64,000 bases of DNA, from the NCBI GenBank assembly GCA_041742825.1, contig JBGTNX010000045.1, positions 14,465 through 78,464 on the forward strand, read 5' to 3'. Under the pieces are notes generated by a model, which ran no database searches, was not told the origin of the DNA, and saw only the letters and a program-made list of their open reading frames with translations. The DNA comes from Acidimicrobiia bacterium. GTDB lineage: Bacteria > Actinomycetota > Acidimicrobiia > Spongiisociales > ZC4RG35. A program made the position numbers and the translations under genes. How positions within the stretch are numbered: position 1 is the stretch's first letter; each line of letters begins with the position of its first letter. Positions 1-64,000 of the stretch are shown in pieces.

Positions 1-218
1 AAGAGCGAGTGCGGCGGCGGGTATCAGGATCAGGATCATCGAATCAGCCAGCGTAGAGGCCGCCGGCCGATCCGGCTCATTGCAGACCCGAAACGACTCC
101 GACCTCGCATCGGTCCCAAGTCCGAGTCACATGGCCGCAGCTGCTAGTCGCCGTTTCCCTTGTGGACGTGGGAGCGATGGCCGTCGCCATCGAATCCCAG
201 TCCGGAGAGTGCCGACCG

Positions 219-1628
219 TCACTTTCCTGACGAACCGGGGATCCCCTGCTCTTTCGCCCATTCGGTGGCGATCTCGAATGCCTCGTCCTTGGAGTACGGC
301 CCGTCGTTGATTCGCTTCTCGAGCAGGATGGTCATGATCTCCCCCACTCGAGGGCCCGGACCGATGCCGAGCATCTCCATGATCTCGTTGCCGTTGACCG
401 GTGGTCGCAGCCTCGATAGCTCCTCGCGTTGGCTCAGGTCTGCGATCCGCTCCTCGAGATCGTCGATACGCCTCTGGATCGCCCGCTCCCGCTTTTCGTT
501 TGCCGTGGTCACGTCGCATCTCACCAGCTCGTTGAGCCGGTCGACGAGTTCACCCGCGTCGCGCACGTAACGCCGGACCGCGGAGTCGGTCCAGCCCATG
601 TCGAGTGTGTGCGGTCGGAGATGGAGGTAAACGAGCTGGGATACGTCGTCAACGATCGAGTTCGGGTATTTGAGGGCCCGCAACCGCTTCCGGGTCATTC
701 GAGCCCCGACCACTTCGTGGTGATGGAATGACACGCCGCCAGGACCGAACTCCCGGGTGGCCGGTTTACCGATGTCGTGGAACAGGGCAGCCAAACGCAA
801 GACCAGGTCGGGAGAAGCTTTGTCGACGACGGCAAATGTGTGCCCCAGAACGTCCTTATGGCGGTGATGGGGATCCTGTTCCATGGCCAGCGCAGGCAGT
901 TCGGGGATGAAGTGCGCGGCAAGGCCGGCTTGGACCAGGGCGAGCAGCGCGTCGCCCGGGACCTCAGCGAGGAGGAGCTTCGACAGCTCGTCGCGAATCC
1001 GCTCCGCCGACACGATCTCGAGCCGGTCGCCCATTCCGCGGACAGCGCGGAGACTCTCTTCCTCCGGGGTGAATCCGAGAGTCGCCTGGAACCTGAACAG
1101 CCTGAGCATGCGCAGAGGATCGTCTGAGAAGCTCACCTCAGGGTCCATCGGCGTCCGCAAAACCTGAAGCCCGAGGTCGGTCAGCCCACCGCAGGGATCG
1201 ACCACCTCGACCGAAGGGAGGCGGACTGCGATCGCATTCACTGTGAAGTCGCGCCGCTGCAGGTCGGCTTCGACCTGGTCCGAGTAGGTCACGTTTGGTT
1301 TGCGGGAGTCGTCTCGATAGATCTCGTCGCGGAAAGTTGTGATCTCTATCGATGTCCCGTCCTTGATGGCGGCGATTGTCCCGAATGCTTCCCCGACCTT
1401 GTAAACGCTGTCGGCCCAGTCGCCAACGATCCTGCTGATGTCGTCGGGTCGGGCGTTGGTAGTGAAATCGAGGTCCCGGCGGTCGTCTCCTACCGGGCGG
1501 GCGAGGAAAGCATCGCGCACAGACCCGCCAACCATGTAGAGCTCATACCCGGCCGATTCGAAGAGGCCCGACAGCTGTGCGGGCACGCCGTCAGCCTCGA
1601 CGAGAAATTGGAGCCGTTCCGGGATCAC
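219..1628 (-). CDS. cca: CCA tRNA nucleotidyltransferase / poly(A) polymerase (PcnA-like) with C-terminal HD domain
   Basis: 469-aa ORF. The N-terminus (MVGGSVRD...DLDFTT) is the class II nucleotidyltransferase head. An HD-domain motif (LAALFHDIGKP) is present. Its position next to the ori-distal flank matches Rv3907c synteny. Confidence 0.85.
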   Translation of the reverse strand: MIPERLQFLVEADGVPAQLSGLFESAGYELYMVGGSVRDAFLARPVGDDRRDLDFTTNARPDDISRIVGDWADSVYKVGEAFGTIAAIKDGTSIEITTFRDEIYRDDSRKPNVTYSDQVEADLQRRDFTVNAIAVRLPSVEVVDPCGGLTDLGLQVLRTPMDPEVSFSDDPLRMLRLFRFQATLGFTPEEESLRAVRGMGDRLEIVSAERIRDELSKLLLAEVPGDALLALVQAGLAAHFIPELPALAMEQDPHHRHKDVLGHTFAVVDKASPDLVLRLAALFHDIGKPATREFGPGGVSFHHHEVVGARMTRKRLRALKYPNSIVDDVSQLVYLHLRPHTLDMGWTDSAVRRYVRDAGELVDRLNELVRCDVTTANEKRERAIQRRIDDLEERIADLSQREELSRLRPPVNGNEIMEMLGIGPGPRVGEIMTILLEKRINDGPYSKDEAFEIATEWAKEQGIPGSSGK

Positions 1629-1690
1629 CAGACCAGGTTATCTAGAAACGCCGCCGACCCCTGACCCAGCGGGGGCAAGTGGTGTGTCGG

Positions 1691-2770
1691 CTAGATCTCG
1701 ATGCCGGCTTCGTTCGCCTTTGCGCGGAGCTCGTGGACGTTGCGCACGTAGGGAAGTGCGACCGGAACCGAGACGGTCCGGTTCATCACCAGGCCAAGCA
1801 CGGACTGGTCGAAGGTCTGCATCCCGAAGTAGCCGCTCTCCTTGATGATTTCGACAAGGCTTCCCGGGTCATTTGGATTGAGGATCCATTCCTGGACCCG
1901 CTCATTATTGGTCATGACCTCACACGCCAGCACGTGGCCTGAATCGACCGTGTCGACCATCCTCTGGCTGAGAATTGCACTCAGTTGAGCAGCGAGCTGC
2001 GACCTCACGATCCCCTGCTGGGCATCGGGAAACAGCGATACGATCCTGTGCACGGTGTCGGCGGGGTCTGTGGTACGCATCGAGCTGATCACCAGGTGCC
2101 CGGTCTCCGCGGCGGTGATCGCTGCCCGCGCAGATTCGACGTCTTCGATCTCGCTGAGCATCAGCACATCGGTGTCGTGGCGCAATGCGCTCCTGATCGC
2201 AGCCGCCGGGTCGAGGGTGTCGACCCCGACCTCCCGCTGAACGACCACAGATCGCTTGTCGGGGTGGAGAAACTCGATCGGATCTTCGATGGTCATGATC
2301 GCACAGGCACGGTTGGAGTTGATCCAGTCGATCATCGAAGCCATCGTTGTCGACTTGCCCGAACCGGAGGGCCCGGTGACGAGAACCAGACCGGAATTAC
2401 TGCTCACCAGTTTCTCGACCACCTTGGGGACACCGAGTTCAATGAAGGATTTCGACCCGGGTACCACGCGGCGAAGCACCAACGAGACCGAGCCACGCTG
2501 GCGGAAAGCGCTGGCGCGGAAACGGCCGAGATCATGCCGTCCATAGGCGAAGTCGGCAGTGCCGAACTCTTTGAAATCGGAAGCGGCGCGGGAGGTGAAG
2601 ATTGCCTCTGCATAGGCCTTGGTGTCTGCGGGCGTTAGCTTCTCGAGGCCATTGAGCCTTGTCAGCTCGCCGTCCACCCGGGTTACGGGTGCAGAACCCA
2701 CCTTGAGGTGAATGTCCGACGCACCGGCATCAACCGCTTGCTGTAGCAACTCATCGATATTGATTGACAT
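1691..2770 (-). CDS. pilT: PilT-family type IV pilus retraction ATPase (orphan)
   Basis: 359 aa. Walker A is GPSGSGKST. The N-terminus (ASDIHL) and overall PilT/PilU architecture are present. No other pilus genes lie nearby. Confidence 0.85.
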   Translation of the reverse strand: MSINIDELLQQAVDAGASDIHLKVGSAPVTRVDGELTRLNGLEKLTPADTKAYAEAIFTSRAASDFKEFGTADFAYGRHDLGRFRASAFRQRGSVSLVLRRVVPGSKSFIELGVPKVVEKLVSSNSGLVLVTGPSGSGKSTTMASMIDWINSNRACAIMTIEDPIEFLHPDKRSVVVQREVGVDTLDPAAAIRSALRHDTDVLMLSEIEDVESARAAITAAETGHLVISSMRTTDPADTVHRIVSLFPDAQQGIVRSQLAAQLSAILSQRMVDTVDSGHVLACEVMTNNERVQEWILNPNDPGSLVEIIKESGYFGMQTFDQSVLGLVMNRTVSVPVALPYVRNVHELRAKANEAGIEI

Positions 2771-2841
2771 TGACCCTTCCGATCAGAAATCCGGTACCAG
2801 TTATCGGCGGGATCCACCAAAAAGTTGAGGAGTTGAGATCG

Positions 2842-3855
2842 TCAGACCGGAAAGTGCCTCGCGGCGATATTCCTGACCCTGTCCAGGCTTTCGAGAGCAC
2901 CGGTCGGTGAGGTGAAGGGAGGGCCAGGCTCGAAACGCCCGGCGAGACCGTCAACCGTTGCCCGCGCCGATTCCCGGAGAGCGTCGAGGTCGTAACCTCC
3001 CTCGAGCACGGCGACGATTCGGGAGGCGGGGAACTCCCTGGTCAGTTCACCCGCGATCCAGCCATAGTCGTCGGCGACGAGGCGGAGCCCGGCGAGATGG
3101 TCGAGGTGGTGAGCGTCATATCCGGCACTGATCAGAACCCAGTCAGGCTCGAAGCGCTCCACTGCAGGGAGAACCAGCGTTCTCCAGGCCTCCCGATAGA
3201 CGTCGCCGGCAGTGCCTGCGATCAGCGGAATGTTGAGGATCGTACCCGGGGAGGGTGCGCGATCCAGGGCCGACGGATCTCCCTCGAATGGATAGAAGGG
3301 ACTCTGGTGGAGGCTGACATAGAGCACGTCGGAGTCGTGGCCCACCATGGCCTCGGTCCCGTTGCCGTGATGGACATCCCAGTCGAGGATGGCGACACGC
3401 TGTCCTCTGCTCCGGAGCCACCCCGTCGCGACAACCACGTTGTTGAAGATGCAAAAACCCATGGCCCGGTCACGAAGGGCGTGATGACCGGGGGGCCTAG
3501 CCACAACAAAGCCGGTTGCGTCGGTCCTCCCCTCGACTTCTTCGACGGTAGCGATCACTCCCCCCGCCGACCTCAGGGCCGCTTCCCACGATTCTTCCGA
3601 GACGATTGTGTCCATGTCGAGGGCGCCCCCTCCCATCGAACAGAACGCCTCGATCATCTCGATGTATTTGCTGTCGTGGACCCTCTGCAGGTCTTTGCGG
3701 GAGACTTCAGGAGACTCGATGGTGTGGATGTCGAGCGTCGAGGCCTCGAGACCTGCGATCACCGCCGGGATGCGATGGGGGGACTCTGGATGGTTGCGAC
3801 TTGTGTCATGGGCCAGCGCCGCAGGATGGCTGGCAACTATCAGCTGCATCTTCAT
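2842..3855 (-). CDS. Histone deacetylase-family protein (AcuC/acetylpolyamine amidohydrolase-like)
   Basis: HDAC signature (DWDVHHGNGT, GGGY). The start is trimmed to ATG AAG ATG (MKMQLIV), which is preceded by a GGGAGAG RBS. The longer ORF-track start lacks an RBS. Confidence 0.8.
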   Translation of the reverse strand: MKMQLIVASHPAALAHDTSRNHPESPHRIPAVIAGLEASTLDIHTIESPEVSRKDLQRVHDSKYIEMIEAFCSMGGGALDMDTIVSEESWEAALRSAGGVIATVEEVEGRTDATGFVVARPPGHHALRDRAMGFCIFNNVVVATGWLRSRGQRVAILDWDVHHGNGTEAMVGHDSDVLYVSLHQSPFYPFEGDPSALDRAPSPGTILNIPLIAGTAGDVYREAWRTLVLPAVERFEPDWVLISAGYDAHHLDHLAGLRLVADDYGWIAGELTREFPASRIVAVLEGGYDLDALRESARATVDGLAGRFEPGPPFTSPTGALESLDRVRNIAARHFPV

Positions 3856-3963
3856 ACTCTCCCACAAGTGCCGCCAGCAATACAGATAGAAGGCAGTTGG
3901 CCGGGTGAGGTCGTCCTTCGCCGGGGATGGGCACGCGGGACGGCAAGGCAATGGAATCCCCTG

Positions 3964-4599
3964 ATGAATGCAGGTTCACTTCGCCTGCTCCGGGGCAACT
4001 CGGGCTTTCTGGCAGAAGCCACCGAATGGGTCGCCCGGGCTGCAGGCGGGCAGGTTCTCTCCCCCGCGCTCTACCCGTCGGCGGTCCGGATCTGGGAGCG
4101 GTCGGGGTATCAAGAGTTGCTCCGCCTCAACGTGATGGAGAAGGCGGTCCGACCGATTCTCTCGCAGACCCCGGGTTCGATCACCACCACGAGCGAGCCG
4201 GACTTTTCTGCCCTCGAGGCGGTAGACCGCACCGCCTTCGACCGTTTCTGGCATATGGGTGCGGGAGGGCTCGATGAGGCGTTCCGGGCAACACCTCGTT
4301 CGGTTGTGGTCGAAGCGCGCCAGGACGGCAACCTCGTCGGATATGCGATGATCGGCAGCCAGGCAGGCTCTTGTTTCGTGCAAAGAGTGGCGGTAGATCC
4401 ATCCAGCCGAGGACAGGGACTGGGCTCGGCGATGATGAGCCGCTCCGAAGACTGGGCCCAGCGGGCGGGTGCGTTGACGATGATCCTGAATGTGCGCCCC
4501 GACAATGAACAGGCGCGCAATCTCTACAAGCGCCACGGTTTCCTCGACACGGTCGCCCGGTTGCACGTGCTCAGCTTCCCGGCCGATAGCCTCCACTAA
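3964..4599 (+). CDS. GNAT-family N-acetyltransferase
   Basis: This is the C-terminal part of the 3097..4599 ORF. An acetyl-CoA binding motif (QRVAVDPSSRGQGLGSAMM) is present. The N-terminal 285 codons of that ORF are antisense to the HDAC gene and are rejected. ATG at 3964. Confidence 0.7.
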   Translation: MNAGSLRLLRGNSGFLAEATEWVARAAGGQVLSPALYPSAVRIWERSGYQELLRLNVMEKAVRPILSQTPGSITTTSEPDFSALEAVDRTAFDRFWHMGAGGLDEAFRATPRSVVVEARQDGNLVGYAMIGSQAGSCFVQRVAVDPSSRGQGLGSAMMSRSEDWAQRAGALTMILNVRPDNEQARNLYKRHGFLDTVARLHVLSFPADSLH

Positions 4600-5888
4600 T
4601 GCCTGCCGCTATCCCGGACCGCTATCACCTCGACCTACGGCTCGGACGCGATGGAGACATCGAGGAGTGGCTGGCATCGGACACCTCGCTCGACCGCCCC
4701 ATTTTGATCCGGTCCCTCGGACCCGAGGCCGGCGAGGAACGCAGGACCCAGTTCGTGGCCACGGTTTCTTCAGCCGCCAAGGCGCATCATCCCCACCTCT
4801 CCAAAGTCTTCGTCGTCGAAGAGGTGAAGGGCGGCGCCTACGCAGTCAGCGAGTGGACCGGTGGTGCCACCATGGCCGATCGGGTCAGCGCGGAGTCGGG
4901 CATCGAATTGGAGGAGTTCCTCCCGAATGCAACCGGGCTCGCAGGCGCCCTGGCCGCCCTGCATGAGACCGGGGTGACCCACGGTTCGATCGACCTCTCC
5001 GCAATCACCTACTCCGAGGCCCACCCGGCGAAGCTCGGGGCCTTCGGCCGTCCGTTCACAGGCGACAAAGAGTCAGACGTCCGCGCCCTCGCCGCGGCGC
5101 TCGAGTCAGCACTGACCGGCGAACCGCCGGGGGGTCCGCCCCCATCAGAGTCGATCGACGGGATATCGCCGATGATCGACAGGATTCTCCGCGCCGGCCA
5201 GAACGGCTCTTATACCGCCTCTGAATTCGAAAAGGCACTGAGCGCGGCGCCCACCCCCCGCCGTCCCCGCCCCGAACCGGCGTCGACTTCGCGTCGACTT
5301 CTCTATTCGGCCCTCGGGTTGGTGCTCCTTGCCATCGCCCTCGTCGGTCTCGGTGCGTTGTTCGGGACACCTGCCAACCCGATCGTACCGACTCCAACCA
5401 CGGTTTCGGGCGACTCGACAACCGTCACTTCGGACCCAACTACCCCCGCCACAGGAAGCGGGGCCGTAGAGATCGTCACCATTGCAGCCCACGACCCGTT
5501 CGGGGAGGGTGGCGAAAACGACAACCTGGTGGAGAACCTCATCGACGGAAGCCTTACCACCACCTGGCAGACCGAGCACTATCAGGACAGGCTCCCGCTG
5601 ATAAAGCCCGGGGTTGGAGTGGTGGCGACAGTGCGGGGAACCCCAAAGCAGATGCACCTGGCCGGCCTGTCCCAGGGCACAGTGTTCGAGATCCGTTGGT
5701 CGCCTTCTGTGATCGACAATCCCGAGGATTGGGTCAGGGTCGCGGCTGGCACTGCCCCAGCAGGCACCACCTCTGTGGACCTCCCAGAGCGGGTCGACGG
5801 ATTCTGGTTGCTCTGGATGATCGATCTGCCTCTCCAGAGCGATGGGACCTATTACGCACAGCTTTCCCAATTACGATTGGAGCCGTGA
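4599..5888 (+). CDS. Stand-alone MviN-type pseudokinase + TM + extracellular domain protein (no MurJ domain)
   Basis: Kinase-like fold with degenerate catalytic motifs (HGS in place of HRD, no DFG Asp). It has a central TM helix (LLYSALGLVLLAIALVGLGALF) and a C-terminal ectodomain. Position immediately upstream of the SigM-like gene matches Rv3910, but the N-terminal flippase is absent. TAATG overlap with the GNAT stop. Confidence 0.6.
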   Translation: MPAAIPDRYHLDLRLGRDGDIEEWLASDTSLDRPILIRSLGPEAGEERRTQFVATVSSAAKAHHPHLSKVFVVEEVKGGAYAVSEWTGGATMADRVSAESGIELEEFLPNATGLAGALAALHETGVTHGSIDLSAITYSEAHPAKLGAFGRPFTGDKESDVRALAAALESALTGEPPGGPPPSESIDGISPMIDRILRAGQNGSYTASEFEKALSAAPTPRRPRPEPASTSRRLLYSALGLVLLAIALVGLGALFGTPANPIVPTPTTVSGDSTTVTSDPTTPATGSGAVEIVTIAAHDPFGEGGENDNLVENLIDGSLTTTWQTEHYQDRLPLIKPGVGVVATVRGTPKQMHLAGLSQGTVFEIRWSPSVIDNPEDWVRVAAGTAPAGTTSVDLPERVDGFWLLWMIDLPLQSDGTYYAQLSQLRLEP

Positions 5889-6436
5889 CGACTCCACCCA
5901 CCGACATCGAATTGGTCGGGCGCGTGGTGTCTGGCGACCACGGTGCTTTCGAACTCGTTATGCGCCAGCATGAAGACCGTGTGTTCTCTGTGTGCCTCAG
6001 GATCACCGGTAACCGTGACAGCGCTCTCGACGCGACTCAAGAGACCTTTCTCACAGTGTTTCGCAAGGCAGGCCAATTCAAAGGGGACGCAGCCCTGGGC
6101 ACCTGGATCTACCGGATTGCGGTAAACACTTGCTACGACCAACTGCGCAAGGCGAAACGGCGGAAAACCGACTCGATGCCGGACTATCTCGATCCCGTGG
6201 ACCCCTCAGCGGAGAGCGCGATCGACTCAGCCGCTCTTCGTCCGGAGATGCAAGCCGCCCTTGCCGGCCTGCCCGCCGATTTCAGGGCCGCGATCGTGCT
6301 TTCCGACATCGAAGGCATGTCGATGACCGAAGTGGCCCAGGTCCTCGGAGTGCCCACTGGAACGGTCAAATCGCGATTGTTTCGGGGTCGTCGACTCCTC
6401 GCCGAACATTTGGGGTCCGGGAACCATTCAGCATGA
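5885..6436 (+). CDS. ECF sigma factor (SigM-like)
   Basis: Sigma-70 region 2 (TFLTVFRKAGQF, WIYRIAVN) and region 4 (MSMTEVAQVLGVPTGTVKSRL). GTG start overlaps the preceding stop (GTGA). Synteny with trxB/trxA. Confidence 0.85.
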   Translation: MTTPPTDIELVGRVVSGDHGAFELVMRQHEDRVFSVCLRITGNRDSALDATQETFLTVFRKAGQFKGDAALGTWIYRIAVNTCYDQLRKAKRRKTDSMPDYLDPVDPSAESAIDSAALRPEMQAALAGLPADFRAAIVLSDIEGMSMTEVAQVLGVPTGTVKSRLFRGRRLLAEHLGSGNHSA

Positions 6437-6457
6437 TGGAGCATCCAAGAGAGAGCC

Positions 6458-7198
6458 ATGCACAAGCACGACCTTGAACTGATCGCCGAATACGCAGCCG
6501 GGACCCTCGAAGACGAGTCTGAGGCACGCGCCCGCGTCGAGTCGTGCCATACCTGTGCTCAGGAGTTCACCGCTCAGAATTCGATCCTCGCCGAGCTGAC
6601 CGGCATCGGACCAGCGCTGATGACCGAATACGAACGTGCCCGTCTGCACCGCGACGTGTGGACCGAGCTCCGCTCCCCCGCTGACACCGCCAAGCCGGCA
6701 ATGTCGAGTCCGTGGTGGCGGAGTTGGAGTTTCGGCGCTGCTGCGTTCGTCGTTGTGGCAGTCTCGCTGGTCGGGGTTATGGAAAACTTCGCCGGCGGAG
6801 ACGACTCGGCGACACTCAACGCGGCCGAATTCGATTCGGGGGCTGATGGCACTGCCGACACCCGCGCCGAGGAGGCGGCGGGAGGCGGCGAGCAAGGCGA
6901 AGAGGCGCTCGCACCTGATGTCGACAATGACCTGACCGACCGTGGGGAGGAAACTCCGTATCTCCTTATCGCCCGGGAGGTCCGACAGGGCCCGCCGAGC
7001 GAAGCGGGGGTCCTAGCCTTTGACCAGAAGCAAGCCGACTGTCTCGCGCAAAGCGGACTCATCGACCACGAGATAGTCGACGGCTTCGAGACAGTGACCG
7101 ATCTGCTGGTTGCCGTACCCACCGGGACAGACCTCGAAGTTGCTCCAGTTGTCTTCGTCGACCCCGAAAACTGCACTGTCGTCCACAGAGAAGACTGA
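6458..7198 (+). CDS. Transmembrane anti-sigma factor (ZAS-like, RsmA-like)
   Basis: HxxxCxxC motif (SCHTCAQEF) in the N-terminal domain. Single TM (FGAAAFVVVAVSLVGV). Acidic extracytoplasmic tail. Lies directly downstream of the ECF sigma. Confidence 0.6.
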   Translation: MHKHDLELIAEYAAGTLEDESEARARVESCHTCAQEFTAQNSILAELTGIGPALMTEYERARLHRDVWTELRSPADTAKPAMSSPWWRSWSFGAAAFVVVAVSLVGVMENFAGGDDSATLNAAEFDSGADGTADTRAEEAAGGGEQGEEALAPDVDNDLTDRGEETPYLLIAREVRQGPPSEAGVLAFDQKQADCLAQSGLIDHEIVDGFETVTDLLVAVPTGTDLEVAPVVFVDPENCTVVHRED

Positions 7199-7229
7199 TT
7201 CTCCTCAGCTCAAACTATCCTCAAGGGAT

Positions 7230-7496
7230 ATGGAGCAACTCGCCGCGCAATTCGCCGACCTCGTCGAAGCCGTCGCCAACAAAGTCCGGTCTCTCACCGT
7301 GGACCGGGTCGCCAAAGGAGTCAGGCTGACCGGGCTGGGAATCCTGGCAGCCACTTTGGGGTTGACTGCTTTGCTGTTTCTGTTCTGGGCGATCTTCGGG
7401 GCCCTCGAAATCCCCCTGACCACGGCCGGAGCATTTGGTGTCGTGGCCGCAGTCCTGATCGGTGGCGGCATCATCATTTGGAGCAAACGAACCTGA
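7230..7496 (+). CDS. Small two-TM membrane protein (hypothetical)
   Basis: Internal ATG (MEQLAAQ) preceded by an AAGGGA RBS. Two hydrophobic helices. The longer ORF-track N-terminus is low-complexity. Confidence 0.4.
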
Positions 7497-7503
7497 GGTC
7501 GAA

Positions 7504-8433
7504 ATGAACCAAGAAGATCTGATCATCATCGGATCGGGGCCCGCCGGCCACACCGCTGCGCTGTACGCATCCCGGGCCAGCCTCGACCCTCTCATGTTCG
7601 AAGGATCCGTCTCGGGCGGCCAGCTGATGATCACCACCGATGTCGAGAACTACCCCGGGTTCCCGGATGGGATCCTCGGCCCCGAACTGATGGAGAAATT
7701 CAGGAAGCAATCGGAGAGGTTCGGGACCCGGATGCGGGCGGTCGATGTCACCTCCGTCGATTTCTCCTCCAGGCCCTTCCGGGTCTCGGCCTCGGGCGAC
7801 GAGTTCGAGGCCAAGGCAGTGATCGTTTCCACGGGGGCCACCGCCAAATGGCTGGGGATTCCCGGCGAGGTGAACCTCACCGGCAAAGGTGTCTCGGCTT
7901 GCGCTACCTGCGATGGGTTCTTTTTCCGAGAGCAGGAGTTGGTGGTAGTGGGCGGCGGCGACACGGCCATGGAGGAGTCGCTATTCCTCACCAAGTTCGC
8001 CTCGAAGGTAACTGTTGTCCACCGCCGCGACGAGTTCCGCGCCTCGAAGATCATGGCGGACCGGGTTCTCTCCCACGACAAAATCGAGGTGATTTGGAAC
8101 ACAATTGTCACCGAGATCCGCGGCGATTCGTCAGTGACCGGGGTCACCCTCGAAGATGTCAACACCGGGGAAACGCGGGAGTTCGCCACCGACGGGGTAT
8201 TCGTTGCCATCGGTCACAAGCCGAACACCGAGATCTTTGCCGACCAGCTCGATTGTGACGAGAACGGATACATCGTCGTGGAGCCCGGGACGACGCGGAC
8301 CTCGGTCGAGGGCGTCTTTGCCGCCGGCGACGTCGCCGACCATGTCTATCGCCAGGCGGTGACTGCGGCCGGGACCGGATGTATGGCCGCCATCGACGCC
8401 GAACGCTGGTTGGCAAACCAGGAAGAGCATTGA
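7504..8433 (+). CDS. trxB: Thioredoxin-disulfide reductase
   Basis: FAD motif [10 protein letters not shown]. Redox-active CATC. NADPH motif [12 protein letters not shown] at 7504 with a GAGGTCG RBS. Confidence 0.95.
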
Positions 8434-8461
8434 ACCAAGTCATCAACCCCAAGGAGACGCA

Positions 8462-8779
8462 ATGGCTGACATAGTCACACTCAACGAAGGCACCTTCAAC
8501 GATGCCATCAGTTCCGACACCCCGGTGCTCGTCGATTTCTGGGCGGAGTGGTGCCATCCGTGCCGTCTTATCGCTCCCGTTCTGGAAGAAATTTCCAAAG
8601 AGACCGACGCATTGACGATTGCGAAACTCAATGTCGACGAGAACCCGGGGCCGGCCGGCCAGCACGATGTGATGAGTATCCCCACCATGATCGTTTTCAA
8701 GGACGGGGTCGAGAAGAAGCGAATCGTCGGGGCCGCCCCCAAGAGCAGGATCCTCCAGGAACTCTCCGAATTCCTTTGA
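8462..8779 (+). CDS. trxA: Thioredoxin (atypical WCHPC active site)
   Basis: 105 aa with a thioredoxin fold. The active site reads WAEWCHPCRLIAP instead of the canonical WCGPC. Confidence 0.9.
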   Translation: MADIVTLNEGTFNDAISSDTPVLVDFWAEWCHPCRLIAPVLEEISKETDALTIAKLNVDENPGPAGQHDVMSIPTMIVFKDGVEKKRIVGAAPKSRILQELSEFL

Positions 8780-8811
8780 TCGCAAGCCAATTCGGGTCGG
8801 GAGTGTCCTGA

Positions 8812-9813
8812 ATGCGCCTGTATCAGGAGGGTGCTGACGGTACTGCCGTCCGAGACATCCAGGCCCGGCTCGAAGCCCTCGGTCACAGCACCGATCCCGA
8901 CAGTTCAGGTAGCTTCGGGGACGGCACAAGGTCGGCCGTGGTGCGGTTCCAAAAGGCAAAGGGCCTCGAGGCCGACGGCATCGTCGGGCCTGACACATGG
9001 CGCTCGCTCTATGAGGCGGGATACCGCTTTGGCGACCGTCTCCTCTTCTTGCGACGTCCGATGATGCGTGGCGAGGACGTGGCTGAGGCGCAGTCCCGGC
9101 TCAGCGCTCTCGGATTCGATACCGGCAAAGTCGACGGCATTTTCGGCCCGGACACCGAGCGAGCAGTGCTGGAGTTCCAGCACAACAGGGTCCTCGCCGA
9201 GGATGGGAAGATCGGCCCGGCAGTTGTCACCGAAATCCAGTTGGTGACACGCGGTGAGATGAAGAAGGGCCGCTACGCAATCCGGGAACGCGAGTGGCTG
9301 CACCGACTCCCCCGCTCGGTGGCCGGAGCCAGGGTCTACCTCGACGCCGGTTGCCGATCGGAGTTGGAATCGCGCACTGCGTGGGAAGCAGCGTCTGCGG
9401 CTGCGCTACACCTCCAGGAACTCGGTGGCCTTCCGATCATGAGCCGCTCCCTGGAAACCCACCTTCCGGAACGGGTGCGCGCCCGGAGGGCCAATCGACT
9501 CGGTGCCGACCTGATTGTTGCGTTCCAGCTCGATTCCGAAAGCCAGAACTGTGTCTTCTACTTCGCTTCGGAGCACGGCCAATCAGAAGTCGGTGAGAAG
9601 CTGGCAATTGCAATTGCCTCCCGCACCGGTGCCCGCGTCGAGGGCCGTGCCAACGCGCTACTCAAGGAGACGAGCGCACCGGCAATCGTTGTGAGTATGG
9701 CCGAGCTCTCAGCCGGAATTGGGGCAGCCGTCACCGAAGGGCTCAAGGACTTCTTCGCTGAGTACGGAGGAAGCTCCGGTGAGGTCGAGGTGGCTGTTAC
9801 CCCGCAGTCATGA
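8812..9813 (+). CDS. N-acetylmuramoyl-L-alanine amidase with two peptidoglycan-binding domains (CwlM-like)
   Basis: Two PG_binding_1-like repeats (DGxFGxxTxxAVxxFQ) followed by an amidase_3 domain. Position after trxA matches mycobacterial cwlM. Confidence 0.85.
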   Translation: MRLYQEGADGTAVRDIQARLEALGHSTDPDSSGSFGDGTRSAVVRFQKAKGLEADGIVGPDTWRSLYEAGYRFGDRLLFLRRPMMRGEDVAEAQSRLSALGFDTGKVDGIFGPDTERAVLEFQHNRVLAEDGKIGPAVVTEIQLVTRGEMKKGRYAIREREWLHRLPRSVAGARVYLDAGCRSELESRTAWEAASAAALHLQELGGLPIMSRSLETHLPERVRARRANRLGADLIVAFQLDSESQNCVFYFASEHGQSEVGEKLAIAIASRTGARVEGRANALLKETSAPAIVVSMAELSAGIGAAVTEGLKDFFAEYGGSSGEVEVAVTPQS

Positions 9814-10660
9814 TCCGGTAGAGGCGTTCCAGGTCTGCGATCGACCCGAATCGGATCTCGACTCTTCCTTTCTGGCTCCGATAGTCGATCTTGACCTTCG
9901 CCCCGAGCCTGTCGGCGAGCCTCTTCTCGAGCTCGATGATTTCAACGGGTCGGATCGTCTTGACCGATCCGACGCCCGAGTCGGAACCAGCCTCCACACC
10001 GCGACGGAGCCTGACCGCGTCTTCGATCTGACGGACACTCCACCCATCCGCGACTGCTTTGCCGGCCAGATGGACCGCATACTTTTCGTCCTCCAGGCCG
10101 ACGAGCGCCCTGGCGTGGCCGCTCGAAAGGTCCCCGTCTTCGACGTAAGACTGAATCTCAGCCGGGAGCTGGAGCAGGCGAAGAGTGTTCGATATCGTTG
10201 GCCTCGACTTGCCAACGCGTGAAGCAATCGCATCCTGAGTCATTCCATATTCTTCCAGGAGTTGACGGTAGGCACGCGCTTCCTCGAGCGGTGTCAGGTC
10301 CATCCTTTGCACGTTTTCGACCAGGGCTTCGACAAGAGTGTGATCTCCGGACTTTTCCCGAATCACGGCGGGGATGGTGCTGAGCCCGGCTCGCTTTGCG
10401 GCGCGCCAGCGACGCTCCCCCGCGATGAGCGTGTATCCGTCGTCCCGCTCTTCGACAACAACCGGTTGCAGGACCCCGAGCTCGTCGATTGATTTCGCCA
10501 GCTCCGCCAGAGAATCGTCGTCGAACTTGACCCGCGGCTGATCAGGATTGGCCCTGATCTGGTCGACCGCGATCCGGGCATAGCCAGTTGCACCCCCGGA
10601 CGATTCGGTCGGGATCAATGCCTCGAGACCCCGTCCTAGACCACTCTTGCGCACTGCCAT
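9797..10660 (-). CDS. parB: Chromosome partitioning protein ParB
   Basis: GLGRGLEALIP N-terminal motif. ParB box and HTH are present. Confidence 0.95.
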   Translation of the reverse strand: MAVRKSGLGRGLEALIPTESSGGATGYARIAVDQIRANPDQPRVKFDDDSLAELAKSIDELGVLQPVVVEERDDGYTLIAGERRWRAAKRAGLSTIPAVIREKSGDHTLVEALVENVQRMDLTPLEEARAYRQLLEEYGMTQDAIASRVGKSRPTISNTLRLLQLPAEIQSYVEDGDLSSGHARALVGLEDEKYAVHLAGKAVADGWSVRQIEDAVRLRRGVEAGSDSGVGSVKTIRPVEIIELEKRLADRLGAKVKIDYRSQKGRVEIRFGSIADLERLYRIMTAG

Positions 10661-10662
10661 GC

Positions 10663-11484
10663 CTACGCCTCCTTCCCTAGACCGTGTCGCTCACGGAACT
10701 CCCTGCCCAATTGTCGGTAGGCGATCGCCCCCCGGCTCATCGGATCAAACGCCTCGATCGGCTCACCGTATGACGGGGCTTCGGACAGACGCACCGAGCG
10801 TGGGATCACTGTCCGGTAGCAACTATTCCCGAAGTGCTTTCGAACTTGTTCCGATACTTCCCGGGAAAGTTTGGTCCTGCCGTCATACATGGTGAGGACA
10901 ACGCCCCCAACCTTTAAGTTTGGGTTGAGGTTTGCCGTGACCAATTCAACATTTCGCAATAGTTGGGTCACCCCCTCGAGGGCGTAGTACTCGCATTGGA
11001 TCGGGATCACAACTTCCTGGGCTGCGGAAAGGGCGTTGACGGTGAGCAGACCGAGCGAGGGTGGACAGTCGATCAAAACCAGGTCAAAACTCTGCTCCAT
11101 GGCCGCGATTGCGCTCCGCAGCCTGGTTTCACGTGAAAACTGCGACACCAGCTCGATCTCGGCGCCGGCGAGGTCGATGGTCGCTGGAACCACAAACAGA
11201 TCCTTGACCGAGGTGGGTTCAATAGCGTCCTCGAGCTCGGTTTCCTTGAGTAATACGTCGTAGATCGACAATTCGATGGTGCTGCGGTCGATACCCAGCC
11301 CTGAGGTGGCGTTCCCTTGGGGATCGAGGTCGACAAGAAGGACTTTGAGCTCTTGAAAGGCGAGGGCCGCCGCCAGATTGATCGCGGTAGTCGATTTTCC
11401 GACGCCGCCCTTTTGATTGGCCAGCGCCACAATCAGCGTATCTTTGGAAGTCTTGCTCACGTCTGACGCATCATAAGGATCCAA
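10663..11484 (-). CDS. parA: Chromosome partitioning ATPase ParA/Soj
   Basis: Deviant Walker A KGGVGKST. Confidence 0.95.
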   Translation of the reverse strand: MDPYDASDVSKTSKDTLIVALANQKGGVGKSTTAINLAAALAFQELKVLLVDLDPQGNATSGLGIDRSTIELSIYDVLLKETELEDAIEPTSVKDLFVVPATIDLAGAEIELVSQFSRETRLRSAIAAMEQSFDLVLIDCPPSLGLLTVNALSAAQEVVIPIQCEYYALEGVTQLLRNVELVTANLNPNLKVGGVVLTMYDGRTKLSREVSEQVRKHFGNSCYRTVIPRSVRLSEAPSYGEPIEAFDPMSRGAIAYRQLGREFRERHGLGKEA

Positions 11485-12056
11485 ACGTTGCGATCGAGGA
11501 ACGCTGACCCGATTTCTTTTATCTCATATCCACCGGGCTCCGGCCTTTCGCTCCAAGATCCGCCTATAATTGCGACCCCACCCGGTTTGAGCAGGGTTTT
11601 CAAGCTTGGGCGCAACTCATCGGGTGGTACTGTCGCCCGGGAAACCAGCGCCGAGACCGGTTGTTTCCAGTCACGTAGCTCCGATTGAATCACCTCGACG
11701 TTGTCCAATTGCAGGACCCGGACCGCTCTCCGTACCAAAGCCACCCTCCGCGCCGAACGATCGAGAAGGACAAACCGGGTGGCTGGCAACAAGCACGCCA
11801 GTGGGATACCAGGGAGCCCGACCCCGGTGCCGACGTCGAGGACCAGGTCGGTCGGCTCCATAACCGTTGCAAACAGCAACGAGTCGGCAATATGCCTGGT
11901 GTCGAGTCGTGGGGCCTCTCCGGGGCCGATACCGCCGGCCGGGATCGCTTCAGCTCCCAGCCATTCCCGATATCGGATCAATTTCTCGGTCAGCTCCCGA
12001 GGAACCAAAAATCCTGAAGCATTTGCAATTTGTCGCCAGAGGTGGCTGGGTTCCAC
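11457..12056 (-). CDS. rsmG: 16S rRNA (guanine527-N7)-methyltransferase RsmG/GidB
   Basis: SAM-binding motif DVGTGVGLPGIPLA. Conserved position. Confidence 0.9.
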   Translation of the reverse strand: MEPSHLWRQIANASGFLVPRELTEKLIRYREWLGAEAIPAGGIGPGEAPRLDTRHIADSLLFATVMEPTDLVLDVGTGVGLPGIPLACLLPATRFVLLDRSARRVALVRRAVRVLQLDNVEVIQSELRDWKQPVSALVSRATVPPDELRPSLKTLLKPGGVAIIGGSWSERPEPGGYEIKEIGSAFLDRNVWILMMRQT

Positions 12057-12150
12057 GTGAAACAGTCTACGGCGAGTGAAATAAAAAGGGGACCCGGCCC
12101 GTGGAGAGGGCCGAGTCGAAGATCGTCAATGGAAAAATGGGCGGTTTCGC

Positions 12151-13023
12151 CTATTCCTCTTCTTCGCCAGAGGCGAGTTCACTATTTGCCGCCAGCACCA
12201 CGTAGCGTCGTGGTGGTTCGCCCTCCGAGTATGAGGTCACCGTTTCACTGGCCGCAGCGGCATCGTGGATCACTTTGCGGTCGGCCGAGCTCATCGGTTC
12301 CAGGATCAGCTCTCCACCATCGGCGGTCAATTGCTCGATCAGCTGATTCGCATATATGGTGAGGGCTTCGCGACGTCGTTCCGCATATCCGGCAATATCG
12401 AGCCGGAGACGGGCTGAATCTGCAGCATATCGCTGCATCACGGTACGGGTCAGCTCGTGGATTGCGGAGCGAACCGAACCCCGAACCCCGATCAGGGCCT
12501 CGGTCTGTTCCCCGTTGATATCGGCGACGATTGCGTCGTCTTCGACTCTGGTGACAACTTCGCCTTCGAGTCCGTAGACTTCGACGAGACCTTTGAGAAA
12601 GTCAGCGACGATTTCGGTCTGCTTCTCGATGGAGAGGTCTTCGCGATCGTCTTCTTTTTTGTCAGGCTTGTTACGACTCATGTCGCGTCCCCTGTTTCCT
12701 TGGTTTCCCGTCGATTGACCCTTGTTTTGCTGGGTATTTTGCTCGTGACGACCCTTGCCGCCACCACCGCGGCGGCCCCTGGGCTCTGCTTGGGCGGACT
12801 CTTCAGGGTTCTTCTTACCACGATCACGACGCCTCTTGCTTGGCGCACGCCGTTTTACCTGGACAATGGCATCGGTTCCGCCCATCCCCAGGAAGCCGCG
12901 TTCCGGTTCTTTGATCACCGTCACCGCAAGCTGCTCACGGTCATCGACACCGAGTTCCTGCATTGCGGCCTCGACCGCGAGGTCTACCGTCTTGGCCCTG
13001 ACCTCTATCTCAACGTAACTCAA
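12151..13023 (-). CDS. jag: Jag/KhpB (R3H + KH domain RNA-binding protein)
   Basis: Jag_N motif (YVEIEVRAKTVDLAVEAAMQELGV), a charged linker, and a C-terminal R3H. The start is trimmed to TTG at 13023 because the longer ORF overlaps yidC. Confidence 0.8.
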   Translation of the reverse strand: MSYVEIEVRAKTVDLAVEAAMQELGVDDREQLAVTVIKEPERGFLGMGGTDAIVQVKRRAPSKRRRDRGKKNPEESAQAEPRGRRGGGGKGRHEQNTQQNKGQSTGNQGNRGRDMSRNKPDKKEDDREDLSIEKQTEIVADFLKGLVEVYGLEGEVVTRVEDDAIVADINGEQTEALIGVRGSVRSAIHELTRTVMQRYAADSARLRLDIAGYAERRREALTIYANQLIEQLTADGGELILEPMSSADRKVIHDAAAASETVTSYSEGEPPRRYVVLAANSELASGEEEE

Positions 13024-13024
13024 G

Positions 13025-13882
13025 TTACTTCCTCCTGCGCCTGCGGCGCTTGTCTGCGGCACCCGGTTGCGGTTTGCTCTCCCGCGGCTCGCCGGTTTCG
13101 GACGCCGGTTTCCCGTCGTCCTCCGAAGCCGAGCCCGGTGAAGGTGGGCGCCCGTCGATCTTGAAAATGAGAATCTGTTGTCCGAGGCGGAACAGGTTCG
13201 AAGTTGCCCAGTAGAGGCCGAGCCCGGCCGGGAACCCGTAGGAGATAAACCCAATGAACAAAGGCATTATCTTCGTGATGGCCTGAGTGGCGCCCGCACC
13301 AGGCTGACCGCTGGGGCGTTCCTGACCGTAAGTGGAGTGCCACTGTTGGACGTACTGGGTTACCACCATTGCTGCCATCAGCAGTAGGTAGGGGAGCGCG
13401 TTGACCAGGGAGCCTTCGCTGATCGCCTGGGAGGGTGAGGTGCTCAACTCCAGACCCAGGAACAGTTCGTCAACCCCGCTGGCCAATTCCATTCCGAGAG
13501 CGGTGGCGGAATCGATGAATCTCGTTGGCTCACGAAGCAACGTGAACAAAGCGAACCAGATCGGCATCTGAACCAGCATCGGGAGCAGACACCCACCGGG
13601 GGTGGCCCCTGCTTCCTTCTGCAGCGCCATCAGCCGGCGTTGCATCTCCGGAGGATCTTCTTTGAATTCTGCCTGGATCTTCTTGATCTTGGGCTGGATC
13701 GCGGCAAATGCCCTTGTCGAGCGGGTTTGCTTCAGCGTCAAGGGAAATACCAGGATGTTGATTGTGATAGTGAGGAAGATGATCGACAGTCCGTAGCCCC
13801 ATCCACCGCTGAAAGTCGGAGTGAGTAGTTCATAGAAGAAGGCAAGGATCGAGCCGAGGATCTGCGCAATGAAGTCGAACAT
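13025..13882 (-). CDS. yidC: Membrane protein insertase YidC
   Basis: Multi-TM 60 kDa inner-membrane protein family with a basic C-terminal tail. Conserved position. Confidence 0.9.
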   Translation of the reverse strand: MFDFIAQILGSILAFFYELLTPTFSGGWGYGLSIIFLTITINILVFPLTLKQTRSTRAFAAIQPKIKKIQAEFKEDPPEMQRRLMALQKEAGATPGGCLLPMLVQMPIWFALFTLLREPTRFIDSATALGMELASGVDELFLGLELSTSPSQAISEGSLVNALPYLLLMAAMVVTQYVQQWHSTYGQERPSGQPGAGATQAITKIMPLFIGFISYGFPAGLGLYWATSNLFRLGQQILIFKIDGRPPSPGSASEDDGKPASETGEPRESKPQPGAADKRRRRRRK

Positions 13883-14160
13883 CAGCTAGATCTCCAACTT
13901 TCAGGGACCGGGTCGTAACCACCGTCCCGGAGTGGGTGGCATCGTCCCACCCGTTTCATCCCGAGCAACACGCCTTTGAAAACCCCAAACCTGGTGATGG
14001 CCTCAGCTGCATAAGAGGAGCAGGTGGGGGAGTAGCGACAATTTGCCCCCAGCCGCGGACTTACCAATTTTTGGTAAATCCGGATAAACCCAACGAGGAC
14101 GTTACGGGGGCGCAGCGATTCAATCACTGTGACAACCCCTCGAGAGCGCGTTCCAGCCAC
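13882..14160 (-). CDS. yidD: Membrane protein insertion efficiency factor YidD
   Basis: YidD signature ([36 protein letters not shown]). Confidence 0.8.
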
Positions 14161-14357
14161 CCCAGCAGAGTGGGGTGGGAGGCATCTACGATCGACTTGC
14201 GGGCGATAATCACATAATCCATTGCTGGTTGAAGCTGTACTGCTCGGACAGTATGACGTAACCGTCTCTTGACCCGGTTTCGCGCAACCGCACTACCGAT
14301 GTTCTTCGAAACTGTCAGACCCACTCGGGGTGGGCCCTCATCACCGCTGGCGGCCAC
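14124..14357 (-). CDS. rnpA: RNase P protein component RnpA (5' end unresolved; conserved N-terminus continues to about 14440)
   Basis: RNR motif ([11 protein letters not shown]). The upstream in-frame sequence (LRAPRDFRRVLKEGKRRTVGGIVL) is RnpA-like but lacks ATG/GTG/TTG. See findings. Confidence 0.75.
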
Positions 14358-14439
14358 AAGGACGATTCCCCCGACGGTCCTGCGTTTCCCTTCTTTCAGT
14401 ACTCTACGGAAATCCCGCGGGGCCCGAAGGGAGACGACA

Positions 14440-14574
14440 TCATGCTGCGAGACGCTTACGGCCTTTCCCGCGACGCGATTTGAGCACGCTCCGACCGGCT
14501 CGGGTTTGCATCCGATTCCTGAAGCCGTGCCGGCGCTTGCGTCGCCGAACTTTTGGTTGATATGTCCTCTTCAT
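14440..14574 (-). CDS. rpmH: 50S ribosomal protein L34
   Basis: [44 protein letters not shown], 44 aa. The ORF-track upstream extension is rejected. Confidence 0.9.
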
Positions 14575-14839
14575 AGAAACACTCAAGGGTAGAGGTGGTG
14601 AACCACCACAGGATATGGGGACAACCATCCATAGTCAAAGCGGCCAAGCGGGCTGAGCGACCTTGGTCGCTCAGCGAGCGTCGTTCCCCCGGAGGCGAAA
14701 GCCGAACGGGGGAAAGGTCCCTGCGCCCGCCGCCAGGCGGGCGGAGGTAAGGGGGGAGTGGTCCACCCGGCTGGGAGATCGTCCGCGTCACACAATGACA
14801 CCCAAGTGCCGTTGGTGGGAACGGCCCACACTCGACGCC

Positions 14840-15230
14840 GGCCCTTGTGGTCCACCCTCGGGGGATACAAGGAGGGTCGGCCCCCTTGCAAAACACAGGT
14901 CGCGAAGAAAGGGGGCAGGTCGCGAAAGATTGGGGAATGGGGGTTCGGGCGATTGTGGACCCCAAGTCGGTCGGCCCTTAATCTGGAAAATACCGTTGCT
15001 ACCTGGGATTTTGCCTGTGGATAGCATGGGAGTAGGTCTTCCACAGCGGTGATTCTCGCGGTCTTGACGACGCCGGAGGACCCACCGATACTCGCCGGTC
15101 TGACACAACGAAAGCATCCGACTTCCCCGCCCTGGATTCACGGCAGAGGACTCGCTTTCGATGACAACAACATGTCCGGTAGCTGAACGCAGGGCTTTCC
15201 ACAGTTGTGGACTGCGCTGTGGACAACTCC
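14840..15230. promoter_or_regulatory. dnaA upstream region with DnaA-box cluster (dnaA promoter / possible oriC module)
   Basis: DnaA-box-like 9-mers: TGGTCCACC (about 14848), TTGTGGACC (14954), TGTGGATAG (15016), TTCCACAG (15040 and 15196), TTGTGGACT (15205), and TGTGGACAA (15219, perfect TTGTCCACA). Confidence 0.5.
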
Positions 15231-15240
15231 GGCGGGAGGA

Positions 15241-16647
15241 GTGAGGACCTTGGCACAAGCGCTTCGCGCCGAAGACAAGTGGAAACAATTCAGGGATGCG
15301 GTTCAAGCCGGTGTCTCGAAGTCGAATTGGCAGACATGGCTGTCGCGTATCGACGTCGATCTGATCGAAGACCCACCCGTCCTGATCGTCCCTTCGGAGT
15401 TCCACTTGAAATGGATCCAGGACAAGCACGGCGACCTCATCCAGACCGCCTATCGCGAGGTTTTCCACAGCAAGGAGGCACCGGCCTTTCGTGTGGTCGA
15501 AGGGATGGTCCCCGAATTGCCACTCGAGCCCGCCGACGATGTCCCCGAACAACTCCCCGCGTCGATGCAGAAGTCGAGTACCGGACCGGAGACGAACCTC
15601 ATCTCCAGATACCAGTTCGAGAGTTTCGTCGTCGGACAGTCCAACCGATTCGCATGGGCGGCGGCGATGGCCGTTGCCGAACAGCCCGGAGCCCACTACA
15701 ACCCGTTGTTCATCTATGGGCCGGCCGGCCTCGGCAAGACCCACCTGCTCAACGCGGTGGGTCACCACGCATCCGAGATGTACTCCGACCTGGTGGTGCG
15801 CTATGTGTCGTCTGAGAATTTTCTGAACGACTTCATCGACTGCATCCGACGCAAGCGCGTCGAAGACTTCAAGCATCGCTACCGGGGCGTCGATCTCCTC
15901 CTCCTCGATGACGTCCAGTTCTTCGAGGGCAAGGAGCAGATCCTCGAGGAGTTCTTCCACACCTTCAACTCCCTCTACGAGTCGGGCAAGCAGATGGTCA
16001 TCAGCTCCGATCGGCACCCGAGGAACCTCTCGTCTCTGGAGAGTCGGCTCCGCAGCCGGTTTGAATGGGGGCTACTCACCGACATCCAGCCCCCCGATGT
16101 TGAGACCAGGCTGGCGATTCTGAAGACAAATGCCGAGTTCGCACCACGACCGGTCCCGATCCAGGTCCTCGAGTACATCGCGGGACTGGTTTCGGACAAC
16201 ATCCGAGAGCTCGAAGGTGCCCTGACCCGGGTCACCGCATGGTCGGCCCTGAACCGGAGCGACATCGACCTCGAAATGGCACAGCGTGTACTGCAGGACA
16301 TGGTGACCGCCAACGAGCCCATAGTGCTGGGTCCGGATGAGATAATCCGGACGACCGCCACATCTTTTGGCTTCTCAGCCGAGGATGTCCTCAGCCCGAG
16401 CCGTCGTCAGCCTCTCGTCATGTGCCGGCAAGTTTCGATGTACCTGTGCCGGGAATTGACCGACCTCTCGCTGCCCAAGATCGGCGAGGCCTTCAACCGT
16501 GACCACACCACGGTCCTCCATTCGGTGGAGAAAGTGAAGCGCGTCCTCCGGTCGGATCGGGCAGTCTTCGACAGGGTCACCCAATTGACACAGGACCTGA
16601 GGAAAGGTGAGGGCATTTCCACAGGCAACGGAGCTATGCACAGATGA
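15241..16647 (+). CDS. dnaA: Chromosomal replication initiator DnaA
   Basis: AAA+ Walker A GPAGLGKTHL. DnaA box-binding domain IV. GTG start at 15241 behind a GGGAGGAG RBS, chosen because DnaA boxes occupy 15196-15227. Confidence 0.95.
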   Translation: MRTLAQALRAEDKWKQFRDAVQAGVSKSNWQTWLSRIDVDLIEDPPVLIVPSEFHLKWIQDKHGDLIQTAYREVFHSKEAPAFRVVEGMVPELPLEPADDVPEQLPASMQKSSTGPETNLISRYQFESFVVGQSNRFAWAAAMAVAEQPGAHYNPLFIYGPAGLGKTHLLNAVGHHASEMYSDLVVRYVSSENFLNDFIDCIRRKRVEDFKHRYRGVDLLLLDDVQFFEGKEQILEEFFHTFNSLYESGKQMVISSDRHPRNLSSLESRLRSRFEWGLLTDIQPPDVETRLAILKTNAEFAPRPVPIQVLEYIAGLVSDNIRELEGALTRVTAWSALNRSDIDLEMAQRVLQDMVTANEPIVLGPDEIIRTTATSFGFSAEDVLSPSRRQPLVMCRQVSMYLCRELTDLSLPKIGEAFNRDHTTVLHSVEKVKRVLRSDRAVFDRVTQLTQDLRKGEGISTGNGAMHR

Positions 16648-16804
16648 CCCCTGGTTGTGCCCTTTCCCTCCCCAGCGACTTCAACAGCCAAACGATCAAT
16701 GACTACCGTGGATATCCGGGCCTATCCACAAATCAACAGCCCTCTACTACAACTAATACTCTTTAAATGAGTAATTTCAGAAGTAACAGAAGGGACCACC
16801 ACCT
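16648..16804. other. oriC core candidate (dnaA-dnaN intergenic): two converging DnaA boxes + AT-rich DUE
   Basis: GTGGATATC (16717) and CTATCCACA (16731). An approximately 50-nt AT-rich stretch (CTCTACTACAACTAATACTCTTTAAATGAGTAATTTCAGAAGTAACAG) sits in an otherwise high-GC genome. Confidence 0.6.
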
Positions 16805-17887
16805 GTGAGAATCCGTGCCGAGCGAGACGATCTCGCAGATGTATTCACCCGAGCCAATCGGGCAGTGGGTACCAGGACCGCCCTGCCGGTCCTGCAGGGA
16901 TTGCTCTGTGAGGTCTCGGGAAACACCCTCCGTGTCACCGGCACCGACCTGGACGTAACGGTCAAGACCTCCACCGAAGTGGATGTGATCGAAGAGGGCC
17001 GCGCCGTCATCCCGGCCCGCCTCCTTTCGGAGGCAGTGCGAAAGATGCCCCAGGGCTCGGTGACCATTGGTGTCACCGAAAGCGAGATCGAGATCCAGGG
17101 GAATGGCCCCCGGTTCAACCTCCGGCCTCTCAACGTCGACGACTTCCCCACCCAGGAAGACCTCGTGACCGACGGTGTCGAGGTGGACGGTGAGGAACTT
17201 GCCGATGCAATATCCCAGGTGACGATCGCTGCATCGGGTGATGGGGCCCGGCCAATCCTGACCGGGGTCCTTTTCGAAGGCACTGAGTCGGGGCTGCGGA
17301 TGGTGGCGACCGACTCTTACCGCCTGGCCAAGCGGGAGGTCCCCGGTGTCGGCCTCGAGGGGTCAGGTCTGGTGCCGGCCCGTGGCCTCCGGGAGCTCCC
17401 GAGAACGATCGGCTCCACAAAGGTGACGGCACAACTGCGGGAACGCGAGGCGGTGTTCAGTTCAGACAAGGGAATGCTCCGACTCAGGCTCATCGATGGG
17501 AACTTTCCCAAGTACCAATCGTTGCTGCCGGAGTCGTATCCGAACCAGATGGTTGTCGACAAAGAAGAGCTCCTCGACGCCCTGGGTAGGGTCACTCTCG
17601 TTGCAGAGGACCATATTCCGGTCCGGCTCAAGCTGCTCGATGGCGGAGTCGAAGTGACCGTCACCAGACAGGATGTCGGCGGTGAATCAGAGCACATTCC
17701 GGGTGAGTTCTCAGGTGCTGACGAAGACGTCACGATCGCCTTCAATCCCCGTTACCTCCAGGACGGTGTCGGGGCGATTCACGGGGACAAGATCAGGATC
17801 CGGGTCATTGACGCGTTCAAGCCGAGCGTCGTCGACTCCGGCTCCGACGATCAGTATCTCTACCTGCTGATGCCAGTTCGGGTGTAG
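16805..17887 (+). CDS. dnaN: DNA polymerase III beta sliding clamp
   Basis: Three-domain beta-clamp (about 360 aa). GTG start. Conserved position. Confidence 0.95.
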   Translation: MRIRAERDDLADVFTRANRAVGTRTALPVLQGLLCEVSGNTLRVTGTDLDVTVKTSTEVDVIEEGRAVIPARLLSEAVRKMPQGSVTIGVTESEIEIQGNGPRFNLRPLNVDDFPTQEDLVTDGVEVDGEELADAISQVTIAASGDGARPILTGVLFEGTESGLRMVATDSYRLAKREVPGVGLEGSGLVPARGLRELPRTIGSTKVTAQLREREAVFSSDKGMLRLRLIDGNFPKYQSLLPESYPNQMVVDKEELLDALGRVTLVAEDHIPVRLKLLDGGVEVTVTRQDVGGESEHIPGEFSGADEDVTIAFNPRYLQDGVGAIHGDKIRIRVIDAFKPSVVDSGSDDQYLYLLMPVRV

Positions 17888-17988
17888 GTCCCCAGGCCCG
17901 TCACACCTGGTTTGTATAACTGTCCGGCAGCCGGCAACCGCCCGGCGTTCGAGATCCCACACTTGCAGCGGCAACGGAGTGAAGCGTC

Positions 17989-19086
17989 GTGAAGATTGAT
18001 TGGATCGCTCTCGGGGACTACCGGTCTTACGGAGAGTTGGACTGGAAACCCGAAGACGGGGTCAACATCCTGGTCGGGCCGAATGGTGCCGGGAAGACCA
18101 ATCTCCTCGAGGCAATCTCCTACATGGCCACGCTGCGTTCGTTTCGCAAAGCGCCCGACGCAGCGCTCGTCGCCGACGAGGCCGAAGCAGCGATCATCAG
18201 GGCCGGCGTCTCCTCGGGGGAGCGAGACCGCCTCATCGAAATCGAGATCCCACAACGCGGGCCCAGGCGAACCCAGGTCGACAAACAGCGGCTGCGCAGG
18301 ACATCGGACCTTCTCGGAGTGCTCCGGGTGGTCGCTTTCCTTCCGGAGGATCTCGACCTGATCAAGCGGGGCCCTGCCTATCGGAGAGATCTGCTCGACG
18401 AGGTAGGGGTGCAACTCTGGCCTGCGGCCTTCGTCGACCAGGCAGACTTCGAACGGTCCCTGCGGCAGCGGAACGCATTCCTCAGATCAGGCTCGCGAGA
18501 CCATGCAAGTCTCGATGTCTGGGATGCGCGTCTGGCTCAGGCCGGCGGCAAGGTCGCTCTGCGACGGTCGCGCGTTGTCGAGGGCATGATCCCGCTCCTC
18601 GTCGCCGCCTACCGGGAGATCGCGGCCGCGGAGGCCAGCGTCGATATCCGCTATGAGACCGCCTGGCCGGTCGATCGTTTCATCGGAGGGAGCGCAGCGG
18701 CTTTCACCGAGTCGATGATTGTCAGCCTCAAAGAATCGCGCCCCGCCGACTTCGAGAGACGGATCACAACAGTCGGCCCACACCGGGACGAGCCGGTCCT
18801 CGACCTCGACGGCCACGATTCGCGTATTCATGGGAGCCAGGGCGAGCAGCGGACCATGGCCCTGGCGATCAAGCTCGCCGCCCATCGTCTGATCGCCGAA
18901 GCAACGGGGGCGCCTCCGGTGCTCCTCCTCGACGATGTCTTCAGCGAACTCGACCCAGAGCGCTCAGTCGCCCTTGCCGGAGCTCTCCCTGCAGACACTC
19001 AAACTCTCATCACCTCGGCCCGGCCCGACGAGGTTCCGGTGGGCGGGGTCATATGGACCGTCGATGGAGGGATCGCCCGTGGGTGA
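17989..19086 (+). CDS. recF: DNA replication/repair protein RecF
   Basis: Walker A GPNGAGKTNLLEA. SMC-like signature. Conserved position. Confidence 0.95.
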   Translation: MKIDWIALGDYRSYGELDWKPEDGVNILVGPNGAGKTNLLEAISYMATLRSFRKAPDAALVADEAEAAIIRAGVSSGERDRLIEIEIPQRGPRRTQVDKQRLRRTSDLLGVLRVVAFLPEDLDLIKRGPAYRRDLLDEVGVQLWPAAFVDQADFERSLRQRNAFLRSGSRDHASLDVWDARLAQAGGKVALRRSRVVEGMIPLLVAAYREIAAAEASVDIRYETAWPVDRFIGGSAAAFTESMIVSLKESRPADFERRITTVGPHRDEPVLDLDGHDSRIHGSQGEQRTMALAIKLAAHRLIAEATGAPPVLLLDDVFSELDPERSVALAGALPADTQTLITSARPDEVPVGGVIWTVDGGIARG

Positions 19087-19096
19087 CGGCAACGAC

Positions 19097-19381
19097 ATGA
19101 GCTCGTTCGGTTCCGCGATGAAAGACATGTTCCGACGGCTGGGCCTGCCCGACCCGATGCTCGTCGGACGGATCCGCGACGAGTGGGACGATTTCGCCGG
19201 CCACCCCTGGGTCGGGCGGTCGAAACCGGTCACCATCCAGGGGACGACTCTTGTCGTCGAGGCCAGTTCGCCCTCACTCATCGCCTTCCTGAAGTACGGC
19301 TCGGAAGACCTGCTTGCGAAGCTGGGGGAGAGGTTTGGCCCGGGTCTCATCGATATGGTCGATGTCCGCCCGCCGCAGTGA
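19097..19381 (+). CDS. DUF721/DciA-like protein (Rv0004 homolog)
   Basis: Lies between recF and gyrB as in mycobacteria. ATG at 19097 (alternative GTG at 19079 overlapping the recF stop). Confidence 0.7.
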   Translation: MSSFGSAMKDMFRRLGLPDPMLVGRIRDEWDDFAGHPWVGRSKPVTIQGTTLVVEASSPSLIAFLKYGSEDLLAKLGERFGPGLIDMVDVRPPQ

Positions 19382-19455
19382 AAAGGGGCTTCCATTGATT
19401 CGGTTTTGTCGGTACTTCTAAGTAGAATGACACATGTGAAAGTTTCCCGCCATGA

Positions 19456-21429
<1,974 letters not shown>

Positions 21430-21437
21430 GCTGAAAC

Positions 21438-23879
21438 ATGACTGACGACACGACTACACCCATTCACCGCGGAGACTCCGAGGTCGAGATAACCCACGAG
21501 ATGGAACAGAGTTTCATCGACTACGCCATGTCGGTGATCGTCTCCAGGGCCCTCCCTGACGTCCGTGACGGGCTCAAGCCGGTGCAGCGCCGCATCGTCT
21601 ACTCGATGTTCGAAAACAACATCGGGCCCGGTTCGGCGCACCGCAAGTGTTCGAAGGTGGTCGGCGACGTCATGGGCAACTATCACCCCCACGGCGACCA
21701 GGCCATCTATGACGCACTGGTCCGAATGGGCCAGGACTTCTCGATGCGCCACCTCCTCATCGACCCCCAGGGTAACTTCGGGACCATCGACGACCCGCCC
21801 GGTGCCGCCCGATACACCGAGTGCCGGCTCACCAAGCTCTCCACCCACCTCCTCGAGGGGATCAAGGAGGACACGGTCGATTTCGTCGACAACTACTCGG
21901 GCGAGATGCAACAGCCTTCGGTGCTGCCGGCCCGATTCCCCAACCTCCTGGTCAACGGCTCCCAGGGGATCGCGGTGGGAATGGCCACCAATATCCCGCC
22001 GCACAACCTGAAGGAGGTAATCGACGCCTGCCTCCATACCATCGCTCATCCCGACGCAAACGCCGAAGAGCTGATGCAGTTCATCAAAGGTCCCGATTTC
22101 CCCACCAGCGGCTTCCTCGTCGGAGCAGCGGGTATCCGTGACGCATTGACCACCGGCCGTGGCTCGGTGAAGATCCGGGCTGCGTGTGACATCCAGGAGG
22201 TCCGCAAAGGACGAACTGCCATCGTCGTCACCGAACTGCCCTATCAGGTGTCTATCGAGCGGGTTATCGCCAAGGTCAAAGATCTGGTCGACGCCAAGAA
22301 GATCAACGGCATCGCCGAAGTCCGCAACGAGTCTTCCGACCGGGTGGGTACCCGCCTCGTAATCGAGTTGAAGCAGAACGCAGTTCCCCAGGTGGTCCTC
22401 AACCAGCTCTACAAGGGGACACCGCTCCAGGATTCGTTCGGCTACAACATGGTCTCGTTGGTGGATGGGGTCCCGAGGACCCTGAACATCGCCGAAATGA
22501 TCGGCTACTACCTCGATCATCAGATGGACGTCATCGAGCGCCGGACCCGGTTCCGTCTCGATCAGGCCGAAGCCAGGGCCCACATCCTCGAAGGCCTTAT
22601 CATCGCCGTGGACAACATCGACGAAGTGATCAGGATCATCCGCGGCTCACAGGACACCGCCGAAGCCCGCACCAACCTCATCGAGCGATTCCAGCTCTCT
22701 GAGATCCAGGCAAACTCGATCCTCGATATGCCGCTGCGTCGGCTCACCGCCCTCGAAGTCGACAAACTCCGGTCCGAGCTCGCCGAATTGCACGAGACCA
22801 TTGCGGAGCTGAAGGCAATTCTCGCCGACCCCCAGGTCCGCTGGAAGATCATCAGTGATGAGTTGGTGGAGATCAAGGAGAACTTCGGCGAGCCCCGTCG
22901 GAGCAAGCTGATCCCCGATGAAGGTGACCTCAGCCTCGAAGATCTCATCGCGGACGACGAACTGATCGTGACGGTGTCGGAGGCGGGATACGTCAAGTCG
23001 GTCCCGGCCTCGACGTACAAGACCCAGGGCCGGGGTGGCCGTGGGGTCAAAGCCGCCGAGGTCCAGGAGGAAGACGTCGTCCGCCACCTGGTCCACACCA
23101 CTGCTCACGCCTACCTGCTGTTCTTCTCGAACCGGGGGTTGGTGCACCGGATCAAGGCCCACTCGATTCCACGCCAGTCCCGAACCGCCAAGGGAGTCAT
23201 GGCACAGTCTGTTCTTCCGCTCGAGCCGGACGAGACGATCCAGGCCGTTATCGACACCCGGGATTACGAGACGGGCCGGTACCTGGTAATGGTCACGAAG
23301 AACGGGCAAGCGAAGAAGACCGGGTTCCAGGAGTACGACTCGAGGAACTCGACGCTCGTTGCGATCAACCTGACCGCAGGGGACGAACTCGTGTCGGTCC
23401 GTACCACCAACGGCCAGAACGACTTCCTGATATTCACCCGCGACGGGCAGGGGATCCGATTCGCCGAGTCCGACCTCAGGCCGATGGGCCGGGCAACCCA
23501 GGGAGTGCGCGGGATCAAGCTCCGGTCTGGTGATGAGGTAGTCGGCGCGGTTTCCGATGTCGACGGCGACGAGCTGCTGCTGCTCACCTCTGGTGGATAC
23601 GGCAAGCGCACCGCAATGGAACAGTTCCGTCAGCAGGGTCGCGGCGGGTTCGGGGTCAAGGCTTACAAATTGACCAGGGCCCGGGGCGAGTTGGTCGGAG
23701 CGTTGGCCGTCAGCAAGGACGACGAGGTCTTCCTGATCTCATCGAAAGGCACCGGGATGCGCCAGACCGTTGGCAAGATCTCCCGTCAGAAGCGGGACTC
23801 GACCGGGGTCAAAGTTGTCGATCTCTCTGCCGGGTCGAAGCTCACAGCATTTGTGATCGTCCATCCGGAAGACGAGTGA
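21438..23879 (+). CDS. gyrA: DNA gyrase subunit A
   Basis: Active-site Tyr region (AAMRYTE-like, [11 protein letters not shown]). QRDR (HPHGD). C-terminal beta-pinwheel repeats. Confidence 0.95.
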
Positions 23880-23954
23880 GGAAACGGTTTCCCGCCGAGA
23901 AACGTTGGATATCCGAGATCTCCCGTAAACTTCGCTAGACCCCCAGGAGCGCCA

Positions 23955-24449
23955 ATGGCCACCGTTCGCCGCGTTAGACGCATAATCCGAAAAATCGACC
24001 CGTGGACGTCATTGAAGGTGTCCGCCTTGGTGTGGGCAGTCCTCGCGGTTGCCCTCGTCCTCGGCACCGTGATCTTCTGGTCGGTCCTCGACCGCGCCGG
24101 CATCCCGGCAGGAATCACCGAGTTCATGGTCGAAATCACTCTCATCGAGGAGGGCTCGGAGCCGTTTGCGAACGTGGAGCAATTCTTCAGGGCCCTGGTC
24201 TTCGGTGCGATCGTTTGGTGGGTGGCGATGACCGGGGCAACCGTCCTCGGCGCCGTGATCTACAACCTGGTTTCCGACGTAGTCGGTGGCCTCGAGATCG
24301 TCGTGCTCGAGGAGACCTACAACCCGACGGCTGCCCCTGGCCTTCCGGCGCCGGTGCTCCACCCTCCGGCCGACTATCGAAACGGGGTGTCCGACGACAT
24401 GGCTGACCTCCCCACCGAAGAGCACCAAACCGTCGACACCAGCGGTTAG
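23955..24449 (+). CDS. DUF3566 transmembrane protein (Rv0007-like)
   Basis: Conserved N-terminus (RRVRRIIRKIDPWSxLKV). Multi-TM. Position after gyrA. Confidence 0.75.
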   Translation: MATVRRVRRIIRKIDPWTSLKVSALVWAVLAVALVLGTVIFWSVLDRAGIPAGITEFMVEITLIEEGSEPFANVEQFFRALVFGAIVWWVAMTGATVLGAVIYNLVSDVVGGLEIVVLEETYNPTAAPGLPAPVLHPPADYRNGVSDDMADLPTEEHQTVDTSG

Positions 24450-24532
24450 CGGCTTTTCCGGCCTGCGCAGGCTCATCACCACCCAGTTCTTTCAATATGG
24501 GTTGATTCGGGCACGGTCATAGACTGAACAGC

Positions 24533-24658
24533 GTGAGCCGGTTTTCACCCCTCGTCATCCTCGGCGCCGCAGCTGCGGTGGTGATCGCCCTCCGCCGTCG
24601 TCGCGGGGCCGAGATACCGGCACCGGAACCGGAGTGGCGTCCGGTCCACCCCGAATGA
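24533..24658 (+). CDS. Small 41-aa membrane peptide (DLW-39-like), absent from ORF track
   Basis: GTG-initiated ORF VSRFSPLVILGAAAAVVIALRRRRGAEIPAPEPEWRPVHPE. One TM followed by a basic stretch. Position after DUF3566 as in other Actinomycetota. Confidence 0.35.
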   Translation: MSRFSPLVILGAAAAVVIALRRRRGAEIPAPEPEWRPVHPE

Positions 24659-24668
24659 GGAGCTGTGT

Positions 24669-25304
24669 ATGAAGGTCGGGGTCCTGATCGGCGGGGGAGA
24701 TCATTCAGTCCGTGCCGCCCATTCACTTGCCGCCGACCCCTTGACCGAGATTGTGGTTGTCGTCGGCCCTGCGAAGTCGAAGAGCTTCAAGATCGTCGAC
24801 GATCCCTCCGGTCTCGACGTTCTCGTCGGCTCCGGGCCCGATGCTCCGAAACAGGCCCTCGGGTTCGGCCTGCCCCTCATCTGGGACGGGATCGAGAATG
24901 TCGACGGGGTGAGGGTATGGGGCGCTTCGGTGTCCGGACTGGCGGCGGCGATGGCGACCCGGGAGCGAAAGGTGGAGGTGGCCGCAGCTGCCCATCCCGA
25001 TCACGCTGCTGGCGCCGGCAGCTCCCTCCGCTTCGCCCGTCCGGTCGGGGCAACTCAAGTCGATGGCGTTGCTCACGGAGCCCACCAGGTTCTCGTCGGC
25101 AAGTCATATAACGACTACGCCGCATGTCTAGTCCTTGCCCGGAAAAGACGCCTCACCATCGTAGATCGGGCGGCCTTTCTTTCCGGGATCGCCCTGGCTG
25201 CGGGCCTGGCAGTCTTTGCCGACTCGCCGCGCGCGGTGTGGGAGGATGCCCTCCCGTATCTTGAAACCGCAACAGGCATGGGTCTTGTGATGGCAGAGGC
25301 CTGA
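24669..25304 (+). CDS. Hypothetical protein (Rossmann-like N-terminus)
   Basis: 211 aa. KVGVLIGGGDHSV is nucleotide-binding-like. No confident family assignment. Confidence 0.4.
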   Translation: MKVGVLIGGGDHSVRAAHSLAADPLTEIVVVVGPAKSKSFKIVDDPSGLDVLVGSGPDAPKQALGFGLPLIWDGIENVDGVRVWGASVSGLAAAMATRERKVEVAAAAHPDHAAGAGSSLRFARPVGATQVDGVAHGAHQVLVGKSYNDYAACLVLARKRRLTIVDRAAFLSGIALAAGLAVFADSPRAVWEDALPYLETATGMGLVMAEA

Positions 25305-25341
25305 TCACAAAAGAAGCGCCGCAGGGTACGATTCGACAGTC

Positions 25342-26682
25342 GTGATCTTTACACGAAAGCGCCTGTGGGGGTGGGTCCTCTTATTACCTTTGTTCATTGC
25401 CGCGTGTCAGGCCCCTGGCACCGCCGGGGAAGACACCGTGCCGTCCTCCGATTCGACTCTTTCGACTGCAACCACCACTCCGTCCAGCGCAGAGTGTGCT
25501 CCCGCCGGTGCGGGGTCCCCATGGACTGCGGAGGCGTCGGAGGAGACAACCGTCGTCCAGGAGGCCTCAGGCGATACACCCGGAGTAGCCCTGGCAATGT
25601 ACCCCCGGCCCGATTATGAAGGAAAGCCGTGGTCGCATTGGGGTCAGGGTCTCGTCACCTCCGATGGCAGGTTCTTCAGCGCAATCGGCGACCACCAGGG
25701 TGCTGACGGCAACTCCTTCGTTTACGAGTACGACCCCACGACCATAACCCTCACTCGCGTCGTCGACATCCTCGCCACCGTTGAGCACGAGCCGGGTGCA
25801 TGGGGTTACGGGAAGATCCACGCCCAGATGGTGGCCGGGGAATGCGACCAAATCTATGTGGCGACTTACTGGGGAACGCGGCGGGGGCTGACATTCACGA
25901 ACGGTTATGACGGCGACCTCCTGCTTCGATTGGACCCGTCTTCGCGAACGACCGAGGAAGTGGGAGTCATCCTGTCGGAGCACGGCGTTGCGTCGATGGC
26001 GGCGTCACCGGACGGCTCACTCATCTATGTCGAAGCTGCCGATCCGTTCGAAGAGAAGCTCGGTTCGTTCCTCGCTCTCGACCCGGCCACCGGGGAGGTG
26101 GTCTTTTCCGACGACGACGAGGCTCATGGTGGCTACCGGAGCATCGCTGTCGGCGCCGACGGAAGCGCTTACATCACCTGGAATAACTCAGGGCTGGCCC
26201 GCTACGACCCGGAGACCAATTCGCTCGAAGAGACCGGGACTTCGATGCCTGGCGAAATCCTGCGCGCGGTGACAGGACCGGGACCGGACGGTCGGATTTA
26301 CGCCGTGTCCCGGGATCCTGCCATATTCTTCGTGATCGAGCCGGACGGGGAGATCACCGAGCTCGGGCCCGCCCTCGGCTACACCGCTTCGATGGCGTTG
26401 GCTCCCGATGGTGAGCACTTCTATTACATACCGGGCGCTCACGGAAACGCCTGGGAGAGCGGGACGCCCCTGATTTCGGTCAACACGACCACCGGTGAGT
26501 CAACTGTCGTCGTCGAGCTCAATCCGTTGGTCGAGGCCGAGTTCGGGCTCCGCGCTGGTGGCACCTACAACGTGGTTGTCAGTGCTGACGGCTCCACCGT
26601 TTTTGTGGCCTTGAACGCTGGCGATCCGGCGACCCGGGACACCTTCGGGGAAATTGTGCTCGCTGTCGTAACCCTCCCGTGA
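25342..26682 (+). CDS. Secreted lipoprotein, probable beta-propeller
   Basis: Signal peptide plus lipobox (LFIAAC). Repeated Dxx(G/S) beta-strand motifs. The stop overlaps the next gene's start (GTGA). Confidence 0.55.
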   Translation: MIFTRKRLWGWVLLLPLFIAACQAPGTAGEDTVPSSDSTLSTATTTPSSAECAPAGAGSPWTAEASEETTVVQEASGDTPGVALAMYPRPDYEGKPWSHWGQGLVTSDGRFFSAIGDHQGADGNSFVYEYDPTTITLTRVVDILATVEHEPGAWGYGKIHAQMVAGECDQIYVATYWGTRRGLTFTNGYDGDLLLRLDPSSRTTEEVGVILSEHGVASMAASPDGSLIYVEAADPFEEKLGSFLALDPATGEVVFSDDDEAHGGYRSIAVGADGSAYITWNNSGLARYDPETNSLEETGTSMPGEILRAVTGPGPDGRIYAVSRDPAIFFVIEPDGEITELGPALGYTASMALAPDGEHFYYIPGAHGNAWESGTPLISVNTTTGESTVVVELNPLVEAEFGLRAGGTYNVVVSADGSTVFVALNAGDPATRDTFGEIVLAVVTLP

Positions 26683-28340
26683 GGACGACGGTTGTCGCCA
26701 TTGTTTTGCTCCTCGCCGTCGGGTGTACCGGCGATCCTGGAGGCGGTGGCGATACAACCATGACACCGGATGCAGGTGCATCGACAACTGCAAGCTCGGC
26801 TCAGAGCTTGGACGGCTACAGCGTGTGCTGGGGTGCCGAACCGGCATCCGGGACCGACGAGATCTCGTTCGTAGATGCAACAGACTCGAGTGGCCTCAGG
26901 GATGCCCTCACCGGCATGAGGGGACACGCTGCCGCTTGGGGCGATGTCGATAGTGACGGGTCAGTCGATTTGTTTGTCGGGACATTCGCAACGGCCCGCA
27001 ACGAGACGTACCTGGAGCGCGGAGCCGAAGGTCCGGCGCCCGACCGTCTCCTCCTCGGCGGAGACGGCATCTTCGAACTGGTTGACGGCTTCCCGGAACA
27101 GTACGGGCGTACTTCCGGAGCGGTGCTGGTCGACCTCGATGGTGAGGGCGATCTCGATCTGGTCGCATCCCGGAACGTCACGGACCGAGAAGGCGAGGTT
27201 GCAACAGCCATCCTGGAAAACACCCCGGAGGGTTTCGTCGAACGCGCGAGTGGAATCGATCAGTCGCTTGGTGGCCGCTCGGTTGGAGTGCTCGACTACG
27301 ACGGTGACGGCATGCTCGACCTGGTGATCCTCGAGGACCACTACCGCGGTGGTTCGAGTCAGCTCTACCGAAACGAGGGTGGGCTGGAGTTCGCGGACGT
27401 CACCGGTGAGGCCGGATTTCCCGAAGGTGTCCACGGCCTGGGCCTTGCAACCGGGGACCTCAACAACGATGGGTTCGTCGACATCTTCGTCGCCGGTTCG
27501 AACCGGTTGTTCGCCGGCACCGGGAGCGGATTCACGGAGGTGGACGGAGCTGTAGGAGAGTGGGAGACTTTCGGACCCGAAGACGATGTGTCGGGTGCTG
27601 CTATTGCCGACGTGAACCGTGATGGGTGGTTGGATCTGGTCGTGGGCCACCACTTCAACAGCACAGTCGACCGCGGGTCGAGCGTGCCCGTCCGTCTGTA
27701 TCTGAACGACACCTCCGAACCCGGTGGGCCGATCGAACTGCGTGACGTGACTGAAGCCGCGGGCCTCACCGGTCTGCCCACGAAGGCACCACATGTTGAA
27801 ATCGCCGATATGGACAACGACGGCTGGCCGGACATCGTGACGACGGCCTCGGCAAGCGACGGGTCTGCACCCGCGGTATTCAGACATCTAGGCCTCGAGG
27901 AGGGTGTGCCGCAGTTTGGCACTCCAGACGGTCTCGGCTCGCCCCAGTATTGGGTGACCGGACCCACCTCAGACATCGATAAGGACGGGCGCCTCGACCT
28001 GCTCGCGGTGGAGTGGGAACCGGCCCTGCCCTCCGTCCTGTTTGTGAACCAGACCGCCTCCGGAAACTGGCTGCAGGTAGCGGTCAATGACGGGCTCGGC
28101 GGAGTTGGTGCCCGGATCCAGCTTTACGAGGAGGGGCGAGTCGGTGACGTAGAGGCCCTGCTCGGTGCCCGTGACATCACCGCAAGCCTCGGGTACACCG
28201 CGGGAGTCGAGTTGATGGCTCACTTCGGGATCGGAGAAGCAATGACGGTCGACATCCTGGTCACAAGCGCCGGGATGGACCCGGTCTCGTTGAGCGGCGT
28301 GGAAGCCAACTCCCGGATAGTTGTCGCCGGAGATTGCTGA
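26679..28340 (+). CDS. CRTAC1/ASPIC-UnbV family lipoprotein with FG-GAP/VCBS repeats
   Basis: Lipobox LAVGC. Seven or more D-x-D/N-x-D-G-x-x-D calcium-binding repeats (DVDSDGSVDLFVG, DLNNDGFVDIFVAG, ...). Confidence 0.7.
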   Translation: MRTTVVAIVLLLAVGCTGDPGGGGDTTMTPDAGASTTASSAQSLDGYSVCWGAEPASGTDEISFVDATDSSGLRDALTGMRGHAAAWGDVDSDGSVDLFVGTFATARNETYLERGAEGPAPDRLLLGGDGIFELVDGFPEQYGRTSGAVLVDLDGEGDLDLVASRNVTDREGEVATAILENTPEGFVERASGIDQSLGGRSVGVLDYDGDGMLDLVILEDHYRGGSSQLYRNEGGLEFADVTGEAGFPEGVHGLGLATGDLNNDGFVDIFVAGSNRLFAGTGSGFTEVDGAVGEWETFGPEDDVSGAAIADVNRDGWLDLVVGHHFNSTVDRGSSVPVRLYLNDTSEPGGPIELRDVTEAAGLTGLPTKAPHVEIADMDNDGWPDIVTTASASDGSAPAVFRHLGLEEGVPQFGTPDGLGSPQYWVTGPTSDIDKDGRLDLLAVEWEPALPSVLFVNQTASGNWLQVAVNDGLGGVGARIQLYEEGRVGDVEALLGARDITASLGYTAGVELMAHFGIGEAMTVDILVTSAGMDPVSLSGVEANSRIVVAGDC

Positions 28341-28400
28341 TTCTGGCAAAATCCGTCTTTTCCTGGATACGATTCGGCCCGGACGGGTAGAGAGGCGGTC

Positions 28401-29270
28401 ATGGTTCGTTTCAAGAGAAATCCATCCGGCCCCGGCCAGGTTCTCGATCGCCGCGGCGGTGGGGGCGGGGGCGGGATGATGAAGCTCGGTGCCGGCGGCG
28501 GTGGTATCGCCCTGGTCATCTTCCTGGTCGTGACGCTGCTCGGTGGCGGCTCCGACCTCGGAGGACTTGTCGACTCCCTCGTTCCGGTCCAGCAGCCGGA
28601 CTCTCAGGCTGCGCCCCTCGACCCCGCGAACGACCCCGACGCTGACCTCGTTGCGTTTCTCGGTGACGTCCTCGCGGACTCACAGGGAATGTGGGTCGGT
28701 ATCTTCGAGGAATCGGGTCTCACCTACCAGGAGACCGACCTCGTCGTGTTCAACGGTTTCACCCAGTCTGCATGTGGAGGAGCTCAGGCTCAGTCCGGTC
28801 CCCACTACTGCCCGGCGGACGAGCAGGTGTATATGGACCTCGATTTTCTCGAGCTTCTCCAGGAGCGCTTCGGCGCCGCCGGGGATACCGCCCAGGCCTA
28901 CATCCTTGCCCACGAGGTGGCCCATCACGTGCAGTATCAACTCGGCGTCATCGATGAGGTGACTTCGCGCAGTCAGAGTGATCCGGATAGTGCGAACGAT
29001 CTGAGCATCGCCCTCGAGCTCCAGGCGGACTGTTTTGCAGGCGTTTGGCTGTCGACCCTGCGCGACGGCACGTCGGCGGCCATCCTCGAAGACAACGACC
29101 TTCAGGAGGCGCTGGACGCCGCGGCCGCGGTTGGAGACGACTCGATCCAACAGCAGACCTCCGGGTCGGTCAACCCCGAATCGTGGACCCACGGCAGCGC
29201 CGAACAACGATACACCTGGCTGAAAACCGGATTCGACACCGGCGACCCCGCCGCCTGCGACACGTTCTGA
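28401..29270 (+). CDS. YpfJ-family neutral zinc metallopeptidase
   Basis: Gly-rich N-terminus plus TM helix. HEVAHH zinc motif. YpfJ-like layout. Confidence 0.8.
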   Translation: MVRFKRNPSGPGQVLDRRGGGGGGGMMKLGAGGGGIALVIFLVVTLLGGGSDLGGLVDSLVPVQQPDSQAAPLDPANDPDADLVAFLGDVLADSQGMWVGIFEESGLTYQETDLVVFNGFTQSACGGAQAQSGPHYCPADEQVYMDLDFLELLQERFGAAGDTAQAYILAHEVAHHVQYQLGVIDEVTSRSQSDPDSANDLSIALELQADCFAGVWLSTLRDGTSAAILEDNDLQEALDAAAAVGDDSIQQQTSGSVNPESWTHGSAEQRYTWLKTGFDTGDPAACDTF

Positions 29271-29272
29271 TG

Positions 29273-29303
29273 GCAAGGGGGGGCGACCCCCCTTGTATCC
29301 CCC
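29273..29303. repeat. GC hairpin repeat copy 1 (GCAAGGGGGGGCGACCCCCCTTGTATCCC)
   Basis: Exact 29-nt repeat. Inverted arms are CAAGGGGGGG/CCCCCCTTG. Confidence 0.8.
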
Positions 29304-29387
29304 CGACAGGGTGAGCGGCGTCTTGTGGTTTGGTCTGGGATACAGGTTTCGGGTGCGGTCGGGTTGGTGATTTCGGACGGTGATTTT

Positions 29388-29418
29388 GCAAGGGGGGGCG
29401 ACCCCCCTTGTATCCCTC
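29388..29418. repeat. GC hairpin repeat copy 2 (identical 29-mer) followed by second hairpin TATCCC-TCTG-TGGGATA
   Basis: Identical sequence 115 bp downstream of copy 1. Confidence 0.8.
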
Positions 29419-29621
29419 TGTGGGATAGTGCGGTTTGGGGACCCCTAGATCCAGCCGGCTATCGAGGCGATCGGGACCAGGATTGTCGCCAGCGCGATGA
29501 TGACAACGGCCATTGCCATCCAGGAGAACCGGTGCTCGCGGTGCTCACTGCGAAGGTCGGGATATTGCCTTGCTCGTAGGCCATCCAGAAAAGTCTAAGG
29601 CAACGGGCTGAAATATCCCCG

Positions 29622-30851
29622 GTGTCTCATGAATTCGCCACCCACGGTTTGAGTCGTACCCTTCCCCGGATGTCTCGCCGCCCACCGTTGATCTTCATCT
29701 TCACGGTGACATTGACCGGGATCTTGAACAACACGTTGATCTCGCCCGCCATCCCCGACATCCTCGAAGAGTTCGAGACCCCATCGAGCCGGGCCGGGGC
29801 CCTTGTCGCGGCCGGCTCCGTCGCCGGGATCGTGGTGGCGCCTCTGGTCGGGATCCTCGCCGACCGGTTCGGGAGAAGAATCGTGCTCTCGTCCTGTCTC
29901 GCAATTTTCGGGTTGTTCGGGGGCCTGGCCGCCCTCGCTCCGAGCTTCGGGATTCTGATTGGCGCCAGGCTTCTCCAGGGCGTCGGTTCGGCCGGTCTTG
30001 TCAACCTCGCGGTGGTTCTCATCGGGGACCACTGGTCCGGCAGCGAGCGAACCCGATTGGTGGGACGCAATGCTGCCGTCCTCACCACGGGTCTGGCTGC
30101 GCTTCCCCTCCTTTCGGGGTGGGTTACCGAGAGTTTCGGTTGGAGGGTCACTTTTGGCATCTATACGGTGGCGCTCCTGACTGCGGCAGTTGCCTGGATT
30201 GTGCTCGACGGCAGGCGCCCCGATCATCCGCCGTCCGTCAGGGAGCAGATCAGCGGGGTTGGCGCGGTGGTCCGTCAGCCTGCTGTCATCACCCTCCTCA
30301 CTGCCGGGTTCTTGGTGTTCGTGATGATCTTCGGGCTGTTCCTCACGGTGTTCCCCGTGCACCTTGCGGAGCAGTTCGGGATGCGCGCCGGGGCGCGCGG
30401 TGTGATGATCGCAATTCCGGCAATCGGTTCGACTCTGATGGCTTTCAACCTCGGGCGGATCCGGGGAAGGATCACTACCAAAGGGGTGATGGTCCTTTCA
30501 GCAGGCGGGTTTGTCGTCGCATTTACCACCATCGGAGTCGCCGGCGCAGTCGCCGTGGTTGTTGTCGGCGCGATCCTCTACGGAGCGGCGGAAGGGGCAG
30601 TCATCCCATCACTCCAGGATGAGGCGATGGAGGCTTCACCCGATGAGCACCGCGGTGCGGTGGTTGCAGTCTGGGTGAGCGCGGCCCGGGCCGGCCAAAC
30701 GGCCGGTCCCCTCATTGCCGGGGTCGGCCTTGCGTTCTGGTCTACGGGCACGGTTTTCCTAGTCGGCTCGTCGGTCGCGGTTGTCGTGCTGGTGCTCGGG
30801 CTGTTAGGCCCGTTACGAGGCATCCCGATGAAGGCCCCAGCGGCGGTCTGA
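29622..30851 (+). CDS. MFS transporter
   Basis: 12 TM. MFS motif A (GILADRFGRRIVL). Confidence 0.8.
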   Translation: MSHEFATHGLSRTLPRMSRRPPLIFIFTVTLTGILNNTLISPAIPDILEEFETPSSRAGALVAAGSVAGIVVAPLVGILADRFGRRIVLSSCLAIFGLFGGLAALAPSFGILIGARLLQGVGSAGLVNLAVVLIGDHWSGSERTRLVGRNAAVLTTGLAALPLLSGWVTESFGWRVTFGIYTVALLTAAVAWIVLDGRRPDHPPSVREQISGVGAVVRQPAVITLLTAGFLVFVMIFGLFLTVFPVHLAEQFGMRAGARGVMIAIPAIGSTLMAFNLGRIRGRITTKGVMVLSAGGFVVAFTTIGVAGAVAVVVVGAILYGAAEGAVIPSLQDEAMEASPDEHRGAVVAVWVSAARAGQTAGPLIAGVGLAFWSTGTVFLVGSSVAVVVLVLGLLGPLRGIPMKAPAAV

Positions 30852-30859
30852 GCCAGGCC

Positions 30860-32368
30860 TTATCGTTTCAGGTCGGGATCGGTCTGGTTGGCCCGGATCC
30901 GGATGGTGAACGCAGAATCGCCCGAGAGCACACCTCCGCGCCCGAACAACCGCCCGTATTGCCAGTTGGAAAGCCCGAGTTCGGGACGATCCAGAGCGTA
31001 TTGGCCGTCTACCCAGCGGGTGAACCCGTTGGAGACGAATGGTGAATCGACCGTGTCGTAGAACACCTGGTGCTCATCGGTGTCCGAGGAGATCAGACTG
31101 GCTGCGAACCGGGGGCTCTGGGTGTTGAAGAGAGAGACTGCGTCGTCCACGCTGTCGACGATCTCGAGGGTCACCTCTGGGCTCTCCTCCCATTCCCACT
31201 CCACGCCGAGGTCGTCTTCAGCGATCGTCTCGGTCTGCGGTTCGGTTCGCACACCATCACCTCTGACGATCTCAGCCTGTGAGCGCCATTCTTCGGGGAT
31301 GAACTCCAGGGCCCGCTCGGTGGCATGGAGCTTTGAGGCAACCCCTCGCCGATCTCCCGCCGCCTCGAGCGCAGCGAGGAATACCGGCACCAATTCCCCG
31401 GCTCGGCCGGCGACGATGCAGCAGGTGTTCAGGGTGTTGCAGACCTTGCGGTCGAGGGAGTTGAGGACGGTTCTTCCGAACCAGTCGGAGTCAGCGGAGT
31501 TCGCGGCGACGATCCAGGCACCACCGGTTCCGTGCAGACTGACCGGAGTCCCCGCTTGGCGGGCAACGCCGCCGAGTTGTGAGACCGCCGTTCCCGAACC
31601 GCGCGCGACGGCCAGAGCAAGCCTCTGATCGTCGAACATCGCCCACCCGGCCGCGCGCGATGGGGAAGCCAGCAAAGACGCGGCCCCCGGGGGGAGCCCG
31701 CTCTCCGCCAGTGCCGGGACAAGGGCCTGTTCCATGATGGCAACTGCTGTTCCGAGAGCATCACTGCCGATTCGAAAGACGACGGTGTTTCCCGAGCGGA
31801 GCACGCCGGTGGCGTCGGCAAAAACGTTCGGGCGCCCTTCGAATACGAACCCGATCACCCCGAGCCCGGAGCGGACCAGATCCACCGACCAACCATCGTG
31901 TTCGACATGCTCGGTGACCTGGCCCCGGCCACCTTCGGTGACGGCCCAACTTCGCAAGCCTTCGATCATGTCTCGCCGCATCCGGTCGTCGAGGACGAGA
32001 CGGGTGGAAGACCGACCGCGGGCCTTGGCCCCCTCGACGTCGGTGGCGTTGGCAGCGGCGATCGCTGCGAACGCGGTGTCATCAGAAAGACGGTCGGCAA
32101 AGAATTTGTAGAAATCCGAGATCTGTTGGTCGGTGATCCGGCCCATCTCCTGGAAGGCGTCGGCAGAAGCTTTGACCGCGTTTGACGAAATCAGAAGGAC
32201 CTCGGAGGGTATATGGAGAAGGTCGCCGCTGTCCTGGGCGACGATCACCCGGTCTCCGGGGCGGAACGCGTCGGCGAGCTCCTGGGTGACATAGGTGATC
32301 CGGTCTCCAGCGAAGATCACCGGCATCCCGGCCTTTAACTCACGTAGTGTCTCGATCCCGTCCCGCAT
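30860..32368 (-). CDS. proA: Glutamate-5-semialdehyde dehydrogenase (ProA) with about 75-aa N-terminal extension
   Basis: ALDH-fold ProA motifs (VIGFVFEGRPNVFADA, KVCNTLNTCCIVAG). The ProA-like N-terminus begins at the internal MGRITDQQ. Confidence 0.8.
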   Translation of the reverse strand: MRDGIETLRELKAGMPVIFAGDRITYVTQELADAFRPGDRVIVAQDSGDLLHIPSEVLLISSNAVKASADAFQEMGRITDQQISDFYKFFADRLSDDTAFAAIAAANATDVEGAKARGRSSTRLVLDDRMRRDMIEGLRSWAVTEGGRGQVTEHVEHDGWSVDLVRSGLGVIGFVFEGRPNVFADATGVLRSGNTVVFRIGSDALGTAVAIMEQALVPALAESGLPPGAASLLASPSRAAGWAMFDDQRLALAVARGSGTAVSQLGGVARQAGTPVSLHGTGGAWIVAANSADSDWFGRTVLNSLDRKVCNTLNTCCIVAGRAGELVPVFLAALEAAGDRRGVASKLHATERALEFIPEEWRSQAEIVRGDGVRTEPQTETIAEDDLGVEWEWEESPEVTLEIVDSVDDAVSLFNTQSPRFAASLISSDTDEHQVFYDTVDSPFVSNGFTRWVDGQYALDRPELGLSNWQYGRLFGRGGVLSGDSAFTIRIRANQTDPDLKR

Positions 32369-32381
32369 ATTTCCAGGCTAC

Positions 32382-33482
32382 CTACACCAGGACCACGAGG
32401 TCATCGCGGTGAATGACTGCCCCGCCGGCGAGTTCTGAGTGTTTCCCGGCGACCTCCCGGATCGAGGACGAGCCGAGGCGGGCGAGACCCTTGGCGATTG
32501 TGTTGCCCTGTCCATCGTTGACGACGACTGCGTCTCCGGCGACGAAGGTGCCCTCGATCTCTCTTATCCCGACTGCGAGCAGGCTCCTCCCGTTCACGGA
32601 TATCGCTTCGACGGCTCCGTCGTCGATGATTACCTCGCCGCGTGAGGGGACGCCGAAGGCGATCCAGAGTTTGCGAGCCGACAATCCCGAGGGTCGCGGG
32701 GCGATCCAGGTTCCGATCTCTTCGCCTCGTAAAGTCAGCTCGACAGCCTCGGCGATCGAGGCGTCGGCGATGACGGTCGGCACCCCGGACCATGCTGCCA
32801 TCCGTGCTGCGGCGATCTTGGTGGCGACACCTCCCGACCCGAATCCACCTCTGGTTGTTGCCTTGTAGAGCCCATCGAGCACCGCGTCGTTGTGTTGGAC
32901 AGCGCTGAGGAGCTCAGCCGAATCGTTGACCCGCGGGTCCTCAGAGAAGAGTCCAGCCGTGTCAGTGAGGATTATCAAGATCGCGGCTTCGACCAGGTGG
33001 CAGACGAGAGCCGCCAGTCGATCGTTGTCACCGAAGCGGAGTTCGTCGACTGTGACCGTGTCGTTCTCGTTTACGACGGGCACCACTCCGAGTTCGAGCA
33101 TCCGACTGATGGCTTCTCTCGCATGCAGGTATTGGGTCCGGTTGGCCAGCACATCCCGGGTAAGCAAGACCTGACCGACCACCATCTCGTGTTCGGCAAA
33201 CGCGGCGGCATAATGGTGCATGAGAAGCCCCTGTCCAACCGATGCAGCCGCCTGGAGCCCGGGTAGATCGGAGGGTCGGGTCGTCATTCTCAGTGAGGGC
33301 AGCCCTGCGGCGACCGCTCCGGAGGAAACCAATAGTGGTTTGTATCCGGCTGCCGACGCGGCCACCACCTGGCGGACTGTTCGCTGCAGGCTTTCTCCGT
33401 CGATTCCACCCGCGGCCCGGGCGAGGCTCGACGAGCCGACTTTGATGACGACGCATCTTCCCGTTTCGGCTGGAATTCTCAA
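32382..33482 (-). CDS. proB: Glutamate 5-kinase (ProB) with C-terminal PUA domain
   Basis: AAK-family N-terminus (VVIKVGSSSL). PUA tail. Confidence 0.9.
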   Translation of the reverse strand: MRIPAETGRCVVIKVGSSSLARAAGGIDGESLQRTVRQVVAASAAGYKPLLVSSGAVAAGLPSLRMTTRPSDLPGLQAAASVGQGLLMHHYAAAFAEHEMVVGQVLLTRDVLANRTQYLHAREAISRMLELGVVPVVNENDTVTVDELRFGDNDRLAALVCHLVEAAILIILTDTAGLFSEDPRVNDSAELLSAVQHNDAVLDGLYKATTRGGFGSGGVATKIAAARMAAWSGVPTVIADASIAEAVELTLRGEEIGTWIAPRPSGLSARKLWIAFGVPSRGEVIIDDGAVEAISVNGRSLLAVGIREIEGTFVAGDAVVVNDGQGNTIAKGLARLGSSSIREVAGKHSELAGGAVIHRDDLVVLV

Positions 33483-33579
33483 ATTTCGCTTTCTTCTTCG
33501 ATCTGGTGGCTCACGATCCTACGTGACCCCGCGGCCTCGCCTGACGATGTCCAGATTTTGATGAACGGGTCGTAGAGTT

Positions 33580-34809
33580 GTGCGCTGCCCGGGCCGGCCC
33601 TGTCCTGGCCAAAGGGAGGAGGAGGCCATCGGACAAGAACACGACGCAGCGGTTGTCACCCGGACCATCCCGGGGCTGATTGTCGTCTCCGCCAGCCTTG
33701 TTCTCGCAGCGCTACCTGTATTCCTGGTTGGGGGTCTGGCCGTCCAGATCCGACAGGATCTCGGGTTCGGCGAGTCGGCGCTTGGTGCCGCGGTGACAAT
33801 CGGCTTTGCCGCAGGGGCGCTGGCCTCCCCGTTCGGGGGTCGAATTGCAGACCGGTTGGGCCCGCGCACCTCCCTCTACACCGGAGCGGTCCTGGCTGTA
33901 GTTGCGTTACTCGGCATCGGGTTGGTCGCCGACACCTGGGGAATCCTCGTGCTCTTCCTCATTGTGACCGGATTGGCGCTTGCCGTCACCGATCCCGGGT
34001 TGGCAATTCTGGTCGGTCGAGCGATCCGTCCCCACCGGCAGGGCCTCGCTTTCGGGATCAAAGAGGCGTCGATCCCGGCCGCCGCGCTTGTCGCTGGGCT
34101 TGCCGTCCCGGCGATTGCACTCACCGTCGGTTGGAGGTGGGCGTTCGGGCTCGGATTGGTGCCATTGCTCCTGATCGTCTTCCTTCTTCCCAGGGTGGTG
34201 AGGGATTCTGATCCGCCTTCCCCGGTGCCAGATCAGGGGGCCGAAGCTGCGGTTGGCACGTCGCGAAGACGAGCGATCGTTCTCTCGGCAATTGCAGCTG
34301 CCTTGGGCACAGCCGCGGCAAGTGGCGTCGGGGTGTTTCTGACGGAGAGCGCGGTGGCGATGGGGCTGACACAGGGGAATGCCGGCTTTCTTCTCGCAGC
34401 TGGGAGCGTGGCAGGGATCGTTGCGCGGATCAGTGCCGGGGTGGCCGCCGATCGGACCGGTGGGCCCCAGTTCAAGCTGATTTCGATCATGCTTGTCGTC
34501 GGGGCGGTGACCATGGCTCTCGGAGGGACGGGAAGCACTGCTTTCCTGGTAGTAGGGACAATCGGGGCATTTACGGGAGGCTGGGCGTGGACCGGGATCT
34601 TCTTCCTTTCCTTGATCAAATCCAGCCCCGCCACCCCTGGCGCTGTGGCCGGTATCGGGTCTTTCAGCCTCGGCGTCGGCAATGCCTCCGGCCCCCTGCT
34701 CTTCGGGCTGGTCGCAGAGAACGCATCCTTCGCCGCCGCCTGGCTCGTCGCCGGGATTGCCGCCGGAATCGGGGCCATTTTCATGGCAGCGGCGCATCGC
34801 GAGCGCTGA
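33580..34809 (+). CDS. MFS transporter
   Basis: 12 TM. Motif A FGGRIADRLGPRTSL. Confidence 0.75.
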   Translation: MRCPGRPCPGQREEEAIGQEHDAAVVTRTIPGLIVVSASLVLAALPVFLVGGLAVQIRQDLGFGESALGAAVTIGFAAGALASPFGGRIADRLGPRTSLYTGAVLAVVALLGIGLVADTWGILVLFLIVTGLALAVTDPGLAILVGRAIRPHRQGLAFGIKEASIPAAALVAGLAVPAIALTVGWRWAFGLGLVPLLLIVFLLPRVVRDSDPPSPVPDQGAEAAVGTSRRRAIVLSAIAAALGTAAASGVGVFLTESAVAMGLTQGNAGFLLAAGSVAGIVARISAGVAADRTGGPQFKLISIMLVVGAVTMALGGTGSTAFLVVGTIGAFTGGWAWTGIFFLSLIKSSPATPGAVAGIGSFSLGVGNASGPLLFGLVAENASFAAAWLVAGIAAGIGAIFMAAAHRER

Positions 34810-34831
34810 TTGGCGTGCTAAACACCGTGGT

Positions 34832-35605
34832 ATGAGGCTCGAGGGCACTCCAATTGTCGTCACCGGCGCCACCGGGATCGCCCGCGCCGGAGCAGAGCGG
34901 CTCACCGCAGCGGGTGCGCGGGTCTTCGTCATCTCGATCGAAGAGTCCGAATGCGAAGCTCTCGCCGCTGAAATTCCGGTCGCCGGCTGGGTCGCAGCCG
35001 ATCTCACTGATGAGGACGCGGCAGTGGAGGCGATGGGTCGGGCCGGGGAAGCCCTTGGAACGATCCGGGGGCTATTCGCCGTGGCGGGTGGGAGCGGACG
35101 GAAGCTCGGAGACGGGCCAATCGATGAAGTCGAGCTAGCTGGATGGAGAGCAACCCTCGACCTCAACCTGACCACCTCTTTTCTCGCCGCCCGCGAAGCC
35201 GTCCGGTCGATGCTGGCGACAAGGGCCGGAGGGTCGATAGTTCTGGTGAGCAGTGTGCTGGCGACTTCTCCGGTGGCGGGTCTCTTCTCGACCCACGCCT
35301 ACGCGGCGGCCAAGGGTGCGCAGGTGTCATTGGCCCGGGCAATGGCGGCCCACTACAGTGCCGACGGCATCAGGGTGAACGTGATTGCTCCCGGCCTCGT
35401 CGCGACTCCAATGTCGGTCCGCGCCCAGGGAGACCCCGAGATAGTCGGTTTTGCTGGGGCCAAACAGCCCCTATCCGGCGGGTTTCTCCAACCTGACGAT
35501 GTCGCCGACGCCGCGGTGTTCCTGCTCTCTGACGAGGCGCGTCACATCAGTGGCCAGGTTCTCGGGGTCGACGGGGGCTGGAGCGTCTCAGGGGTAACCC
35601 CATGA
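34832..35605 (+). CDS. SDR-family oxidoreductase
   Basis: TGATGIARAG dinucleotide motif. YAAAK catalytic motif. The start is trimmed to an internal ATG (MRLEGTPIVV). Confidence 0.85.
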   Translation: MRLEGTPIVVTGATGIARAGAERLTAAGARVFVISIEESECEALAAEIPVAGWVAADLTDEDAAVEAMGRAGEALGTIRGLFAVAGGSGRKLGDGPIDEVELAGWRATLDLNLTTSFLAAREAVRSMLATRAGGSIVLVSSVLATSPVAGLFSTHAYAAAKGAQVSLARAMAAHYSADGIRVNVIAPGLVATPMSVRAQGDPEIVGFAGAKQPLSGGFLQPDDVADAAVFLLSDEARHISGQVLGVDGGWSVSGVTP

Positions 35606-36201
35606 TTCTCCCTGCGGTGATACTCGACCAGAAGGTGATCCCTGTCGTCCGCGGCCTCACCGTTGCGCGGGCGCTCCCTCTGGTAGAAGCCCTGTCCGAA
35701 GGCGGGATCAACTCCCTCGAGGTGACGATGGAGTCCAGTGGGGCGGTAGCAGCAATCCTCGAACTAGCCGACAGTGGAGCAGTCGTTGGCGCCGGAACGG
35801 TGATGACAATCGAGGGGGCCAGGTCGGCGATCGATGCCGGTGCCACCTTCCTGGTCTCTCCCCATTTCGACCCCTATCTCGTCGAGTGGGCACTGGAAGC
35901 GGGCGTGGCCCACCTGCCCGGGGTACTGACACCCACCGAAGCGGCCTCGGCGATGAGCATGGGGGTCACAACGGTCAAGCTCTTTCCTGCCGGCCCTGGT
36001 GGTCCGGACCTGATCCGGGCTCTCCATGGGCCATTCCCGGAACTGCGTATCGTTCCGACCGGTGGGATCTCCGCCAGCAATGCCGCTGAGTTCATCGCCG
36101 CAGGGGCAATCGCGGTTGGCGTGGGAAGCTGGCTCACCGGGGCCGAGGCCTCCGCTGAAATCACCAGCCGGGCCAGCCAACTCCGAGCCGCCGTCGGTTG
36201 A
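35602..36201 (+). CDS. eda: KDPG/KHG aldolase
   Basis: Class I aldolase TIM-barrel. Motifs GINSLEVT and KLFPA. Confidence 0.85.
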   Translation: MILPAVILDQKVIPVVRGLTVARALPLVEALSEGGINSLEVTMESSGAVAAILELADSGAVVGAGTVMTIEGARSAIDAGATFLVSPHFDPYLVEWALEAGVAHLPGVLTPTEAASAMSMGVTTVKLFPAGPGGPDLIRALHGPFPELRIVPTGGISASNAAEFIAAGAIAVGVGSWLTGAEASAEITSRASQLRAAVG

Positions 36202-36212
36202 ATATCCAGGAG

Positions 36213-36224
36213 TTGTCTAGACAA
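36213..36224. promoter_or_regulatory. dre-like palindromic operator TTGTCTAGACAA upstream of deoC
   Basis: Perfect 12-bp palindrome. Member of the 4-site family. Confidence 0.5.
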
Positions 36225-36252
36225 CTTACCTTCGACCTGTCAGACTGAACCG

Positions 36253-36957
36253 ATGCATCCTGAAAGTCTCACGGTCCACGACGTCACATACGAGCAGGTC
36301 GCCGGCACCATCGACCACTCCCTGCTCAGACCGGAACTAACGCTCGACACGGTTCTCGAAGGTTGTGATCTTGCGGACCGATACCAGGTGGTCTCGGTGT
36401 GCGCTCGTCCCGCCGATGTTCCATTGGTCGCCGAGAGGCTTGCCGCTTCGACGGTTGCCGTTGGAACGGTAATTGGCTTCCCCCACGGATCCTCTGCCAC
36501 TGTGATCAAGGCCCGCGAGGCCGAGCAGGCAATGAGCGACGGGGCGGTCGAGCTCGACATGGTGCTCAACATCGGTTGGCTCCTCTCGGGCGAGTTCGCC
36601 AGGGTCGAGGAGGACATCAAGGCCGTGGTCGATGTCGCCGGCGACGACGCCTTGGTCAAGGTGATCCTGGAGAACGCGTACCTGAGCGACGAACAGAAGG
36701 TGAAGGGTTGTCAGTTGGTCGAGGCTGCCGGCGGCCATTACGTAAAGACCTCCACCGGGTTTGCGGCGAGTGGGGCAACCATCGCCGACCTCGAGCTGAT
36801 GCGGGCCAGCGTCGGGCCAAATATCTCAGTAAAGGCTGCCGCTGGTGTCAGAACCCTCGATGCGCTCCTTGCTGTGATGGAGGCGGGGGCAACCCGTTGT
36901 GGAGCTACCCAGACCGCAGCGATGCTCGACGACTACCGGGAGCGAACCTCCGCCTGA
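36253..36957 (+). CDS. deoC: Deoxyribose-phosphate aldolase
   Basis: DeoC motifs (VKVILE, YVKTSTGF). Confidence 0.9.
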   Translation: MHPESLTVHDVTYEQVAGTIDHSLLRPELTLDTVLEGCDLADRYQVVSVCARPADVPLVAERLAASTVAVGTVIGFPHGSSATVIKAREAEQAMSDGAVELDMVLNIGWLLSGEFARVEEDIKAVVDVAGDDALVKVILENAYLSDEQKVKGCQLVEAAGGHYVKTSTGFAASGATIADLELMRASVGPNISVKAAAGVRTLDALLAVMEAGATRCGATQTAAMLDDYRERTSA

Positions 36958-37874
36958 TCATCGGTGAACCGATCGATCCCGATCTGAGTCATCCCGGCGA
37001 GGCCGGCCCCGATCGCCCCGGCCGCAGCGCCGAGGTCGGCGAGTAACACTTCGACCCGCTCGATTGGGACGAGTGTCACCCGCTGCTGCAGCGACCTCCG
37101 TACCGGGTCGAGCAGGAGGTCCCCGGCACGGGCGATACCACCTCCGATCACAATCCGCTCCGGTCCGAGAATCGTGACGACGTTGGCCAGGGCGATGCCC
37201 AGATACATCGCAACTTCGGCGATCGCCTCTTGGGATCGCACGTCACCGTTTGCCGCGGCTTCATAGGCCTCCTCGGCCGTGTCCTTTCCGGCAAGGTCGG
37301 CGAGGACTCCTGCCTTCGTCAGCGACTCGACACATCCCCTGTTGCCACACCCGCAGAGAGGGCCGTCGGGAAGGATTGTCTGGTGGCCGATCTCCCCTGC
37401 GGTGCCGAATGCGCCGAGATGCAGCCTTCCGTCCACAGTGATCCCGCCACCGACGCCTGTCCCGAGGACCATCGCCACCATGATCCGACATCCCCGACCT
37501 GCACCAAGGTTGCCTTCGGCGAGGGTGAAGGCCCTGGCGTCGTTGATCATCGTCACCGTCTGGCCCAGGCCCTCGCTCACCCGGCTGCCCAGGGGATGTC
37601 CCTTCCAGCGTCCCGGGAGGTTGGGAAACAGGGTGACATCTCCAGACCCGGTGTCGTAGAGTCCGGGGACTCCAAGGCCCACCGAATCGAAATGCCCGTG
37701 GGTGGCGCCTGCAGCCCGGCCGGCTTCGATAAGCCGGGCGGTGACCGCGTCCGGCCCGCCTGCCGCTGCGGTTGTGAGCGTCTCGTCAGAGACGACCCTG
37801 GTGTCGCCATCATGTTCGAGGATGACGACTTTGATGTTTGTCCCCCCGAGGTCGAGACCGAGGTGAAGACTCAT
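36933..37874 (-). CDS. ROK-family sugar kinase (glucokinase-like)
   Basis: LGLDLGGTNIKV ATP motif. ROK zinc motif CGCGNRGCVE. Confidence 0.8.
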   Translation of the reverse strand: MSLHLGLDLGGTNIKVVILEHDGDTRVVSDETLTTAAAGGPDAVTARLIEAGRAAGATHGHFDSVGLGVPGLYDTGSGDVTLFPNLPGRWKGHPLGSRVSEGLGQTVTMINDARAFTLAEGNLGAGRGCRIMVAMVLGTGVGGGITVDGRLHLGAFGTAGEIGHQTILPDGPLCGCGNRGCVESLTKAGVLADLAGKDTAEEAYEAAANGDVRSQEAIAEVAMYLGIALANVVTILGPERIVIGGGIARAGDLLLDPVRRSLQQRVTLVPIERVEVLLADLGAAAGAIGAGLAGMTQIGIDRFTDDQAEVRSR

Positions 37875-38599
37875 CCCGTCTCCTCTTCGCCTCGGTACAT
37901 CACCGCTTCGAACGCATACCGGTCGGCGACGTAGCAGGTGACCGTGTGTTCGAGGGCAACGCCGTCCTGATCCCAGATGATCCGATCCTCGCAGAGGAGA
38001 ACGTCCGAACTCGAGGTCAACTTCAGTAGATCGCGCTCACGTTTGGTGGCGCGGCGGGCCGTCACCTCGGCAAGCGCCCGCGTCGGGGTGTGGCCGGCAT
38101 CCTCGAATGCGGCGTGCAGGGAGCCTTGATCCACGTTCTTCTCGAGCGAAGAAACGAGAGATACGGGCATGATTGCCCGTTCGACGGCCATGGGGGTTCC
38201 GTCGGCGAGTCTGAGGCGCTCCAGCATGTACGCAGGATCGGAGGGCCTGAGCCCGAGACTCGCTCGTTCCAGATCGGAGGGCTGGATCTGTCGCCGCTCC
38301 AGCAGCTGGGATGATGCGGTCATCCCGCGCCGTTTCATTGACTCGGTGAAGGAGAGTGGTGAGCCGAGTAGGCGGGGGACCCGGCGCGGAGCTACAAACG
38401 TTCCCGCGCCCCTCTTGCGCAGTATGAGATCTTCCGCCGTGAGTACTTGCACCGCTTGCCGCGCCGTCATCCGCGAGACCCCGAACCGGTCGCAAAGCTC
38501 CGCGTCGGAGGGCAGCCGGTCACCCGGTTCGGAGTTGGCGATCAGGCTCCGCAGGTACTCCGCAATTTGCTCGTAACGAGGTGGATTGCGGTCGGTCAT
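37871..38599 (-). CDS. GntR/HutC-family transcriptional regulator (DasR/NagR-like; UTRA effector domain)
   Basis: N-terminal winged HTH (PSDAELCDRFGVSRMTARQAV) plus UTRA domain. Confidence 0.85.
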   Translation of the reverse strand: MTDRNPPRYEQIAEYLRSLIANSEPGDRLPSDAELCDRFGVSRMTARQAVQVLTAEDLILRKRGAGTFVAPRRVPRLLGSPLSFTESMKRRGMTASSQLLERRQIQPSDLERASLGLRPSDPAYMLERLRLADGTPMAVERAIMPVSLVSSLEKNVDQGSLHAAFEDAGHTPTRALAEVTARRATKRERDLLKLTSSSDVLLCEDRIIWDQDGVALEHTVTCYVADRYAFEAVMYRGEEETG

Positions 38600-38666
38600 C
38601 GATCAGTTACACACATTTCGAAATTGATCTTGGTCGTTTTGTCTGCTCCATGAAGCCATCAGCTCG

Positions 38667-38684
38667 CAAATGTATATACATTTG
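38667..38684. promoter_or_regulatory. 18-bp perfect palindrome CAAATGTATATACATTTG in gntR/SIS divergent promoter
   Basis: Lies between the divergent GntR (38599) and SIS (38690) starts. Related to the TGTCTAGACA core. Confidence 0.5.
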
Positions 38685-38689
38685 GCACA

Positions 38690-39511
38690 ATGACAACTAT
38701 GGATGAGACCCCGCGAGGCAATGCGAGTGGAAAGTGGATCGACGAGGCACGGAAATTGCTCGATCGGCTAGCTGCAACACAGATGAACACGATCGGAGCG
38801 GTTGCCGGGTGGTGTGCCGATGCGATTCAGGGCGGCGGCCTGGTTCACCTCTTCGGCTCCGGCCATTCCCGTATCCCACTCGAGGAGATGTTTCCCCGCT
38901 ACGGATCGTTCCCTGGCTTCCACCCGATGGCGGAGCTGTCGATGACCTTTCACACCGAGGTCGTTGGCACCAACGGCCAACGGCAGGCGATGTTCATCGA
39001 GCGAATTCCCGGGCTGGCGGAGGTGATCCTCTCCAACTACGAATTCGGGGACGCCGATGTGATGATTGTGTTCAGTTCCTCGGGACGGTCTGCGGTACCG
39101 GTGGAGATGGCAATCGGGGCTGCCGAGCGAGGGATGAAGGTTGTGGCGGTCACATCAGTCGCCGAGTCGATGGCATCGTCGCCCACACACCAATCGGGAA
39201 CCCGGCTGCTCGACCATGCCGACGCCGTGATTGACATCGGCACGCCGGCCGGTGACGCCCTGATCCGCCTGAAAGGCCTTGCCCACCCGGTCGGACCGGG
39301 TTCCACCCTTGCCAATGTCGCAGTCGTCAACGAAGTCAAGGTTCAGGTTGCAGAGCTTCTCCTGGCGAGGGGGTTCACCCCGACCGTATTGACCAGCGGC
39401 TCGCTGGTGGGGGAGGCAGAGTCTCGTGATCTCTTCGATCGAGCCTACGGCGAATACGCCCATGACCTCGCCAGGGTGCTCGACAGGGGCGAGCGGGGAC
39501 GACCGGCGTAG
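38690..39511 (+). CDS. SIS-domain protein (UPF0309-like sugar phosphate isomerase/binding)
   Basis: SIS-fold motifs (HLFGSGHS, VMIVFSSSGRS). Confidence 0.7.
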   Translation: MTTMDETPRGNASGKWIDEARKLLDRLAATQMNTIGAVAGWCADAIQGGGLVHLFGSGHSRIPLEEMFPRYGSFPGFHPMAELSMTFHTEVVGTNGQRQAMFIERIPGLAEVILSNYEFGDADVMIVFSSSGRSAVPVEMAIGAAERGMKVVAVTSVAESMASSPTHQSGTRLLDHADAVIDIGTPAGDALIRLKGLAHPVGPGSTLANVAVVNEVKVQVAELLLARGFTPTVLTSGSLVGEAESRDLFDRAYGEYAHDLARVLDRGERGRPA

Positions 39512-39528
39512 CCACGGCACTTTCCAGG

Positions 39529-39540
39529 TTGTCTATACAA
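39529..39540. promoter_or_regulatory. dre-like operator TTGTCTATACAA upstream of ROK regulator/ABC operon
   Basis: Lies in an AT-rich (about 42% GC) leader that the ORF track mis-assigns as coding. Confidence 0.45.
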
Positions 39541-39599
39541 AATCATAAGTTGGCTACTTATGCCGTTGACAGCTTCAAAAGTCTCTGGCATGCTGGCAA

Positions 39600-40803
39600 A
39601 ACTGTGGAGAATCGATTAGGTCTGCTCGGGTCTGATTCAGACTCACCTGGTGATCTCCTCCGGTTGATCCGGAGCGGCCGTGCCCGCACCCGTGGTGAAT
39701 TGGTTGCTGCCACCGGGCTGGCGCGGTCCACCGTCGCCCAGCGAATCGAAGGGCTGATGACCGCGGGACTGGTCGTCGAAGTCGGCGGCGCCCCTTCTAC
39801 CGGTGGCCGACCTCCCTCCCTCCTCGGGTTCAACGGCGACGCCGGTCTCGTCTTTGCCGCAGATCTCGGTGCTACCCACTCCCGGGTCGCGGTTGCGGAC
39901 CTCGGTGCCGAGCCACTCGCCGAGGTCGAAGCCGACCTGGATATCAATGACGGTCCTGAGGTGGTGCTCGGTTGGCTGGATGAGACGTTCACGCAACTAC
40001 TCGCAACGGTTGGCCGCCCGGTTACCGACCTGATGGGCATCGGGATCGGCGTGCCCGGGCCCGTCGACTTCGATCGAGGTGTCGCCGTGAACCCGCCGAT
40101 CATGGCCGGCTGGCACGAGTACCGCATCGCAAAGCAATTCCGGCAGATGTATGACGTGCCGGTGCTGGTCGACAACGACGTCAATATCATGGCGCTCGGG
40201 GAGTACTGGGTGATGGAGCCCCGGGTCGACGACTTCGTCTTCATCAAAGTGGGCACCGGTATCGGTTCGGGTCTCATCCTCGGTGGCCGCCTCCAGCGCG
40301 GTGCAGACGGTGCGGCGGGCGACATCGGCCACGTTCAGACCACAACCGACGACGTGGTGTGCCGATGCGGGAACACGGGATGCCTCGAAGCCTCGGCAGG
40401 TGGCGCTGCTCTCGCCGCCCGCCTCAGAGAACTCGGGCACGAAGCCCGGCGGAGCATCGACGTCACCGACCTGGTCGAACAGGGGAACAAAGACGCGATC
40501 GTGGCCGTCCGGGAGGCGGGCCGGTTGATCGGGAGCGTGGTCGCATCTCTCGTCAACCTGCTCAACCCGACTCTGATAATGATCGGCGGCAATGTGGCCC
40601 GGGCCGAACAACACCTCATCGCCGGCGTCCGCGAGGTTGTGTACAGCCGTTCGACCACCCTGAGCACAACCAACCTCCAGATCACCGGGTCGACACTCGG
40701 CGATCGCGCCGGAGTCATCGGGGCCGCGGCCCTCGTGATCGACCATTTGCTCACACCCGGGGCCATCGACCTCGTGCTCGAGAAGGCGGTCGTCAGTGCC
40801 TGA
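39600..40803 (+). CDS. ROK-family transcriptional regulator (start uncertain, 39600-39655)
   Basis: N-terminal HTH ([21 protein letters not shown]). ROK motif [11 protein letters not shown]. The ORF-track start at 39529 lies in the low-GC promoter. Confidence 0.75.
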
Positions 40804-40910
40804 TGAGATTTCAAGCGAGCTTCCCTCGGGCGGTGCCCAACACCGCCGTCAAGCGGGAACAAACAAAAAGACAAGTGCCGCAACGGGCGGCAGAAGATAG
40901 AGGAGGAAAG

Positions 40911-41966
40911 ATGAAACGAAGCAAAGCGCTGCGAATTGCGGCGCTATTCGCCAGTCTCGCACTCATCGCCGCAGCCTGTGGCGATGGCGAAGGTGGCGAC
41001 GATGACGGCGACGGAGGCGACGACGAGACCTACACCCTCGGTGTGAGCAACACCCTGGTAGGCAACGGCTGGCGGGAGCAGATGATCTGCGCCATCAAAG
41101 CCCAGGCCCTTGCCAGCGGTGTCATCGATGAGGTCGTGGTGGTCAACGAGAACGCTGACACCACCGGCCAGATCGGCCACCTCGAGAACCTTATCTCGCA
41201 GGGTGTCGATGCCATTGTTCTCAACCCGACCGACCGTGACGGTCTGAACTCGGTAATCGAGGAGGCCATCGCCCAGGGGATCGTTGTTGTGGCAGTCGAC
41301 CAGGCTGTATCAGCCGAAGGCGCGTTTGTCGTGACCAACGACCAGGAGGAGTACGGGTACCTCGGAGCCAAGTGGCTGTTCGAGCAGATGGGTGGATCCG
41401 GCAATGTTGTCGAGATGCGCGGAATCGACGGGGTTCCCGCCGACACCGACCGGCACGCCGGCTTCATGCGGGCGCCCGAAGAGCATCCCGACATCACCGT
41501 CAGCCAGGAGACCTTCACAGGTTGGGACCCGACCACCGGTGCCCAGCAGGCGCTTGACATCATCAGCGCCGGCGATGTGGGTGGAATCTGGACCTCGGGT
41601 ATCGACTACACGGTCGTTGAGCAGTTCCAGACTGCAAACGCACCGTTCGTACCCATCGTTGGGGCCGACAACAATGGCTTCATCCAGCAGCTGCTGGAAA
41701 TCGACGGGCTCGAGGGAGCAGCAGTCACCAACCCGCCCGCCATCGGCGGCGTCGGTGCGGCGATTGCGATCCAGGCACTGACAGGAGAAGAGCCGGACAG
41801 CGTGACCACGTTGACCCCGGCAGTGTTCGACCACACCCAGACCGGTGAGCTCGAGAACCTCTTCGACGCCGACCAGCAAGTTGGTTGGAGTACGTATGTT
41901 GAGATCGAGCCTTACACCACATACGAGGCATCAGCTGTCTCGGATTGTGTTGGTCCGGGCGAGTAG
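40911..41966 (+). CDS. Sugar ABC transporter substrate-binding lipoprotein (PBP type I, ribose/xylose class)
   Basis: ATG at 40911 after a GAGGAGGAAAG RBS. Lipobox LIAAAC. The 5' part of ORF 40359..41966 is rejected. Confidence 0.85.
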
Positions 41967-42002
41967 GATCAACTGACAAAGCAGGGAACCGGGCGCCTCT
42001 AG

Positions 42003-43508
42003 GTGCCCGGTTCCCTACGCTCTCCTGTTGTGGCCACCAGCTCACTTTTGGCGACGCAAGACGTCGCAAAGCGCTTCGGAAGCGTCATTGCGCTCCGCTC
42101 AGTCGAGCTGACCGTTGAGCCGGGCGAGGTTCATGCCCTGCTCGGGGCGAACGGCGCCGGGAAGAGCACACTTGTCAAGATCCTCTCCGGCGTCCACCAT
42201 CAAGACGCTGGTGAGATCAGGGTCGGCGGTAAGGCAGTAGACCTGAGCCGTCCCTCCGACGCCCGCGATGCGGGCCTGGCCACAGTTTTCCAGGATCCTG
42301 CCCTCATCCCGGATCTGACCGTCAGACAGAACCTCAAACTCACCGATGCTCCAGAATCCACCGTGCGCGATTGGCTGCATCAGATGGGCCTTGTGGGTCT
42401 CGATTTCGAAGCCCTGGTACGTGAGCTTGCGCTTCCGCAACTACGACTGATCGATCTCGCCCGCGCCTTATCCCGCGAGCCCTTGCTGCTGATGCTGGAT
42501 GAGATCACCGCGGCGCTTCCCGCCGATCAGGCCGATCAGGTGTTTTCGGTGATGAAACAGTGGAAAGAGACAGGCCGCTCAGTCCTCTTCATCACTCACC
42601 GCCTCGGGGAGGTGCTCCGGATGTGCGACCAGGCCACGGTCCTCAGAGATGGCCGAAATGTCGCCAAATTTGCACCGAGAGATGTCGGCGAGGCGGGTCT
42701 CGTCGAGGCCATGCTCGGCGATGTAGTCGGCTCGGTGGCAACTGCAGACCAAAGAGAGCCGGTCCGAGGGGATGCCCCGGTTGTTCTCGAGACGGCTGGC
42801 CTCGGTTCGAGGGACCGCCTCAACAATGTCACTTTCCAGTTGCGCGCCGGAGAGGTGCTCGGCGTCGCCGCGCTCGAGGAGCAGGGTCAGGACCGGCTCT
42901 TCGAACTTCTTTCCGGTGACAGACGTCCCGATGCCGGCGAGATCAGGGTCAACGGTGAGATCCTGGACGCTCGATCCCCCTATGACGCGGTTCGGAGAGG
43001 CGTTGTGCTCGTCCCCTCCGATCGGCTCCAGGCGCTGCTCCCGAAGCGCCCGATCCGGGAGAACCTCGGGGCGCCGCTCTACAACCGCATCTCCCGGTGG
43101 TTCTCAATCGTTTCCGATGAGACGGAGCGGGTCGACTCCGCCGTCCAACGTCTCTCGATAGACACCCGCGCCGCCAAGCAGGCAATCCGGCTTTCAGGAG
43201 GCAATCAACAAAAAGTGGTGGTCGGGAGATGGCTCGCTGCGGGGTTCCGGGTACTTCTCTGTTTCGACCCGACGCGGGGGATCGACGTCGGAACCAAAAA
43301 GCAAATTTATGAGTTGTTGAGGGAACTGGCCGCTGACGGCGCCGCCGTGCTCCTCTACACCAGCGAACTCGCCGAAATTCCTCTTGTGTGTGATCGGGTC
43401 CTGGTGATCTACGACGGGGCCATCGTCTCCGAACAGCCCGCAGCGACCGCAACTGAAGAGGCGTTGCTCACCGCCGCCCACGGAATCGGTGGGGAGGACG
43501 TGGCATGA
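42003..43508 (+). CDS. Sugar ABC transporter ATP-binding protein (tandem NBDs)
   Basis: GANGAGKST Walker A, LSGGNQQKVV signature, second NBD. Confidence 0.9.
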   Translation: MPGSLRSPVVATSSLLATQDVAKRFGSVIALRSVELTVEPGEVHALLGANGAGKSTLVKILSGVHHQDAGEIRVGGKAVDLSRPSDARDAGLATVFQDPALIPDLTVRQNLKLTDAPESTVRDWLHQMGLVGLDFEALVRELALPQLRLIDLARALSREPLLLMLDEITAALPADQADQVFSVMKQWKETGRSVLFITHRLGEVLRMCDQATVLRDGRNVAKFAPRDVGEAGLVEAMLGDVVGSVATADQREPVRGDAPVVLETAGLGSRDRLNNVTFQLRAGEVLGVAALEEQGQDRLFELLSGDRRPDAGEIRVNGEILDARSPYDAVRRGVVLVPSDRLQALLPKRPIRENLGAPLYNRISRWFSIVSDETERVDSAVQRLSIDTRAAKQAIRLSGGNQQKVVVGRWLAAGFRVLLCFDPTRGIDVGTKKQIYELLRELAADGAAVLLYTSELAEIPLVCDRVLVIYDGAIVSEQPAATATEEALLTAAHGIGGEDVA

Positions 43509-44509
43509 CCGGGTCGACGACAACTGTCCCAGGAGTGGACTGGCGCCGGGTCGCCAAGCGCCACGGATGGACGATCGGGGTCTGGTTGCTTTTGATCGCG
43601 ATGATCATCTGGTATTCGACGCTGATCCCCCGATTCGGCGCCTTCCAGGTTGCGTCGATAGCCAAGAACAGCCTCCCTCTCGTATACCTCGCCGTGGCGC
43701 AGGCAGTGATCGTCATCACCGGCGGTATCGACCTCTCCGTGGGAGCAATGCTGGTCCTTACCAACTCGATTGCGGCCCAGTTGATGTTTGGTCAGTCGTT
43801 CCCGATGACTCTGCTCATCGCGGTGGGAGTCGTCCTCCTCGCCGCGATAGTCAACGGATTGGTCGGGTGGATCATCACAATCTCCAAGGTCCCCGACATC
43901 GTGGTCACCCTGGCCACGAGTTTCATCTACTCCGGTGCAGCGTTGCTGATCCTCCCGTCACCAGGAGGAGGGACCAGTGAAGGGTTCCGAGCCCTGTTCA
44001 CGGGGTCGGCCACCGGGACCGGTACCAATTTCTGGCCAGCTTTGGTCATGATCGCCATCCCTGTCGCCCTGATCGCCGTCTGGATGCGGCGCACCAGGAC
44101 CGGGCTCTCGCTTTACGCGACCGGCTCGAACCCTGTCGCCGCATACCTATCGGCGGTGCGAACCGGCAGAGCCAAGATCTACGCGTACGCAATCGGTGGA
44201 GCATTTGCTGCGATGGGCGGGCTCTCGGCACTGGCGATCACCGGGTCCGGCGAGTCACGGTTCAGTACCGGGGCCAACTTCACCCTTCGCTCGGTTGCCG
44301 CCATCGTGCTCGGCGGTATCGCCCTCACCGGTGGCACCGGTTCGGTGGTCGGTGCCGCGGCAGCGGGCATCATGTTGTTCACGCTGTCCCCGACGCTCAG
44401 TGCGATGGGCATCGACCCGAACACGGCGCAGGTGATTCAGGGCGCCCTAATCGTTTTGGTGATGATGGTCGCGGGCATCCTCGAGTTGCGGAGGCAGAGG
44501 GCAGAATGA
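43505..44509 (+). CDS. ABC transporter permease (ribose/xylose type)
   Basis: Multi-TM. Translationally coupled. Confidence 0.85.
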   Translation: MTGSTTTVPGVDWRRVAKRHGWTIGVWLLLIAMIIWYSTLIPRFGAFQVASIAKNSLPLVYLAVAQAVIVITGGIDLSVGAMLVLTNSIAAQLMFGQSFPMTLLIAVGVVLLAAIVNGLVGWIITISKVPDIVVTLATSFIYSGAALLILPSPGGGTSEGFRALFTGSATGTGTNFWPALVMIAIPVALIAVWMRRTRTGLSLYATGSNPVAAYLSAVRTGRAKIYAYAIGGAFAAMGGLSALAITGSGESRFSTGANFTLRSVAAIVLGGIALTGGTGSVVGAAAAGIMLFTLSPTLSAMGIDPNTAQVIQGALIVLVMMVAGILELRRQRAE

Positions 44510-45495
44510 CAGTCAAACAACCCCTGGAGATCGAAGACCTCGGGCAGCCACGCTGGGGTATGTGGCTCGCCGACCATCCACTGGCCGTGCTCGCCGCAGT
44601 GCTCCTCGTGCTCATCCTCGTCACCGGGATCATCGAGCCCGCATATCTGTCCTCGAGCGGGATGCGCAACACCGTGCTGCTGGCCGCGCCGCTCGGGATA
44701 ATGGCCGGAGCCCAGACGATCCTGATGTTGACCGGCGGGATCGACCTTTCGGTAGGGATGATCGCCACCGCGGCGGCCTATGTCGCGGCGAATCAGTCAC
44801 CCAACGGGGCCGCCATTGCAATTGTCATCGGGCTCCTCGTCGGCGTTGCCGCCGGAATGGTCAACGGAATCGGTGTCGGGGTGTTCAAAGTCAATCCGCT
44901 GATCATGACCTTGGCGATGTCTTCGATCATCCTCGGTCTGTTTACGGCCCTTTCTTTCACTGTTCTCCAGGGCTCGACGACTGTTGCCCCGTTCATCAAG
45001 ACTCTCGGCGGAGGGTCGTTCTGGGGAAACCGGATCCCCTTCAACGCGGTGGTATGGGCGGGAGTCTCATTCCTGATCATCTACGGGCTGCGGCGCACCG
45101 GTTTTGGCAGGCTTCTCTACGCGGTCGGTGACAATCCCGTGGCCGTCAGGCTCGCAGGGATCAGGAGCTGGCAGGTGCTGATTGCCGCTTACGCAGTCGC
45201 CGGCCTCCTTTCGGCGCTGGCAGGCATCCTCCTCGCTGGTCGCACCGGTGCCGTCGACCTCCAACTCGCAGTCAACTTCCTCCTGCCGTCGGTTGCTGCA
45301 GCTGTGATTGGCGGGACGTCGATCTTCGGTGGGATCGGGACCTACGGCGGCACTGTGTACGGTGCCCTGATCCTCGGTGTTCTCACCACAATGCTCACGT
45401 TCCTCAATGCAGGTCAGGGAATCCAGCAGATCGTTTACGGATCCATCGTGCTCGGCCTCGCCTGGCTGTACGCCCGGGTAACCGGTGTGGCATGA
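44506..45495 (+). CDS. ABC transporter permease (second)
   Basis: Multi-TM. Paralogous to the previous gene. Confidence 0.85.
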   Translation: MTVKQPLEIEDLGQPRWGMWLADHPLAVLAAVLLVLILVTGIIEPAYLSSSGMRNTVLLAAPLGIMAGAQTILMLTGGIDLSVGMIATAAAYVAANQSPNGAAIAIVIGLLVGVAAGMVNGIGVGVFKVNPLIMTLAMSSIILGLFTALSFTVLQGSTTVAPFIKTLGGGSFWGNRIPFNAVVWAGVSFLIIYGLRRTGFGRLLYAVGDNPVAVRLAGIRSWQVLIAAYAVAGLLSALAGILLAGRTGAVDLQLAVNFLLPSVAAAVIGGTSIFGGIGTYGGTVYGALILGVLTTMLTFLNAGQGIQQIVYGSIVLGLAWLYARVTGVA

Positions 45496-45510
45496 AAGGG
45501 AGTAGTTCAG

Positions 45511-46680
45511 ATGGGCCTGAGTGACATAAGAGCGGGCGTCGTCGGTGTTGGGTTCATCGGCGTTGCCCATGTCGAAGCGATTCGCAGGCTCGGTGTCGAT
45601 GTCGCCGGTGTGGTCGGGTCGAGCCCGGACCGGGCCCGCGCCAAAGCCGGTGCCGCTGGGCTGCCGACCGTGTACGACTCGGTAGAGGCGCTCGCCGGCG
45701 ACCACTCGATCGACGTGATCCACATCGCAACCCCAAACTACGTTCACGCCGATCAGGTACGGGTGGCTCTGGGCGCAGGCAAACATGTCGTCTGCGAGAA
45801 GCCCCTTGCCGTCACCTCGAAAGACACCGCTGACATCCTTGCGATGGCTGAAGGATCGGTACTCGTACATGCAGTCTGTTTCAACATTCGCCACTACCCG
45901 CTCAACCATCAGGCGATGGCGATGGTCGCTGCCGGCGACATCGGCGAACCGCGATTCATCACCGGGTCATACCACCAGGACTGGCTGCTCAAGGACACCG
46001 ACTGGAACTGGAGGCTGCAACCAGAGGAAGGGGGAGAGCTCCGTGCGGTAGCCGACATCGGGTCGCACTGGCTCGACCTGACTCGTTTCATCTCCGGTCG
46101 TGACGTTGAAGCTGTGATGGCCGACCTCCATACCCTCGTCCCGGTACGGCGCCATCCCGCAGGGCCGGTGGAGTCGTTCTCCCGGGCCGAAGCCGACGGG
46201 GACCTTATCGAAGAGCAGATGTCGAGCGACGATGCCGCCGGGATCCTGCTCCGCTACGCGGGCGGGGCCCGCGGAGCGGTGACGATCTCTCAGGTCTCGG
46301 CAGGTGAGAAGAATTCGGTCCGTTACGAGATTGCGGGGAGCGAGGCATCGCTGAGCTGGTACTCCCAGCACCCCGATCAGCTGCAGATCGGCCGTCGCGA
46401 CCGTCCCAATGAGGTCCTCTATCGCGACCCGGCCATGGCAGCCCCCGAGGCGAGCCGGAACATGGCGTTTCCCGGTGGCCATGTCGAAGGGTTCCCGGAC
46501 ACATTTCGGGCCCTCTTCGCCCAGGTGTATGCCGCCGTCGAAAGCGGCGGTCCAGCAGCGGAGCCTGCCTACCCGACCTTCGCGGATGGCCACGACGCAG
46601 TTCTGGTCACCGAGGCTGTGGCAGCCAGCCACACCGAACAGGTCTGGAAAACAGTCGAGAGACAAGGAGACAAATCATGA
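45511..46680 (+). CDS. Gfo/Idh/MocA-family oxidoreductase
   Basis: N-terminal Rossmann fold (GVVGVGFIGVAH), EKP motif. Confidence 0.85.
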   Translation: MGLSDIRAGVVGVGFIGVAHVEAIRRLGVDVAGVVGSSPDRARAKAGAAGLPTVYDSVEALAGDHSIDVIHIATPNYVHADQVRVALGAGKHVVCEKPLAVTSKDTADILAMAEGSVLVHAVCFNIRHYPLNHQAMAMVAAGDIGEPRFITGSYHQDWLLKDTDWNWRLQPEEGGELRAVADIGSHWLDLTRFISGRDVEAVMADLHTLVPVRRHPAGPVESFSRAEADGDLIEEQMSSDDAAGILLRYAGGARGAVTISQVSAGEKNSVRYEIAGSEASLSWYSQHPDQLQIGRRDRPNEVLYRDPAMAAPEASRNMAFPGGHVEGFPDTFRALFAQVYAAVESGGPAAEPAYPTFADGHDAVLVTEAVAASHTEQVWKTVERQGDKS

Positions 46681-47591
46681 AGCTAGGGCTTCTGACAGCG
46701 CCGTTCCCCGAGACCCCGCTCAACGATGTCGCCGACTGGACAGCCGCCAACGGCTTCACCGCGATCGAAATCGCAGCCTGGCCGGCATCCGGCGGCGAGA
46801 CCCGTCGCTACGCCGGCACGAGTCATATCGACGTCGCCGACATCTCCGACACACGCGCCGCTGAAATCGTCGGTGATATGACCTCCCGGGGGCTGGAGAT
46901 CTCCGGTCTCGGCTACTACCCAAATCCGCTCAATCCCGACGAAGAGCACCGCAGAACTGTGATCGGCCACCTCAAGAAAGTTATTGTCGCCGCGGGGAAG
47001 ATGAACGTGCCGGTGGTCAACACTTTCATAGGAGCCGATCGGTCCCGGAGCCAGGATGAGAACTGGGAAGAAGCGACCAGGGTCTGGCCAGAGATCATCT
47101 CCGCTGCAGAAGACAACGGGGTAAAGATCGCAATCGAGAACTGCCCGATGATCTTCTCGAAGGACGAATGGCCGTCGGGCCACAACCTCGCCTATAACCC
47201 GAAGATCTGGCGGCGGATGTTCGAGGAGTTCGGGGAGACAATTGGCCTCAACTTCGACCCGTCTCACCTCGTTTGGCTGATGATCGACATCGAAAGCGCT
47301 ATCGAAGAGTTTGGCTCGAGGTTCTACCACTTCCAGGCCAAGGATGTGATGATCGACCACGAAGGCCTTTACGAGAACGGGACGCTCTCCGGAGGCATCG
47401 GATGGCAGATTCCCCGTCTTCCCGGCCTCGGCCACGTCGACTGGGGCCGTGTTTTCTCCGCTCTCTACCGGGTGGGTTATGACGGCGCGATCATCATCGA
47501 ACACGAGGATCGCGACTTCGAAGCAACCGACCAACTGGTAAAGCGGGGCTTCCTGATCGCAAGAGACATCCTCCAGCCCTACATCCATTGA
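46677..47591 (+). CDS. Sugar phosphate isomerase/epimerase (xylose-isomerase-like TIM barrel)
   Basis: AP-endonuclease-2/IolE-like TIM barrel motifs (IENCP, IIEHEDRD). Confidence 0.8.
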   Translation: MKLGLLTAPFPETPLNDVADWTAANGFTAIEIAAWPASGGETRRYAGTSHIDVADISDTRAAEIVGDMTSRGLEISGLGYYPNPLNPDEEHRRTVIGHLKKVIVAAGKMNVPVVNTFIGADRSRSQDENWEEATRVWPEIISAAEDNGVKIAIENCPMIFSKDEWPSGHNLAYNPKIWRRMFEEFGETIGLNFDPSHLVWLMIDIESAIEEFGSRFYHFQAKDVMIDHEGLYENGTLSGGIGWQIPRLPGLGHVDWGRVFSALYRVGYDGAIIIEHEDRDFEATDQLVKRGFLIARDILQPYIH

Positions 47592-47624
47592 GTTCCTCCC
47601 GAGGGAGTGCCGCGACGAGTTCAT

Positions 47625-47696
47625 CTCTCCCTCCGCTTGTCACTCTCCCTCCGCTTGCCACTCTCCCCCCGCTTGCCACTCTCCATCCGCTCGCGG
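47625..47696. repeat. 4 tandem 18-bp direct repeats (CTCTCCCTCCGCTTGCCA-like)
   Basis: Units at 47625, 47643, 47661 and 47679. They abut the structured repeat. Confidence 0.85.
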
Positions 47697-47846
47697 AGGG
47701 AGTACCGGCGACAGAGGAGCCGGGGAGGGTGGGCGTTCCCGCCAACGGCACTCGAGCTACCCGGCTCGAACGAACTCTCCCTCCTACCTCCAGACGCCTA
47801 TTCGTCGGCAGCAGGTACCAACCCCGGCGCAAGCGGGAGGTCAGCG
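47679..47846 (+). ncRNA. Structured repeat element copy A (candidate cis-regulatory RNA/sRNA)
   Basis: Shared blocks with copy B: CGCTCGCGGAGGGA, GGGTGGGCGTTC, CACTCGAGCT, GGCGCAAGCGGGAGG. Internal hairpin TCGAGC-TACCCG-GCTCGA. Confidence 0.4.
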
Positions 47847-47855
47847 TGACGTCTT

Positions 47856-49160
47856 ATGACGTTTGATGTCGTCGTGGTCGGGTCGGGGTCGGCGGGATCG
47901 CCCGCTGCAATTGCCGCGGCTCGGTCGGGGGCGCGCACGCTTCTGATCGAGAAGCTCCCGTTTCTGGGGGGAAACTCGACTGCGGTCCTCGATACTTTCT
48001 ACGGCTTCTACACGCCCGGGGACCGGGCGCGCAAGGTGGTCGGCGGCATCGGTGACGAAGTGATCGCCGGTCTTCACGACTTGGGCCCGGTGCTCGAACG
48101 TCCCAACACCTATGGCGCCGGTACCGGAGTCACCTATCACAGCGAGCATCTCAAGGTGGTCTGGGAGCGGCTGGTCGAGGAGGCAGGAGTCGAGATAATG
48201 CTCCATGCATTTGTCCAGGACGCGGCTGTGTCCGACGGCAGGATCACCGGGTTGACCGTCGCCACCAAGTCCGGTCTCCGGGAGATAGCAGCAGGTGTGT
48301 TCGTCGATTGTTCCGGAGACGCAGACGTCTGTCACCACGCAGGATTCGGCTACGAGTTGGCCGGAGAGTCCGGTCCGGCGCAGACCCTGACCACGACGTT
48401 CCGGATGGTGAATGTCAACCACGAGGAGCGAAAGGCCATCGGCAAGGACCGGCTCCACGAACTGATGGGCGAAGCCGTTTCCTCGGGGAGATACGACCTG
48501 CCCCGACGTGAGGGCAGTGATCACATAACTCCGATCGACGGGATGACTGCGACGGTGATGACCCGTATCGACCAGGTGCGGCCCGGTACCGACGGTTCGT
48601 TCCGCAACGCCACCGATCCTGGCATCCTGACCCGGGTCGAGATCGAGGGTCGGCGCCAGGCGCTGGAATACGCCAGGTTCCTGATCGATCTCGTGCCCGG
48701 ATACCAGAATGCGAGCCTCGTCGCTCTCTCCACCCAGATCGGACTCCGCGAGACGCGCCGGGTCTACGGTGACTACCGGGTCACCCGGGAGGACGTGCTC
48801 GAGGCCCGCCAGTTCGATGACCAGATCGGCCTTTGCGGTGCCCCTATCGAGGATCACCATGGCGGCGAGGGGAGCGGTACCACATGGGAGTATCTCCCGG
48901 ACGGGACCGCGGTGGGGATCCCGCTGCGAACGCTGGTGGTTCGCGATTCGGTCAACACAGTGATGGCAGGCCGCTGCTTCTCCGCCACCCATGACGCCCA
49001 GGCCTCCATCCGCTCAATGGCCCAATGTATGGCGATGGGCCAGGCCGCAGGCACAGTCGCCGCCATGGCCGCGACAGGTGGAGGGGTGGTGCGTGAAGTC
49101 GACAGTTCCCTCGTTCGGGACCGAATTCGCCCCGACGGTGCGATTCTGGAAATCGGATGA
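47856..49160 (+). CDS. FAD-dependent oxidoreductase
   Basis: GSGSAGSPAA dinucleotide motif. About 430 aa. Confidence 0.75.
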   Translation: MTFDVVVVGSGSAGSPAAIAAARSGARTLLIEKLPFLGGNSTAVLDTFYGFYTPGDRARKVVGGIGDEVIAGLHDLGPVLERPNTYGAGTGVTYHSEHLKVVWERLVEEAGVEIMLHAFVQDAAVSDGRITGLTVATKSGLREIAAGVFVDCSGDADVCHHAGFGYELAGESGPAQTLTTTFRMVNVNHEERKAIGKDRLHELMGEAVSSGRYDLPRREGSDHITPIDGMTATVMTRIDQVRPGTDGSFRNATDPGILTRVEIEGRRQALEYARFLIDLVPGYQNASLVALSTQIGLRETRRVYGDYRVTREDVLEARQFDDQIGLCGAPIEDHHGGEGSGTTWEYLPDGTAVGIPLRTLVVRDSVNTVMAGRCFSATHDAQASIRSMAQCMAMGQAAGTVAAMAATGGGVVREVDSSLVRDRIRPDGAILEIG

Positions 49161-50074
49161 TCGTCCGCACGGTTCTCGGGGACATAGACCCCGCCGATCT
49201 CGGGGCCACCTTCGCCCATGAGCATCTCATCATCGACAGCCCCACGGTGGCTAGGGAGTGGCCGCACATCCATCTGCCTTCGCCACAAGACGCAATAGTC
49301 GAAGTCTCACTGTGTCGGCGTGCCGGTGTGAGGACGATGGTCGATGCTATGCCTACGGGCTCGGGGCGCAATCTCGAGAAGCTCGCAGAGGTCTCCAGGG
49401 CCACCGGAGTCCATGTAGTTGCCTCGAGCGGGATGCACACTGCCAAGTACTACCAGGATGTCGACTGGGCGGGGGATGGAGCCGAAGACCTGGCGGGTCG
49501 TTTCGTCAACGAGATCCAGAACGGTATCGGCGGACTGCGGCCCGGAATCCTGAAGGTCGCAACAACCGGGCCCGAGGTGTCGGCGCGCGAGCGCGAACTG
49601 TTCCGCGCGGCAGCAACGGTTCATCGCGATACAAATGTCCCGCTTTTGACCCACTGTGAGGATGGGGAGGGAGCCATGGCCCAATTGGACCTGTTGGGTG
49701 GGGCCGGGATCCCCCTCGGATGCGTGATCATCTCCCATACCGACAAGGTCCCCGACCCGGGCTATCACCGTGAAATCCTGGCTAGCGGGGCCAATGTCGA
49801 ATACGACCAGGCGCTTCGCCAGCACCTCACCGGGTCATCGGCGACAGCCCGGCTGGTGGCGCAGATGTGGGATGAGGGGTTCGGGAACCAGATCCTTCTT
49901 GGCACCGACGGGGCGCGACGGACGCTCTGGACCTCCCTGGGTGGGTCTCCCGGTCTGGCCTGGTTACAGCTCGGTTTCCCGGCGGTTCTCGCAGCTCACG
50001 GTGTCGACGAGGGACAGGTCGAAGCGATGTTTGTATCGAACCCGGCCCGGGTCCTCTCTTTCAATCCAACCTAA
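49157..50074 (+). CDS. Phosphotriesterase-family protein (PTE/Php; probable lactonase)
   Basis: N-terminal HxH metal motif (FAHEHL). Amidohydrolase fold. Confidence 0.85.
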   Translation: MIVRTVLGDIDPADLGATFAHEHLIIDSPTVAREWPHIHLPSPQDAIVEVSLCRRAGVRTMVDAMPTGSGRNLEKLAEVSRATGVHVVASSGMHTAKYYQDVDWAGDGAEDLAGRFVNEIQNGIGGLRPGILKVATTGPEVSARERELFRAAATVHRDTNVPLLTHCEDGEGAMAQLDLLGGAGIPLGCVIISHTDKVPDPGYHREILASGANVEYDQALRQHLTGSSATARLVAQMWDEGFGNQILLGTDGARRTLWTSLGGSPGLAWLQLGFPAVLAAHGVDEGQVEAMFVSNPARVLSFNPT

Positions 50075-50775
50075 ACCGTCGACAACTCCGCAGCTGCCGA
50101 CTCGTCGGCCCAGATGACGACATTTGGTGCAGTTCGCAGGTACGTGGCGGGGATCTCCGGGCTGATCTGATCCTCCAGCGTGCGGCGGAGAATCCTTGCT
50201 TTCCCGGGACCCGTCACCAGGAGCCAGATCTCATCCGACTGGAGGAGGCGGCCAAGTCCGACTGTAATCCCCCAGTCGGTGATGGTCCGCGCCCCATACC
50301 CGGACATGCCGGAGATCGTCTCAGGAGCGAGGGTGACCCTGCGGGTAGGGCATCCGGGATCACAACCTGGCTCGTTCAGTCCGAGATGCCCGTTGCCTCC
50401 CAACCCGAGAATTGTGAGACCGAGACCTCCGGCCGCGATCGCCATCTCGTAGCGGTCGCACTCTGCACCGATATCGCCTGCCGGGTTCAGCGAGTCGAAT
50501 ACCGCAGGCGGCGTGTCGAGCCTGTCGATGAGGTCGCGGCGTAGTGTGGCGTCACAACGGGCCGGGTCATCAGGGGGCAGGCCGAACTCATCGAGGAGAA
50601 AGATGACGGAACGGGAGAAGTCGAACGGCGCTATCTTCTGATACACAGGCGATGGAGTCTTCCCGGTGGGCAGGCACATTCGCAGTTCCGGATTACTGGC
50701 GAGACGAGCGGCCCACTCCGAGGCCACGGCCCCGGCCCACCCGGCGTCGGGGAGCACCCGCAGGTCTGGCGTCAC
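50071..50775 (-). CDS. Glucosamine-6-phosphate deaminase/6-phosphogluconolactonase family (NagB-like)
   Basis: Fold motifs (LPTGKTP, FLLDEF). Confidence 0.8.
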
Positions 50776-51968
50776 CCGTCGGTTACGAGGTCGAAGATCG
50801 ACCCGTCGTCTTTGTGGGCGAGGATCAGTTTGCTCCGGCCATCGGGGAGAACCTCGGATTTGACGATCGCATGACCGTCATGAGTATCTGCCTTCTTTTC
50901 AATCCTTGGCGTGGTCTCGCCGCGCCACTCGATGTCGACTGGTTCCCACTGTCGCGATTGGACAGACCTGTAGGCGGCATCCATGACCGCGTTCACGATG
51001 TAACCGTCGTAGAAGGTCTCCTGAGGAGAACCCCCCTCATCGATTGCATCAAACATGTCGGTAAACATGTCGGTGTATCCCAGCTCGGAGATCTCGTCGC
51101 CGACCGGGAACAGCCATCCTTCAGTCGACTCGAGCTTCTCGGCGACATACCCCCCACCTCCGCCTGAGGAGTACATCTCGAATCCAGTGCGAAGGAAGTG
51201 GTCCAGCCATATCGTGCCTTCGGTACCAGCCACCTCGTCGCGGAGGTCCATTCCGCCGCGGAAGGTCCAACTGACCTCGAACTGGCCAAGGGCCCCGGAT
51301 TCGAACTTGATCAGAGCAACTGCGTTGTCCTCGGCTTTGATCGGGTGGACAAGGGTGTCGGCCCAGCACATCACCTCAACTGGCCGGTTCCCCTTTCCGA
51401 CGAAGTTCCGAATGATTTCGATGCAATGGCACCCGAGGTCGACGATTGCGCCTCCTCCTGCTTGATCCTTGTCCCAGAACCAGGCGCTGTGAGGACCGGG
51501 GTGGGTTTCCCGGGAACGCACCCAGGTGACGTCACCAATGGCACCCTGTTTTACTGAGTTGATCGCCTTGAGGGTCTTCGGCGTGTAGACGAGATCTTCG
51601 AGATACCCCGCGAAAACACCAGCAGATTCAACCTTCTCGAGGATTCGTCTCGCCTCTTCGCCACTGCGGGCAAGTGGTTTGGTACAGAGAACCGCTTTTC
51701 CGGCATCGGCTACCTTGCCGATTACCTCCTCGTGAAGGTGGTTGGGGAGTGCAACTATCACCACGTCGGTATCTGGGTGGTGGATGGCGTCGTCGAGAGA
51801 GGTGGTGTGCACTTCAATGTCCCAGCGTTCAGCGAAAGCTCTACCGCGTTCTTCCGAACGGGAATAGACGACACCGACCCGGTCCCGCGAACGCTGCGAA
51901 TGAAGCGTGGCGGTGTAGAAATCGCCGATCAGCCCGGTTCCGAGCATGGTGATTCTATGAGACTGCAT
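50772..51968 (-). CDS. Gfo/Idh/MocA-family oxidoreductase
   Basis: Start trimmed to [12 protein letters not shown], which follows a GGAGG RBS. Confidence 0.85.
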
Positions 51969-51990
51969 AAGGACCTCCGCGGTGCAAGAT

Positions 51991-52002
51991 ATGTCTATAC
52001 AA
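51991..52002. promoter_or_regulatory. dre-like operator ATGTCTATACAA upstream of minus-strand Gfo/Idh/MocA-nagB operon
   Basis: Shares the extended TGTCTA(T/G)ACAACTTA with the deoC site. Confidence 0.45.
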
Positions 52003-52047
52003 CTTATCACACCCGGCCCGGCACGGACTCCGGGACTACGGGGAGTT

Positions 52048-52893
52048 TTACGTCTTTTCGGACGGGATAGGCAGTGCTGGTCGGGTGTTGGTGAGATCGG
52101 TGTTGAGTTCGATGAAACGGCTCATTGCAATCAGTCCTAACCCGACGGCAATACCTGCAATCGACATCGCGATGAGCACCAGCCGCAGCAGCCACAAGTT
52201 ACGCCCAAGTGTCGACGCAGTTCGATCGATCGTGACGCTGGCTTCGGTCAGGGTGGCGTCGTAGGTTTCGGTGATTCCCTCCAGAGTCTCGAGGTCGGTC
52301 CCCAGTCGGACCAGGGCTAGCGAGAGCGTGTCGGCCTCTTCCGCCAGTCCGGTGGCGGCCGGGACCAGTTCACGCAGCGACTCACTCTGCGTACGCAGGT
52401 CGTCGGGAAGGTCGGCGAGGGCAGTCTCGACGCTTCGCAGCGAATCGTCGAAGGGTTGCTCCGGGGAGTAGCTGACTCCCACGAAGCTGAGTGCGCGGAG
52501 AGCCCCGTCGATTGCCCCGGCCGCCTGGATCGCGGCGGGCATCGTGCTACTGATCGCCTCGAGGTCGGCGGGAAGGTCAGTTTCGAGGAACGTGGCTACC
52601 TCCTCGATGCTTGCAGCCCCGGTGACCGCCGTTGCTGAAACACCGGATACGCCTTCGGCAGCGGCATCGATGCCGATGCGTATCTCCGTCATGGCATCTT
52701 CAGCGAGATCGACTGTGTCGACGATTGCGCCAATCGCTTCGCCGGAAACATCGATCGTGGCGTGGATGTCGCGGGCACCTATCTGCACCATCAACAGCCC
52801 GAATACCAGAGCGAAAATGCTGGTACCGGCGGCCACGCATCCAGTCACATACATAGTGCGTCCGACGCGCGTCGGACTCCAGGTTCTCATCAT
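52048..52893 (-). CDS. Membrane protein with N- and C-terminal TM helices flanking Ala-rich helical domain
   Basis: Hypothetical. Lies adjacent to the ABC-2 exporter. Confidence 0.5.
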
Positions 52894-52967
52894 GAGTCAG
52901 TCGCGTACCCGTCCTACCTTGGGCGCAAACGTTTGGGTCCGGGTCGGGCCGGGTAATCGGATCGGCC

Positions 52968-53999
52968 ATGGACACTCCCCAGAGCCCTATTCGCGCGCAA
53001 GAACCCCAACCGAGGGCGATTCAACAGAGGGCGATTCGCGCCCAAGAACTTACGAAGAGCTTCAACGGCAGTGCCGGTGTCTTCGACATCGACCTCGAAG
53101 TCGAGTCAGGGACCATCCTCGGCCTGATCGGGCCGAGCGGGTCCGGCAAGACAACCACCGTCCGTCTCCTCACCGGCTTGCTCAACCCTTCGTCGGGGAC
53201 CGCCGAAGTGTTCGGGGAGCGTCCGGTGAACTTCAAAAGGGAGACCAGGGCGCGTCTCGGTTACATGCCCCAGGACTCGGTCCTCTACCCGGCGCTCACC
53301 TTGCGACAGAATCTCGATTTCGCCGGCTCGCTATTCGGCATGCGTCGCAAAGCGAGAGAGGAGCGAATCAACGAGTTGATCGACTTCCTAGAACTAGAAG
53401 GTGCGGCAGAACGTCTGCCGACGGCGTCTTCGGGTGGGGAGAAACGGCGGATCGCCCTCGCCTCGACCCTGATCCACAACCCCGAACTCGTCTTCCTCGA
53501 CGAGCCGACAGCAGGGCTCGACCCTGTCCTGCGCAGAAAGTTGTGGGACCGGTTCGACTACCTCGCCAAGTCGGGAAGAACGCTGGTCGTGACCACGCAG
53601 TACGTTGGGGAGGCGGCCTATTGCGACAGTGTCGCGGTACTCGCCAACGGACGGGTCCTCACCGTCGACACCCCACAAGGGTTGAGACGACGAGCGTTTG
53701 GCGGCCAACCGGTCGATGTGACTTTCGTGGCGCCGATCGCCCCTCCGGCTCTGGAATTCCTGAAGAAGCTGACGTTGGGCGAAGCTCCGAAGCTGATCGA
53801 TGATCACAGCGTGCGGGTCGTTGTGGATGACCCCGGAACAGCCATCCCGCAGATCCTCGAATGGGGCTCGGGCAACGGTGTCGAGATCGAGCGCGCAGAG
53901 ACCTTCACCCCACCGTTCGACGACATCTTCGTCGAACTGGTGGAACAACTCTCTGGCAACCATGAAGCTGCCCCGGACGATCTCCAAGAGGTGGTGTAA
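52968..53999 (+). CDS. ABC transporter ATP-binding protein
   Basis: GPSGSGKTT Walker A, SSGGEKRRIALA signature. Confidence 0.85.
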   Translation: MDTPQSPIRAQEPQPRAIQQRAIRAQELTKSFNGSAGVFDIDLEVESGTILGLIGPSGSGKTTTVRLLTGLLNPSSGTAEVFGERPVNFKRETRARLGYMPQDSVLYPALTLRQNLDFAGSLFGMRRKAREERINELIDFLELEGAAERLPTASSGGEKRRIALASTLIHNPELVFLDEPTAGLDPVLRRKLWDRFDYLAKSGRTLVVTTQYVGEAAYCDSVAVLANGRVLTVDTPQGLRRRAFGGQPVDVTFVAPIAPPALEFLKKLTLGEAPKLIDDHSVRVVVDDPGTAIPQILEWGSGNGVEIERAETFTPPFDDIFVELVEQLSGNHEAAPDDLQEVV

Positions 54000-55499
54000 G
54001 TGTCCATTAAGCAGGGCTTCTACGCCAATTTGATCCGCACTGCCGGTTTCGTTCGCAAAGAGGTGAGGTCGGTCTGGCGACAGCCGAGGCTGATTCTCTC
54101 GCTTGTCGTCGGTCCGTTTCTGATCCTCCTCCTCTTCGGATTCGGGTATACCGAGCAGACCGATCCGTTCCGGACCTTGCTCGTTCTCGAGAGTGACGAC
54201 GCCGGTCTGGCAACCGATATCGAAGAGCTTGGCGACGCCTTTGGCTCCAGTATCGATCTGGTAGGTACGACCACCGATCCGGCGGATGGTTTCGACCGTT
54301 TGAAACGCAAGGAGGTCGACCTCCTGATCATCGCTCCGACTGGTGCCCTGGAGACAATCGAAAGCGGTGAGCAAGCCGAGTTCAGTGTGGTGCACGAGGA
54401 AGTCGACCCGATCATCCGGCAAAGCATCGGCCTCCTCGCCACTCTCTCGGTCGATGAGGTGAACCGCCAGGTGTTAGCCGCGATCGTGGCCGAGGCGCAG
54501 GAAGGCTCAGAGGCGGTCGAAGCACCGGCATCGGGACTCAGTGCGAGCGCCGGGAACCTTGTCGCAGCGCTGGAGTTCGACGACGACCAGGCTGCACGCG
54601 ACGTTCGGGCCGACCTCCGAGAACAGCTCGCATCACTCGAGGGGAGTACTTCAGATGCCCTACTGGGAAGGGTTGCCGAAACCCTCGGCATTGCGGCGGG
54701 AGGGATCATCGGCGAAGTGCTCTTCGATCTGGACTCAGCCGACCCCGACAATGCAGATGCTTTGGAGTCAGCGCGCTCTGCCGAGGCCCTGCTCATCGAA
54801 TTCGAGGCCCAACTCGAACAAGCTCAAGACTTGGATCCACAGCTTCTGGTCAGCCCGTTCGATGTGAACGTCAAGACACTGAGTGCCTTTCCTTCCGAAC
54901 CTGCTGTCTTCTACTCCCCCGGAGTTCTGATGCTGCTGGTCCAGCATCTAGCGGTCACATTTGCTGCGCTTTCACTTGTCCGGGAGCGGCAGCTGGGAGT
55001 CACAGAGGTGTTCCGGGTTTCCCCTCTGTCGATCTCAGAGTTTCTAGCGGGCAAGTACATCGCATTCGTGTTGATCGTCGGCACAGTCTCGCTTGCCCTC
55101 ACCGGACTGATGGTTGCATTCGGAGTGCCGATCGGGGGAGCGGGTTGGCTGTACCCGGTAACCGTGATGCTGGTGCTGTTGGCCTCGCTCGGGTTGGGGT
55201 TTGTGATATCCGCTGCATCCCAAACCGATAGCCAGGCGATCCAGTACGCGATGCTGGTGCTTTTGGTATCGATATTCTTCACCGGGTTCATCATCCCGTT
55301 GGATCGGTTGCTTCCCCCGGTCCAGGTCGTCTCGTTCCTGCTGCCGGCGACCTTCGGTATCACCGCGGTGCACGACATCGTCTTCCGTGGGGCGGTTCCC
55401 GATCCCGAGATCCTCGCTGGCCTGGCTGGCTATGTGGTGGTGATGAGCGTCCTTGCCTGGTTCTTCGCCAGGAGGGACGTGATGTCGGCTGCAGACTGA
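54000..55499 (+). CDS. ABC-2-type permease with large extracellular loop
   Basis: N-terminal TM, an extracytoplasmic domain of about 280 aa, and a C-terminal 5-TM bundle. Confidence 0.75.
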   Translation: MSIKQGFYANLIRTAGFVRKEVRSVWRQPRLILSLVVGPFLILLLFGFGYTEQTDPFRTLLVLESDDAGLATDIEELGDAFGSSIDLVGTTTDPADGFDRLKRKEVDLLIIAPTGALETIESGEQAEFSVVHEEVDPIIRQSIGLLATLSVDEVNRQVLAAIVAEAQEGSEAVEAPASGLSASAGNLVAALEFDDDQAARDVRADLREQLASLEGSTSDALLGRVAETLGIAAGGIIGEVLFDLDSADPDNADALESARSAEALLIEFEAQLEQAQDLDPQLLVSPFDVNVKTLSAFPSEPAVFYSPGVLMLLVQHLAVTFAALSLVRERQLGVTEVFRVSPLSISEFLAGKYIAFVLIVGTVSLALTGLMVAFGVPIGGAGWLYPVTVMLVLLASLGLGFVISAASQTDSQAIQYAMLVLLVSIFFTGFIIPLDRLLPPVQVVSFLLPATFGITAVHDIVFRGAVPDPEILAGLAGYVVVMSVLAWFFARRDVMSAAD

Positions 55500-55631
55500 C
55501 TCTGGCATCGTCCGGTTCCTTCCTGTCAAACCCGGTGAAGTGACGAGGGCCTCCGTTTAGCCAGAGCGGACTTCGGGAAAGCTCTACCCGGTGCCGAGCG
55601 GCACCCACTCGAACCTATCAAAGGAAATGAA

Positions 55632-56063
55632 ATGAAAAATAGAAGTGTGCTGATTCTGGCACTCACCGGGTTGTTGTTCCTCGCAGCGTGCGGCGAAACG
55701 GACCTGACGGCGACAACAGCGGATGCCGGGACTGTTACGACCGGGGACCCGGCTGGTGACGACGGGTCAGATGAAATTGCTTCAACTGTGGCCGAGGTCC
55801 AGGCCGAGATCAACGAGCTCACCACAGAAGTTCAGAACTCCGCCGCCGCCGCTGAGCTGGAGGCGGCGTGGAACACACTGCAGGCCGACCTCGTGGCAGC
55901 TGTCGCAGCCATTGGCGACGACGGCACCATCGACGGTTCAGCTGTGCAGGAGAAGGTCGATGCCTTCCAGACCAAACTCGATTCCCTCGGGGATGACGTG
56001 GAACCCGCTCTGATGGATGCATGGGAGACCCTACGCCACCGGCTGCAAGACTTGATGTCGTAG
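55632..56063 (+). CDS. Small helical lipoprotein
   Basis: Lipobox LAAC. Ala/Glu/Asp-rich. Confidence 0.6.
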   Translation: MKNRSVLILALTGLLFLAACGETDLTATTADAGTVTTGDPAGDDGSDEIASTVAEVQAEINELTTEVQNSAAAAELEAAWNTLQADLVAAVAAIGDDGTIDGSAVQEKVDAFQTKLDSLGDDVEPALMDAWETLRHRLQDLMS

Positions 56064-56078
56064 ACCAGCTCTGTAAGC

Positions 56079-56108
56079 CGCAAGGGGACCGTGATCACGG
56101 TCCCCTTG
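56079..56108. terminator. 30-bp perfect palindrome GCAAGGGGACCGTGA|TCACGGTCCCCTTGC
   Basis: Lies 16 bp after the lipoprotein stop. No U-tract. Confidence 0.6.
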
Positions 56109-56249
56109 CGCCAAGATTCGAGCGGCAAAGAGCTATGGAGCGGTCAACCAGAGTTAAATGGTCGTATTGAGGCTTTACATCACCCGGTGGACTGGGCCCG
56201 GCTCTTGCAATCTTCGGTATTCATTGGGTCTGCATAGGTCTGCCGGGCT

Positions 56250-57068
56250 GTGGGGTCGCTCTTGAAGTTTTATCGGATCACCCGTCTCGGTCGACCCTTC
56301 GACCTGAGTAAAACGTCCAATCGGATCAGTCTCATCGGCCCTGCCGTGATCGGTGTCGGGTCCGTGGGTTGGGATTTCGCCACTGGCAATACGGCTGACT
56401 ACCTCGGTGCCCTTTGGGCTTCGATAACTGCATTCCTCGCTTGGGCGATCGCGCGAGAACTCGATCCTGATCGCCCGCACACCGCAACCTTCGCGATGGC
56501 CCTGGCTGCGCTTGCCGCCCTCACCGGGTTCCGGGCGGTGCCTCTGATGGTTTCGGCGGCCGCACTGATCGGGATGCGCGTGCTCGTCGGTTCGGTTGGT
56601 GGCGATCTAAAGCCTCTCGACCTAGTTGTGGTTGTCGGTCTTGCGGTGTTCGCAGGGACCCGCATCGAGGGATGGGTTGTTGTCCTACTTCTCGTCCTCG
56701 GAGTCCTCGACTCGAGGCCCCCCGGCTACGGGTTTGCCCTCCCGGCAATGGTGGTGGGTGCAGGGCTCGGCGCCTACCTCGCAGGCGTGGGGTTGCCAGG
56801 CGGATCGATCTCCGACGAGGTCTATCTCTGGGCACTTGTCACAATCGCCGCGATTCCCCTGGCAGTGCGTCTGACCAAGATTCGCTCTCGAACCGACATC
56901 TTCGATCACCTGATTCGGTGGCCGAACGTGAGGGCGGCCCGGGTGATGGCGGGATTCGTTGTCATCGGGGGCCTCCTCGCCTCAACAGCAAACGACGTGG
57001 TGTTACTCGTCCCGGTCCTGGCCGCATTGGTGGCGACGGCGCTGGCTCGCACTTTCAGACCGGTGTGA
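56250..57068 (+). CDS. Polytopic membrane protein (hypothetical)
   Basis: Six to eight TM helices. No motif recognised. Confidence 0.55.
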   Translation: MGSLLKFYRITRLGRPFDLSKTSNRISLIGPAVIGVGSVGWDFATGNTADYLGALWASITAFLAWAIARELDPDRPHTATFAMALAALAALTGFRAVPLMVSAAALIGMRVLVGSVGGDLKPLDLVVVVGLAVFAGTRIEGWVVVLLLVLGVLDSRPPGYGFALPAMVVGAGLGAYLAGVGLPGGSISDEVYLWALVTIAAIPLAVRLTKIRSRTDIFDHLIRWPNVRAARVMAGFVVIGGLLASTANDVVLLVPVLAALVATALARTFRPV

Positions 57069-57090
57069 GGAGCTGGGGCCGACCGCCCTG

Positions 57091-57426
57091 TTACTCAGTC
57101 AAACCAGCAGGGAGGCGGAACGAGCCGTCCGGCTCTGGAGGGAAAGGCACAACTGCCTTCACAGCCGGCACGGGGATCGGTCCGTAGACGTGTGGGTATC
57201 GTTCTCCGATCTCATAACAGTCCTCTTCGACCACTTCGAGAGCTGCGGAGTCGAAACAGACGAGGACCAGGTCGGTTCGTCCCCTGTCGAGAGAAGTCGC
57301 TGTGCGGGCCACCTGGTGCCGGTAGGAGAAGTGGATGAAACCCTCTTCGGCAAGGCTCGGCGCAACATAGGTGTCAGTCGTCGCCGCCCATATCTCGGCA
57401 GGACACCAGTGATAGATAGTTGCCAT
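57091..57426 (-). CDS. DUF952-family protein
   Basis: MATIYHWCPAEIW...GFIHFS resembles the DUF952 consensus. Confidence 0.7.
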   Translation of the reverse strand: MATIYHWCPAEIWAATTDTYVAPSLAEEGFIHFSYRHQVARTATSLDRGRTDLVLVCFDSAALEVVEEDCYEIGERYPHVYGPIPVPAVKAVVPFPPEPDGSFRLPAGLTE

Positions 57427-57512
57427 CAGCAGATTGTGGCCTCTGGTAGGTGGTTTGGAGCTCCAGTTTCGACCGAAAGGGTGGCGGAAGGAAATCGCGT
57501 AGTCTGTGTCAC

Positions 57513-57911
57513 ATGTTCAACGCAAAGTCCAAGGCAAGAATGGAACAAGAGCCCGTGATCTGGATGACCACCGTCAGGACGGATGGCCAGCCGCAAACCT
57601 CGGTCGTCTGGTTCCTGCTGGAAGACGACGAGATCCTCGTTTACTCGAAGGACGGCACGATCCGAAACCGGAGCGTGGTGTCGAACCCAAAGGTGGCGCT
57701 GAACCTCAACGGTGACCAAGGAGGCGGTTCCGTGGTGACGATGGAAGGAACCGCCCGCATCGATTACGACGCGCCGGCGCCGAAAGACAATGCCCCGTAT
57801 CTGGAGAAGTATTTGAGCCGTATTGAAGGGAACGGCTGGACGCCCGAAATCTTCGGCCGCGACTATCCCGTCCCGATACGGATCAAGATTGAAACGGTGC
57901 GAGCCTGGTAG
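57513..57911 (+). CDS. Pyridoxamine 5'-phosphate oxidase-family (F420-dependent PPOX-class) protein
   Basis: Split-barrel fold (about 132 aa) with PVIWMTTVRTDGQPQTSVVWF. ATG at 57513. Confidence 0.75.
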   Translation: MFNAKSKARMEQEPVIWMTTVRTDGQPQTSVVWFLLEDDEILVYSKDGTIRNRSVVSNPKVALNLNGDQGGGSVVTMEGTARIDYDAPAPKDNAPYLEKYLSRIEGNGWTPEIFGRDYPVPIRIKIETVRAW

Positions 57912-57928
57912 CTTTTTTTCCCACGCGT

Positions 57929-58062
57929 CTCTCCCTTCGCTCGCGGAGGGAGGGTGGGCGTTCTCACCAACCGCACTCGAGCTCCCAGCTCGGGACCTCT
58001 CCTTGTTCCTCCGCCCTCTTTGGTCGGGCGCAAGGACCAACCTCGGCGCAAGCGGGAGGACA
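57929..58062 (+). ncRNA. Structured repeat element copy B
   Basis: See copy A. Hairpin CGAGCT-CCC-AGCTCG preserves the stem through a base change. Confidence 0.4.
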
Positions 58063-58179
58063 GCCGAAAGAGGAGGAGCACCCCGACCGGATGGGGCTTT
58101 CCTTCACCTTGTCGGTACCGCTAGATCCCTGGCGGGCATATGGTTGGAATGAATCAGTTCGATTGAACGAGGAGCAACC

Positions 58180-58416
58180 ATGCCCGATGTAGAAATTCAG
58201 TACTGCGTGCCCTGCGGGCACCTCGATCGGGCCATAGACACCCAACGACACCTGCTCACCGAGTTCGGCCAGGGGCTCGACGGCGTGCGCCTGAAGACCG
58301 GCGAGGGTGGCGTGTTCACAGTGGCAGTCGATGGCGAGAAGATTTTCGATAAGAAAGAAACCCCATACGACCTCGAGGCGATCACCGCCGGCGTTGCCTC
58401 CCGCATCCAGAACTAG
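58180..58416 (+). CDS. SelT/SelW/Rdx-family redox protein
   Basis: N-terminal CxxC (YCVPCG). About 78 aa. GAGGAG RBS. Confidence 0.7.
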   Translation: MPDVEIQYCVPCGHLDRAIDTQRHLLTEFGQGLDGVRLKTGEGGVFTVAVDGEKIFDKKETPYDLEAITAGVASRIQN

Positions 58417-58928
58417 GCGGACCGGGGCGTCGGTCTCTAGCTCAGTCGTTTCGGTATGTCGCCAGGCTCGCTCCCTACCTGATCGAGTTCCCATGGGACG
58501 GCGAGTACCTGTTCGGCCTCGAGATCATAATCGACGGCCTCGAATCCCGACTCGGCTAAAGACGCTGCCCGAGTGCGGGCACCTTCATCCTGGCCTAAGG
58601 AGAATCGATATCTTGGTTGCAGGCTGCGCGTTGGTGAGAACCAGGAGAGAGTGTTCCATCGCAGAGTTACGGTGCTGCTGGTGGCATGGGGGGGTGGCGC
58701 TCGCGGCGTGTGGGGCGCGGATCCGAGTGACCCGGCCGGGTTAACCACTTCGACGGTGGCCCCGGCCGGGGCTCTGGATGACGTCGGGGGCGACGGCGAG
58801 GACGATCAAGGCTCCGCGGTCGATCCCGCCGCTCTGGACACCGAGTTGATTAATGGAGCTCTCGATCCGCGCGTATCAGGGCGGGGATGGAGCGCTCTTG
58901 TGTGTTGAGGGGTAACGGAGACTTGAAG

Positions 58929-59150
58929 AAGGAGAGAACCATGCTGCCTTACGACCAGATAAAGGCAATGAGTGAACAAAGAATCGACGGGTACCGGTCC
59001 GAAGCCGAGTATCACCGGCATGTCGTTCGGCCAAAGTCGCACGATCGGGCACGCAGCCGGCTTCAGTCAGGTCTGAAGCGCTCCGGTTTGAGAAGGATCG
59101 CCCAGATCCTGTCCGGGAGACCGACCCGCCCGCTCCAGCCTGCGATTTAG
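58929..59150 (+). CDS. Small basic hypothetical protein (73 aa)
   Basis: ATG after a GAAGGAGAG RBS. Lower-GC 5' end. No homology recognised. Confidence 0.3.
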   Translation, partial: KERTMLPYDQIKAMSEQRIDGYRSEAEYHRHVVRPKSHDRARSRLQSGLKRSGLRRIAQILSGRPTRPLQPAI

Positions 59151-59162
59151 GTCCCTGTCTGG

Positions 59163-60332
59163 TTAAACGACGAGGCCAGGGGTATCCGCGTATCGGACGT
59201 TGCGGTCTGCCCACCAAAGGAGGCTGCCGTGGGTTTCCATGGGCCGGTGGCTGGCATAGGAGGCGGTCGCGACTGCGGTAGCGAAAGACGAACCGCTCCA
59301 TTTCACCCACTCGGCCCGGGTTCGACCGCTCGGACTCACCACATCGGAGCCGGGGGCGACGTCGGTGATCCAGGCGCGATCCGGGGCGGAGACTGTCCCC
59401 GAACGGGAAGACGTTCGGTCCCATACCACTTGTTCCCCACCCTCTTTGGCCGCAGCTACCGACCTCACGAATTCGAACGCACCCGGGTAGACCTCGAGCG
59501 TGTCTGGGGTGTTTCCTCCTGCGGCGAATATCTCGGCCCGCGGGAACGAGTTCCGCCACAGGTCCAGGGCGACCGCCAGAGTCGCAAAACCCGGGTCGTG
59601 GTCGTCACAGCTCCCACCCAGGGACAAGTTGAGCGCCACGACATCGCACAGGTTCTTTGCCTGGAGTCGGTTGACCAACCGGATCATTGCCTCGAGCACA
59701 TGGAGTTCTGTCGAAGGGTCGGCCGCATCGAGGTGGGATTTATCCAACTTCGGTTCCAGGTCTTTGATACTCCAACGGCGGGCCCTGGCCATGGAGATGG
59801 TGTGTTCGGGGGCGATGCGACGGATGAGGCCGGCAACAAATGTTCCATGGCTGGCCGCATCCTTTCCACTGAGAGTCTCGACGTCGGCGGCGTCGTATTC
59901 GAGGCCCGAGTCGAGCCAGGCAGGGAGGTTCGCGGTGACTCCGGTGTCGATCGCCGCAACGATCCGGCCCGGGCTCGCAGCCGCGATTACAGGTTCAGTC
60001 CTCACCCGGGTCGGCTTGGGATCGGTCCCGGTCATGGCTTGAATGTGATTGAGACTCCCCAGGGCGTGGATTGGCGAGCCCGACACCCCGGCCTCCCGAA
60101 GCCGCCCCGCCCACTCGTGCGGGTCACCCTGGACCCTGTACACGCCGACCAGCTCGTGGATCTGGCTCAGTACCTCGCGATCGGACTCTTTTCCCATCAA
60201 GCGGACCAACTGGGCATCCCCGAAGCGCTCGGCTTGAAGAATTCCTTGTGCCTGATCCGTCTGGTCGCCGCGAATAGCGATCACATTCTTCATGAAATGA
60301 CAAGCGCGGTTTCCCTTTTGTCTGGAGGTCAT
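59163..60332 (-). CDS. S8-family serine peptidase (subtilase), no signal peptide
   Basis: Asp (IAAIDTGV), His (HGTFVAGLI) and Ser (GSSFATAVAT) catalytic motifs are in D-H-S order. The N-terminus is not hydrophobic. Confidence 0.85.
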   Translation of the reverse strand: MTSRQKGNRACHFMKNVIAIRGDQTDQAQGILQAERFGDAQLVRLMGKESDREVLSQIHELVGVYRVQGDPHEWAGRLREAGVSGSPIHALGSLNHIQAMTGTDPKPTRVRTEPVIAAASPGRIVAAIDTGVTANLPAWLDSGLEYDAADVETLSGKDAASHGTFVAGLIRRIAPEHTISMARARRWSIKDLEPKLDKSHLDAADPSTELHVLEAMIRLVNRLQAKNLCDVVALNLSLGGSCDDHDPGFATLAVALDLWRNSFPRAEIFAAGGNTPDTLEVYPGAFEFVRSVAAAKEGGEQVVWDRTSSRSGTVSAPDRAWITDVAPGSDVVSPSGRTRAEWVKWSGSSFATAVATASYASHRPMETHGSLLWWADRNVRYADTPGLVV

Positions 60333-60410
60333 TGGCCGTCCTTACGTAGGATTCGATGAGGGTGTCCGTCCCCCTGCCGTGGGAGTATACGAATCGATGA
60401 AGGTGCCTGC

Positions 60411-62981
60411 ATGACTCCGACCGGCCCCGAAGCCGTTGCGCGCAGTCTGATCGACAGGGCCAACGCCGAGCCGGCAGAGGTTCTGGGAGAGGGTCGACTT
60501 CTTCTCGACGTCCTGGACGATCCGGACCAGCGAGCATCGGTGCTCCGGGCGATGGCACTGGCAGCCCGGAGCGTGTCCACGCTCGACGAGTCGGTTCAAT
60601 ACGCGCGAGCCGCGGCCGGGGCGGCTGAAGATCTCACCATACGGCTCGAGGCACTGGGGACGATGGCGGGGTCGATGGCTTCGGCCGGTGAGACCGCCGC
60701 CGCTCTGGCTGTCCTCGATGACGCCGCCGCTCAGGCATCGGGCCTGATCGCGGCACAACTCGATTTCCAGCGCGGCTTCGTCCTCACCATGACCGGAGAT
60801 TACCGACCTGCACTTGCGGCGTTTGAGCGGTCTCTGCCCCTATTCCGGCACCACGAACGATCGGATTTTGTGGCCATGGCCCTGCACAACCAGGGATTCA
60901 TCTACACCCAAACCGGTCGACTGGGCGAAGCCGAGGCCGCCCTGACCGAGGCACGGGATCTCGAGGAGGCAGCGGGGCGGCTCCAGGCGGTGTCGGGTGT
61001 CGACCACAACCTGGGGCTCCTTGCATCGTTCCGGGGTGATGTCCCCGAAGCGTTGCGGCGCCTGACGATGAGCGACGAGTCATATATGCTCCAGACCGGT
61101 AACGCGGTCCCTCAGCATGTAAGCCGATGCGAGATTCTCCTTTCTGTCGGTCTCTTCCACGAAGCCTTGGACCTGGCGAAACGGATTGCAGCGGGAGCGC
61201 GGAGCAAGGGACGTGCGGAAGACGAAGCCGATGCCCTGCTCGTGGCAGCCCGCGCCGCCCTCCTCTGCAACGATCCGGAACAGTCGATCAAATTAGCGAC
61301 GGCGGCGAGAACCAGATTTGAGAAGCAGCAGAGGGTGATCTGGGCTGACCAGGCCAACCTGTCAGTCGTCGAAGCGACCTACGCCAACCAGGGCGCTTCT
61401 GCAGACCTCAGAGACCTCACCCGTCAGTTGGCTGCCCAACTCGGAAAGCGTGGGTTTGCTATCGCCGAAACAAGGGCCCGGATCCTCGCTGGCCGTATCG
61501 CCATCGAGCTCGGTGACTTCAAATCGGCGGATGCGGACTTGACAGCTGTTGGCAAACCTCGTTCCGGGCCGGTCGAATTGAGAATCCAGCGCTGGCAGGC
61601 GGAGGCGCTGCTCCGTCTGGCCCGGGGCAACGCAAGAGGGGCAGATGCTGCGGCGCGGGCGGGCCTCGACCTTCTCGACGACTACCAGGCAGGGCTCGGT
61701 GCAAGCGACCTCAGGTTCGGGATTGAACGTCAGGGAGCAGAGCTTGGGGCGATAGGGCTTCGGCTTGCAGTCGAATCCGGCAGGCCTCGGCGCGTGTTCA
61801 GCTGGATGGAGCGGACCCGGGCCCGCGCTCTCCGATATCCGCCTGTGGTGCCCGGCGACACCGAGCGCGAGCAGGGTGTCCTTGCCGAACTCCGTCAGGT
61901 GAGTGCAGAACTGCGTGATCCGGAGAACCGTGACGATCGGGATTTGATGCGGAGGCAGCGCCGGCTTCAGGAACAACTACGCAGTTCCAATCGCGTCCGC
62001 CGTTCCGCGACCACGTCGGATTCAGACTTTTCAGTCGGGCTCTTGCTCGCCTCCCTGGGGGATCGAACTCTGGTTGAACTCGGTGCCGTGGAGGGCAGGC
62101 TCGTTGCGGTCGTGGCGAAAGACGGGAGGTTCTCCTTTCGCGAGATCGGCGATGCCCCGGCCATCGAACAGGAGTTGGGTCGGGTCCGTTCCACCCTCCG
62201 CCGTACCGCCCGAATGCGTCGGGATTCAAGGGTCGTCGAGGAAAGCGTGGAGCGGTTCGATCGAATGGTGCTAGCCGGCTTGGGTTTACGTGCCGAACGG
62301 GTAGTGCTGGTTCCTCCGGGTCCGCTGATGGCAGCTCCCTGGGCGGTGCTCCCATCGTTCGGAGGGGCCGAAGTGACTGTGGCGCCATCGGCGGAGATGT
62401 GGTGGCGGGCGTTTTCGAGAAGGTCGTCTGGTGATGGTGTGGTGCTGGCGGCCGGTCCCGATCTCGAGAACGCAACCCATGAAGTCGCAAGGTTGAGATC
62501 GCTGTACAAGGAGGCGACGGTCCTGGGACCATCGGACACAGCCGACCGGTTCGGCGCCGCGGTTCGCGGGGCGGCTGTGGCCCATGCCGCCTGTCATGCA
62601 ACTTTCGAGGTTGATAACCCGATGTTCTCCTCGCTCCGACTCGGTGACGGCGACTTCAACGTCTATGACCTGGAGCGTCTCCACGATCCGCCAGAACTGA
62701 TGGTGCTTTCGGCATGTGACTCGGGCTACACCGACACCAGGGCGGGAGACGAATTGACGGGGCTGACCTCGGCGCTGCTGAGCATGGGCTCGAAGTCGGT
62801 GGTCGCCAGCGTCGGCCTGGTTCCCGACTCGGAGGCAACTTCTGACCTGATGGTCCGCTTCCACCAAGGCCTCCGTTCCGGCCTTTCACCTGCCCGCGCC
62901 CTCTCCACCGCCCAACACGAATCCCTGGACACCCCCGACGGCTACATCGCGGCAGCCTCGTTCCTCTGCATCGGCGGCTAA
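60411..62981 (+). CDS. TPR-repeat + CHAT-domain (caspase-like) protein
   Basis: About 500 aa of helical TPR-like repeats, then a CHAT domain with catalytic His (AHAACHATF) and Cys (MVLSACDSG). Confidence 0.85.
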   Translation: MTPTGPEAVARSLIDRANAEPAEVLGEGRLLLDVLDDPDQRASVLRAMALAARSVSTLDESVQYARAAAGAAEDLTIRLEALGTMAGSMASAGETAAALAVLDDAAAQASGLIAAQLDFQRGFVLTMTGDYRPALAAFERSLPLFRHHERSDFVAMALHNQGFIYTQTGRLGEAEAALTEARDLEEAAGRLQAVSGVDHNLGLLASFRGDVPEALRRLTMSDESYMLQTGNAVPQHVSRCEILLSVGLFHEALDLAKRIAAGARSKGRAEDEADALLVAARAALLCNDPEQSIKLATAARTRFEKQQRVIWADQANLSVVEATYANQGASADLRDLTRQLAAQLGKRGFAIAETRARILAGRIAIELGDFKSADADLTAVGKPRSGPVELRIQRWQAEALLRLARGNARGADAAARAGLDLLDDYQAGLGASDLRFGIERQGAELGAIGLRLAVESGRPRRVFSWMERTRARALRYPPVVPGDTEREQGVLAELRQVSAELRDPENRDDRDLMRRQRRLQEQLRSSNRVRRSATTSDSDFSVGLLLASLGDRTLVELGAVEGRLVAVVAKDGRFSFREIGDAPAIEQELGRVRSTLRRTARMRRDSRVVEESVERFDRMVLAGLGLRAERVVLVPPGPLMAAPWAVLPSFGGAEVTVAPSAEMWWRAFSRRSSGDGVVLAAGPDLENATHEVARLRSLYKEATVLGPSDTADRFGAAVRGAAVAHAACHATFEVDNPMFSSLRLGDGDFNVYDLERLHDPPELMVLSACDSGYTDTRAGDELTGLTSALLSMGSKSVVASVGLVPDSEATSDLMVRFHQGLRSGLSPARALSTAQHESLDTPDGYIAAASFLCIGG

Positions 62982-63017
62982 ACCATTCCTAAGGCTGTAG
63001 AGCTCATATTTGATTCG

Positions 63018-63629
63018 GTGGCCACACAGTTCGGCTTCTCCACCGCTGGTGGGCACTGCGGTCGGTACGATCCACTAATCGAAGAGATATCGCATGGTGA
63101 ATTGTTGTTGCGCGCTGCCGCCGGGGAGCGTGAGGCGTGGGACGCGCTCGTGGAGAGGTTCGGGCAGATGGTCTGGTCGGTCGCCCGCAGTTATCGCCTC
63201 GACGATGCCGCCGCGTCTGATGTCGCCCAGACCGTCTGGCTGCGTCTGATCGAGAACATCGACCGCATCAACGACCCCGAACGTCTCCCGGGATGGTTGG
63301 CCGTCACCTGTCGGCGCGAGGCACTGCGGGTGCTCAAACGCAGCGAAAGGGACATCCCAAGTGACTTCGAGTACGACGTCGAAGACCCGTCGCCGTCACT
63401 CGAGTCGATGCTGATCGAAGACGAGGAGAGCCGCGAGGTGGTGGCCGCGTTCCGGGAAATCGGTGACGAGTGTCAGCAGCTGCTCCGGCTGCTGACAGTG
63501 GAACCTGCGCTTACCTACGAGGAAATCTCTGAAGCCACTGGCCGCCCCGTCGGAAGTTTGGGGCCGACCAGGGGCCGCTGCGTCGAAAGACTGCGAGCCG
63601 CGATGTCGCGTATCAGGAGGGAGTCTTGA
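63018..63629 (+). CDS. ECF (sigma-70 family) RNA polymerase sigma factor
   Basis: Region 2 (DVAQTVWLRLIENIDRINDPERLPGWL) and region 4 HTH (TYEEISEATGRPVGSLGPTRGRCVERL). Confidence 0.85.
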   Translation: MATQFGFSTAGGHCGRYDPLIEEISHGELLLRAAAGEREAWDALVERFGQMVWSVARSYRLDDAAASDVAQTVWLRLIENIDRINDPERLPGWLAVTCRREALRVLKRSERDIPSDFEYDVEDPSPSLESMLIEDEESREVVAAFREIGDECQQLLRLLTVEPALTYEEISEATGRPVGSLGPTRGRCVERLRAAMSRIRRES

Positions 63630-63659
63630 CGCTCTATCAAGTGAAGGAGGTGGATTCAG

Positions 63660-64000
63660 ATGACTGACTCGGCAAAGGACAACGAATTTCTCGACATACT
63701 CCGCAACGGGTTACAGCAGAGCGATCCTGTCCCTACGATGGTCTCGGAATTCGCCTTCGCCCTGTTCACCTGGCGCAATGTCGAGGCAGAGCTTGCCGAG
63801 CTCGCCTTCGATTCCGTGGACGAGGAAACACCCGCCGGTGTGCGTTCGACCGCTACTTCCCGAATGATTTCTTTTGAAGTCGGAAACTGGACTATCGACC
63901 TCGAACACAACCCGGCCACCGGAATCCTCATGGGTTCGTTGTCGCCGGTCTCACCCTTTTCTGTAGAGCTCCACAATCGTGGGGCTCATTTCGAGATGGA
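63660..64000 (+). CDS. Partial ORF downstream of ECF sigma (candidate anti-sigma/partner), runs off window
   Basis: ATG at 63660 lies 8 nt after a GAAGGAGG RBS. At least 113 codons remain open (MTDSAKDNEFLDILRNG...). Confidence 0.5.
   Translation, partial: MTDSAKDNEFLDILRNGLQQSDPVPTMVSEFAFALFTWRNVEAELAELAFDSVDEETPAGVRSTATSRMISFEVGNWTIDLEHNPATGILMGSLSPVSPFSVELHNRGAHFEM

What the first reader, a model, noticed from the sequence alone, without database searches (positions are those of the whole stretch)
59163..64000. Cytoplasmic S8 subtilase divergent from TPR-CHAT caspase-like protease, ECF sigma factor and an unknown downstream partner
What the sequence shows directly:
- The S8 peptidase has an intact D-H-S triad and no secretion signal.
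- It is transcribed divergently from an 856-aa protein with N-terminal TPR-like repeats and a C-terminal CHAT domain. The CHAT domain has a His/Cys dyad (AHAACHA..., LSACDSG). The two starts are about 80 bp apart.
- An ECF sigma gene follows 36 bp after the CHAT gene. A further ORF with a strong RBS runs off the window.

Established knowledge: CHAT domains are clan-CD caspase-like proteases. In type III-E CRISPR systems the TPR-CHAT protein Csx29 (Craspase) cleaves Csx30, which controls the ECF sigma RpoE.

Inference: this is a CRISPR-independent protease-to-sigma signalling or abortive-infection/stress module. The CHAT protease, and perhaps the subtilase, would process a regulator, possibly the downstream ORF, to free the sigma factor. 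Two different proteases plus a dedicated sigma factor in one locus is not an annotated system type.
Basis: partly seen in the sequence, partly recalled or inferred. Interest (0 to 1): 0.78.

Follow-up and report, generated by a model that had tools for sequence, protein, structure and literature searches.

The report
ECF54 sigma factor protease module
This is an ordinary member of a four-gene actinobacterial signalling module that has been described from genomes since 2015: an ECF54-group sigma factor, a small partner protein, a subtilase and a TPR-CHAT caspase-like protease, whose mechanism nobody has yet tested experimentally.

Summary
The genes are a cytoplasmic S8 peptidase (59163-60332, -), a TPR-CHAT protein (60411-62981, +), an ECF sigma factor (63018-63629, +) and a fourth ORF from 63660.

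The claim that this is not a described system type is wrong. The locus matches the published description of sigma group ECF54 (Huang 2015; Casas-Pastor 2021):
- It is restricted to Actinobacteria.
- A carboxypeptidase-regulatory-like protein lies at +1, with a subtilase and a TPR-CHAT protein nearby.
- No canonical anti-sigma factor is present.
- The predicted promoter is GTATCAG/CTCC.

In 64 related loci with enough flanking DNA, 52 carry all four genes, in many different gene orders. The published promoter motif occurs only twice in the 64-kb window (0.02 expected). Both copies flank the module, one before ORF4 and one before a small basic ORF.

Across loci the motif often precedes the sigma, S8 and ORF4 genes. 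It precedes CHAT no more often than in wrong-spacing controls.

My working model is inferred, not shown. CHAT is the upstream sensor protease. ORF4, translationally coupled to sigma, is the candidate soluble anti-sigma. S8 and the small proteins are outputs. I found no support for a role in phage defence.

Verdict: a new member of a known, uncharacterised kind.

The parts
58873..58898 (+). ECF54-type promoter site A (CGTATCAGG-N12-CGCTCT, that is GTATCAG-N15-CTCT)
   Evidence: It is one of only two matches to GTATCAG-N15-CTCY in the 64-kb window, where 0.02 are expected. The same motif sits upstream of the orthologous small ORF in L001, L006 and L070.
58941..59150 (+). Small ORF A: 69 aa, pI 11.4, C-terminus ...RPLQPAI; convergent with S8; candidate sigma target
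   Evidence: It has a strong RBS (GAAGGAGAG) and begins about 42 nt after site A. Orthologues occur at the same position in L001, L006 and L070 with 26-41% identity and a conserved PA[I/Y] C-terminus. It has no Pfam family.
59163..60332 (-). Cytoplasmic S8 (subtilase) peptidase, 389 aa: an N-terminal region of about 120 aa with no family, then the catalytic domain (Asp129, His162, Asn274, Ser349)
   Evidence: Pfam S8 E 7e-11. It is only weakly mycosin-like, 45.8 bits against a cut-off of 278.75. The triad and oxyanion Asn are conserved in 69 of 69 orthologues. There is no signal peptide or TM segment, and no solved relative by sequence.
60333..60410 (.). 78-bp divergent intergenic region between S8 and CHAT
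   Evidence: Read directly. It has no ECF54 motif with up to 2 mismatches and no sigma-70 consensus match. The divergent S8<- ->CHAT pair is the most conserved adjacency after sigma->ORF4.
60411..62981 (+). TPR-CHAT caspase-like protease, 856 aa: a TPR-like helical repeat region to about residue 530, then the CHAT domain (residues 625-842, nt 62283-62936), with His729 (62595-62597) and Cys769 (62715-62717)
   Evidence: Pfam CHAT E 3e-31. The dyad is invariant in 64 homologues. The AlphaFold2 model has pLDDT 90.3 and pTM 0.89. The best Foldseek PDB matches are separase, Csx29 and DdvA. There are at least 587 relatives among GTDB species genomes, and the 80 loci kept are all Actinomycetota.
63018..63629 (+). 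ECF sigma factor of group ECF54 type, 203 aa from GTG 63018 (the true start may lie a few codons downstream)
   Evidence: TIGR02937 scores 75 bits. The sigma proteins linked to the module score 123-341 bits on a family HMM, against 59 bits or less for the other sigma-like ORFs detected in the same loci. Close homologues are 86-94% identical.
63610..63635 (+). ECF54-type promoter site B (CGTATCAGG-N12-CGCTCT), inside the last codons of the sigma gene and 24 nt upstream of the ORF4 start
   Evidence: It is the second of the two window matches. Exact-core sites lie upstream of ORF4 in 7 loci, among them L006, L018, L027, L028 and L084.
63660..64000 (+). ORF4 (113 of 150 codons lie in the window): a soluble acidic protein with a conserved N-terminal helical region (DPVP...DAELAEL.FDS), an Arg-containing linker (R62, R68) and a C-terminal Ig-like / CarboxypepD_reg-like beta-sandwich; candidate anti-sigma factor
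   Evidence: The full-length protein is P0121. It is always immediately downstream of sigma. The start overlaps the sigma stop by 4 nt in 36 of 74 loci (37 counting one 1-nt overlap), and 72 of 74 lie within -30 to +40 nt. Of 97 family members, 58 give weak CarboxypepD_reg hits. In the AlphaFold2 model the beta-sandwich is confident and the N-terminus is low-confidence. The family has 1,404 representatives at E<=1e-10; the 150 listed are mostly about 145-170 aa and none is long enough to be a domain fusion.

Best explanation
The locus is the Acidimicrobiia version of the conserved four-gene module built around ECF54-group sigma factors. The four genes are sigma, a +1 partner of about 150 aa (ORF4), a cytoplasmic subtilase and a TPR-CHAT caspase-like protease.

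Shown:
- The genes travel together across Actinomycetota, and the catalytic sites are kept.
- Sigma and ORF4 are translationally coupled.
- The sigma-type promoter (GTATCAG-N15/16-CTCY) lies in front of ORF4 and two small basic ORFs in this genome.
- In other genomes it lies in front of the sigma, S8 and LuxR-type genes. It precedes CHAT no more often than in controls.

Inferred working model:
- ORF4 holds the sigma factor inactive through its conserved N-terminal helices, acting as a soluble, non-canonical anti-sigma.
- The TPR-CHAT protein is not under sigma control. It senses a cytoplasmic protein or peptide cue through its TPR arm and cuts ORF4, plausibly at the invariant Arg62 or Arg68 in the disordered linker.
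- The freed sigma then transcribes ORF4 (negative feedback), in many genomes itself and the S8 protease, and local small proteins or regulators.

The whole pathway is cytoplasmic and independent of CRISPR. I am about 90% confident of the identity as an ECF54 module and about 40% confident of the cleavage model.
For: Identity as an ECF54 module:
- The published description is: Actinobacteria only; CarboxypepD_reg-like protein always at +1 (0.61 per ECF); subtilase (0.68); CHAT (0.71); no anti-sigma; promoter GTATCAG/CTCC (review).
- All of these were met here.

The module is real:
- 52 of 64 loci are complete, in many gene orders, and sigma->ORF4 is always kept as a unit.

Sigma-ORF4 coupling:
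- The ORF4 start overlaps the sigma stop by 4 nt in 36 of 74 loci (37 counting one 1-nt overlap).

The promoter is real:
- There are 35 sites at spacer 15 and 11 at spacer 16, against 0-3 at any other spacer from 8 to 25.
- With one mismatch or fewer, the motif lies upstream of sigma in 23 of 75 loci, S8 in 21 of 69, ORF4 in 9 of 76 and CHAT in 1 of 85, which is control level.
- The window has 2 sites against 0.02 expected. A third lies just past the window end (L086).

Active enzymes:
- The CHAT dyad and the S8 triad are invariant.

Architecture:
- The CHAT model matches separase, Csx29 and DdvA.

ORF4:
- R62 and R68 are at least 90% conserved in 76 and in 97 sequences. R62 lies in the low-confidence linker of the model, and R68 lies just after it, at the start of the first strand of the beta-sandwich.

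Precedents:
- Csx29 cleaves Csx30 to free RpoE (PMC10028731).
- The SAVED-Lon protease CalpL works in a tripartite system with the anti-sigma CalpT and the sigma CalpS (bioRxiv 10.1101/2024.05.08.593097).
- The DdvA TPR-CHAT anti-sigma has been characterised (PMC11506125).
Against: - No experiment exists for any ECF54 member. The literature search found none.
- ORF4 has no detectable similarity to any anti-sigma domain, by sequence or by fold. Its N-terminal region is predicted only with low confidence.
- No sigma-ORF4, CHAT-ORF4 or CHAT-S8 interaction could be modelled with these tools.
- In this window, S8 itself has no ECF54 promoter, so the 'S8 is an output' part rests on other genomes.
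- About 11% of complete loci lack S8, so S8 is not essential to the core.
- The ECF Hub HMM for ECF54 could not be run, so group assignment rests on context and promoter.
Confidence: 0.5

Rival explanations
1. The proteases are products of the sigma factor's regulon, not its regulators. On this view sigma activity is set some other way, for example transcriptionally, by ORF4 sensing a ligand with its beta-sandwich, or by partner switching. S8 and CHAT would then carry out the response, such as proteome remodelling or processing of a substrate.
For: - ECF54-type promoters precede S8 in at least 21 of 69 loci.
- Casas-Pastor et al. explicitly warn that neighbours may be either regulators or targets.
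- S8 is dispensable in about 11% of loci.
Against: - CHAT is preceded by the motif in only 1 of 85 loci, which is control level, so CHAT at least is not a regulon member.
- CHAT is the component by which all the loci were found, and it is retained even where S8 is lost.
Confidence: 0.22
2. A protease cascade in the opposite order. S8 is the enzyme that destroys ORF4 or processes sigma. TPR-CHAT activates S8 by removing its roughly 120-aa N-terminal region (a prodomain-like zymogen lock), or acts only as a TPR scaffold.
For: - S8 and CHAT are almost always a divergent neighbouring pair.
- S8 has an N-terminal extension of about 120 aa with no family match. Many subtilases carry an inhibitory propeptide (established knowledge).
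Against: - Sigma-ORF4-CHAT loci exist without S8.
- A sigma-dependent S8 would make S8 both cause and consequence. That is possible as positive feedback but less parsimonious.
Confidence: 0.15
3. An anti-phage, abortive-infection-type module. Infection would activate the caspase-like protease, which frees the sigma factor or kills the cell.
For: - TPR-CHAT proteases act in defence in Craspase and DdvA (PMC10028731, PMC11506125).
- There are weak PADLOC similarities of S8 to IetS (E 1e-7, catalytic core only) and of CHAT to BovA (E 5e-4).
- The 308-member Streptomyces cluster of the CHAT protein contains no model strains among the members listed.
Against: - There is no full-length PADLOC match.
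- There are no relatives on viral contigs, phages or true plasmids.
- There is no CRISPR array or gRAMP-sized ORF.
- The flanks are metabolic and transporter genes and differ between genomes.
- Similarity falls off with taxonomic distance: other Acidimicrobiia are 44-80% identical, other classes about 35%.
Confidence: 0.08

Closest known systems
[quoted passage not shown] 2015, J Bacteriol 197:2517; Casas-Pastor et al. 2021, NAR 49:986 with supplement; reviewed in PMC8999054)
   Same: - It is restricted to Actinobacteria.
- The sigma factor has no canonical anti-sigma.
- A CarboxypepD_reg-like protein lies at +1, with a subtilase and a TPR-CHAT protein nearby.
- The predicted promoter has GTATCAG at -35 and CTCC at -10.
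- All of these were found here.
   Different: - The gene order here (S8<- ->CHAT, sigma, ORF4) puts CHAT at -1 and the subtilase at -2. The published typical positions are subtilase -1 or +2 and CHAT -2 or +3. This order occurs in 10 of the 80 loci.
- The -10 element is CTCT rather than CTCC. CTCT is the commoner form in my set, 26 of the 35 spacer-15 sites.
- This Acidimicrobiia subclade adds two small basic sigma-dependent ORFs that the published description does not mention.
Type III-E CRISPR Craspase: Cas7-11/gRAMP + Csx29 (TPR-CHAT) + Csx30 + Csx31 + RpoE
   Same: - A cytoplasmic TPR-CHAT protease is encoded next to an ECF-type sigma factor and a small partner protein.
- The CHAT model matches Csx29 structures at E of about 1e-12 to 1e-15.
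- The logic 'protease cuts the sigma-binding protein' is the model proposed here.
   Different: - There is no CRISPR array and no gRAMP-sized gene.
- Identity to Csx29 is 12-14%.
- ORF4 shows no Csx30-like fold among the listed best PDB matches.
- An S8 protease is present instead of Csx31.
- The activating signal cannot be target RNA bound by Cas7-11.
[quoted passage not shown]
   Same: - A TPR-CHAT module with an intact His-Cys dyad is dedicated to an ECF sigma factor.
- DdvA structures are among the fold matches (8rot, 8rw5).
   Different: - In DdvA the zinc-binding anti-sigma domain, a TM helix and the TPR-CHAT domain are fused in one protein, and the CHAT domain is periplasmic.
- Here CHAT is a separate soluble protein with no anti-sigma domain or TM segment, and the candidate anti-sigma is a separate 150-aa protein.
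CalpL-CalpT-CalpS (type III CRISPR SAVED-Lon protease, anti-sigma, ECF-like sigma)
   Same: [quoted passage not shown] The proposed logic of anti-sigma cleavage freeing the sigma is the same as my model.
   Different: - The protease family differs (Lon against CHAT and S8).
- CalpL is activated by cyclic oligoadenylate, and no SAVED or CARF domain is present here.
Separase-securin
   Same: - Separase gives the best overall fold matches.
- It is a TPR-like helical arm plus a CHAT/caspase domain, cleaves after Arg, and is held in check by a small, largely unstructured pseudo-substrate protein.
   Different: - Separase is eukaryotic, much larger, and has no link to transcription factors.
- The idea that the small basic sigma-induced ORFs act like securin is pure speculation.

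Membership tests
ECF54 sigma-factor group | Group 4 (ECF) sigma factor with sigma2 and sigma4 regions only | tested here: met
   TIGR02937 sigma70-ECF scores 75 bits against a cut-off of 42.9, covering residues 39-195. Pfam Sigma70_r2 gives E 4e-12.
ECF54 sigma-factor group | Restricted to Actinobacteria | tested here: met
   The named homologues and all 80 related genome loci kept are Actinomycetota: Acidimicrobiia, Actinomycetes, Thermoleophilia and Nitriliruptoria.
ECF54 sigma-factor group | Carboxypeptidase-regulatory-like domain protein always at position +1 | tested here: met
   ORF4 is immediately downstream of sigma in 72 of 74 loci. Of 97 family members, 58 give CarboxypepD_reg hits, against the published 0.61 per ECF. 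The window protein itself scores below threshold, but its model has the beta-sandwich.
ECF54 sigma-factor group | Subtilase and TPR-CHAT protein in the conserved neighbourhood | tested here: met
   Both are present in the window. All four genes are present in 52 of 64 complete related loci.
ECF54 sigma-factor group | Predicted target promoter with GTATCAG at -35 and CTCC at -10 | tested here: met
   The window has two GTATCAG-N15-CTCT sites against 0.02 expected. In the loci, 46 sites lie at spacer 15 or 16, against 0-3 at each other spacing. The -10 element is CTCT more often than CTCC.
ECF54 sigma-factor group | No canonical anti-sigma factor (ASD/ZAS) encoded alongside | tested here: met
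   None of the four proteins, and none of 97 ORF4 homologues, has an anti-sigma Pfam or NCBIfam domain.
ECF54 sigma-factor group | Score above the trusted threshold of the ECF Hub ECF54 HMM (128.7 bits in the supplement table) | not testable with these tools
   The ECF Hub HMMs are not available here. The reference member SFT86700.1 (Geodermatophilus amargosae) could not be fetched. As a substitute, sigma proteins linked to the module score 123-341 bits on a family HMM, against 59 bits or less for the other sigma-like ORFs detected in the same loci.
Type III-E CRISPR Craspase (Csx29-Csx30-Csx31-RpoE) | Adjacent Cas7-11/gRAMP effector and CRISPR array | tested here: not met
   There is no CRISPR-like array in the 64 kb. 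The largest ORF is the 856-aa CHAT protein itself.
Type III-E CRISPR Craspase (Csx29-Csx30-Csx31-RpoE) | TPR-CHAT protease of the Csx29 fold with a His-Cys dyad | tested here: met
   Foldseek matches to 8eey_B, 7y8t_B, 8eex_B and 7xsr_C at E 6e-15 to 3e-12, with 12-14% identity. The dyad is invariant.
Type III-E CRISPR Craspase (Csx29-Csx30-Csx31-RpoE) | Csx30-like substrate that binds the sigma factor | tested here: not met
DdvA-type TPR-CHAT anti-sigma factor | N-terminal zinc-binding anti-sigma domain and a TM helix fused to a periplasmic TPR-CHAT domain | tested here: not met
   There is no anti-sigma domain. The maximum 19-residue hydropathy is 1.34, so there is no TM segment or signal peptide.
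Mycosin (type VII secretion S8 protease) | Score above the TIGR03921 cut-off | tested here: not met
   The score is 45.8 bits against a cut-off of 278.75.
Known anti-phage defence systems (PADLOC-DB 2.0) | Full-length match of the components to a defence-system model | tested here: not met
   There are only partial weak hits: S8 catalytic core to IetS at E 1e-7, and CHAT to BovA at E 5e-4. Sigma, ORF4 and small ORF A have none.

The most novel reading that the evidence does not exclude
The ORF4 family is a new, structurally unprecedented class of soluble anti-sigma factor. It has at least 1,400 sequence clusters of about 150 aa, and no function has been assigned to it in the ECF54 literature I read. 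Its conserved Arg-containing linker would be cut by the TPR-CHAT protease, which is not under sigma control. That would make ECF54 modules a widespread, chromosomal, CRISPR-independent counterpart of Craspase and CalpL signalling. In this Acidimicrobiia clade, the sigma-induced small basic proteins with conserved ...PA[F/I/V/Y/L] C-termini would feed back on the TPR-CHAT or S8 protease as securin-like pseudo-substrates or TPR ligands.
Probability: 0.25. Interest if true: 0.7.

Novelty: new member of a known kind. Interest (0 to 1): 0.33.

Why it matters
The association itself is not new. It defines ECF54, one of 16 ECF groups with no canonical regulator in Casas-Pastor et al., and reviewers already list it under 'regulated by proteolysis'.

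What still matters is that no member has been studied experimentally. The discoveries of Craspase, CalpL and DdvA have since shown that a protease cutting an anti-sigma to free an ECF sigma is a real signalling logic. ECF54 modules would be the free-standing, non-CRISPR version, present in at least 587 actinobacterial species genomes.

This analysis adds testable detail:
- A validated promoter motif with fixed spacing.
- Evidence that CHAT lies outside the regulon while S8, sigma and ORF4 often lie inside it.
- A specific candidate anti-sigma, with candidate cleavage residues.
- Two small sigma-dependent proteins.

For the window itself the finding is ordinary.

Tried and rejected
- Extending the window with the look-up of encoding contigs on the CHAT protein or P0001 found nothing. 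ORF4 gave only a 1.3-kb contig (L086). That was still enough to show the ORF4 end, a third promoter and small ORF B.
- Sequence searches of ORF4 gave no specific family and no anti-sigma similarity. These were Pfam and NCBIfam and PDB sequences.
- The S8 protein has no solved relative by phmmer, and its N-terminal 122 aa match no Pfam family.
- I looked for the ECF54 motif in the S8-CHAT intergenic region and upstream of sigma in the window. There is none with up to 2 mismatches.
- The one exact GTATCAG...CTCC match in the first scan (50614-50644, -) has a 20-nt spacer. I reject it as chance, because real sites have spacers of 15 or 16.
- The sigma-70 promoter and terminator scan of the locus was uninformative. 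Rfam gave no hits.
- Huang et al. 2015 (PMC4518836) is not held, so I cite it only through the supplement and review that quote it.
- The main text of Casas-Pastor says ECF54 lies near a 4Fe-4S protein. Its own supplement assigns that feature to ECF58 and gives the protease context for ECF54, and I followed the supplement.
- Searching for sigma homologues did not reach the named ECF54 reference protein. The best 120 hits listed have only generic or Acidimicrobiia names.
- Chance adjacency of unrelated genes is rejected by the co-occurrence data.

Full report
**1. Observation**

- S8 peptidase: a 389-aa protein on the minus strand (59163-60332). It matches Pfam Peptidase_S8 at E 7e-11.
- TPR-CHAT: an 856-aa protein (60411-62981) whose start is 78 bp from the S8 start. 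It matches CHAT at E 3e-31 and TPR_12 at E 6e-11.
- ECF sigma: a 203-aa protein (63018-63629) starting 36 bp after the CHAT stop. It scores 75 bits on TIGR02937.
- Fourth ORF: it starts at ATG 63660, 9 nt downstream of a GGAGG ribosome-binding sequence, and runs off the window.
- Catalytic residues: S8 has Asp129, His162, Asn274 and Ser349. CHAT has His729 and Cys769.
- Localisation: none of the proteins has a signal peptide or a transmembrane segment.
- Host: the CHAT protein is 100% identical to a database protein from a 93-kb NCBI contig. Its closest named relatives are from Acidimicrobiia MAGs.

**2. A conserved module, not chance adjacency**

The called-gene neighbourhoods of four CHAT homologues all contain the same four gene types in different orders. 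They span 58% identity (Acidimicrobiia), 38% (a metagenome contig) and about 35% (Streptomyces tuirus, Micromonospora).

A scan of one genome per GTDB species found at least 587 relatives of the CHAT protein. The 80 best loci are all Actinomycetota.

I built HMMs of S8, sigma and ORF4 from five seed loci and searched six-frame ORFs of all loci. The results for the 64 loci with adequate flanks were:

| Gene content | Loci |
|---|---|
| All four genes | 52 |
| Sigma + ORF4 + CHAT, no S8 | 7 |
| Other partial combinations | 5 |

- The genes occur in many different orders across the 80 loci.
- The sigma->ORF4 pair is always kept as a unit.
- S8 and CHAT are usually a divergent pair.
- The S8 triad and oxyanion Asn are invariant in 69 of 69 orthologues.
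- The CHAT dyad is invariant in 64 homologues.

**3. The module is already described**

A 2022 review states that proteolytic control has been proposed for group ECF54. The reason it gives is the conserved presence of carboxypeptidase, subtilase and CHAT domain proteins in the genetic context (PMC8999054).

The supplement of Casas-Pastor et al., quoting Huang et al. 2015, gives the details:
- ECF54 is 100% actinobacterial.
- A carboxypeptidase-regulatory-like domain protein is always at +1 (0.61 copies per ECF).
- A subtilase lies at +2 or -1 (0.68 copies per ECF).
- CHAT lies at +3 or -2 (0.71 copies per ECF), with TPR repeats.
- There is no putative anti-sigma factor.
- The predicted promoter has GTATCAG at -35 and CTCC at -10.

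I tested these features one by one.

- ORF4 is the +1 protein. Its full-length form is 150 aa (P0121).
- The AlphaFold2 model has a confident C-terminal beta-sandwich.
- Of 97 diverse family members, 58 give weak CarboxypepD_reg hits. That is essentially the published 0.61.
- The promoter motif occurs exactly twice in the 64-kb window as GTATCAG-N15-CTCT, where 0.02 are expected. Both copies border the module.
- In 1.26 Mb of related loci the motif occurs 35 times with a 15-nt spacer and 11 times with a 16-nt spacer. At every other spacing from 8 to 25 it occurs 0-3 times. This is a clean internal control showing a real bipartite promoter.

The one defining test I could not run is the ECF Hub HMM score. 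As a substitute, sigma proteins linked to the module score 123-341 bits on a family HMM. The other sigma-like ORFs detected in the same loci score 59 bits or less.

I conclude with about 90% confidence that this is an ECF54 module. The statement that it 'is not an annotated system type' is therefore incorrect.

**4. What the anatomy adds**

(a) Position in the pathway.
- Allowing one mismatch, the ECF54 motif lies upstream of sigma in 23 of 75 loci, S8 in 21 of 69 and ORF4 in 9 of 76.
- It lies upstream of CHAT in only 1 of 85 loci, the same as in wrong-spacing controls.
- CHAT is thus outside the regulon. S8, sigma and ORF4 are often inside it.
- In Streptomyces-type loci, a LuxR/AAA_16 regulator next to CHAT also carries the motif.
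- In some S8-less loci, a GerE-family gene divergent from CHAT takes the place of S8. In L020 it carries the motif.

(b) Sigma-ORF4 coupling.
- The ORF4 start overlaps the sigma stop codon by 4 nt in 36 of 74 loci (37 counting one 1-nt overlap).
- It lies within -30 to +40 nt in 72 of 74 loci.
- This is the arrangement typical of sigma/anti-sigma pairs (established knowledge).

(c) ORF4 anatomy.
- The conserved N-terminal segment reads DPVP...DAELAEL.FDS. It is followed by two Arg residues (R62, R68) that are at least 90% conserved, then the beta-sandwich.
- R62 lies in the low-confidence linker of the model. R68 lies just after it, at the start of the first strand of the beta-sandwich.
- The family is large, with 1,404 representatives at E<=1e-10. 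The 150 listed are mostly about 145-170 aa, and none is long enough to be a domain fusion.
- It has no similarity to known anti-sigma domains or to Csx30.

(d) The CHAT protein.
- The model is confident (pLDDT 90.3, pTM 0.89).
- Its best PDB matches are separase, Csx29 and DdvA.

(e) In this genome.
- The two window promoters drive ORF4 (site 63610-63635) and a 69-aa basic ORF convergent with S8 (site 58873-58898; ORF 58941-59150).
- A short contig from the same genome shows a third site just after ORF4. It drives a 61-aa basic ORF.
- Both small ORF families are conserved only in the related Acidimicrobiia loci. Both end in a conserved ...PA[F/I/V/Y/L].

**5. Mechanism**

The steps that are shown: conservation, intact active sites, cytoplasmic location, coupling of sigma and ORF4, promoter positions.

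The steps that are inferred:
- ORF4 is a soluble, non-canonical anti-sigma.
- TPR-CHAT, expressed independently of sigma, is the sensor protease. It inactivates ORF4, plausibly at R62 or R68. Separase cleaves after Arg (PMC11506125), but Csx29 does not, so this is weak.
- The freed sigma induces ORF4 (negative feedback). In many genomes it also induces itself and S8, and it induces local small proteins or LuxR regulators.

I give this model about 40%. The rivals are:

| Rival | Confidence |
|---|---|
| Proteases are outputs only | 0.22 |
| Cascade in which S8 is the effector on ORF4 and CHAT activates S8 | 0.15 |
| Anti-phage defence | 0.08 |

The defence reading lacks support:
- No full-length PADLOC match.
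- No copies in viral contigs, phage records or true plasmids.
- No CRISPR array or gRAMP-sized ORF.
- Metabolic and ABC-transporter flanks that differ between genomes.

**6. Comparison and novelty**

- The locus is a member of the ECF54 module. All testable defining features are met.
- It works like Craspase and CalpL-CalpT-CalpS in logic, but it is not a member of either.
- It is not a DdvA-type fused anti-sigma, because it has no anti-sigma domain and no TM segment.
- No experimental study of any ECF54 member turned up in five literature searches.

Verdict: a new member of a known, bioinformatically described and experimentally uncharacterised kind. The window locus itself is ordinary. The residual interest lies in the untested mechanism and in the added details: the promoter map, the candidate anti-sigma and the small sigma-dependent proteins.

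Noticed in passing
window 58873-59150 (+); L086 961-1219 (same genome, just beyond the window end): Two small, very basic ORFs (69 aa with pI 11.4; 61 aa with pI 11.2) each lie directly downstream of an exact ECF54-type promoter. One flanks S8 and the other follows ORF4. Both families end in a conserved ...PA[F/I/V/Y/L] and start M-L/I/T-P/Y-Y/M. Orthologues occur only in related Acidimicrobiia loci (L001, L006, L070, L084). They match no Pfam family and are not mentioned in the ECF54 descriptions I read.
   Followed up: partly
L020 5986-6657 (-), L058 6102-6752 (-), L035 2237-2887 (-); L055 9454-11247 (-), L069, L071, L076, L002 11076-12803 (-): In some module variants without S8, a LuxR/GerE-family gene of about 217 aa sits divergent from CHAT in the position S8 usually holds; in L020 it carries an ECF54-type promoter. 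In Streptomyces-type and Thermomonospora loci, a large AAA_16+GerE regulator downstream of CHAT carries an ECF54-type promoter. This suggests a transcriptional cascade.
   Followed up: partly
Casas-Pastor et al. 2021, main text against supplement: The main text says ECF54 is encoded near a 4Fe-4S protein. The paper's own supplementary table assigns the DUF3470/4Fe-4S protein to ECF58 and the subtilase/CarboxypepD_reg/CHAT context to ECF54. This looks like a mix-up in the main text.
   Followed up: partly
window 57094 (-), 46362 (-), 34372 (-), 35585 (+), 8820 (+), 3837 (+): There are one-mismatch matches to the ECF54 promoter motif elsewhere in the window. The count is comparable to what the wrong-spacing controls gave in the related loci, so most are probably chance. 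The 57094 (-) site lies in the unannotated 55.6-58.9 kb stretch next to the module.
   Followed up: no
window 55632-58744: About 3 kb between the ABC transporter genes and the module contains only ORFs with no significant Pfam family match (55632-56063 has only sub-threshold hits; 56250-57068, 56959-57558, 57426-58040 and 57964-58494 have none). The gene content there is unresolved.
   Followed up: no
window 47625-47691: There is an 18-bp tandem repeat (CTCTCCCTCCGCTTGCCA, 3.7 copies, 91% matches). It is unrelated to the finding.
   Followed up: no
MT838002.1 4018-4662 (phage collection hit H2): A 7.5-kb unannotated 'Bacteriophage sp.' record from human faeces encodes a stand-alone CHAT-domain match (35% identity over residues 627-834 of the query). 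It is not the full module.
   Followed up: no
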